DNA from: a virus
Lineage: Duplodnaviria > Heunggongvirae > Uroviricota > Caudoviricetes
Reading direction: 5' to 3' (one strand)
DNA length: 18,052 nucleotides
Virus record (IMG/VR): IMGVR_UViG_2663762648_000009
Part shown: piece by piece, positions 1 through 18,052 of the stretch
How the letters are laid out: each line of letters starts with the position of its first letter
Position numbering within the stretch: the first letter of the stretch is position 1
Notes under the pieces: model-generated
What the model saw: the letters and a program-made list of their open reading frames with translations, nothing else
Database searches by the model: none
What the model was told of the DNA's origin: nothing
Position numbers and translations under genes: made by a program

Positions 1-66
1 CCCAAACGAATCGGAAAATCGATACTGGAAAAACTCTAACTCGGTGGCCAGTTTTTGTTGACCACT

Positions 67-6022
<5,956 letters not shown>

Positions 6023-6212
6023 GCTTACCTTCCCTGAACGAGCTAACATAAATGCGCCCTTTCTAGCACAGCGAAAAAATGTAAATACTGATAGCAATAC
6101 GATTGAAAATTAATAACTTTTCGTTAGGCAGTTTTGGGTGTGAGTTGCAAGAGGGGAGACTACTGAATAACTCAAGTTTTATAATCGAGGGGAAAATGGT
6201 GATGGCGTTCAT

Positions 6213-6246
6213 AGCAAAACGCCCTCAACCATAAAGGTCGAGGGCG
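6213..6246 (-). terminator. Putative intrinsic terminator downstream of tRNA-Asn
   Basis: Inverted repeat CGCCCTC (6220..6226) / GAGGGCG (6240..6246) with a long 13-nt loop, followed on the minus strand by TTTTG (plus 6215..6219). Lies about 90 nt 3' of the tRNA. Confidence 0.4.
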
Positions 6247-6335
6247 CTTAAGGTGTTAAAAACCCGCTATCCGTTAAAAAACAATGTTCAACTAAGGTCA
6301 GTGACATTGCGCTAAAAAAGCGAATTTTTAGAATT

Positions 6336-6411
6336 TGGCTCCTCTGACTGGACTCGAACCAGTGACATACGGATTAACAGTCCGCCGTTCTACCGACTGA
6401 ACTACAGAGGA
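6336..6411 (-). tRNA. asnT: tRNA-Asn (anticodon GUU)
   Basis: Reverse complement reads TCCTCTGTAGTTCAGTCGGTAGAACGGCGGACTGTTAATCCGTATGTCACTGGTTCGAGTCCAGTCAGAGGAGCCA: 76 nt, cloverleaf-compatible, anticodon loop CTGTTAA, encoded CCA. Matches the E. coli tRNA-Asn sequence as recalled. Gene copy name inferred from position between yeeJ and mtfA. Confidence 0.95.
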
Positions 6412-6429
6412 ATCGTGTGAACGGGGCAC

Positions 6430-6458
6430 ATATTACTTAGCGGTACCTTGTCTGTCAA
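6430..6458 (-). promoter_or_regulatory. Sigma70-type promoter for tRNA-Asn
   Basis: On the minus strand: TTGACA (plus 6453..6458), 17-bp spacer, TAATAT (plus 6430..6435), about 18 nt upstream of the tRNA 5' end. Perfect -35 and good -10 with correct spacing. Confidence 0.6.
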
Positions 6459-6511
6459 CACTAAATTTCATAAGTCATTTCAATTGGTTAATTAATCTGC
6501 AAAGTTGTTAA

Positions 6512-7309
6512 TTAATGAACATTCGTCGCCGAAAACGAGTCTGTATCATTAGCGTGATGCAGTCTCTGCAAAGGATCTTGTTGATAAAATTGGCAGAAAC
6601 GTTGCCACAATGAAGGGAAACGAGGAGCAAAAAGTTCTGGGGCGCTAAAGAAATATTCAGAAAGTACGGCAAAACATTCAGCAGGATCGCTGGCTGCATA
6701 AGCATCAATGCTCGCCGCATTCTCGCCAACCAATTCGATTTCTTCCTGAATGTTGTTCATTGCAGCATGAAGATCGTGTTCCCAGCCAGCAACCTCACGC
6801 AACGGAATAAAGGGAACTCCGCTGGCGCGATCGCCGTTACGGGTGTCCAGCTTATGAGCGACTTCATGAATAATCAGGTTAAAACCAGATGCATCAAAAG
6901 AATCTTGTATATCCAACCAGTTCAAAACGATAGGCCCTTGCTGCCAGCTCTGACCTGACTGAACAATACGTTGGTTATGCACCAGACCGATATCGTCTTC
7001 CCATTCATCATCGACCACAAATGGCGCAGGATAAATTAAGACTTCATGAAAACCATCCAGCCATTCCAGTCCTAACTCCAGAACGGGTAGGCAAAATAGA
7101 AGTGCTATCCGGCAGCTTCTTAATGAATCCAGTTCAAAGCCCTGTAAAGGAACAAGCCGCTTTTGCTGTAAAAAACGTTCGGCAAGAGTGACTAATTTGC
7201 TTTGTTCCTGTTCCGTCAGACCCGTTAAAAGGGGGATCGATAGTGCTTCCTGCCAGGGAAGGGCAGTTTGATGTGCTGATTCTTGTACTTTCCAGGGCCA
7301 CTTAATCAT
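6512..7309 (-). CDS. mtfA: Mlc titration factor A (MtfA, zinc-dependent peptidase family)
   Basis: 265-aa ORF from internal ATG 7307..7309 ([26 protein letters not shown]...), contains HEVAHKLD (HExxH-like metalloprotease motif). Recognised as MtfA from recalled sequence and position between asnT and serU. The listed 278-aa ORF starts further upstream. Confidence 0.85.
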
Positions 7310-7402
7310 CGTTTTGCTCGCAAACTCGTCACTTGAACAAAATTGCACGAACAGGGACTGTTAAAATGCCAAATTTCCTGGCATCATGGCAACCATCTGA
7401 AC

Positions 7403-7492
7403 GGAGAGATGCCGGAGCGGCTGAACGGACCGGTCTCGAAAACCGGAGTGGGGGCAACTCCACCGGGGGTTCAAATCCCCCTCTCTCCGCCA
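7403..7492 (+). tRNA. serU: tRNA-Ser (anticodon CGA), long variable arm
   Basis: GGAGAGATGCCGGAGCGGCTGAACGGACCGGTCTCGAAAACCGGAGTGGGGGCAACTCCACCGGGGGTTCAAATCCCCCTCTCTCCGCCA: 90 nt, acceptor stem GGAGAGA/TCTCTCC, anticodon loop CTCGAAA, T-arm GGGGG TTCAAAT CCCCC, encoded CCA. Confidence 0.95.
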
Positions 7493-7544
7493 AAATTCAA
7501 TCACTTACACATCATTAAGTCAGTGACAAAAATCACACTTGGAA

Positions 7545-8570
7545 TTACTTGGAATATTTTCTTGGAATATTTTCAGGTAACGGGACATCAAGTGTTGGTG
7601 AAACTTTAACCTTCCTGTCATAGATTAGCACTTGCCCTTCGGTTTTGTGACCAGAGAAAAGTTGCTTATCCCGGCTGCTTCCTTCATAGTCTGAAATTCC
7701 TTTCGCCTTCAGATCATGAAAGGTGAAGTCGGTTAAAATACCTGAAATTTTGCCTGCGCGATTTCTTGCTTCTACCCACATTTCGTTAAAGCCTTTGTAC
7801 ATATATCGGTTGCCGTATTGATTGCTGATTACATAGGCGGATGTTGGTAACTGTTTTGCTTTTTCGATCGCCGCCTGTAATCGTGGACTCCATGCTTTTA
7901 TCTGTTTTTTCCCTGTTTTCCCTTGCTGGATAAAGATCCCGTCGTTTCCAATCTGCTCCCATTTCAGCGATAACACATCGGAAACCCTCGCTGCACACAG
8001 ATAGGCAATTTCCATTGCGATAAAAACAGGAAGAGGTGCAACGCTTAATACTGCCTGGTATTCTTTGTCGGTTACATATCGTTCGCGGTTTTTGGCCTTG
8101 AATTTACTTACACCTGCACATGGGTTAGCCTTCACGTACCCTCGCTCATACCCCCAACTGTAAACACGGGACATACTGCTTTTTTCATGGTTGGCTTGCG
8201 TTTTACTTTGCTCCCCTCTTTTGTCCATGTATCGACGGATGTGTTCTGGTTTTATGGAATCCGCTGGTACCTTACTGAATACGGCAAGCAACTTTTTTTG
8301 ATGTTGCAGATAATCTTTTTGTGTTCTTGGACTAAGGTCACTGTAATAGGCGCTGGCGAGGAATTTTTCCCACAAGCGACCGAATGTTATTGCACGATCG
8401 CGATTATCTACAGTTTCCTCATACTTTTTCCATAAAGCAGCTAAACCATCCTTGATGGCGGTTAGTGTGACAGATTCTCTGGATGTTGGTTTCCATACAT
8501 AACTATATTTATTTGGGTATACATTTGGAGGTAATTTTTCGTGTTCAGGATTTTTCCTTCGTCTTCCCAT
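7545..8570 (-). CDS. int: Prophage tyrosine integrase (lambda Int family)
   Basis: 341 aa with tyrosine-recombinase signature segments: AARVSDVLSLKW (Arg), HDLKAKGISD (His), GHKTEGQVLIYDRK (Tyr). ATG at 8568..8570 overlaps the stop of the upstream small gene (ATGA). Gene ends 53 nt from the tRNA-Ser 3' end, the typical prophage attachment arrangement. Confidence 0.9.
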   Translation of the reverse strand: MGRRRKNPEHEKLPPNVYPNKYSYVWKPTSRESVTLTAIKDGLAALWKKYEETVDNRDRAITFGRLWEKFLASAYYSDLSPRTQKDYLQHQKKLLAVFSKVPADSIKPEHIRRYMDKRGEQSKTQANHEKSSMSRVYSWGYERGYVKANPCAGVSKFKAKNRERYVTDKEYQAVLSVAPLPVFIAMEIAYLCAARVSDVLSLKWEQIGNDGIFIQQGKTGKKQIKAWSPRLQAAIEKAKQLPTSAYVISNQYGNRYMYKGFNEMWVEARNRAGKISGILTDFTFHDLKAKGISDYEGSSRDKQLFSGHKTEGQVLIYDRKVKVSPTLDVPLPENIPRKYSK

Positions 8571-8773
8571 CAGATCGCACCAAAATTCGGCTCTACCTCG
8601 CGTGGTGGTAAAGTTTTATTGCAGGTAAATAGATCCCGGCTGACAATCGGTTTGCCACTACGATTGGTATAGAACGGAAGCCCGTTTTCCATTAACCATT
8701 TTCGCTGGTGGCTTGCATATTTGCAGCCCGTTAATATTAGCAATTCATCTTCGGTTAAAAATAAGCTGCTCAT
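8570..8773 (-). CDS. Small int-adjacent protein, DUF4224-like, probable excisionase/recombination directionality factor
   Basis: 67-aa ORF (MSSLFLTEDELLILTGCKYASHQRKWLMENGLPF...) directly upstream of int with 4-nt start/stop overlap. Sequence pattern resembles the small proteins commonly found next to prophage integrases. Function inferred from position. Confidence 0.6.
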   Translation of the reverse strand: MSSLFLTEDELLILTGCKYASHQRKWLMENGLPFYTNRSGKPIVSRDLFTCNKTLPPREVEPNFGAI

Positions 8774-8831
8774 AGCTATATCTCATAACCGCCGCTAACT
8801 ATATACGGTTAGCGGCAATTAGGGTTGAACA

Positions 8832-11303
8832 TTAAAAATCAGCCTGACTCGGGATCAGTTTTTGCCAGATAACTGAAACGTATTTTGCCTGGTAACGGGC
8901 GTCATCAAGTGCATTATGGCGCTCACCTTCGAATGGAATAGCCGTTCTGGCATCGAAGTCTATGGCTTTCCCCAGCTCAACGATTGTGCGTACATCGCGA
9001 TCGTTGTAGTAACGCCACGGGCAGGGGATCCCCTGCCGTTCGTATGAACGGCGCAAAATCGTGTTGTCGAAGTTGGCTCCATTTCCCCAGACCTGAACAA
9101 AAAATTCACCGGAGTTTTCGTCGATAAATTCCCGCAATTGTAACAGTGCATCATCTAACGGGATTTCATCGGTCATAATGGCAGATTGCGCTTCGCGTGA
9201 TTGCTTAAGCCACCATTTAATGGTGTCCCGATCAATGACTCCGCCAGCAGTTTCCAGATCGATAGTCTTACTAAATTCCGGTCCCATATCTCCGGTTTGC
9301 GGATCGAAAAATATTGCACCTATTGAGATGATCGGGGCATCAGGATTTTTTCCCATGGTTTCAAGGTCGATCATTAGATGGTCACACGTCCTGCTGGTGG
9401 ATGTGATTTCTTGATGACCGTTCACCTTAATTGAGTGATCTGCCGTCTCGCCAGTTTCATTATCGCTATCGTGATGCTGATTGCCGCCAGTGTTCTCCTT
9501 GTGTGGATGTTCAGCGCCTTCCATTTCCTCCGGATCATCTTCCTGAACTTCAGGCTGATACTCTTTATCGAATGTTTCCTGGTATGTTGCGTCGCCCATT
9601 ACCGCGCCACAATCAGGGCAGTTGCCACCACCGCTTTGACCGCAGGCGGTGCAGACTTTTTCCGGTTCCTGTTGCGCTACTGGCTCAGGTTGTTTCGTTT
9701 CTGGCTCGTTTTGTAACGCATTTGGGCTGTTTTGTTCCGCTTTCTGGCCGTTCTGTTCCGTTTCTTGTTGGTTCTGATTCACTGAATCGCGGGTTTCAAT
9801 CCCCTTCACCCATTTCGGATCATTCGGGTCGCTAATCCCTGCAACAAATTCACCACGTGATACAGCAAGCAACTTATTGGCGTCAGGCTGGCTGATATTG
9901 GCTGCCTGCATAATTTTGTTTACTTCGTCAGCGGTAACTTTTACCGGCTCTGGTTGTGCGATCGTGTCAGATGCACCAGTATTTTGTTGTGAACCTGAGT
10001 ATGTACTGTTTTTGCGGGCGAAATATTCTTCTTTCGTGATTTCAGTAGCCCCGGCAGCCAGCGCCTTATCCAGACCAGAAAGTTTGTTTGCGCGACCGTA
10101 TTTTTCGCCATCCTTGTCGGTGAAGAGGAAGTAGAACGGCCCTTCACGCTCTACAGATGGTTCGACTTCCACTTTGCATTCGGTTTTTTCGTTGTCCGGA
10201 ATTGCCGTTTCCACTGCATCAGTTTCTGGTACTGGCGACGAGAGAGTATCAGTTGCGCTCTGATTTCTTCCTTCATCTTCAAACACGCCCTTTGTAGTCA
10301 GGTATTCAGTAATGTATTTGTTCAGTGCCACAGGATCTTTGTGAATGTCGATCGGACGTTCACGGACAAGGCCAAAAATAGTCTGGCGGTCGTAGCGAAG
10401 GGCATCAGGCTGTTTGCGCATTGATGCCGAGATACGCTTCCAGTCTTCGCGGCCGTTGTCGATAACTTCATTTTTTGCCCAGCGATGGATGCTGCCGTCA
10501 ATGTTTCCGGCATCCACATCACCAGGCCAGAGAGCGTAGGCCAGTTCGTCATCCAGTGTTTTCCATGTCTGCTTGTATTCGCGATGAATGGCAGCAATGA
10601 CCGGGCTGATTTTTCCTGTTGAATTTTCAGTGTACTGTTGATTGGCTCTGGCGCGGGCGAGATCAACAACAGACGTGTATTTTCCGGTTTCCTTGCGTTC
10701 ACCTTCGCGACGTTTTTTCCAGATGCGCATCTCTGCCTGAATTTCGGGCCATTTAGCACCAGGAATACATTTATGCTTAACCCACCCAATGGCGTGCAAC
10801 TTAAGCTCCGGATACATGGCGTTAACTTCTGGCATTTTCATCAACGCTTCAACGATATGTCCGTCGAATGTTGCCATGTCTTCCTGCAACAATTCCTGTG
10901 CGCTAATAACCATATCAACGGTGATGTTTTCACATGTGTCGAACTTAACCATGACAGCGTTCTGTACTTCAGGGGCCAGCTTGTCAAAAGTGACGTTCAT
11001 CGGATCGGATTCAGTCTCAACCGGGACAAAAGAAGCAGACTCCTCATCCCAGCGGTTTTCCTGCATATATTCAGCATCCCATGAATCGAGGGCAGGGCGG
11101 GGTATGCCAGGTTTATCCTCGCAGACAATAAATTTATAAGCGCAGTCCTGAGCAGCCGGATAATGTTCCAGGAATTGCCAGTGAAATTTTGCGCGGGCGC
11201 GACATTCATCACCGGCTTCAATGGTAGTGGCTACAGCGACTGCACCTTCTTCCTTTATTGCCTGTTCGTCCGGAATGGCGGCGCAAATAAAGACTTTACT
11301 CAT
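8832..11303 (-). CDS. Prophage exonuclease: C-terminal DEDDh (DnaQ-like) 3'-5' exonuclease domain, central Cys4 zinc ribbon, N-terminal region of unknown function
   Basis: 823-aa ORF. C-terminus carries Exo I/II/III-like motifs (MIDLETMG, WGNGANFDNTIL, HNALDDARYQ); centre has CTACGQSGGGNCPDCG. Such proteins are often auto-annotated exodeoxyribonuclease VIII, but the motifs seen are DnaQ-like rather than RecE-like PD-(D/E)XK. ATG 11301..11303. Confidence 0.85.
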   Translation of the reverse strand: MSKVFICAAIPDEQAIKEEGAVAVATTIEAGDECRARAKFHWQFLEHYPAAQDCAYKFIVCEDKPGIPRPALDSWDAEYMQENRWDEESASFVPVETESDPMNVTFDKLAPEVQNAVMVKFDTCENITVDMVISAQELLQEDMATFDGHIVEALMKMPEVNAMYPELKLHAIGWVKHKCIPGAKWPEIQAEMRIWKKRREGERKETGKYTSVVDLARARANQQYTENSTGKISPVIAAIHREYKQTWKTLDDELAYALWPGDVDAGNIDGSIHRWAKNEVIDNGREDWKRISASMRKQPDALRYDRQTIFGLVRERPIDIHKDPVALNKYITEYLTTKGVFEDEGRNQSATDTLSSPVPETDAVETAIPDNEKTECKVEVEPSVEREGPFYFLFTDKDGEKYGRANKLSGLDKALAAGATEITKEEYFARKNSTYSGSQQNTGASDTIAQPEPVKVTADEVNKIMQAANISQPDANKLLAVSRGEFVAGISDPNDPKWVKGIETRDSVNQNQQETEQNGQKAEQNSPNALQNEPETKQPEPVAQQEPEKVCTACGQSGGGNCPDCGAVMGDATYQETFDKEYQPEVQEDDPEEMEGAEHPHKENTGGNQHHDSDNETGETADHSIKVNGHQEITSTSRTCDHLMIDLETMGKNPDAPIISIGAIFFDPQTGDMGPEFSKTIDLETAGGVIDRDTIKWWLKQSREAQSAIMTDEIPLDDALLQLREFIDENSGEFFVQVWGNGANFDNTILRRSYERQGIPCPWRYYNDRDVRTIVELGKAIDFDARTAIPFEGERHNALDDARYQAKYVSVIWQKLIPSQADF

Positions 11304-11398
11304 TTTGTTTTAACCTCATTACAGATTTCAGGGTGAACGAATCCCTGCCATTGCTGGCATTTTTAATCCGTTGGTATGGCGTTAATATGGCTGGCGGG

Positions 11399-11587
11399 TT
11401 ATCCAGCCGGTATTTCGTTATTCAGGTTCAGCGATACTTTTTTTAACGGGAGGCATTCACCGGGGATTTTTTGTTCGTCCCTTACCTGAATGCAGGATGA
11501 CTTACTGTCATAAATTCCGGTAATCACATTTTGTGGCTCACCCGTTATAAGAAAAACGGTCATCACCAGTGCAAATGCTGAAGTCAC
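11399..11587 (-). CDS. ydfD: YdfD-like small protein with N-terminal hydrophobic/signal segment (Qin prophage lysis-type protein family)
   Basis: 62 aa (MTSAFALVMTVFLITGEPQNV...EQKIPGECLPLKKV...EIPAG). GTG start overlaps the dicB stop (GTGA). Position immediately after dicB matches the Qin dicBF operon order. Name from recalled similarity. Confidence 0.6.
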   Translation of the reverse strand: MTSAFALVMTVFLITGEPQNVITGIYDSKSSCIQVRDEQKIPGECLPLKKVSLNLNNEIPAG

Positions 11588-11772
11588 TGCTGTTCTCCGA
11601 TAATACCAAGTTCAAGAAGGGCAATTCTGGAAAGTATGGAATTATCATTGAGAAGATAAGGTTCATATTTTCTCATCTTAATGGCATCTTCCGTAAACTC
11701 CCGGTTACTGAGCAGAACACCAATATCAAAACAACCTTCAGACGTATTAACGTTTGGTAATAACGTTTCCAT
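11584..11772 (-). CDS. dicB: DicB-like cell division inhibitor
   Basis: 62 aa from ATG 11770..11772 (METLLPNVNTSEGCFDIGVLLSNREFTEDAI...), GAGGA 7 nt upstream. N-terminal half matches recalled K-12 DicB (METLLPNVNTSEGCF...), C-terminal half diverged. Lies ~170 nt downstream of dicF. Confidence 0.75.
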   Translation of the reverse strand: METLLPNVNTSEGCFDIGVLLSNREFTEDAIKMRKYEPYLLNDNSILSRIALLELGIIGEQQ

Positions 11773-11946
11773 TATCGCGTCCTCAACAATGAATTTTGTG
11801 ATGCGGTGCCTGGTGCCTCCAGGTGACGTTAACCAGTTAACAATTAACGCCGGATACAGAGAATCCACCCATAACACTGTTTTTGGTTTTAACTGTTCCG
11901 CGTGCGCTCAGCCGCATTCACCACATCACAAAATTCACTTTAAAAA

Positions 11947-11999
11947 GGGCGGCAGAGCAGTCACGGAGTAAAACTGATACCGCCAAACGTCACCAGAAA
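11947..11999 (-). ncRNA. dicF: DicF small RNA (copy 1)
   Basis: Minus strand reads TTTCTGGTGACGTTTGGCGGTATCAGTTTTACTCCGTGACTGCTCTGCCGCCC followed by TTTTT, matching the 53-nt DicF sRNA as recalled. Operon context (ydfABC upstream, dicB downstream) agrees. Confidence 0.85.
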
Positions 12000-12131
12000 A
12001 TTGATAACAGAGGGCGTTGCAGCGGAGTTGTCACTTAAGCGTATGGTCAACCTGACAACCCGGTGTCCTCAACGGAGGTGATGCTGCCAACTTACTGATT
12101 TAGTGTATGATGGTGTTTTTGAGGTGCTCCA

Positions 12132-12407
12132 GTGGCTTCTGTTTCTATCAGCTGTCCCTCCTGTTCAGCTACTGACGGGGTGGTGCGTAACGGCAAAAGC
12201 ACTGCCGGACATCAGCGCTATCTCTGCTCTCACTGCCGTAAAACATGGCAACTGCAGTTCACTTACACCGCTTCTCAACCCGGTACGCACCAGAAAATCA
12301 TTGATATGGCCATGAATGGCGTTGGATGCCGGGCAACTGCACGCATTATGGGCGTTGGCCTCAACACGATTTTACGTCACTTAAAAAACTCAGGCCGCAG
12401 TCGGTAA
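12132..12407 (+). CDS. insA: IS1 InsA (transposition inhibitor / N-terminal part of InsAB' transposase)
   Basis: 91 aa [37 protein letters not shown]..., zinc-finger CxxC...CxxC, canonical IS1 InsA. Confidence 0.9.
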
Positions 12408-12829
12408 CCTCGCGCATACAGCCGGGCAGTGACGTCATCGTCTGCGCGGAAATGGACGAACAGTGGGGCTATGTCGGGGCTAAATCGCGCCAGCGCTGGC
12501 TGTTTTACGCGTATGACAGTCTCCGGAAGACGGTTGTTGCGCACGTATTCGGTGAACGCACTATGGCGACGCTGGGGCGTCTTATGAGCCTGCTGTCACC
12601 CTTTGACGTGGTGATATGGATGACGGATGGCTGGCCGCTGTATGAATCCCGCCTGAAGGGAAAGCTGCACGTAATCAGCAAGCGATATACGCAGCGAATT
12701 GAGCGGCATAACCTGAATCTGAGGCAGCACCTGGCACGGCTGGGACGGAAGTCGCTGTCGTTCTCAAAATCGGTGGAGCTGCATGACAAAGTCATCGGGC
12801 ATTATCTGAACATAAAACACTATCAATAA
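12326..12829 (+). CDS. insB: IS1 InsB reading frame (expressed as InsAB' fusion by -1 frameshift)
   Basis: 167-aa ORF in the -1 frame relative to insA, overlapping it; canonical IS1 organisation. Confidence 0.85.
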
Positions 12830-13314
12830 GTTGGAGTCATTACCAACCGGAAAGTCTCCATGGTACAGACCCGTGCGCCATCAGGAACGGTTTCGGTGAA
12901 TCTGATGTTGCCGCGTTCGTCGAAGTGAACAACCAGGGTGCGGCCATCGCCTGGAATTATTTTGTCAGTGGGTGGGGTGTTATTCTGGCGCAGTTCGGCC
13001 TCCATGCGATCGAACTCAGCAATGTAGGCTTCTTTAAATGCAGCGGCTTTTTTGCCAGTGAATCCCATCACCAGGAAAACGAAGCCGTTTTTGGTGATTT
13101 GGTACATCGGGCGTTTTTCGCCTTTGGCGTCAGTGTAGGTGACGTCCTCAAAATTGAGGGCGTTAAATTCAGGTGAGCATTCAGTATTTGCGATGGCACG
13201 TAACACATTGTCGTGACGCTTGCCAAAGAACTCTGCGATCGCAATAGACGTAGTGACAGCGCGACCATTTTCGATGGTTACGTCAGGGTGAGAAAGGGCA
13301 GGGATAGTAGCCAT
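12823..13314 (-). pseudogene. Rha-family phage regulatory protein (antirepressor-like), 3' end truncated by IS1
   Basis: ORF from ATG 13312..13314 (MATIPALSHPDVTIENGRAVTTSIAIAEFFGKRHDNVLRAIANTE...), GAGGA 7 nt upstream; N-terminal region resembles the Rha domain. The reading frame runs into the IS1 right end at 12844/12845 and its last codons (VMTPTY-stop) are IS1 sequence, so the native C-terminus is missing. Confidence 0.7.
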
Positions 13315-13483
13315 GATGGCATCCTCGAGTGATAAGTTAATTAACTCACCACCGAGGTTTTCCACGACCATAAGGGTGGTGAGACGTACAGGGGTGGAAA
13401 TACCGGTCACTCGAGAACCCGGCCAGTCTTGCGACTGCCCTGCACATCCCACCATAATTTGAATGGAGCTGTGCATTACGCAT

Positions 13484-13508
13484 AAAAAAACCGCTTCAGC
13501 GCGGCTAT
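13484..13508 (-). terminator. Possible weak intrinsic terminator
   Basis: On the minus strand a short GC stem (CCGC/GCGG, plus 13491..13504) is followed by seven T (plus 13484..13490). Stem is only 4-5 bp. Confidence 0.35.
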
Positions 13509-13512
13509 GCGC

Positions 13513-13611
13513 TCAAGTAACGTTCGGGTTTCCACGCCCGGCACCCGTTTTATAAGGTGCAGGTGCACTATAATTCCACCCGTTCTGGTTTTCAATAGCT
13601 ACATTCAACAT
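13513..13611 (-). CDS. Hypothetical 32-aa ORF downstream of dicF copy 2
   Basis: ATG 13609..13611 with AGGAAAGAG upstream (MLNVAIENQNGWNYSAPAPYKTGAGRGNPNVT), followed by the T-tract hairpin. Occupies the place dicB has in the other copies. Very short, no recognisable family. Confidence 0.3.
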   Translation of the reverse strand: MLNVAIENQNGWNYSAPAPYKTGAGRGNPNVT

Positions 13612-13794
13612 TTTCTCTTTCCTTTCATCACCGAAGTGAACTTTGTTGATGCGGTGCCTGGTGCCTCCAGGTGACGTTAACCAGTTAACAATTAACGCCG
13701 GATACAGAGAATCCACCCATAACACTGTTTTTGGTTTTAACTGTTCCGCGTGCGCTCAGCCGCATTCACCACATCACAAAATTCACTTTAAAAA

Positions 13795-13847
13795 GGGCGG
13801 CAGAGCAGTCACGGAGTAAAACTGATACCGCCAAACGTCACCAGAAA
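13795..13847 (-). ncRNA. dicF: DicF small RNA (copy 2, in a diverged context)
   Basis: Same 53-nt DicF sequence. Flanks are identical to copy 1 from about 13647 to 13925, then continue to about 13970 with three substitutions relative to copy 3. Downstream (minus) it is followed by the small ORF and the Rha-like gene instead of dicB. Confidence 0.8.
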
Positions 13848-14040
13848 ATTGATAACAGAGGGCGTTGCAGCGGAGTTGTCACTTAAGCGTATGGTCAACC
13901 TGACAACCCGGTGTCCTCAACGGGGAAGGAATAACTCCGCCATACTTACCGCCGCGTCATTTCGCGTTGTGTGCCTGCTTTTAACCACGTCAGGCGAGGT
14001 GGTATCCTTCTTATCCCGAATAACCAAGAAGGAAATCTAT

Positions 14041-14086
14041 ATGACTAAAGAAGAATTTGTCTCTTATATTTTTGATAAAACGGTTG
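14041..14086 (+). pseudogene. 5' fragment of an unknown gene interrupted by IS1
   Basis: AAGGAA then 6 nt then ATG at 14041; 15 codons (MTKEEFVSYIFDKTV) before the IS1 left end at 14087. No continuation found in the window. Confidence 0.35.
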
Positions 14087-14141
14087 GGTGATGCTGCCAA
14101 CTTACTGATTTAGTGTATGATGGTGTTTTTGAGGTGCTCCA

Positions 14142-14417
14142 GTGGCTTCTGTTTCTATCAGCTGTCCCTCCTGTTCAGCTACTGACGGGGTGGTGCGTAA
14201 CGGCAAAAGCACTGCCGGACATCAGCGCTATCTCTGCTCTCACTGCCGTAAAACATGGCAACTGCAGTTCACTTACACCGCTTCTCAACCCGGTACGCAC
14301 CAGAAAATCATTGATATGGCCATGAATGGCGTTGGATGCCGGGCAACTGCACGCATTATGGGCGTTGGCCTCAACACGATTTTACGTCACTTAAAAAACT
14401 CAGGCCGCAGTCGGTAA
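14142..14417 (+). CDS. insA: IS1 InsA (second copy)
   Basis: Identical 91-aa ORF to 12132..12407. Confidence 0.9.
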
Positions 14418-14839
14418 CCTCGCGCATACAGCCGGGCAGTGACGTCATCGTCTGCGCGGAAATGGACGAACAGTGGGGCTATGTCGGGGCTAAATCGCGC
14501 CAGCGCTGGCTGTTTTACGCGTATGACAGTCTCCGGAAGACGGTTGTTGCGCACGTATTCGGTGAACGCACTATGGCGACGCTGGGGCGTCTTATGAGCC
14601 TGCTGTCACCCTTTGACGTGGTGATATGGATGACGGATGGCTGGCCGCTGTATGAATCCCGCCTGAAGGGAAAGCTGCACGTAATCAGCAAGCGATATAC
14701 GCAGCGAATTGAGCGGCATAACCTGAATCTGAGGCAGCACCTGGCACGGCTGGGACGGAAGTCGCTGTCGTTCTCAAAATCGGTGGAGCTGCATGACAAA
14801 GTCATCGGGCATTATCTGAACATAAAACACTATCAATAA
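14336..14839 (+). CDS. insB: IS1 InsB reading frame (second copy)
   Basis: Identical 167-aa ORF to 12326..12829; ends 6 bp before the truncation point. Confidence 0.85.
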
Positions 14840-14845
14840 GTTGGA

Positions 14846-14912
14846 CGACTGCACCTTCTTCCTTTATTGCCTGTTCGTCCGGAATGGCGGCGCAAATAAA
14901 GACTTTACTCAT
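14846..14912 (-). pseudogene. Orphan 5' fragment of the exonuclease gene (first 22 codons plus upstream region) fused to the IS1 end
   Basis: Sequence equals 11237..11303 (MSKVFICAAIPDEQAIKEEGAV); the reading frame then runs into antisense IS1. Confidence 0.6.
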
Positions 14913-15007
14913 TTTGTTTTAACCTCATTACAGATTTCAGGGTGAACGAATCCCTGCCATTGCTGGCATTTTTAATCCGTTGGTATGGCGTTAATATGGC
15001 TGGCGGG

Positions 15008-15196
15008 TTATCCAGCCGGTATTTCGTTATTCAGGTTCAGCGATACTTTTTTTAACGGGAGGCATTCACCGGGGATTTTTTGTTCGTCCCTTACCTGAAT
15101 GCAGGATGACTTACTGTCATAAATTCCGGTAATCACATTTTGTGGCTCACCCGTTATAAGAAAAACGGTCATCACCAGTGCAAATGCTGAAGTCAC
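15008..15196 (-). CDS. ydfD: YdfD-like small protein (second copy)
   Basis: Identical to 11399..11587. Confidence 0.6.
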   Translation of the reverse strand: MTSAFALVMTVFLITGEPQNVITGIYDSKSSCIQVRDEQKIPGECLPLKKVSLNLNNEIPAG

Positions 15197-15381
15197 TGCT
15201 GTTCTCCGATAATACCAAGTTCAAGAAGGGCAATTCTGGAAAGTATGGAATTATCATTGAGAAGATAAGGTTCATATTTTCTCATCTTAATGGCATCTTC
15301 CGTAAACTCCCGGTTACTGAGCAGAACACCAATATCAAAACAACCTTCAGACGTATTAACGTTTGGTAATAACGTTTCCAT
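15193..15381 (-). CDS. dicB: DicB-like cell division inhibitor (second copy)
   Basis: Identical to 11584..11772. Confidence 0.75.
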   Translation of the reverse strand: METLLPNVNTSEGCFDIGVLLSNREFTEDAIKMRKYEPYLLNDNSILSRIALLELGIIGEQQ

Positions 15382-15555
15382 TATCGCGTCCTCAACAATG
15401 AATTTTGTGATGCGGTGCCTGGTGCCTCCAGGTGACGTTAACCAGTTAACAATTAACGCCGGATACAGAGAATCCACCCATAACACTGTTTTTGGTTTTA
15501 ACTGTTCCGCGTGCGCTCAGCCGCATTCACCACATCACAAAATTCACTTTAAAAA

Positions 15556-15608
15556 GGGCGGCAGAGCAGTCACGGAGTAAAACTGATACCGCCAAACGTC
15601 ACCAGAAA
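15556..15608 (-). ncRNA. dicF: DicF small RNA (copy 3, in the intact operon context)
   Basis: Same 53-nt sequence. This copy keeps the uninterrupted leader back to ydfC (15609..15946), including an upstream stem GTTGTCA ... TGACAAC. Confidence 0.85.
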
Positions 15609-15946
15609 ATTGATAACAGAGGGCGTTGCAGCGGAGTTGTCACTTAAGCGTATGGTCAACCTGACAACCCGGTGTCCTCAACGGAGGAAGGAATAACCCC
15701 GCCATACTTACCGCCGCGCCATTTCGCGGAGTGCCACAACCGGAAGCGCACGGTCGAACTAAATTTAACGACACCGTACAGAGAGACCAATTTCGCCGTG
15801 CGCTTTCGCTTTATGCCCTGACTTTTCAGGGACATATCCTTTCAGTAAACTGTCAGTGCCGGATGTTCACCCGTGTCCGGCGCACGCACTCCACCTGACC
15901 CGTGGAGAACTCCTTAATTACCAACCTTAGCTTCGTTGGTTAGCTA

Positions 15947-16165
15947 TTAACGCGGGTATGTAACCATTCTGGCAATGCTTAATGCCGCTGCTTTTTCCAG
16001 CCTGGTGATATCCTGCTCCAGAGCGGACAGATTTTCAGCCTGCTTAGTCCTGGCTTCATTGGCCCATTTCAGATCCTGCACTGCATTAATTTTCTGGCGC
16101 ATCCACTCATAAAGTTCATCATCGGTATAGTCTGGCGCGATGATGACGGGTTCTCGTTTCTGCAT
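15947..16165 (-). CDS. ydfC: YdfC-like small prophage protein
   Basis: 72 aa (MQKREPVIIAPDYTDDELYEWMRQ...), GAGGA 7 nt upstream of the ATG. Size and position (third gene, upstream of dicF) match Qin ydfC. Confidence 0.65.
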   Translation of the reverse strand: MQKREPVIIAPDYTDDELYEWMRQKINAVQDLKWANEARTKQAENLSALEQDITRLEKAAALSIARMVTYPR

Positions 16166-16194
16166 ACTGATTCCTCGCGGTGCTGTTTCGCTTA

Positions 16195-16323
16195 TCAGCC
16201 GTTAGATTTTGCCGAACTGGAAAGCGCCTGTTTAAATTCGTTGAAGCTGAGAGTTTCTTCGCCTTCGGCAAGACCATCGAAGTATTCTTCGTAAGCCTTT
16301 TCCATGATTGTGTCGAAATCCAT
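16195..16323 (-). CDS. ydfB: YdfB-like small prophage protein
   Basis: 42-aa ORF below the ORF-track cutoff, found by hand: MDFDTIMEKAYEEYFDGLAEGEETLSFNEFKQALSSSAKSNG. ATG 16321..16323 lies 1 nt after the ydfA stop; good codon usage. Size and order match Qin ydfB. Confidence 0.55.
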   Translation of the reverse strand: MDFDTIMEKAYEEYFDGLAEGEETLSFNEFKQALSSSAKSNG

Positions 16324-16324
16324 A

Positions 16325-16480
16325 TCACTCACCTGAGTTTCTTTCCAGCCAGCGACGGGCACCATTTTCGGTTTTAAACGTTTTGCTTTTGGTATACGTC
16401 ATCGCGGTGAACGTACCGTCCTGGTTGGGGAACACGCCACATACCAGAGATTCGCTGTTGCCAAGATCGATAGTATCCAT
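16325..16480 (-). CDS. ydfA: YdfA-like small prophage protein
   Basis: 51 aa from internal ATG 16478..16480 (MDTIDLGNSESLVCGVFPNQDGTFTAMTYTKSKTFKTENGARRWLERNSGE), GAGG 6 nt upstream. The listed 78-aa ORF starts further upstream without an RBS. First gene of the operon, as in Qin. Confidence 0.6.
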   Translation of the reverse strand: MDTIDLGNSESLVCGVFPNQDGTFTAMTYTKSKTFKTENGARRWLERNSGE

Positions 16481-16663
16481 GCTGACCTCATTTCCCCTTA
16501 ACGCCGGGGTAGCGGAACAAAAACCTGCTGCATAGTTATTAAAGTTGAACCCTGCCGTCATGTTCTTACGCCTCGGGCTGGCTATTTAACCCCTGACCAC
16601 TGCCAGGTAACTCGAAGTATTGCCCTGCATTCTGTGGGGCGGGGTGGGTTGGTATGTTGTTAA

Positions 16664-16683
16664 GGTAACAAGAGTTACCTTTC
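16664..16683. promoter_or_regulatory. Perfect palindrome AAGGTAAC-AAGA-GTTACCTT, candidate operator in the early-left promoter region
   Basis: 8-bp perfect inverted repeat with 4-bp spacer, between the repressor terminator and ydfA, adjacent to a TTGACT -35-like hexamer on the minus strand (plus 16685..16690). Related GTAAC/GTTACC half-sites occur in the cI-cro intergenic region (17471..17490). Confidence 0.3.
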
Positions 16684-16720
16684 GAGTCAATACAATGTTG
16701 CAAAAGGTACATTTGAGGGC

Positions 16721-16747
16721 ATAAAAAACCCGCAATGAATGCGGGTT
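16721..16747 (-). terminator. Intrinsic terminator downstream of the repressor gene
   Basis: 8-bp perfect stem (plus 16727..16734 / 16740..16747), 5-nt loop, followed on the minus strand by six T and an A (TTTTTTA); 6 nt after the repressor stop codon. Confidence 0.65.
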
Positions 16748-16752
16748 CTGAC

Positions 16753-17469
16753 TCAGTCTAAGTATTGATGTATTTGTGAAACTTTACCTTTAATGGTGTA
16801 ACCACCATTCAGTTCGATGGGTTTGTAAAGCGGATTCAGTGACAACAGATAGATGTTTGGTCCGTCAATCGCAACTTTTTTTAGTGTTACGTTTGGCGTT
16901 CCTTCCAATTGGATTAAGATTATTTTTCCCACCAGTTCTCTAATGTTACTTGAGCATGGTGTGATCAGCACGGTAGATCCGTTGGGGATGGTTGGGAGGC
17001 CGTTAGAGTTTGTCATCGCATCTCCCTCAACATGCAATAAAAAAGAGTTTTCAGCGGTTTTTGTCATGACATCAACCCAATTCTTAATACCAGGAATCTC
17101 GGTTACTGGACAACTCATATCCCAATAACCAGCCTGTTCCCACGTTAAAACGGGCAACCGGGCGATGTTGTCACTAATGTAAGGGTACTGATTCAGACGC
17201 AGATCATCGGCTTTATCGTGACCGTCCTTTCCATAAAGAATCCATTCAGGAGATTTGGAAAGCAATTTTGACAGTAGATACAAATTCTCACCGTCAGGTT
17301 TTGAAGAGCCATTTTCCCATTTTGTTACGGATACACGAGATATGCCGATTGCTTTCGCAACCTGCTGTTGGGTTAATCCAACGTCTTTTCGACGATTCCG
17401 AATACGTTCGCTGATAGTGTTTTTCATGTAACCAATGTTACTACCAAGTGATGTTGCTATGGTTGACAT
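16753..17469 (-). CDS. CI-like prophage repressor (N-terminal HTH, C-terminal LexA/S24-like domain)
   Basis: 238 aa from ATG 17467..17469 (the listed 257-aa ORF starts at a TTG that overlaps cro). HTH segment LTQQQVAKAIGISRVSVTKWENG; C-terminal region aligns by eye with lambda CI (FLLHVEGDAMT ... VTLKKV ... LLSLNPLYKP). No obvious Shine-Dalgarno, so possibly leaderless as in lambda cI. Confidence 0.85.
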   Translation of the reverse strand: MSTIATSLGSNIGYMKNTISERIRNRRKDVGLTQQQVAKAIGISRVSVTKWENGSSKPDGENLYLLSKLLSKSPEWILYGKDGHDKADDLRLNQYPYISDNIARLPVLTWEQAGYWDMSCPVTEIPGIKNWVDVMTKTAENSFLLHVEGDAMTNSNGLPTIPNGSTVLITPCSSNIRELVGKIILIQLEGTPNVTLKKVAIDGPNIYLLSLNPLYKPIELNGGYTIKGKVSQIHQYLD

Positions 17470-17518
17470 TGTTATGTAACTATTGTTACCCTTCTGCTCG
17501 AAATAACAGGAGAGTTTT

Positions 17519-17734
17519 ATGTTCAAAGATGATGTTCTGCGCTATTTCAAAAAAAAGCGACTAGTAGCTGAGGCTCTTGGAATTTCACATGTGGCTGGTG
17601 TGCGGGGGAAAGCAGTTATTCCCAAACTTCGCGCAATGGAACTGGATGAAATTACTAACAGTGAATTGAAATACAACCCAGAACTTTACAAGAAGCAGGA
17701 TAGCACCTCAAACGAAGGAAAGAATGATTCATGA
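17519..17734 (+). CDS. Cro-like / DicC-like small DNA-binding regulator
   Basis: 71 aa, divergent from the repressor, AGGAG 7 nt upstream of the ATG; stop overlaps the next gene start (ATGA). Pattern LRYF..K..LAEALGI ... RAM.L.E resembles the DicC/YdaS family as recalled. Confidence 0.7.
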   Translation: MFKDDVLRYFKKKRLVAEALGISHVAGVRGKAVIPKLRAMELDEITNSELKYNPELYKKQDSTSNEGKNDS

Positions 17735-18052
17735 AAATCAAGCATGAACACATCCGCATGGCGATGAATGTCTGGGCGCATCCGGACGGCGAAAAAGTAC
17801 CGGCTGCGAAAATTACCAAAGCGTATTTCGAGCTGGGAATGACGTTCCCGGAACTGTATGACGACAGCCATCCGGAAGCCCTGGCCCGTAATACCCAGAA
17901 AATTTTCCGCTGGGTAGAGAAAGACACCCCTGATGCAGTTGAAAAAATTCAGGCGTTGTTACCAGCGATCGAAAAGGCAATGCCACCTTTGCTGGTGGCC
18001 AGAATGCGCAGCCACAGTTCAGCTTATTTTCGGGAGCTGGTGGAGACGCGGG
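17731..18052 (+). CDS. YdaT-like prophage immunity-region protein (partial, runs off the window end)
   Basis: Open frame from ATG 17731 to the window edge (MKIKHEHIRMAMNVWAHPDGEKVPAAKITKAYFELGMTFPELYDD...), translationally coupled to the Cro-like gene. Absent from the ORF track because no stop lies within the window. Family name from position and recalled similarity. Confidence 0.55.
   Translation, partial: MKIKHEHIRMAMNVWAHPDGEKVPAAKITKAYFELGMTFPELYDDSHPEALARNTQKIFRWVEKDTPDAVEKIQALLPAIEKAMPPLLVARMRSHSSAYFRELVETR

Follow-up and report, generated by a model that had tools for sequence, protein, structure and literature searches.

The window, i.e., the whole stretch of 18,052 bp that was analysed, carries a lambdoid prophage integrated at serU. 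The gene of its tyrosine integrase (7545-8570, minus strand) adjoins tRNA-Ser (7403-7489), and an exonuclease of 823 amino acids (8832-11303, minus strand) with YdfE_N, YdfE_C and Rv2179c-like domains is encoded downstream of ydfD in the early-left operon. At the other end lie the genes of a CI/LexA-type repressor (16753-17469, minus strand) with HTH_3 and Peptidase_S24 domains and of a Cro/DicC-like regulator (17519-17734, plus strand; PF14549, 39.9 bits; 41.3 bits with the DicC model, under its cut-off of 130). Next to the repressor gene the minus strand encodes ydfA (16325-16480; DUF1391, 51 amino acids; PF07151, 94.5 bits), ydfB (16195-16323; 42 amino acids), ydfC (15947-16165), the small RNA DicF (15556-15608), dicB (15193-15381; 62 amino acids) and a ydfD-like DUF1482 gene (15008-15196; 62 amino acids). 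DicB was matched over its full length of 62 amino acids by PF05358 (129.5 bits; cut-off 27) and NF049927 (111 bits; cut-off 100), and the YdfD-like protein by PF07358 (56.4 bits; gathering score 25). Identities to the K-12 proteins were 49/51 for YdfA, 39/42 for YdfB, 68/72 for YdfC, 38/62 for DicB and 30/63 for YdfD. A first-pass annotation of this DNA had taken the small open reading frames for homologues of these Ydf and DicB proteins, in an operon beside a CI-like repressor, and the profile matches, the K-12 identities and the domains of the repressor bear this out. In the public gene calls ydfA is longer (78 amino acids) and reaches 16561.

The gene order ydfA-ydfB-ydfC-dicF-dicB-ydfD is the same as in the dicBF operon of the Qin prophage of K-12, and from ydfA through the dicF block the DNA is ~94% identical, with YdfA, YdfB and YdfC 93-96% identical. 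DicB and YdfD of the window are of the same families as their Qin counterparts, to which they are, however, only 61% and 48% identical. Whereas Qin is decayed, with ydfE and intQ pseudogenes and IS2, the prophage at serU has intact exo, xis and int genes. The repressors differ, too: Qin has DicA, whereas the repressor of the window is an S24 protein. A DicA-type repressor was defined as a short helix-turn-helix protein without a protease domain that scores above the cut-off of model NF007257; with 79.2 bits (cut-off 101) and a Peptidase_S24 domain, the protein was rejected as a member of the DicA family.

From work on K-12 and EHEC it is known that inactivation of the repressor gives rise to a long transcript, which nucleases trim to the 53-nt DicF, whose 3′ end is a terminator hairpin of its own. 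DicF base-pairs with mRNAs, among them that of ftsZ, DicB together with MinC blocks the division ring and also alters phage receptor function, and YdfD is a lysis protein. In the prophage at serU the operon would be read leftward from beside the repressor gene, whose product would presumably be inactivated by RecA-stimulated self-cleavage of the S24 protein. DicF at 15556-15608 lies between ydfC and dicB, as expected for processing from the operon transcript, and its 3′ stem-loop runs into a T-run (minus strand, ...GCCGCCC then TTTTT).

The same 53-nt element is found three times on the minus strand of the window, at 11947-11999, 13795-13847 and 15556-15608. Each copy is identical to K-12 dicF in 53 of 53 positions and matches Rfam family RF00039 with 76.7 bits (gathering score 48; matches 11947-11998, 13795-13846 and 15556-15607), which by sequence identifies all three as DicF, as had been proposed. 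An exact repeat of 842 bp (11237-12078 = 14846-15687, 100% identity) includes dicB and the ydfD-like gene, so that the window as given has two identical pairs of them (duplicates at 11584-11772 and 11399-11587) and one ydfA-ydfB-ydfC set. The copy at 13795-13847, in contrast, sits in a different module, which the first-pass annotation had overlooked: its neighbors on the minus strand are a gene of the Phage_pRha type (rha, 12845-13314; PF09669, 112 bits; TIGR02681, 123.5 bits), whose 3′ end is cut by IS1 (the full gene has 855 bp in loci L002 and L003), a C4-type antisense RNA upstream of rha (13372-13459; RF01695, 76.7 bits) and an isrK-type small RNA (13484-13560; RF01394, 61.4 bits). This stretch (12845-14086) is 90-92% identical to the Rha-type variant of the early-left operon (dicF-isrK-C4-rha-dicB-DUF1482-exo) of closed E. 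coli genomes such as AMSCJX02 and VL7S7. The order of dicF, isrK, C4 and rha is that of these genomes, but the window has only a 1.2-kb fragment, cut by IS1 on both sides, without the 3′ part of rha and without a dicB of its own. It is an IS1-flanked remnant (rha′-C4-isrK-dicF) of a Rha-type prophage.

The window is the reverse complement of the public draft contig CXFX01000103.1 (GCA_001261315.1), with only two mismatches: at 12076 and at 14845 an N of the record is given as A in the window. Both lie at the inner edges of the exact repeat of 842 bp, and nothing else connects the dicF blocks with IS1: the junction of the dicF block with the left end of IS1 falls on 12076 (as given, CAACGGA followed by GGTGATGC, also written CAACGGA followed by GGTGATGCTGCC), and the junction of the right end of IS1 with exo′ falls on 14845 (IS1 end followed by CGACTGCACC). 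The record is divided by them into three pieces. Piece 1 (1-12075) holds yeeJ pseudogene fragments, tRNA-Asn, mtfA, tRNA-Ser, int, a xis-like gene, exo, the ydfD-like gene, dicB and dicF. Piece 2 (12077-14844) consists of a full IS1 (12077-12844), the Rha-type remnant (12845-14086; 1242 bp) and another IS1 (14087-14844), and piece 3 (14846-18052) of the first 67 bp of exo (exo′), the ydfD-like gene, dicB, dicF, ydfC, ydfB, ydfA, the repressor gene, the cro/dicC-like gene and ydaT′. Because the two N positions are the only connections of dicF blocks with IS1, each DicF copy lies on a gap-delimited piece of its own. The opening 839 bp of piece 3 (14846-15684) are a copy of the end of piece 1 (11237-12075), and piece 1 ends at the very base where variants of the dicF block part (CAACGG followed by A versus CAACGG followed by G), a position typical of a branch point in an assembly graph. 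The upstream side of DicF at 11947-11999 is the gap, and this copy and that at 15556-15608 most likely represent a single copy in the genome.

Since there is an N at both joins, no sequence supports that the three copies are contiguous, that IS1 adjoins copy 1 and cuts it off from its promoter, or that the second IS1 has lost its last 9-10 bp. This bears on what the first-pass annotation had made of the locus. That copies 1 and 3 are each accompanied by dicB- and ydfD-like genes is true of the letters of the window, but not of one contiguous locus. The triplication of the small RNA and duplication of dicB in one prophage rest on the two N joins and are contradicted by every gap-free relative examined, and the proposed separation of copy 1 from its native promoter by IS1 falls on the N at 12076.

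As evidence for an IS1 insertion, an element of 768 bp was required that has the terminal inverted repeats at both ends and is flanked by a target duplication of 8-9 bp. The IS1 at 12077-12844 is full length, but its flanks do not match and the left one is N; that at 14087-14844 stops 10 bp before its end because piece 2 ends there (if the A of the window, N in the record, is counted, it extends to 14845 and lacks 9 bp). Matching target-site duplications were found around neither IS1. Once the N joins are taken into account, neither of the dicB-dicF blocks is joined to IS1 without a break, and the truncated-looking end of IS1 and the start of exo′ in the middle of the gene are simply the ends of pieces. 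A loss of the last 9 bp of the IS1 at 14087-14845 by illegitimate recombination with exo′ was dropped, as were models of circle integration, of a composite transposon and of unequal crossover, as both joins are N in the source record. Taken at face value, the scaffold would have the second IS1 sever copy 2, too, from any native promoter, a consequence that had gone unnoticed.

Gap-free relatives offer a simpler picture. The 416-kb contig L005 encodes an exonuclease identical to that of the window, and both copies of the 842-bp block correspond to one single segment of it. Piece 1 is colinear with L005 and STEC384, and when the two repeat copies are overlapped, the result is exactly the canonical prophage with one dicF and one dicB pair, colinear with L005 at 99-100% and likewise with STEC384. 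All 17 gap-free loci have at most one exact dicF each. A comparison with related serU prophages, which had been suggested as a check, went against the multi-copy operon: ten long or complete contigs sharing the integrase have a single dicB-DUF1482 pair each and no triple dicF. Neither the IS1/exo′ junction nor the IS1-remnant-IS1 unit is present in any of 5,426 complete E. coli genomes, and the IS1/exo′ and IS1/rha′ junctions have no match in the GTDB representative genomes. A dicF/IS1 query was covered in seven of the 5,426 genomes, always as two separated pieces; the two of these that were inspected have simple IS1 insertions in dicB or ydfD. Three dicF copies occur only in two N-containing scaffolds, the record of the window (L007) and that of a sibling draft (L006), each copy on a separate N-delimited piece.

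The reading that we prefer, and consider likely, is that of an ordinary single dicBF operon in a serU prophage, whose triple-dicF layout was made by scaffolding or gap filling; such an artefact probably underlies the multiple copies. The isolate would have one lambdoid prophage at serU with one early-left operon, ydfA-ydfB-ydfC-dicF-dicB-ydfD-exo-xis-int. Short-read scaffolding and gap filling would then have chained three pieces by single-N joins: the left flank through dicF (piece 1), the remnant of a second, Rha-type prophage that shares a dicF block of ~290 bp (piece 2) and the part from exo′ through the immunity region (piece 3). The 842-bp "duplication" would be a single stretch of DNA that appears both where piece 1 ends and where piece 3 begins, and the scaffolder was presumably misled by IS1, which is multicopy, and by the dicF block that the two prophages share. 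The programs SSPACE and GapFiller, for example, are greedy and may produce false joins, and N gaps at joined contigs are later filled from reads (PMC5320598). Expansion of the repeats by assembly, which the first-pass annotation had itself named as a finding that would refute its proposal, is the most likely situation in view of the N joins, the gap-free relatives and the layout of the sibling. Some points stand against this reading. Two related drafts both place the IS1-flanked remnant by the serU prophage, which may reflect real proximity; a true duplication would likewise break an assembly at the edges of the repeat; and piece 3 starts at 11237, where the relatives examined have no clean mosaic boundary, only a polymorphic patch in exo (11193-11277).

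It is distinctly improbable that the scaffold is essentially right, i.e., that IS1-mediated recombination put the Rha-type fragment and a second exo′-ydfD-dicB-dicF block into the serU prophage, so that 3.7 kb would include three DicF genes, with a possible effect on dosage. The isolate is rich in IS1, and IS1 does insert into the dicBF operon of closed genomes; moreover, the remnant lies beside the serU prophage in both drafts, where the IS1/rha′ and hyp′/IS1 junctions are supported by sequence. Yet both critical joins are N and target duplications are lacking, and the course of events would require several recombinations and, in addition, the duplication of 842 bp with edges just where pieces end. 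These edges are not the same in the sibling draft, which also includes a stray yncL fragment, and neither the 5,426 closed genomes nor the ten long contigs with the same integrase have the layout; no independent or better assembly reproduces it. Highly improbable is also the case that the scaffold is right by chance and represents an IS1-rich isolate in which one serU prophage has, within 3.7 kb, two dicB-ydfD pairs and a DicF gene in three identical copies. Two of these copies would be severed from the repressor-controlled promoter and read only from IS1 or by transcription of the remnant, and the dosage of DicF and DicB would be changed or uncoupled from prophage immunity.

In the sibling scaffold there are three runs of N, 21, 20 and 1 long. 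The second block begins there at the equivalent of 15000, versus 14846 in the window, and is preceded by the yncL fragment, which has no connection to the prophage; the Rha remnant occurs twice and the branches that follow dicF have changed places compared with the window. The sibling assembly has at least two classes of dicF sequences, canonical and divergent (38.8 bits). A further explanation, which we regard as rather unlikely, is that the joins of the scaffold are wrong whereas the copies do exist, dispersed over two near-identical prophages with a ydfD-dicB-dicF block each plus the Rha-type remnant. As in EHEC, the genome would then have at least three dicF genes, all at different loci, instead of a three-copy operon. 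Besides the dicF classes of the sibling, the N at both joins fits this, and several places with a dicF block are common in E. coli genomes (with the remnant as query, a median of 2 and up to 10 per genome). However, over 842 bp the two blocks do not differ at all (100% identity) and the sequences outside them join up into one canonical prophage, for which one copy written twice is the simpler explanation; moreover, the edge of the block is at 14846 in one of the sibling assemblies and at the equivalent of 15000 in the other. For EHEC O157:H7, PMC7873438, citing Melson and Kendall 2019, mentions four dicF copies on different prophages. The isolate is similar in having more than one dicF-bearing prophage module, the remnant being the second; the difference is that the EHEC copies are on separate prophages, whereas a triplication in a single operon is without sequence support in the window.

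Single-N joins in draft scaffolds, here silently turned into A, can thus fake "amplifications" of genes where IS elements or repeated modules of prophages occur, and a dosage story built on such joins would be wrong. The real content of the locus is most likely textbook and already known: a lambdoid prophage at serU with its dicBF operon, along with a fragment of a module of the Rha/C4/isrK type. Its sole addition, judged from the encoded domains, would be one more dicBF operon under a putatively SOS-cleavable CI-type repressor instead of DicA.

The remnant resembles the immI region of P1/P7, which has C4, and Gifsy-1, which has IsrK, in that the predicted C4 and isrK RNAs lie directly upstream of an antirepressor-like gene; the protein partner in P1 immI is Ant, whereas in the window it is a truncated Rha. 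Scans for promoters and terminators gave counts not above those of shuffled sequence, and the promoter-like (13595-13567) and terminator-like (13506-13489) pair of isrK alone stood out. At the sibling locus a weak c4-a1b1 target match overlaps isrK.

The DicF sequence occurs three times on the minus strand of the window (11947-11998, 13795-13846 and 15556-15607), each copy reaching 76.7 bits with the Rfam model RF00039 (gathering score 48), and the 53-nt intervals that the first-pass annotation had delimited are identical to K-12 dicF at 53 of 53 positions in every case. Self-comparison of the window revealed an exact 842-bp repeat (11237-12078 and 14846-15687), two IS1 elements (12077-12835 and 14087-14845) and three occurrences of a dicF block of ~290 bp. 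The 842-bp repeat harbors dicB (PF05358, 129.5 bits; NF049927, 111 bits with a cut-off of 100) and a DUF1482/YdfD-like gene (PF07358, 56.4 bits). As a description of the letters, three DicF sequences and two dicB/ydfD-like pairs are thus accurate.

Through an exact match to its exonuclease protein, the window was recognized as NCBI contig CXFX01000103.1 (GCA_001261315.1) over its full length of 18,052 bp, in reverse complement. Compared base by base, the two differ only at positions 12076 and 14845, where the record has N and the window A. The first is the junction of the first dicF block with IS1, the second that of the second IS1 with the second copy of the 842-bp block. Therefore, the "contig" is a scaffold in which three pieces are joined (1-12075, 12077-14844 and 14846-18052). 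Every piece has one DicF copy, and IS1 is contiguous with neither dicB-dicF block. The triplication of the sRNA in one prophage, as proposed before and the only unusual claim, does not survive this inspection of the junctions for uninterrupted sequence, nor does the separation of copy 1 from its native promoter by IS1, since the junction in question is an N. Piece ends also explain the IS1 without its last 9-10 bp, the exo fragment starting mid-gene and the IS1 placed 78 bp upstream of DicF copy 1; a biological origin of these features was dropped. Matching target duplications were not found at the IS1 flanks. Piece 1 ends at the very base at which variants of the dicF block diverge (CAACGG followed by A or by G), which is the kind of place where an assembly graph branches. 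The gap characters were apparently swapped for A before the scan; such a replacement conceals scaffold joins and can yield false junctions and false repeat edges.

We consider it probable that one operon was written twice and that a remnant was misplaced between the copies. A 416-kb contig from another assembly (L005), whose exonuclease protein is identical to that of the window, has the plain order exo-DUF1482-dicB-dicF-ydfC-ydfB-ydfA-repressor. Both 842-bp copies align to one segment of it (L005rc 12406-13247), and once they are overlapped the match is colinear at 99-100%; the outcome was the same with the closed genome STEC384. Comparison with relatives integrated at serU also speaks against a duplication, ten long or closed contigs with an identical integrase having one dicB-DUF1482 pair each. 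None of the N-free loci examined has more than one exact dicF; three occur only in the two N-containing scaffolds. That the scaffold is right as it stands is quite unlikely: the IS1/exo' junction and the IS1-remnant-IS1 unit were each found in 0 of 5,426 closed E. coli genomes. A dicF/IS1 query was covered by seven closed genomes, always as two separated pieces, and the two inspected (strains 22F46 and 33-6) have simple IS1 insertions and a single dicF. These insertions, in dicB and in ydfD of otherwise canonical operons, are genuine. IS1 does strike the dicBF operon in nature, yet by simple insertion and with dicF in single copy.

The middle piece, bounded by IS1 at both ends (12845-14086), carries on the minus strand a Rha-family gene truncated by IS1 at its 3' end (PF09669, 112 bits), a C4-type antisense RNA (13372-13459, 76.7 bits), an isrK-type RNA (13484-13560, 61.4 bits) and DicF copy 2, and on the plus strand the 5' portion (15 codons) of a gene that the second IS1 interrupts. 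The order dicF-isrK-C4-rha-dicB-DUF1482-exo is a standard alternative operon layout among closed E. coli genomes; AMSCJX02 and VL7S7 have it and match the middle piece at 90-92% identity. The piece is thus part of a second prophage, one of Rha type, rather than a duplicate of the first. The two RNAs are directly upstream of the truncated rha (13372-13595, minus strand). Of the promoter-like sites in the region, the one belonging to the isrK-type RNA is the best (TTGAAA-17-TATAGT, 13595-13567), and this RNA also has a terminator-like hairpin (13506-13489). The C4-isrK-rha control module resembles those of P1 immI and Gifsy-1 and, in many E. coli prophages, separates dicF from dicB. Several dicF copies per genome are already known, as in EHEC strains, where four are spread over different prophages (PMC7873438). 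This would suit copies that are real and dispersed in a mis-joined scaffold, a reading we regard as unlikely.

The duplicate writing of one operon probably arose by scaffolding and gap filling. Since IS1 is multicopy and the Rha-type remnant shares the ~290-bp dicF block with the serU prophage, read pairs from both unique flanks would lead to the piece that has this block. Left flank, remnant and right flank could then be linked by a greedy scaffolder. A gap filler would extend the two flanks towards each other through the same DNA, leaving the ydfD-dicB-dicF block written twice with a single N per join. The paper on the Sanger Institute pipeline describes exactly such a step: SSPACE and GapFiller are greedy, false joins are possible, and joins receive N gaps that are then filled from reads (PMC5320598).

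The sibling draft scaffold CXFI01000044.1 (L006), with a left flank 99.98% identical to that of the window, joins the same parts otherwise. Its N runs are of 21, 20 and 1, it contains the Rha remnant twice, its second "duplicate" block begins at window-equivalent position 15000 instead of 14846, and the pieces have exchanged the branch that follows dicF. A junction that is real and inherited would stay put. A 169-bp fragment (reverse complement 16769-16937), placed with an IS1 end on one side and the dicB block on the other, encodes YncL (PF28073), a chromosomal small protein without relation to prophages; its presence there points to chaining via IS1 copies in the sibling assembly. The same scaffold has a divergent DicF-like RNA (5548-5596; 38.8 bits, below the gathering score of 48) with altered 5' region and loop and a kept, compensated terminator stem (GGCGGCAUCAG...CUGAUGUCCGCC). 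A similar sequence is present in the closed genome L003 (~4830-5080), and the 250-bp block around the RNA is 88.8% identical to the closed-genome copy, which makes this a natural variant class that standard annotation would overlook.

Most likely, the genome contains a lambdoid prophage at tRNA-Ser (serU), adjoining mtfA, tRNA-Asn and a decayed yeeJ, with int, a DUF4224 xis-like gene, an 823-aa exonuclease and a cro/dicC-like gene, and a single ydfA-ydfB-ydfC-dicF-dicB-ydfD operon next to a CI/LexA-type repressor. The ydfA/ydfB/ydfC-like genes annotated upstream of the third dicF were confirmed (YdfA 49/51, YdfB 39/42 and YdfC 68/72 identical to K-12), as was the CI-like repressor beyond YdfA (16753-17469; HTH_3 and Peptidase_S24 domains), beside which a Cro/DicC-like gene was found by profile match. 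By every sequence test run, the real operon is a member of the Qin-type dicBF family. Compared to K-12 Qin, DicB and YdfD have diverged alleles (identity 61 and 48%), a CI-type protein takes the place of a DicA-type repressor and the exo-xis-int arm is intact, all of which is common in closed E. coli genomes.

By analogy to published work on K-12 and EHEC, loss of the repressor would start leftward transcription, nucleases would trim the transcript to the 53-nt DicF ending in its own terminator hairpin, DicF would repress ftsZ and other mRNAs, DicB together with MinC would block division and YdfD would act as lysis protein. Here, unlike the DicA of Qin, the repressor would presumably be lost when the SOS response triggers its S24 self-cleavage. 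Since the repressor has an S24 domain and the DicA model scores below its cut-off for it, the operon is probably SOS-inducible, unlike that of K-12 Qin. Beside tRNA-Asn (6339-6411) and mtfA (6512-7309), the inverse-autotransporter adhesin gene yeeJ is split into at least three ORFs of 1290, 383 and 358 aa (67-6097, minus strand); relatives have it intact or split in another way.

Follow-up and report, generated by a model that had tools for sequence, protein, structure and literature searches.

Does a segment in which two IS1 copies and an exact 840-bp repeat bracket a piece of a second prophage represent a rearranged genome, or the way in which the sequence was assembled? The window (the whole stretch of DNA analysed, 18,052 nucleotides) is the whole of contig CXFX01000103.1 of the draft assembly GCA_001261315.1, labelled Shigella sonnei. 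We found this record by an exact-protein look-up of exo, and the exo protein accessions carry the name Shigella sonnei. When the public record (L015) was reverse-complemented and compared with the window, only 2 mismatches were found in 18,052 bases, at 12076 and 14845. At each of them the public record has N and the window text has A. These positions are the junction between A, the first copy of the repeat, and IS1 (12076) and the junction between the shortened IS1 and A', the second copy (14845), and thus both odd junctions coincide with assembly gaps. Because the two bases are N in the source record, the odd junctions are unsequenced scaffold joins, and the window consists of three contigs with scaffold gaps between them (Table 1). 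The apparent IS1-bracketed mosaic with an 840-bp duplication is therefore very probably three short-read contigs of a draft S. sonnei assembly, stitched over two one-base gaps, and not a rearrangement.

The conversion of N to A in the window hid the two scaffold gaps, and an assembly join then looked like a rearrangement with a "truncated" IS1 and an exact duplication. In windows taken from draft scaffolds, N positions should be kept or at least flagged. One point against an artefact is that the A shown for each N is the base of the homologous copy, which under blind substitution would be a 1-in-16 coincidence.

Table 1. Scaffold structure and features of the window
Feature	Position	Strand	Description
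Contig C1	1..12075		IS911 end (1-69), yeeJ fragments, tRNA-Asn, mtfA, tRNA-Ser(CGA) serU, then prophage int, xis, exo, ydfD, dicB, dicF
exo	8832..11303	-	823 aa, YdfE / 3'-5' exonuclease family, serU prophage; first 67 bases form the "stub" at 14846-14912
A	11237..12075		Single-copy prophage sequence written twice, closing C1 and (as 14846-15684) opening C3
dicF sRNA of serU prophage	11947..11998	-	Rfam RF00039, 76.7 bits; again at 15556-15607
Scaffold gap 1	12076..12076		N in public record, A in window
Contig C2	12077..14844		IS1 (positions 1-768), X, IS1 (positions 1-758)
IS1 copy 1	12077..12844	+	Full 768 bp; insA 12132-12407, insB' to 12829; left end abuts gap
X, second prophage (P2) remnant	12845..14086		100% identical to X of L005 outside 13708-13874
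Rha/Ash-family regulator gene	12845..13476	-	3' end removed by IS1; frame open to 12823 within IS1
C4 antisense RNA	13372-13459	-	Upstream of Rha gene; Rfam 76.7 bits, above gathering score
isrK sRNA	13484-13560	-	Upstream of Rha gene; Rfam 61.4 bits, above gathering score
A-like block in X	13647..13923		277 bp identical to A; contains dicF at 13795-13846 (-)
Interrupted ORF stub	14041..14086	+	Codons 1-15 of a 66-codon ORF that IS1 copy 2 interrupts
IS1 copy 2	14087..14844	+	Sequenced positions 1-758 only
Scaffold gap 2	14845..14845		N in public record, A in window
Contig C3	14846..18052		First 67 bp of exo, ydfD, dicB, dicF, ydfC, ydfB, ydfA (DUF1391), cI-like repressor, cro, ydaT start

The duplication was described in an earlier sequence-only reading as 11237-12076 identical to 14846-15685 over 840 bp. 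The match is exact in the window text, while the sequenced identity covers only 839 bp, since 12076 is N in the record. The first 839 bases of C3 re-read the end of C1: the sequence from 14846 begins CGACTGCACC, and A ends CAACGG(A) before the left end of IS1 at 12077. The dicF gene of the serU prophage appears a second time because C1 and C3 overlap. Once the two contigs are merged, the duplication collapses to a normal single copy and the usual prophage order exo-ydfD-dicB-dicF-ydfC-ydfB-ydfA-cI is restored, an order that is also found in complete E. coli prophages and in a related 416-kb contig (L013) encoding an identical 823-aa exo. In L013, positions 12406-13247 match both A and A', and this single A is continuous with B, the sequence that follows A in C3. 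C3 is colinear with L013 at 99.9% identity. The comparison with related genomes that had been proposed for this locus thus reveals the un-rearranged, single-copy arrangement: C1 supplies the left part and C3 the right part of a single, ordinary lambdoid prophage at serU.

The middle contig has a different origin. As the sequence-only reading proposed, X comes from a dicF-containing prophage other than that of A and B: in record L003 the same X lies within another lambdoid prophage. The truncated Rha-like gene is confirmed by PF09669 and PF10554 on its 217-aa product, and the 5' stub of another gene belongs to a 66-codon ORF that we rebuilt from L003 by removing the IS1 and one copy of its target duplication. 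In many assemblies the unit IS1-X-IS1 forms a contig of its own, about 1.3 kb long (592 contigs). The IS1-flanked remnant of a second prophage, with its truncated Rha gene, C4, isrK and dicF, is real.

IS1 copy 1 is the 768-bp element that had been recognized from the letters. Its ends, GGTGATGCTGCCAACTTACTGAT and GGTAATGACTCCAACTTATTGAT, are imperfect terminal inverted repeats of about 23 bp, and the InsA/InsB domains were found on the called insA and insB' products (PF03811, PF12759 and PF03400; InsA zinc ribbon, IS1 HTH and DDE_Tnp_IS1). Its right end truncates the Rha gene at a real, conserved junction that hundreds of assemblies share; 621 blocks of the collection hold the protein that spans it. 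Copy 2 is identical to copy 1 across its 758 sequenced bases. It had been reported to lack its outer 9 bp; in the window text 14087-14845 does match the first 759 bp of copy 1, but the sequenced IS1 ends at 758, 10 nt and not 9 short of the terminus, 14845 being N. It is a contig end trimmed 10 nt before the IS1 terminus, not a truncated element. In L003 the same junction between X and IS1 leads into a complete IS1 with the 9-bp target duplication AAACGGTTG, and there the right-hand IS1 of X is a plain insertion. The internal IS1 sequences probably derive from the reads of many IS1 copies taken together.

As had been noted, the two IS1 copies have different flanks and the window lacks the 9-bp target duplication, though each copy borders a scaffold gap on one side and AAACGGTTG is present for copy 2 in L003. 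No duplication would be expected to show in the window, since on its outer side each copy meets a scaffold join where no junction was sequenced. As in an IS1 composite transposon, two directly oriented IS1 copies bracket a segment, here of 1,242 bp. Unlike in such a transposon, there is no target duplication around the unit in the window, and its outer flanks are scaffold gaps; there is thus no evidence that IS1-X-IS1 transposed into the serU prophage.

We also compared the window with the assembly of a near-identical sister strain (L014). The two differ by 2 mismatches over 12 kb, yet the pieces are chained differently, and the structure is not reproduced. The chain in L014 starts with A followed by 26 nt of X-right type. 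It continues with IS1, X-left, an A-type block and 8 nt of B type, and then with a second, diverged X. It ends with an IS1 flank from the yncL locus, one N, and A from the equivalent of 11391 only. Its gaps consist of 21, 20 and 1 N, and its duplicate is 688 bp long (840 bp in the window). Both IS1 copies in L014 start at position 11, after the 21- and 20-N runs (~10 + 1 + 10).

Searches for the odd junctions gave the same picture. Among 5,426 complete E. coli genomes, no record covered at least 80% of 10800-16200, the A/IS1 junction (J1) was absent, and the sole near-match to the IS1/A' junction (J4) was an unrelated IS1F insertion. Both junctions were absent from metagenome contigs, and J4 also from species-representative genomes.

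Repeat misassembly, which the sequence-only reading had kept as a fallback, is favoured by direct observations: the N at both junctions, the overlap of C1 and C3, the single-copy arrangement in L013 and the different chaining in L014. A paired-read scaffolder would have joined the three contigs, and a gap filler would then have extended them outwards, leaving one N per join. In this process C1 and C3 would each have been extended over the same stretch, so that 839 bases were written twice. The dicF-region repeat that C2 shares with the serU prophage may have supplied misleading read-pair links, placing C2 between C1 and C3. The "IS1 without its outer 9 bp" would reflect a contig that stops 10 nt before the IS1 terminus and borders on a gap base. 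Scaffolder joins do need read pairs, and some physical link between C2 and the prophage is possible.

The style of the accession and the 10-nt signatures suggest that Velvet, SSPACE and GapFiller were used; the exact extension steps, too, are our inference. By default, GapFiller trims 10 nt at each gap edge, and the end of IS1 copy 2 at 758 equals 768 minus 10. GapFiller also halts where alternative extensions are balanced. The paper describing the Sanger pipeline reports Velvet, SSPACE and 120 GapFiller iterations, which it calls greedy methods able to make false joins; its 299 S. sonnei assemblies average 405 contigs. The locus shares several features with repeat-induced scaffolding and gap-filling artefacts of this type: gaps of a single N and of about 20 N exactly at the odd junctions, contig ends at repeat edges, 10-nt edge-trim signatures, unique sequence written on either side of an inserted contig, and two near-identical isolates chained differently. 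No observation conflicts with such an artefact, given the software presumed here. C1 ends just where the dicF-region repeat (D1) ends on its right side and the A and X versions separate. C2 starts at IS1 position 1, and in an IS1-rich genome the sequences beyond this point are bound to differ. Less easily accounted for is the start of C3 (14846), where no repeat boundary is visible.

One sub-question concerns the A-like block inside X, and is not a rival for the whole finding. The dicF of X had been called diverged, which proved incorrect: DicF (RF00039) has 3 matches in the window, all identical and each at 76.7 bits (threshold 48), representing at most two independent loci. The diverged form is seen only in the relatives of X, which are only 82-83% identical to A over the block. 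All 35 differences between X and the copies of X in other assemblies lie within 167 bp (13708-13874). Two origins come into question for the 277-bp block: gene conversion, the diverged dicF region of the remnant having been overwritten by that of the serU prophage, or a chimera produced by gap filling through shared blocks of 61 bp and 49 bp. True conversion is possible, and we consider it somewhat the less probable of the two. X is 100% identical to the other X copies on either side of the block, including both IS1 junctions, and 100% identical to A between them; in addition, both sister assemblies interrupt the prophage contig where the repeat ends, as expected with a true long exact repeat. 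On the other hand, L014 has a full unconverted X as well as an X-left contig that runs via an A-type block into B, a greedy walk of the kind that would produce a chimera. Moreover, the boundaries of the tract fall in the shared blocks under both explanations, and C2 belongs to a scaffold already found to be unreliable. An exact A-type patch of 167-277 bp within an otherwise X-type segment resembles gene conversion between paralogous prophage segments, although on assembled sequence it is here inseparable from an assembly chimera. If conversion did occur, it left two prophages with the same dicF sRNA sequence.

A second possibility is that the duplication is an artefact and the two prophages truly recombined through their shared dicF block, giving exo-A joined to X-right-IS1 and IS1-X-left-block joined to ydfC. 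Such an inversion or translocation between prophages would account for the links used by the scaffolder. The shared block has 277 bp of exact identity in the window, and this length is enough for RecA-dependent exchange. In L014, the A-ending contig runs into 26 nt of X-right type and the X-left contig into B type. However, the contigs of the window are parental (X-left, block and X-right in C2; exo stub, A and B in C3), and L014 holds the parental combinations too. With all four combinations present in L014, greedy extension through the repeat is indicated rather than a fixed structure, and we consider this recombination unlikely.

It is more improbable still that the order of the scaffold is real, with a 2.8-kb IS1-X-IS1 in the dicF region of the serU prophage, a true 840-bp direct duplication around it and one eroded IS1 end. 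A small circle carrying A might, for instance, have undergone Campbell-type integration, or a broken IS1 end might have been joined illegitimately to the start of exo, the Ns then being gaps left unclosed. The scaffolder did give this order, and a similar one in the sister assembly; with a true duplication, a leftward walk from 14846 would also halt at an even (50:50) choice between exo and IS1, which would explain the start of C3. Against this, both junctions are unsequenced and absent from all other data searched, the duplicate of the sister strain measures 688 bp and has a different left neighbour (the yncL flank), and L013, with its identical exo, is unrearranged. Trimming of 10 nt at gap edges accounts for the IS1 end at 758 and for the IS1 starts at position 11, which a biological deletion of 9 bp does not. 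Finally, a real junction between IS1 (758/759) and exo would be unique sequence, and reads should therefore have closed the one-base gap, which stayed unclosed.

The proposal that IS1-mediated rearrangement or recombination made the duplication and the truncated IS1 is not supported, both diagnostic junctions being single-N gaps found nowhere else searched. We likewise found no support for an IS1-mediated rearrangement or composite transposon in the serU prophage, whose outer junctions are N with no sequenced junction of IS1 to a target, and a true segmental duplication, for which there is no contiguous novel junction: 14845 is N, and the 36-aa ORF across this join (J4) has no record anywhere in the protein look-up.

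With the assembly-artefact explanation, two things are left, neither of them unusual: at serU a lambdoid prophage of standard type, and the remnant of a second one, eroded by IS1 and common in Shigella short-read assemblies. Merged, C1 and C3 have the gene order of the early-left region of E. coli and Shigella lambdoid prophages of the Qin/Rac type, which L013 and the annotations of many complete E. coli genomes also show. Unlike those prophages, the one in the window sits at serU, with mtfA and yeeJ fragments next to it. The best-matching complete E. coli genomes reach only about 98% identity over the left part of the window.

An exact-protein look-up with the 823-aa product of exo, a gene of the prophage next to serU, found three places, including the public record CXFX01000103.1 (assembly GCA_001261315.1); the exo protein accessions carry the name Shigella sonnei. 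The record has 18,052 bases, as does the window, and its reverse complement departs from the window text only at 12076 and 14845, where the record has N. The first of these is the final base of segment A, the left copy of the 840-bp repeat, and the second is that of IS1-delta, the shortened second IS1. Hence the window is a scaffold made of three contigs (C1, C2 and C3, listed in the table), and the whole duplication and rearrangement finding rests on the two junctions that are N in the record. The window text shows an A at both positions, which in each case happens to be what the homologous copy has there. It seems that ambiguous bases were substituted before the sequence was first read, hiding the scaffold gaps.

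Contigs of the scaffold, DicF copies in the window and pieces of the sister scaffold L014
Feature	Position in window	Strand	Description
C1	1-12075		Contig of the scaffold
C2	12077-14844		Contig of the scaffold; IS1, X, IS1
C3	14846-18052		Contig of the scaffold
DicF	11947-11998	minus	Rfam, 76.7 bits
DicF	13795-13846	minus	Rfam, 76.7 bits
DicF	15556-15607	minus	Rfam, 76.7 bits
L014 piece 1			A, then 26 nt of X-right type, then 21 N
L014 piece 2			IS1 from position 11, X-left, A-type block, 8 nt of B type, then 20 N
L014 piece 3			IS1 from position 11, complete X with diverged dicF region, full IS1, 170 bp of the unrelated yncL locus, then 1 N
L014 piece 4			A only from the equivalent of 11391 (688-bp duplicate), then B

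As far as the window text goes, the sequence-only reading described the repeats correctly. Segments A (11237-12076) and A' (14846-15685) are exactly identical, with no extension of the identity to the left and only two more bases (GG) to the right, and the flanks of both IS1 copies differ, without a 9-bp target duplication. The first IS1 (12077-12844) is 768 bp long and has imperfect terminal inverted repeats and InsA/InsB domains. The second (14087-14845), described as lacking its outer 9 bp, does equal the first 759 bases of IS1 with no mismatches in the window text, but the copy that was actually sequenced stops at 758, base 14845 being N in the record. No microhomology was found at the join of IS1-delta and A', a point that is moot once the N is known.

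The contig ends carry signatures of assembly. C1 stops exactly where the versions of the dicF region in A and in X, the segment between the two IS1 copies, diverge. C2 starts with the first base of IS1, outside which each IS1 copy has its own flank, and stops at IS1 base 758, 10 short of the full 768. According to the GapFiller paper, gap edges are trimmed by default by 10 nucleotides each and extended by k-mer overlap, and a gap stays open if, as happens in repeats, competing extensions balance each other. The pipeline set out in the Sanger prokaryote paper uses Velvet, SSPACE and GapFiller, the last run for 120 iterations; the paper terms these methods greedy, with false joins possible, and lists 299 S. 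sonnei assemblies averaging 405 contigs. We infer from the style of the accession and from the 10-nt signatures that the window's assembly was made by a pipeline of the Velvet/SSPACE/GapFiller type. A single N marks an unclosed join in SSPACE/GapFiller output. We found no published statement of this single-N convention in the literature, which documents only the 10-nt trimming and the stop at repeats. The scaffold's left end (1-69) consists of an IS911 (IS3 family) terminus abutting the truncated yeeJ, and the contig of a sister assembly stops at the same place; an IS911 end is a typical break point in short-read assembly.

That sister assembly scaffold, L014 (CXFI01000044.1, GCA_001259355.1), has two mismatches to the window in the first 12 kb and chains the same material in another way. 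Its runs of 21 and 20 N and its IS1 starts at position 11 fit a 10 + 1 + 10 trimming. Because the length and the neighbours of the duplicate change between near-identical isolates, the duplicate is a product of assembly and not of the genome. A second implausible join occurs in the same region of L014 (reverse complement 16769-16937), where a single N separates the yncL-locus IS1 flank from sequence in the middle of ydfD.

Very probably, then, scaffold joins hidden by the replacement of N with A account for all three oddities: the 840-bp duplication, the missing target duplications and the IS1 "lacking 9 bp". Misassembly of repeats, which the sequence-only reading had kept as its fallback, is borne out, as both outer junctions are N in CXFX01000103.1 and the duplicate differs in L014. 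Three biological routes to the arrangement were rejected. Transposition of an IS1 composite into the boundary between A and B, the prophage sequence to the right of A', would leave A' unexpected, lacks a target duplication and has gaps for outer junctions. Had an IS1-X circle integrated through recombination in the dicF block, the order would be dicF, stub, IS1, Rha', dicF, from which the window differs, and unequal crossing-over between IS1 copies fails for want of an IS1 to the left of A.

C1 runs through yeeJ fragments, tRNA-Asn, mtfA and tRNA-Ser(CGA) into the prophage genes int, xis, exo, ydfD, dicB and dicF. C3 begins 67 bases inside exo, reads ydfD, dicB and dicF again, and continues with ydfC, ydfB, ydfA, a cI-like repressor, cro and ydaT. 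The two contigs overlap by 839 sequenced bases. Merging them yields a sequence colinear with a 416-kb contig from another assembly, on which the encoded exo is identical and A is single-copy and runs straight into B; the merged gene order is also annotated in complete E. coli genomes. Within 7403-8570, about 50 bp separate the integrase gene (7545-8570, minus strand) from the tRNA-Ser(CGA) gene serU, so serU is likely the attachment site of the prophage. On the same contig, the inverse-autotransporter adhesin gene yeeJ (67-6097, minus strand) is split into at least three reading frames of 1290, 383 and 358 aa, which looks like the pseudogene decay typical of Shigella. The direct repeats D4 and D5 within it (942-3447) probably reflect its repeated Big_1 domains.

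Searches for the arrangement elsewhere covered 5,426 complete E. coli genomes, a collection without Shigella. No record matched 10800-16200 with at least 80% coverage, and the two best-looking matches were ordinary prophages with unrelated IS1 copies nearby. The junction of A with IS1 was absent from these genomes, and the query for IS1 joined to A' gave only one record with both halves close, an unrelated IS1F insertion 222 nt into exo. The junction patterns had no matches in species-representative genomes or metagenome contigs, where Shigella is poorly represented, and no record exists of the 36-aa ORF that crosses the second junction. These negatives are weak alone and consistent with the remaining evidence.

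Exact matches to the protein of the frame that runs from the truncated Rha gene of X into the first IS1 occur in 621 blocks of the collection, nearly all of them contigs of ~1.3 kb, the size expected for an IS1-bounded X in short-read assemblies. A further look-up of the X unit gave 592 contigs, with Shigella flexneri and S. sonnei making up most of the named cluster members. On the 11.8-kb contig L003 (GCA_003038815.1), X sits in a different lambdoid prophage, which upholds the earlier suggestion that the window draws on two prophages. The right-hand IS1 is a plain insertion on that contig, because it is complete and has the 9-bp duplication AAACGGTTG on either side; it breaks a 66-codon ORF after codon 15. 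Judged by these sequence matches, the inner IS1/X junctions of C2 are real and X is the remnant of a second prophage. Among complete E. coli genomes the best identity to the IS1-X-IS1 unit was ~90%, without the junctions, and for lack of a junction-bearing match there the unit's true chromosomal place in this lineage was not located. The yncL flank in L014 is not trusted as that place because it was reached by a walk through a full IS1.

X had been described as carrying a diverged dicF copy, a description that does not hold for the window, where all three dicF copies are identical. Compared with X in other assemblies (contig L005), the window's X agrees fully at 12845-13707 and at 13875-14086, and all 35 differences fall inside 13708-13874. 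Over 13647-13923 it equals A exactly, and this stretch is only 82-83% identical to A in the other assemblies. We lean towards a chimera, in which the walk of the gap filler passed from X-left into A-type sequence by way of a 61-bp shared block and returned by a 49-bp one, because L014 shows such a walk in progress and holds an unconverted X. Gene conversion of the remnant's copy by the dicF region of the serU prophage is a credible second choice. A true exchange between the two prophages across the dicF block is very improbable. X-left joined to an A-type dicF region is a natural combination, present in 387 complete E. coli genomes. With an exact repeat between them, left and right sides cannot be paired from the contigs.

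The remaining biology is ordinary: a lambdoid prophage at serU and a prophage remnant eroded by IS1, the latter a recurrent feature of short-read Shigella assemblies. Rfam places a C4 antisense RNA and the Hfq-binding sRNA isrK (13372-13560) directly upstream of the truncated Rha/Ash-family gene of X. This arrangement resembles the c4-ant immunity module of the P1/P7 type, here inside a lambdoid prophage remnant. The X-carrying prophage of L003 has a ParE/PaaA2 toxin-antitoxin pair beside its repressor (1-2175) and, further along, a BsuBI/PstI-type restriction enzyme and an N6 methyltransferase.

Follow-up and report, generated by a model that had tools for sequence, protein, structure and literature searches.

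The window, an 18,052-nucleotide stretch of viral DNA, carries on its minus strand a segment bounded by two IS1 copies, in which a dicF gene is followed by a promoter, two RNA genes and a Rha-domain reading frame that runs into IS1 (Table 1). The predicted product of this frame, chimeric rha′, matches Pfam PF09669 (Phage_pRha) over residues 21-105 (E 1.8e-32, 112.2 bits vs a cut-off of 29.9), covering profile positions 1-90 of 91, in agreement with an earlier note on this DNA that had assigned the gene to the Rha family. The note had given the product 164 residues; the actual count is 163 followed by a stop. Residues 1-157 are native (12845-13314, minus strand), and the protein aligns at 93% identity with residues 100-258 of an E. 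coli protein annotated as 284 aa. Native sequence stops at 12845, where a Leu codon straddles the rha/IS1 junction, and the final residues VMTPTY with their TAA stop lie at 12823-12843, entirely within the right end of IS1, as had been recognized from the sequence.

Table 1. Features of the IS1-bounded segment and its flanks, in window coordinates
Feature	Position	Strand	Details
IS1 copy 1	12077..12844	+	Complete, 768 bp, both inverted repeats; right end contributes 6 codons and the stop to the 3′ end of the chimeric ORF
Chimeric rha′ ORF	12823..13314	-	163 aa + stop; position is that of P4 kil, the short nested gene
rha Shine-Dalgarno GAGGA, ATG (13312-13314) and b2	13312..13332	-	b2 = 13321-13332, TCACTCGAGGAT
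45-codon ORF overlapping C4	13346..13483	-	Counterpart of Gifsy-1 orf45
a2 target site	13358..13366	-	CGTGGAAAA; complementary to C4 a′ segment
C4/CI-type antisense RNA	13372..13459	-	Rfam RF01695, 76.7 bits vs gathering 45, full length 1-87
C4 pairing segment a′	13394-13400	-	
C4 pairing segment b′ (loop)	13407-13418	-	
IsrK/seqA-like RNA with intrinsic terminator	13484..13560	-	Rfam RF01394, 61.4 bits vs gathering 50
IsrK terminator	13484-13506	-	G+C hairpin then T-run; terminator scan
b1	13512-13521	-	Within IsrK match
a1	13529-13536	-	Within IsrK match
32-codon ORF, 5′ end of eta-like long ORF	13513..13611	-	Cut by TGA 13513-13515
Sigma-70-like promoter	13567..13595	-	TTGAAA-17 nt-TATAGT, 10/12 matches; -10 hexamer ends 7 nt upstream of IsrK 5′ end
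Patch resembling resident dicF region	13637..13966	-	98.5-99.3% identity with the dicF region of the resident prophage; includes DicF
dicF	13795..13846	-	52-nt core; Rfam RF00039
IS1 copy 2	14087..14845	+	Without last 9 bp of right inverted repeat; joined directly to second copy of 842-bp duplication

Comparison with homologues confirmed the suspected loss of the C-terminus. Full-length E. coli relatives are 185 aa long and do not end at the same point, since they continue for 28 residues that are missing from the window copy. These 28 residues form the best-conserved part of the C-terminal half, with 20 positions ≥90% conserved. The C-terminus of the 185-aa subfamily, ...FYLEKQGWTLVNRxAIKNMTVEQLL.., is absent from the window protein, which passes from residue 157 directly into the six IS1-coded residues. 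In an AlphaFold2 model of a full-length relative, the Rha domain is confident, and confidence is low over the C-terminal ~70 residues (pLDDT <50 for 134-185), so the effect of the truncation is argued here from conservation alone.

Two RNA genes and a nested reading frame

Between dicF and rha, the earlier note had placed a 32-aa ORF and a T-tract hairpin. Both are present, yet what they mark is not a separate gene and terminator but a promoter, an IsrK-like RNA and the terminator of that RNA. A C4-type RNA lying between IsrK and the rha start had been overlooked, and together the two RNAs explain the anatomy of the region. The promoter is conserved in relatives, and at the level of sequence the promoter and both RNA genes of the window copy are intact. 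The b2 segment overlaps the Shine-Dalgarno GAGGA and is predicted to pair with the C4 b′ loop; the dedicated Rfam c4-a1b1 model scored below threshold (24.8 vs 46.7, E 4.8e-4). The 45-codon ORF that overlaps C4 is intact in 16 of 42 unique leaders of relatives; it is not conserved, and we rejected it as a conserved coupling ORF for this cassette family.

We then compared duplex energies in relatives, whose b′ loops come in 10 distinct sequences (~8 separable specificities) and whose a′ segments come in 6 (5 specificities). When a′ and b′ were set against a2/b2 and a1/b1, the cognate duplex was the best in 31 of 32 rows: at the downstream targets in all ten b′ rows (b2) and all six a′ rows (a2), and at the upstream sites in nine of ten rows for b1 and six of six for a1. 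Mean energies for cognate vs non-cognate duplexes were -15.4 vs -7.7 kcal/mol at b2, -12.8 vs -6.7 kcal/mol at b1, -10.0 vs -5.9 kcal/mol at a2 and -11.2 vs -6.8 kcal/mol at a1. C4 loops and their targets thus co-vary in the relatives, which comprise at least eight b-types and at least five a-types.

The 32-codon ORF belongs to a much longer frame. In relatives, a frame of 282-284 aa starts upstream of the internal promoter and continues in frame through both RNA genes into rha, so that the long ORF is open through the seqA and CI counterparts into the short gene. Its codon 33, CGA in the closest intact relatives (L001, L013, L014), is TGA in the window; conservation of the long frame is accordingly established in relatives, the window copy itself being interrupted. 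Most database homologues are 281-284 aa long with both Phage_ASH and Phage_pRha. Phage_ASH matches the window's 217-aa frame at 1e-10, the 99-aa extension of a relative at 5e-14 and the P4 Eta ORF itself at 4.5e-23, and BLASTP of a relative's long form (P0040) against the P4 Eta ORF gives 3e-13, with the kil-start motif AIMAT..SHP included in the match. The isrK and C4 matches of P4 fall inside its eta ORF. Because the N-terminal part of the long frame is homologous to P4 Eta, the cassette is, as judged from sequence, a P4 eta/kil-type nested gene, and the 32-aa ORF is that frame shortened by a CGA-to-TGA change.

Alternatively, the upstream 99 codons might never be translated: the frame would be open by chance within the embedded RNAs, the real gene would be the 185-aa ORF, the 32-aa ORF would be meaningless and the TGA would be neutral in IsrK. 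Consistent with this, b1 can still pair with b′ at the T of the TGA, through a G-U wobble, in-frame stops precede anrP in Gifsy-1, and a minority of homologues (7 of 120 among those listed) are annotated as 184-185 aa. We nevertheless consider it unlikely, given how strictly the frame is kept. Of the 42 unique leaders, 36 keep it open. Stop codons occur at 32 distinct sites, 27 of which are variant-specific, and every one falls outside this frame (P ~2e-6), whereas each of the other two frames has 4-13 stops. Leaders are 297, 294 or 291 nt long, in steps of 3 nt, and the indels in them, which include a compensated -4/+1 pair, are likewise multiples of 3. Moreover, the region is homologous to P4 Eta, whose translation was shown experimentally to prevent termination of upstream transcripts, according to the account of Forti et al. 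1999 given in PMC10111431.

IS1 junctions and the cassette between dicF and dicB

IS1 copy 1 lacks the 9-bp target-site duplication, its flanks being CCTCAACGGA and AACCGGAAA, which indicates a recombinant IS1; IS1 copy 2 severs the fragment from its upstream operon. Between the two IS1 copies, as between the two 842-bp copies, identity is 100%. These identities would accommodate an assembly artefact in which the IS1 repeats and the 842-bp duplication were mis-joined and no real Rha-IS1 junction exists, as would the atypical, truncated end of IS1 copy 2 and the N in the one IMG/VR contig with two copies of the fragment (L060, L061), a contig that we left out of the rearrangement reconstruction. 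Such an artefact is highly improbable, because the Rha-IS1 and upstream IS1 junctions recur in hundreds of independent short-read assemblies, on ~1.3-kb contigs that run ~25-30 nt into IS1 at both ends. The identical chimeric protein was found on 592 contigs and has independent GenBank entries from Shigella sonnei, where it is annotated. A search for the exact IS1/Rha junction in species-representative genomes returned no match, and the source was recognized as Shigella sonnei from exact protein matches.

In another assembly (L003), the same fragment sits in a different prophage, and its upstream IS1 is a simple insertion with a 9-bp target duplication, CAACCGTTT; the proposal that the segment came from another dicF-bearing prophage is upheld by this arrangement. 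The dicF copy had been described as diverged. Its 52-nt core equals the other two copies in the window, all three being identical in sequence and scoring 76.7 bits vs a gathering threshold of 48 with the DicF covariance model. It is in most other assemblies with the same IS1-bounded fragment that dicF is diverged: there, the patch that surrounds it is only ~83% similar and carries a diverged dicF-like sequence.

Nor does Rha stand in the place of dicB, as had been thought. Intact relatives have the gene order dicF, isrK, C4, rha, dicB, DUF1482, with rha inserted ahead of dicB; in 39 of 80 viral loci, the distance from the rha ATG to the dicB start is 568 nt. Arrangements of dicF and dicB that lack the cassette differ from this order by a clean 875-bp indel, with the 9-nt direct repeat CAAAATTCA at its boundaries. 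In intact prophages, this 875-bp cassette holds the promoter, isrK, C4 and rha at a site between dicF and dicB. In cassette-less copies, the dicB leader is made up of the final 15 nt of rha together with the ribosome-binding site of dicB; therefore, the real relation between the two arrangements is an 875-bp indel between CAAAATTCA repeats. We had also considered a shared junction, with ...EDAIM in one frame at the rha and dicB starts, and rejected it after comparison with the intact relatives. In the window, dicB was removed together with the 3′ end of rha at the IS1 junction.

The proposed switch and the fate of the window copy

Taking these observations together, we put at roughly 80% the probability that window positions 12845-13636 (minus strand) are an IS1-bounded remnant of the 875-bp prophage cassette, built like the P4 immunity region and the Gifsy-1 isrK locus, with its protein part a pseudogene. 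The window copy bears three lesions: the CGA-to-TGA nonsense change at codon 33 of the long frame, the replacement of the last 28 conserved residues by 6 foreign IS1-coded ones, and the IS1 elements that separate the cassette from the upstream operon and from dicB. Because of the nonsense codon, the IS1 truncation and the separation from the operon, we regard the protein-coding part as most likely dead, a pseudogene fixed in a Shigella sonnei lineage. The earlier note had left the choice between a dead gene and a shortened chimeric regulator; the evidence favors the former, even though just 15% of the protein is missing.

With that much of the protein retained, and with the N-terminal Rha domain, Shine-Dalgarno, ATG, promoter and both RNAs intact, rha′ may have residual activity. 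The 163-aa chimera could even be a working shortened regulator, kept by selection in Shigella, in which the Rha winged-helix domain, intact at the N-terminus, binds its target and a partner interaction is altered or lost through the change at the C-terminus (making it, for example, dominant-negative or constitutive); the identical allele is present on 592 contigs without further decay. We find this quite unlikely, however, as the lost residues are the most conserved of the C-terminal half, the long frame bears an independent nonsense mutation, and IS1 on both sides severs the fragment from the operon and from dicB. Moreover, S. sonnei is of recent clonal descent, from which identity across contigs is expected; such identity is no evidence of selection.

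The analysis demonstrates the identity of the domain, the junctions, matches to RNA families, covariation between loops and targets, conservation of the frame and homology to P4 Eta. For the intact cassette, we infer every step of expression and regulation, as well as the function of Rha. A constitutive internal promoter would yield a short IsrK/seqA-like RNA, ended by its own terminator, and read-through transcripts would carry the C4/CI-like RNA. The single-stranded a′ and b′ segments of C4 would pair with a2 and b2 in the leader, covering the rha Shine-Dalgarno and leaving the Rha-domain gene untranslated; a′ and b′ could also pair with a1 and b1 in IsrK. The long frame, which runs into rha as P4 eta does into kil, would be translatable solely from upstream operon transcripts, those with dicF. 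By analogy with P4, its translation would allow upstream transcripts to escape both termination and RNA repression, so that Rha and the downstream dicB would be expressed. Rha itself, assigned by position and family only, most likely belongs to the Bro network as an effector, either antirepressor-type or regulatory and DNA-binding.

More tentatively, the intact cassette might give lambdoid Rac/Qin-like prophages a previously undescribed layer of regulation: between dicF and dicB, an RNA immunity switch in the style of P4 would contain nested Rha genes, one long and one short. Rha and, by polarity, the cell-division inhibitor DicB would be silent from the internal promoter, and both would be made once the early operon is firing and ribosomes read the long frame through the terminator. 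The b-types (at least eight) and a-types (at least five) would then amount to many non-cross-reacting immunity specificities among co-resident prophages, and the S. sonnei remnant, its promoter, IsrK and C4 being intact, could still serve in trans as an immunity RNA that acts on incoming phages with matching specificity. We hold this wider picture to be possible, with the odds against it.

As first stated, the finding amounts to gene decay through an insertion sequence, a routine event in a Shigella genome rich in IS1, and the cassette is a decayed copy of a known phage P4/Gifsy-1-type RNA-controlled switch, in itself an ordinary result. It does change the annotation: a region that pipelines label just 'Rha family regulator' (282-284 aa) becomes a nested gene, P4 eta/kil-type, that contains two RNA genes, on a discrete 875-bp indel that is present between dicF and dicB in hundreds of E. 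coli genomes. Through its rich three-way covariation, the cassette family already supplies specificity variants with which C4-type RNA immunity could be tested in lambdoid prophages. The re-analysis is also relevant to work on how dicF and dicB are expressed in pathogenic E. coli and Shigella, in which the two may be separated by an RNA-gated gene.

Comparison with known systems

The immI region of P1 and P7 (c4-icd-ant), which we compared by Rfam family, likewise has an antisense RNA of the C4 family. Its a′ and b′ segments pair with a2/b2, located at a ribosome-binding site, and with a1/b1 upstream. In P1 immI, the target of C4 is the icd ribosome-binding site; here, the predicted target is the Shine-Dalgarno of the effector gene itself, which encodes a small Rha protein instead of Ant1/2. 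Co-variation reportedly gives rise to the P1 and P7 specificity types (Citron and Schuster 1990), and it is seen in the present cassettes too.

The immunity region of the satellite phage P4 (PLE, seqA, cI RNA, seqC and the nested eta and kil) has the same order of internal promoter, isrK-model RNA (seqA), C4-model RNA (CI) and short RNA-controlled gene. It also shares the long ORF, which opens ahead of the promoter and passes through both RNAs without a change of frame, with a homologous N-terminal part and a common AIMAT..SHP junction motif. The two differ in several respects. The short gene encodes the 65-aa Kil in P4 and a 185-aa Rha-domain protein here, and homology between Rha and Kil does not extend past the first dozen or so residues. 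IsrK and C4 are ~107 nt apart in P4 vs 24 nt here. IsrK is ended here by an intrinsic terminator, whereas the P4 site timm is reportedly Rho-dependent (Forti et al. 1999). The cassette is hosted by the early operon of a lambdoid prophage, between dicF and dicB, rather than by a satellite, and the window copy is broken. The eta/kil/CI/seqA logic of P4, together with C4 and isrK matches inside Bro genes, is described in PMC10111431.

In the Gifsy-1 isrK-orf45-anrP-isrJ locus, Rfam matches to isrK and then C4 (STnc1160) occur in the same order and with the same spacing, upstream of the Bro-network gene anrP; the isrK-anrP mechanism was described by Hershko-Shalev et al. 2016 (PMC4825925). The 45-codon ORF overlapping C4 is a further likeness of the window copy, although the E. 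coli cassette family does not conserve orf45. A long in-frame ORF is lacking in Gifsy-1, and its locus lies downstream of Q, in contrast to the early-left operon here. No match to isrJ was found here. BLASTP between AnrP (ORF6N) and Rha (Phage_pRha) gave E 0.05 over 35 residues, which is no detectable similarity; with different domains as well, Rha was rejected as an AnrP homologue.

The Qin/Rac-type dicF-dicB operon of E. coli K-12-like prophages has an identical DicF core, and its dicF downstream flank, dicB and DUF1482 (ydfD-like) are found in the resident prophage. It differs in the 875-bp cassette between dicF and dicB and, for the window fragment, in the dicB lost to IS1. Finally, by description, the cassette resembles the Bro zones of PICIs, helper-embedded PICIs and APSE phages, in which C4 and isrK matches lie in or beside Bro-network genes (Rha, ORF6N, Bro-N), the mobile element and the neighboring genes being different (PMC10111431; bioRxiv 10.1101/2020.03.17.996009).

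Rha gene, IS1 junction and RNA leader

We interpret the locus, with a probability of roughly 0.8, as the decayed, IS1-bounded remnant of an RNA-gated Rha cassette of the P4/Gifsy-1 type, a unit of promoter, isrK, C4 and rha that lies between dicF and dicB in intact prophages. The earlier note had described a Rha-family frame whose last residues and stop codon come from IS1, and the sequence bears this out: residues 21–105 of the ORF (rha′) match Pfam Phage_pRha (E = 1.8 × 10−32; 112 bits, cut-off 29.9), and because a complete IS1 abuts the gene, native sequence ends at 12845. A Leu codon straddles the junction; beyond it, the IS1 right end supplies the six final codons (VMTPTY) and the stop. 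The layout proposed upstream, with a 32-codon ORF, a T-run hairpin and DicF, also agrees with the coordinates found, so the observation was largely right; its physical description is correct apart from the supposed divergence of DicF, whose 52-nt core is identical to the window's two other DicF copies. Overlooked were two RNA genes that separate dicF from the Rha start and explain the anatomy of the locus.

Features of the Rha locus in the window
Feature	Position	Strand	Remarks
IS1 copy 1	12077–12844		complete, 768 bp; both terminal repeats present
rha′ ORF	12823–13314	minus	ATG 13312–13314, TAA 12823–12825; 163 codons
b2 target	13321–13332	minus	overlaps GAGGA Shine-Dalgarno of rha
C4 antisense RNA	13372–13459	minus	Rfam 76.7 bits (gathering score 45)
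IsrK-family RNA	13484–13560	minus	Rfam 61.4 bits (gathering score 50)
G+C hairpin and T-run	13484–13506	minus	IsrK terminator
32-codon ORF	13513–13611	minus	head of long nested frame
Promoter TTGAAA-17-TATAGT	13567–13595	minus	near-consensus; ends 7 nt ahead of IsrK 5′ end
DicF	13795–13846	minus	upstream of rha′ by transcription
IS1 copy 2	14087–14845		240 nt upstream of dicF

The window protein aligns with residues 100–258 of a 284-aa E. coli annotation at 93% identity. Comparison with homologues confirmed the truncation: with the ATG that corresponds to 13314 taken as codon 1, full-length Rha has 185 aa, and the last 28 are gone in the window. Within this lost tail (..FYLEKQGWTLVNRxAIKNMTVEQLL..), 20 positions are ≥90% conserved among 31 aligned homologues. 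Since an AlphaFold2 model of a full-length relative was confident for the Rha domain only, we argued the effect of truncation from conservation, and the protein part of the window copy is most likely non-functional. Its promoter, IsrK, C4, a2/b2, Shine-Dalgarno and ATG are identical to those of intact E. coli relatives, and activity of the RNA part may persist. Rfam also gave a match below threshold to the Salmonella sRNA STnc100 (37.6 bits, gathering score 47; E = 1.3 × 10−6), located at 13642–13783 on the minus strand and in the equivalent stretch of each dicF–dicB copy; this stretch separates dicF from the cassette or from dicB.

Covariation at the rha start and the long nested frame

Alignment of 30 distinct leaders revealed variation in b′, the loop of the C4 hairpin, and in the single-stranded segment a′, with matching changes in their targets just 5′ of the rha ATG (b2, a2) and inside IsrK (b1, a1). 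In the window type, b′ CUCGAGUGA is matched by b2 UCACUCGAG; a second type has b′ CUUGGUUGA, b2 UCAACCAAG and b1 UCAAUCAAG. When duplex energies were computed all-against-all for each b′ or a′ type, the cognate target was best in 10/10 rows for b′–b2 (means −15.4 cognate versus −7.7 kcal/mol non-cognate), 9/10 for b′–b1 (−12.8 versus −6.7), 6/6 for a′–a2 (−10.0 versus −5.9) and 6/6 for a′–a1 (−11.2 versus −6.8). On these alignments, IsrK and C4 are predicted to be functional RNAs whose target is the Rha start. The placement of b2 over the Shine-Dalgarno follows the logic that defines P1/P7 C4 and P4 CI; this overlap and the C4 pairing logic thus mark 13314 as the genuine rha start codon.

Most database homologues among the matches listed are 281–284 aa long and carry both Phage_ASH and Phage_pRha. 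Named here the long frame, the 282–284-aa reading starts at an ATG with its own Shine-Dalgarno, equivalent to 13611, and runs through both RNA genes into rha. In 36 of 42 unique leaders (297, 294 or 291 nt), no stop interrupts the rha frame over the 97–99 codons 5′ of its ATG, while the remaining two frames hold 4–13 stops each. Across the 36 leaders, all 32 distinct stop-codon sites (27 variant-specific) fall outside the long frame ((2/3)^32, ~2 × 10−6); just 16/42 keep an intact Gifsy-type orf45 frame. In the window lineage, the 32-aa ORF arises from a CGA-to-TGA change at codon 33 (13513–13515); 1-nt frameshifts occur in two further lineages. The ORF and T-tract hairpin of the earlier note are therefore present, explained as the long-frame head cut by TGA and as the IsrK terminator.

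Cassette position in relatives and origin of the fragment

Relatives of the fragment 12845–14086 (≥80% of its length, ~84–92% identity) occur in 314 of 5,426 complete E. coli genomes. In two of them, L001 and L002, the annotation runs [dicF], Rha family protein, dicB, DUF1482, exonuclease, xis, int; no DicF above the Rfam threshold was found in L001. Over 80 IMG/VR loci encoding this Rha protein, dicB is directly downstream of rha in 45, starting 568 nt past the rha ATG in 39, and canonical dicF lies ≤700 nt upstream in 32. The dicF-then-Rha order recurs in other genomes, and since dicB follows rha, the gene is an insertion in front of dicB, not its substitute as had been supposed. The window's cassette-less copies differ from L001 and L002 by a clean 875-bp indel: they read GCACCGCATCA-CAAAATTCATTGTTGAGGACGCGATAATG(dicB), in which AAAATTCATTGTTGA corresponds to the final four rha codons and stop, and a CAAAATTCA direct repeat flanks the cassette at its borders.

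In 19/80 viral loci and L001, all intact cassettes, dicB lies downstream without canonical DicF upstream; their dicF position (~4950–5020 in L001, E. coli VL7S7) holds diverged sequence with no DicF match above the gathering score. Among other Rha homologues, L027 has an unrelated upstream region and L054 and L074 a different promoter region (TTGACG..TATATT); given these different 5′ leaders, the Rha gene and RNA leader can recombine independently.

The window copy bears three lesions: the long-frame nonsense codon, loss of the conserved tail to IS1 and isolation between two IS1s, in a fragment from which dicB is absent. Shigella sonnei annotations include the exact chimeric protein, and its 217-aa reading occurs on 592 contigs, nearly all ~1.3 kb with IS1 at both ends. 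In L003 the fragment sits in another prophage (ParE/PaaA2, DUF1391), where simple insertion of the upstream IS1 left the flanking duplication CAACCGTTT, supporting the proposed origin from another dicF-bearing phage. The earlier interpretation thus holds for the gene's truncation and for its origin outside the resident prophage, and fails in that dicB was not replaced and the RNA genes were missed.

A perfect 842-bp direct duplication (11237–12078 and 14846–15687) flanks the IS1–fragment–IS1′ block and contains the exonuclease gene 5′ end, DUF1482, dicB and dicF from the resident serU prophage. No target duplication surrounds IS1 copy 1, and copy 2, which is missing its final 9 bp, is joined straight to the duplicate. 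This structure points to IS1-mediated and illegitimate recombination, not simple transposition. Within the fragment, a patch at 13637–13966 (~190–330 bp) with canonical DicF shares 98.5–99.3% identity with the resident prophage; it is ~83% similar in most other IS1-bounded assemblies (such as L005–L010), whose diverged dicF-like sequence lacks the 5′ UUCUGGUGAC seed. By sequence, the patch looks like gene conversion from resident copies. A plus-strand ORF (14042–14086), beginning MTKEEFVSYIFDKTV, is cut by IS1 copy 2 after 15 codons and, from its position, may be the counterpart of a hypothetical protein that L002 has on the plus strand upstream of dicF (5279–5479). At 7403–7492 and 7545–8570, the resident prophage is seen to be integrated next to tRNA-Ser(CGA), beside mtfA and yeeJ, and its near relatives (E. 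coli O103, pig/pork STEC) have plain dicF–dicB without the cassette.

Comparison with P4, Gifsy-1 and APSE

In phage P4 (L093), the isrK (8615–8692) and C4 (8420–8507) matches lie within a single ORF, eta (8168–8812), which matches Phage_ASH (4.5 × 10−23). A long-form homologue matches P4 Eta by BLASTP (3 × 10−13), the alignment spanning the junction, ...EAAIMATTLTPSHPEF (kil start) against ...EDAIMATIPALSHP (rha start). P4 Kil is the truncated product of a short transcript; synthesis of full-length Eta depends on an upstream promoter, and translating it prevents termination (PMC10111431). C4 and isrK Rfam matches are also found in Bro-network genes of PICIs (PMC10111431). Phage_ASH (PF10554), taken as an epsilon marker in one paper, matches the eta ORF overlapping the seqA and CI RNA genes (7888–8812 region), not the epsilon derepression protein; P4 epsilon, unmatched by Phage_ASH, matches PF25738. 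Annotation pipelines label the 282–284-aa frame a 'Rha family' or 'Ash family' protein, and the RNA genes are absent from annotation.

A text search of the available literature found no such cassette between dicF and dicB. Like the window, Gifsy-1 has an isrK–C4 pair upstream of an effector, there anrP, with a described mechanism (PMC4825925); AnrP, however, is of the ORF6N type, with no relation to the window Rha, and in-frame stops precede anrP, unlike the long open frame of the E. coli relatives. In APSE phages, C4 and isrK also adjoin Bro and Rha genes. These shared features therefore assign the window element to a known design, here with a Rha effector and a site between dicF and dicB.

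Follow-up and report, generated by a model that had tools for sequence, protein, structure and literature searches.

An immunity repressor of Escherichia coli prophages with alanine at the position of the S24 autocleavage serine, predicted to be uncoupled from the SOS response

The window is the whole 18,052-nucleotide stretch of the virus record IMGVR_UViG_2663762648_000009, and the features at the repressor locus are itemized in Table 1. The repressor gene lies on the minus strand, exactly where an earlier sequence-only reading had placed a CI-like repressor, and its product combines an HTH_3 with a Peptidase_S24 domain; it is labelled 'LexA family protein' in RefSeq. Divergent from it is a short cro-like gene (RefSeq 'Cro/CI family transcriptional regulator'), an arrangement of the prophage early region that is shared with lambda CI and P22 C2 and places the locus in a lambdoid context. 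The right arm then continues into a ydaT-family gene that runs off the window. Two accounts of related prophages describe the ydaT-family protein as a functional equivalent of CII (PMC9986795, PMC8630535). On the other side, the repressor gene of other prophages carrying the same alanine-bearing form (called Ala-type below) is followed by ydfA-ydfB-ydfC-dicF-dicB, as in the Qin prophage of K-12; in the window this order is partly kept and rearranged. O157 Sakai, to which the neighbour family name ECs_2282 points, was uninformative, because Sp12 there has a different, short CI.

Table 1. Positions of the genes, domains, catalytic residues and putative control elements at the repressor locus
Feature	Position	Strand	Description and basis
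Repressor ORF	16753..17469	-	238 aa, HTH_3 + Peptidase_S24-like; ORF list and Pfam
N-terminal HTH DNA-binding domain	17239..17403	-	residues 23-77; Pfam HTH_3, 62.5 bits
S24/LexA-like C-terminal domain	16780..17154	-	residues 106-230; Pfam Peptidase_S24 PF00717
Ala113-Gly114, scissile-bond position, kept	17128..17133	-	aligned with lambda A111-G112, LexA A84-G85
Ala151 (codon GCG) at Ser nucleophile position	17017..17019	-	aligned with lambda S149, LexA S119
Lys197, general-base position, kept	16879..16881	-	aligned with lambda K192, LexA K156
Putative operator GTAACTATTGTTAC	17476..17489		exact palindrome; identical in five homologous loci
Putative operator GTAACCAATGTTAC	17428..17441		directly upstream of the Met15 ATG
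Putative OL-type operator GTAACAAGAGTTAC	16665..16678		within predicted leftward promoter
Predicted rightward (cro) promoter	-35 TTGACA 17463-17468; TGn-TACCCT 17484-17492	+	18-nt spacing; read from sequence
Predicted leftward promoter	-35 16685-16690; -10 16662-16667	-	inferred
Intrinsic terminator of repressor gene	16720..16748	-	AACCCGCA/UGCGGGUU stem, then U-run
Divergent cro-like gene	17519..17734	+	71 aa; Pfam P22_Cro, 39.9 bits
ydaT-family gene, 5′ part	17731..18052	+	runs off window; Pfam YdaT_toxin and annotation

The true start of the repressor is probably Met15 (ATG at 17425-17427), giving a protein of 224 aa, the form used by some database entries. Codons 1-14 have a dN/dS of about 1, residues 1-15 are modelled by AF2 with pLDDT <50, and the annotated start ATGTCAA is the reverse complement of the conserved TTGACAT. 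The N-terminal domain is a Cro/CI-type HTH such as characterizes immunity repressors of the lambda CI and P22 C2 type, and matches the N-terminal domain of P22 C2 with E about 1e-12. The C-terminal domain scores 59.8 bits against Peptidase_S24, for which the cut-off is 23.3. Retention of a LexA-like fold had been anticipated, and is borne out by an AF2 model of this domain with pLDDT about 90, whose best Foldseek matches are lambda CI and LexA, with S-to-A mutants among the deposited structures (TM 0.83 with the lambda C-terminal domains 1kca and 1f39). The alignment to lambda repressor (3bdn) extends over the full length in phmmer, with E = 2.4e-13.

Three exact GTAAC-N4-GTTAC sites flank the repressor gene, where 0.38 would be expected even with one mismatch allowed. 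The first OR-position site is located within the spacer of the predicted rightward promoter and does not vary among the five homologous loci that were compared. The E. coli Ser-type (see below) and P0002 loci also share the second OR site and the OL-type site, the latter in both at the same position 3′ of the repressor gene. Palindromic sites are repeated at both predicted early promoters, as for lambda CI and P22 C2, and are taken as putative operators. No sigma-70 site around the repressor gene was returned by the consensus promoter scan. The hairpin at the 3′ end of the gene folds as RNA with -16.7 kcal/mol (z = -3.65), and is not listed by the consensus terminator scan.

Active members of the S24/LexA family have a serine nucleophile within a G-x-S-M motif, a lysine general base and an Ala-Gly (or Cys-Gly) scissile bond. 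The repressor has the lysine and the Ala-Gly, and has alanine in place of the serine. Alignment with 3bdn by phmmer pairs VEGDAMT with VEGNSMT, VTLKKV with FTFKKL and EQAGYW with VQAGMF (repressor first in each), while hhalign of the family alignment with E. coli LexA pairs VEGDAM with VSGMSM, VTLKKV with VTVKRL and QAGY with AAGE. Ala151 is placed upon lambda S149 and LexA S119 by phmmer, MAFFT and hhalign alike, using reference sequences that match the textbook numbering (S149/K192/A111-G112 and S119/K156/A84-G85). Both the alanine and the retained lysine had been proposed in the sequence-only reading, and sequence, profile and fold comparisons all agree with it; these residue identities are directly observed. 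The general-base position is lysine in 138 of 143 relatives and arginine in the remaining five, and Ala113-Gly114 is conserved in all the Ala-type cluster members read but one (WEQVG). The alignments contain no conserved alternative serine. Ser155 in the sequence TNSNG was considered as nucleophile and rejected, since it falls at the catalytic position in none of the alignments, profile alignment included, and since both the Salmonella homologue with alanine and the family consensus GDSMTNPxG have proline in its place.

The alanine is widespread. The exact 59-mer containing its GCG codon is present in 681 of 5,426 complete E. coli genomes, and the version with TCG in none of the 5,426 scanned. 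At ≥95% identity the gene is found in 694 of these genomes, about 13 of them without confirmation at the codon itself, and at ≥99% in 661, with a median of one copy per genome and at most two. All of 80 IMG/VR loci have the GCG codon, together with an intact repressor ORF and operators. Clusters formed at 90% identity are uniform at the nucleophile position; it is alanine in cluster 1 (E. coli/E. albertii, 499 members), cluster 2 and the Salmonella cluster 4, and serine in the E. coli cluster 3 and the Enterobacter cluster 5. The 59-mer counts, the uniform clusters and the GCG codon of all 80 IMG/VR loci rule out both an error of sequencing and a mutation peculiar to one strain; that the allele is fixed in hundreds of genomes is directly observed.

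A sister allele (WP_024173670.1 / WP_028985609.1; the cluster of P0003) has serine, encoded by TCA, at the nucleophile position. The Ser-type protein is 87% identical to the Ala repressor and of equal length, and the loci have in common the P22_Cro-like, YdaT, DUF1391 and dicB neighbours and the operator motif, at the same positions. It differs in its nucleophile and in its rarity, being present in only eight complete E. coli genomes, and of three Ser-type loci inspected, two belong to Stx2a-converting prophages in which int is uninterrupted. The serine and alanine codons are separated by one T/G change, and the tree requires at least two such changes within the clade.

The Ala-type module occupies at least four attachment sites (serU/mtfA, ompW, potC and yccA), and some Ala-type prophages have int/xis, replication, Q, lysis and terminase genes that are all uninterrupted. 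Identity of the gene at ≥99% across diverse strains, together with the several attachment sites, suggests that the module still spreads horizontally, and such spread implies either some form of induction or inter-prophage recombination. No INPHARED phage record is more than 44% identical to the repressor. This is equally true of the Ser-type allele, and an argument that the Ala type has never been isolated as a phage was dropped because absence from INPHARED does not discriminate between the two.

Purifying selection acts upon both domains. Between two Ala lineages the C-terminal domain has a dN/dS of 0.06 (12 non-synonymous and 42 synonymous differences) and the HTH domain 0.09, at a dS of about 0.5-0.7. 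These values are no higher than in the Ala-versus-Ser comparison, and pN/pS is 0.09 in the cleavage-site region and in the core alike. The C-terminal domain is, as judged from its sequence, catalytically disabled and yet under purifying selection.

The interpretation that we consider likely is that this protein is a naturally occurring version of the S-to-A repressors that have been engineered as non-cleavable forms, with derepression uncoupled from RecA and SOS. It would serve as immunity repressor in an E. coli prophage of the lambdoid kind (Qin/Rac-like, dicBF-carrying), and shares the plan of lambda CI and P22 C2. The HTH domain would bind the 14-bp GTAAC-N4-GTTAC operators at the divergent cro-side and leftward early promoters, and the LexA-like domain would still serve in folding and, if lambda CI is a guide, in dimerisation and cooperativity. 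The serine of the Ser-Lys dyad would have become alanine by one T-to-G change (TCN to GCN), leaving the rest of the self-cleavage apparatus (Lys197, Ala113-Gly114 and the fold) intact. Because the substitutions S119A in LexA and S149A in lambda CI abolish cleavage, the Ala151 repressor should not self-cleave, and both RecA*-stimulated and alkaline self-cleavage are predicted to be absent. From the architecture and the purifying selection we infer that repression of the lytic promoters and immunity are retained. Repression would then be normal, without inactivation by RecA*-stimulated autoproteolysis, and derepression of dicB/dicF, cro, ydaT and the lytic genes would be uncoupled from the SOS response. 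It is very probable that DNA damage does not directly induce Ala-type prophages. Any induction would follow an SOS-independent route, for which the candidates are stochastic or growth-phase flipping of a cro/ydaT switch, as described for the CP-933P immunity region, and a trans-acting antirepressor from another element.

It is unlikely that the antirepressor is the Rha-family protein of the window or an equivalent of it, inactivating a non-cleavable repressor as in Gifsy, 186 and N15. An isrK sRNA, a C4-type antisense RNA and an Ash/Rha ORF do lie in a row in the window (13560-12826, minus strand), resembling the isrK-orf45-anrP locus of Gifsy-1 in which AnrP is described as antirepressor-like (PMC4825925), and trans-acting antirepressors with cross-talk between prophages are documented (PMC3121763). 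However, the 3′ end of the Rha ORF is cut by IS1, leaving it about 29 codons short of its 284-aa homologue, and the module occurs neither in any of the 80 IMG/VR Ala-type loci nor in the EC6, S2, H19 and O111:H8 prophages, the four of Ala type inspected, in whose inspected stretches no antirepressor is annotated. Elsewhere the module is found in the leftward early operon, adjoining dicB, and would therefore stand behind the very repressor that it was meant to inactivate. Nor did a search for LexA boxes (CTGT-N8-ACAG, with a relaxed 20-mer scan) find any in the window or anywhere in the EC6 prophage, so that a LexA-controlled antirepressor of the Gifsy/186/N15 type was not found within the same prophage; a sole L011 match lies outside the prophage, and two L009 matches are weak and within coding sequence. 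The suggestion of the sequence-only reading that the Rha-family gene fits an alternative mode of induction is not supported in view of the truncation and this distribution, and Rha was rejected as a conserved partner of the Ala repressor. An antirepressor from an unrelated co-resident prophage may nevertheless act as inducer. Separately, at the position of ydaT the H19 prophage carries an ORF of 103 aa labelled 'Rha family'.

Retention of Ala-Gly and lysine goes beyond the needs of a dimerisation domain, and would be compatible with cleavage in trans or with binding of RecA*. Three Ala lineages all conserve the scissile Ala-Gly, the cleavage-site region and Lys197 under purifying selection, while most other non-Ser relatives show decay of the Ala-Gly site as well as loss of the nucleophile. 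Both observations favour a scheme in which the Ala protein is substrate only and is still cut at Ala113-Gly114 by a Ser-bearing S24 protein in the same cell, either a co-resident CI-like repressor (possibly within a heterodimer) or a LexA/UmuD-type domain. Intermolecular cleavage is known for LexA and lambda CI C-terminal fragments and for UmuD, but trans-cleavage of CI and LexA is inefficient compared with the intramolecular reaction. A matching partner would moreover normally be absent, given eight genomes with the Ser-type allele against about 694 with the Ala type and the low copy number of the Ala gene, and a structural role in the fold can explain the conservation of the region. Such cleavage is accordingly quite improbable. 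That the alanine is one lesion in a decaying cryptic prophage, functionless in a repressor becoming a pseudogene, is very hard to credit: the integrase is frameshifted in the EC6 and O111:H8 prophages, the O111:H8 exonuclease is disrupted by an IS and the window itself shows IS1 rearrangements, but the low dN/dS of both domains at substantial dS, the intact ORF and operators of the IMG/VR loci, the ≥99% identity across 661 genomes, the uninterrupted int/xis, replication, lysis and terminase genes of other Ala-type prophages, and the change of the nucleophile alone, at least twice in the clade and by the mildest substitution able to abolish catalysis, all argue against it.

Returning to a repressor that is naturally non-cleavable, induction by DNA damage is the textbook route of release for lambdoid phages, Shiga-toxin phages included, and the database labels 'LexA family protein' and 'S24 family peptidase' imply SOS-driven self-cleavage. 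Here is a repressor in roughly 13% (about one in eight) of complete E. coli genomes that is predicted from its sequence to be incapable of that chemistry, and a rare sister allele in Stx2a prophages that, on the same evidence, keeps the serine for it. If confirmed, predictions of SOS inducibility that are based on domains must check the catalytic residues, and the two alleles would form a natural matched pair for the study of selection on SOS coupling. In that case the common Ala-type prophages might also confer a DNA-damage-proof immunity against homoimmune Stx2a phages. A more tentative, and on balance doubtful, extension is that serine and alanine form an evolutionary toggle of one nucleotide for SOS inducibility within one immunity group, the Ala form acting as a widespread, trans-dominant 'ind-minus' repressor. 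If true, since its operators are common to the Ser form of Stx2a prophages, an Ala-type prophage could hold an incoming or co-resident homoimmune Stx2a phage repressed even during DNA damage, and the release of Shiga toxin and phage would be lowered. Given the conserved Ala-Gly and lysine region, the Ala protein may also dock on RecA* filaments uncut.

Comparison with known systems places the repressor closest in plan to lambda CI and P22 C2, which likewise join an HTH to an S24/LexA-like C-terminal domain and whose genes, flanked by palindromic operators, diverge from a cro-like gene. Identity is about 36% with P22 C2 (tblastn) and only about 25% with lambda CI, with which the Gly-x-[Ser]-Met context, the general base and the Ala-Gly site can all be aligned, the position of Ser149 being alanine here. 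Two OR-type sites are detected compared with three in lambda, and the right arm has P22_Cro-like and YdaT (the CII equivalent) in place of lambda cro and cII.

The engineered mutants LexA S119A and lambda CI S149A, which fold normally, have the same substitution at the same structural position, with the remaining active site intact. Both autodigestion and RecA-mediated cleavage are abolished in them, and structural work uses S-to-A forms as its standard uncleavable protein (1jhh, 1jhc, 6a2s and 8s7g). Unlike these, the alanine of the repressor is natural, fixed in hundreds of E. coli genomes, present also in a Salmonella lineage, and under purifying selection.

An analogy with DicA, drawn in the sequence-only reading, is sustained by position and sequence. 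The gene for DicA lies at the same genomic position in K-12 Qin, upstream of ydfA-ydfB-ydfC-dicF-dicB, and its product is 57% identical to the N-terminal domain of the repressor over 65 aa. DicA too controls a dicBF operon without a catalytically competent self-cleavage domain. It differs in being 135 aa long and lacking any S24-like domain, and the repressor is not a member of that family, whose members are HTH-only proteins of ~135 aa; the NCBIfam DicA model (NF007257) gives 79.4 bits, below its cut-off of 101, and covers only residues 16-93. The dicA-dicC region contains no GTAAC-N4-GTTAC site, and the operator sequence of DicA is different.

Literature searches on natural Ser-less CI repressors, HK022 non-inducibility and this protein returned general precedents only, with no experiment on this repressor in the searchable literature. 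Among these precedents, GfoR and GtgR of the Gifsy prophages are short non-cleavable repressors under LexA-controlled antirepressors (PMC3121763). PaaR2 of CP-933P is CI-like, has no peptidase motif, and is located in a related ydaS/ydaT immunity region, where it is reported not to respond to mitomycin C and to belong to a switch that changes state with growth phase (PMC8630535). All are repressors of lambdoid prophages that are not cleaved on SOS induction, as is predicted for the repressor described here. They are, however, only about 120-150 aa in length and the whole peptidase domain is absent, whereas the present repressor has lost the nucleophile alone.

The nucleophile position of the repressor is occupied by alanine. 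Comparison with full-length lambda repressor (3bdn) by phmmer gives one alignment spanning residues 25-231, in which VEGDAMT of the repressor is paired with VEGNSMT of lambda, VTLKKV with FTFKKL and EQAGYW with VQAGMF. The columns of a MAFFT alignment of 21 homologues and lambda CI agree with this. Comparison of the MAFFT family alignment with E. coli LexA by hhalign (probability 95.9%) pairs VSGMSM of LexA with VEGDAM, VTVKRL with VTLKKV, and AAGE with QAGY. The lambda CI and LexA reference sequences used reproduce the textbook residue numbering. The three pairings thus put Ala151 in the place of the serine nucleophile, align Lys197 with the general base and match Ala113-Gly114 to the scissile bond, confirming the sequence-only reading that Ala replaces the S24 serine with the conserved Lys present. 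The serine of TNSNG (Ser155), a candidate for the catalytic position that Ala151 occupies, is never found in the nucleophile column; both the family consensus and the Salmonella Ala lineage have Pro instead of it. The C-terminal domain of the AlphaFold2 model is confident (pLDDT about 90), and the best structural matches of the model are lambda CI and LexA, including several deposited S-to-A non-cleavable mutants. That the repressor would not cleave itself is strongly supported by the sequence together with established enzymology.

The window passes from E. coli chromosome (yeeJ, tRNA-Asn, mtfA, tRNA-Ser) into the left arm and immunity region of a lambdoid prophage; feature coordinates are collected in the table. 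The yeeJ adhesin region (67-6097, minus strand) comprises three successive ORFs (67-3939, 3869-5020 and 5021-6097) and not one, in agreement with STEC384, the closest genome, whose annotation gives yeeJ as a pseudogene ('frameshifted; internal stop'). Pfam assigns HTH_3 to repressor residues 23-77 (62.5 bits) and Peptidase_S24 to residues 106-230 (59.8 bits, cut-off 23.3). The other neighbour of the repressor is a ydaT-family gene; for the related CP-933P and Rac regions, published descriptions treat the genes at the P22_Cro and ydaT positions as equivalents of cro and cII (PMC9986795, PMC8630535). In strain H19 (locus L017, 18979-19290) a 103-aa 'Rha family transcriptional regulator' follows the cro-like gene in place of ydaT, so that Ala-type prophages are mosaic in the right arm of their immunity region.

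Features of the window, and the Ser-type repressor loci retrieved from other genomes
Feature	Coordinates	Strand	Remarks
Repressor ORF	16753-17469	-	238 aa; RefSeq name 'LexA family protein'
P22_Cro-family gene	17519-17734	+	divergent neighbour of repressor
Ash/Rha-family ORF	12826-13476	-	module span 12826-13560
isrK sRNA	13484-13560	-	Rfam, above gathering score; directly 5' of Ash/Rha ORF
C4 antisense RNA	13372-13459	-	Rfam, above gathering score; overlaps Ash/Rha ORF
Putative operator	17476-17489		within spacer of plausible cro-side promoter (TTGACA, 18 nt, TGn-TACCCT)
Putative operator	17428-17441		exact GTAAC-N4-GTTAC
Putative operator	16665-16678		within predicted leftward promoter of identical build
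Ser-type repressor loci	L013 20007-20723; L100 13007-13723; L014 20007-20723		

Exact matches to a 59-mer centred on the GCG codon occur in 681 complete E. coli genomes; with TCG in its place the 59-mer has no exact match. Of 5,426 complete genomes, 702 contain the entire gene, 661 of them at >=99% identity, 33 at 95-99% and 8 at 80-90%. All 80 retrieved IMG/VR loci carry VEGDAMTN with GCG. Protein clusters at 90% identity are each uniform, for Ala in E. coli/E. albertii cluster 1 (499 members), cluster 2 and one Salmonella cluster, and for Ser in one E. coli cluster (39 members) and one of Enterobacter bugandensis. When the window is compared with P0002, the second E. coli Ala lineage (dS about 0.5-0.7), the C-terminal domain shows 12 non-synonymous and 42 synonymous differences and a dN/dS of 0.06, and the HTH domain a dN/dS of 0.09; pN/pS is 0.09 in the cleavage-site region and in the catalytic core alike, which does not exceed the level in Ala-versus-Ser comparisons. 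The gene is not decaying, and Ala151 is real, fixed and selected.

The nucleophile codon is GCG (Ala) in the window and P0002, GCA (Ala) in Salmonella P0005, TCA (Ser) in the E. coli Ser type P0003 and TCG (Ser) in Enterobacter P0006, a first-position T/G change interconverting Ser and Ala across the five lineages. In a neighbour-joining tree built without the nucleophile column, which has few lineages and may be distorted by recombination, the E. coli Ser clade is nested, with 98% support, among clades that otherwise carry Ala (two from E. coli and one from Salmonella), and the outgroups carry Ser. This requires at least two changes, either two losses, or a loss and a reversal. Among 143 relatives the position is Ser in 125, Ala in 8, Thr in 6 and another residue in 4. 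In most other non-Ser lineages the loss extends to Ala-Gly or to further parts of the motif; in the repressor clade of the window the nucleophile alone is changed. The family has lost features of cleavage several times and by different ways, as further homologues show (P0010-P0013, P0015 and P0019 of alignment A1). Those from symbiont-type Enterobacterales such as Symbiopectobacterium keep Ser and Lys, with the scissile Ala-Gly replaced by Val/Leu/Ile-Ser, and an Arsenophonus homologue has lost the entire G-D-S-M motif.

Annotated codons 1-14 (17428-17469, minus strand) are probably untranslated. Here dN/dS is about 1, synonymous divergence is lower in the closest comparisons, and AlphaFold2 pLDDT is <50. 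Read on the opposite strand, the annotated ATGTCAA is a conserved TTGACAT, the predicted -35 element of the cro-side promoter, and the residues NIGY translate a putative operator. The likely start is Met15 (ATG 17425-17427), giving the 224-aa product already used by some database entries, possibly from a leaderless or short-leader mRNA.

The three putative operators are exact GTAAC-N4-GTTAC palindromes (0.38 expected even with one mismatch). The repressor gene ends in a strong terminator hairpin, with the palindrome at 16665-16678 just past it. Both promoters are a reading of the sequence, with none reported from a consensus promoter scan. Ser-type, P0002 and Enterobacter loci have the palindrome motif at matching positions. 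Of the motif, three copies are present in 78 of the 80 IMG/VR loci and two in the remaining 2. The E. coli Ala and Ser alleles have operator sequences in common and almost identical HTH regions, which suggests that they probably form one immunity group.

Ala-type modules are located at serU/mtfA (window, EC6), ompW (S2), potC (H19) and yccA (P0002 locus, O111:H8). The S2 and H19 prophages have uninterrupted int/xis, replication, Q, lysis and terminase genes; those of EC6, O111:H8 and the window are damaged. The Ser-type sister allele is 87% identical and has the same operators. Complete E. coli genomes that carry it number only 8, compared with about 694 for the Ala type. At two of the three loci inspected it is the repressor of an Stx2a-converting prophage with int uninterrupted (O178:H19 2012C-4431 and JNE120393), and the third, from yak isolate ST130, is the same phage type without stx. 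The system is of moderate interest, since about 13% of complete E. coli genomes carry the repressor, and an apparently homoimmune Ser sister is present in Stx2a prophages.

Neither the window nor any part of the EC6 prophage contains a LexA box. With isrK and C4 ahead of it, the Rha ORF is like an antirepressor-type module, resembling Gifsy-1 isrK-orf45-anrP or P1 immI (c4-icd-ant) (PMC4825925). Its 3' end is cut by IS1 inserted at about 12844, removing about 29 C-terminal codons, and it is surrounded by IS1-mediated duplications; elsewhere the module is part of the leftward early operon, beside dicB. None of the 80 other Ala-type loci contains it, dicF taking its place there, and the four Ala-type prophages inspected lack it too. 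The proposed link to a Rha antirepressor is not supported, and Rha is rejected as a general partner of the repressor. Induction might use a trans-acting antirepressor from another prophage, for which there is precedent (PMC3121763), or the cro/ydaT switch might flip independently of SOS, a behaviour reported for CP-933P in its PaaR2 region (PMC8630535).

IS1 is present twice in region 11237-15733 (about 12077-12844 and 14087-14854). The region also has two dicF-dicB segments of 100% identity (11237-12075 and 14846-15684) and a third, partial copy at 13642-13923, giving three DicF genes (11947-11998, 13795-13846 and 15556-15607) but two dicB ORFs. The arrangement resembles the outcome of rearrangement by IS1, or of recombination with a different prophage, and may also be an artefact of assembly.

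No paper on this repressor was found in the literature searched. Its architecture is that of lambda CI and P22 C2, but the defining catalytic feature of active S24 autopeptidases is absent, and its proper place is therefore among the non-peptidase homologues of the family. DicA occupies the same position in dicBF prophages and its N-terminal domain is 57% identical; unlike the window repressor it lacks the C-terminal domain, and its operators differ. In the known non-cleavable prophage repressors Gifsy GfoR/GtgR, PaaR2 and N15 the peptidase domain is wholly absent, whereas here the entire domain, scissile site and Lys are under selection and the nucleophile alone is replaced. Experimenters block cleavage with the same S-to-A change. 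Non-cleavable prophage repressors are thus already known, and what appears new here is replacement of only the nucleophile in a domain that is otherwise kept.
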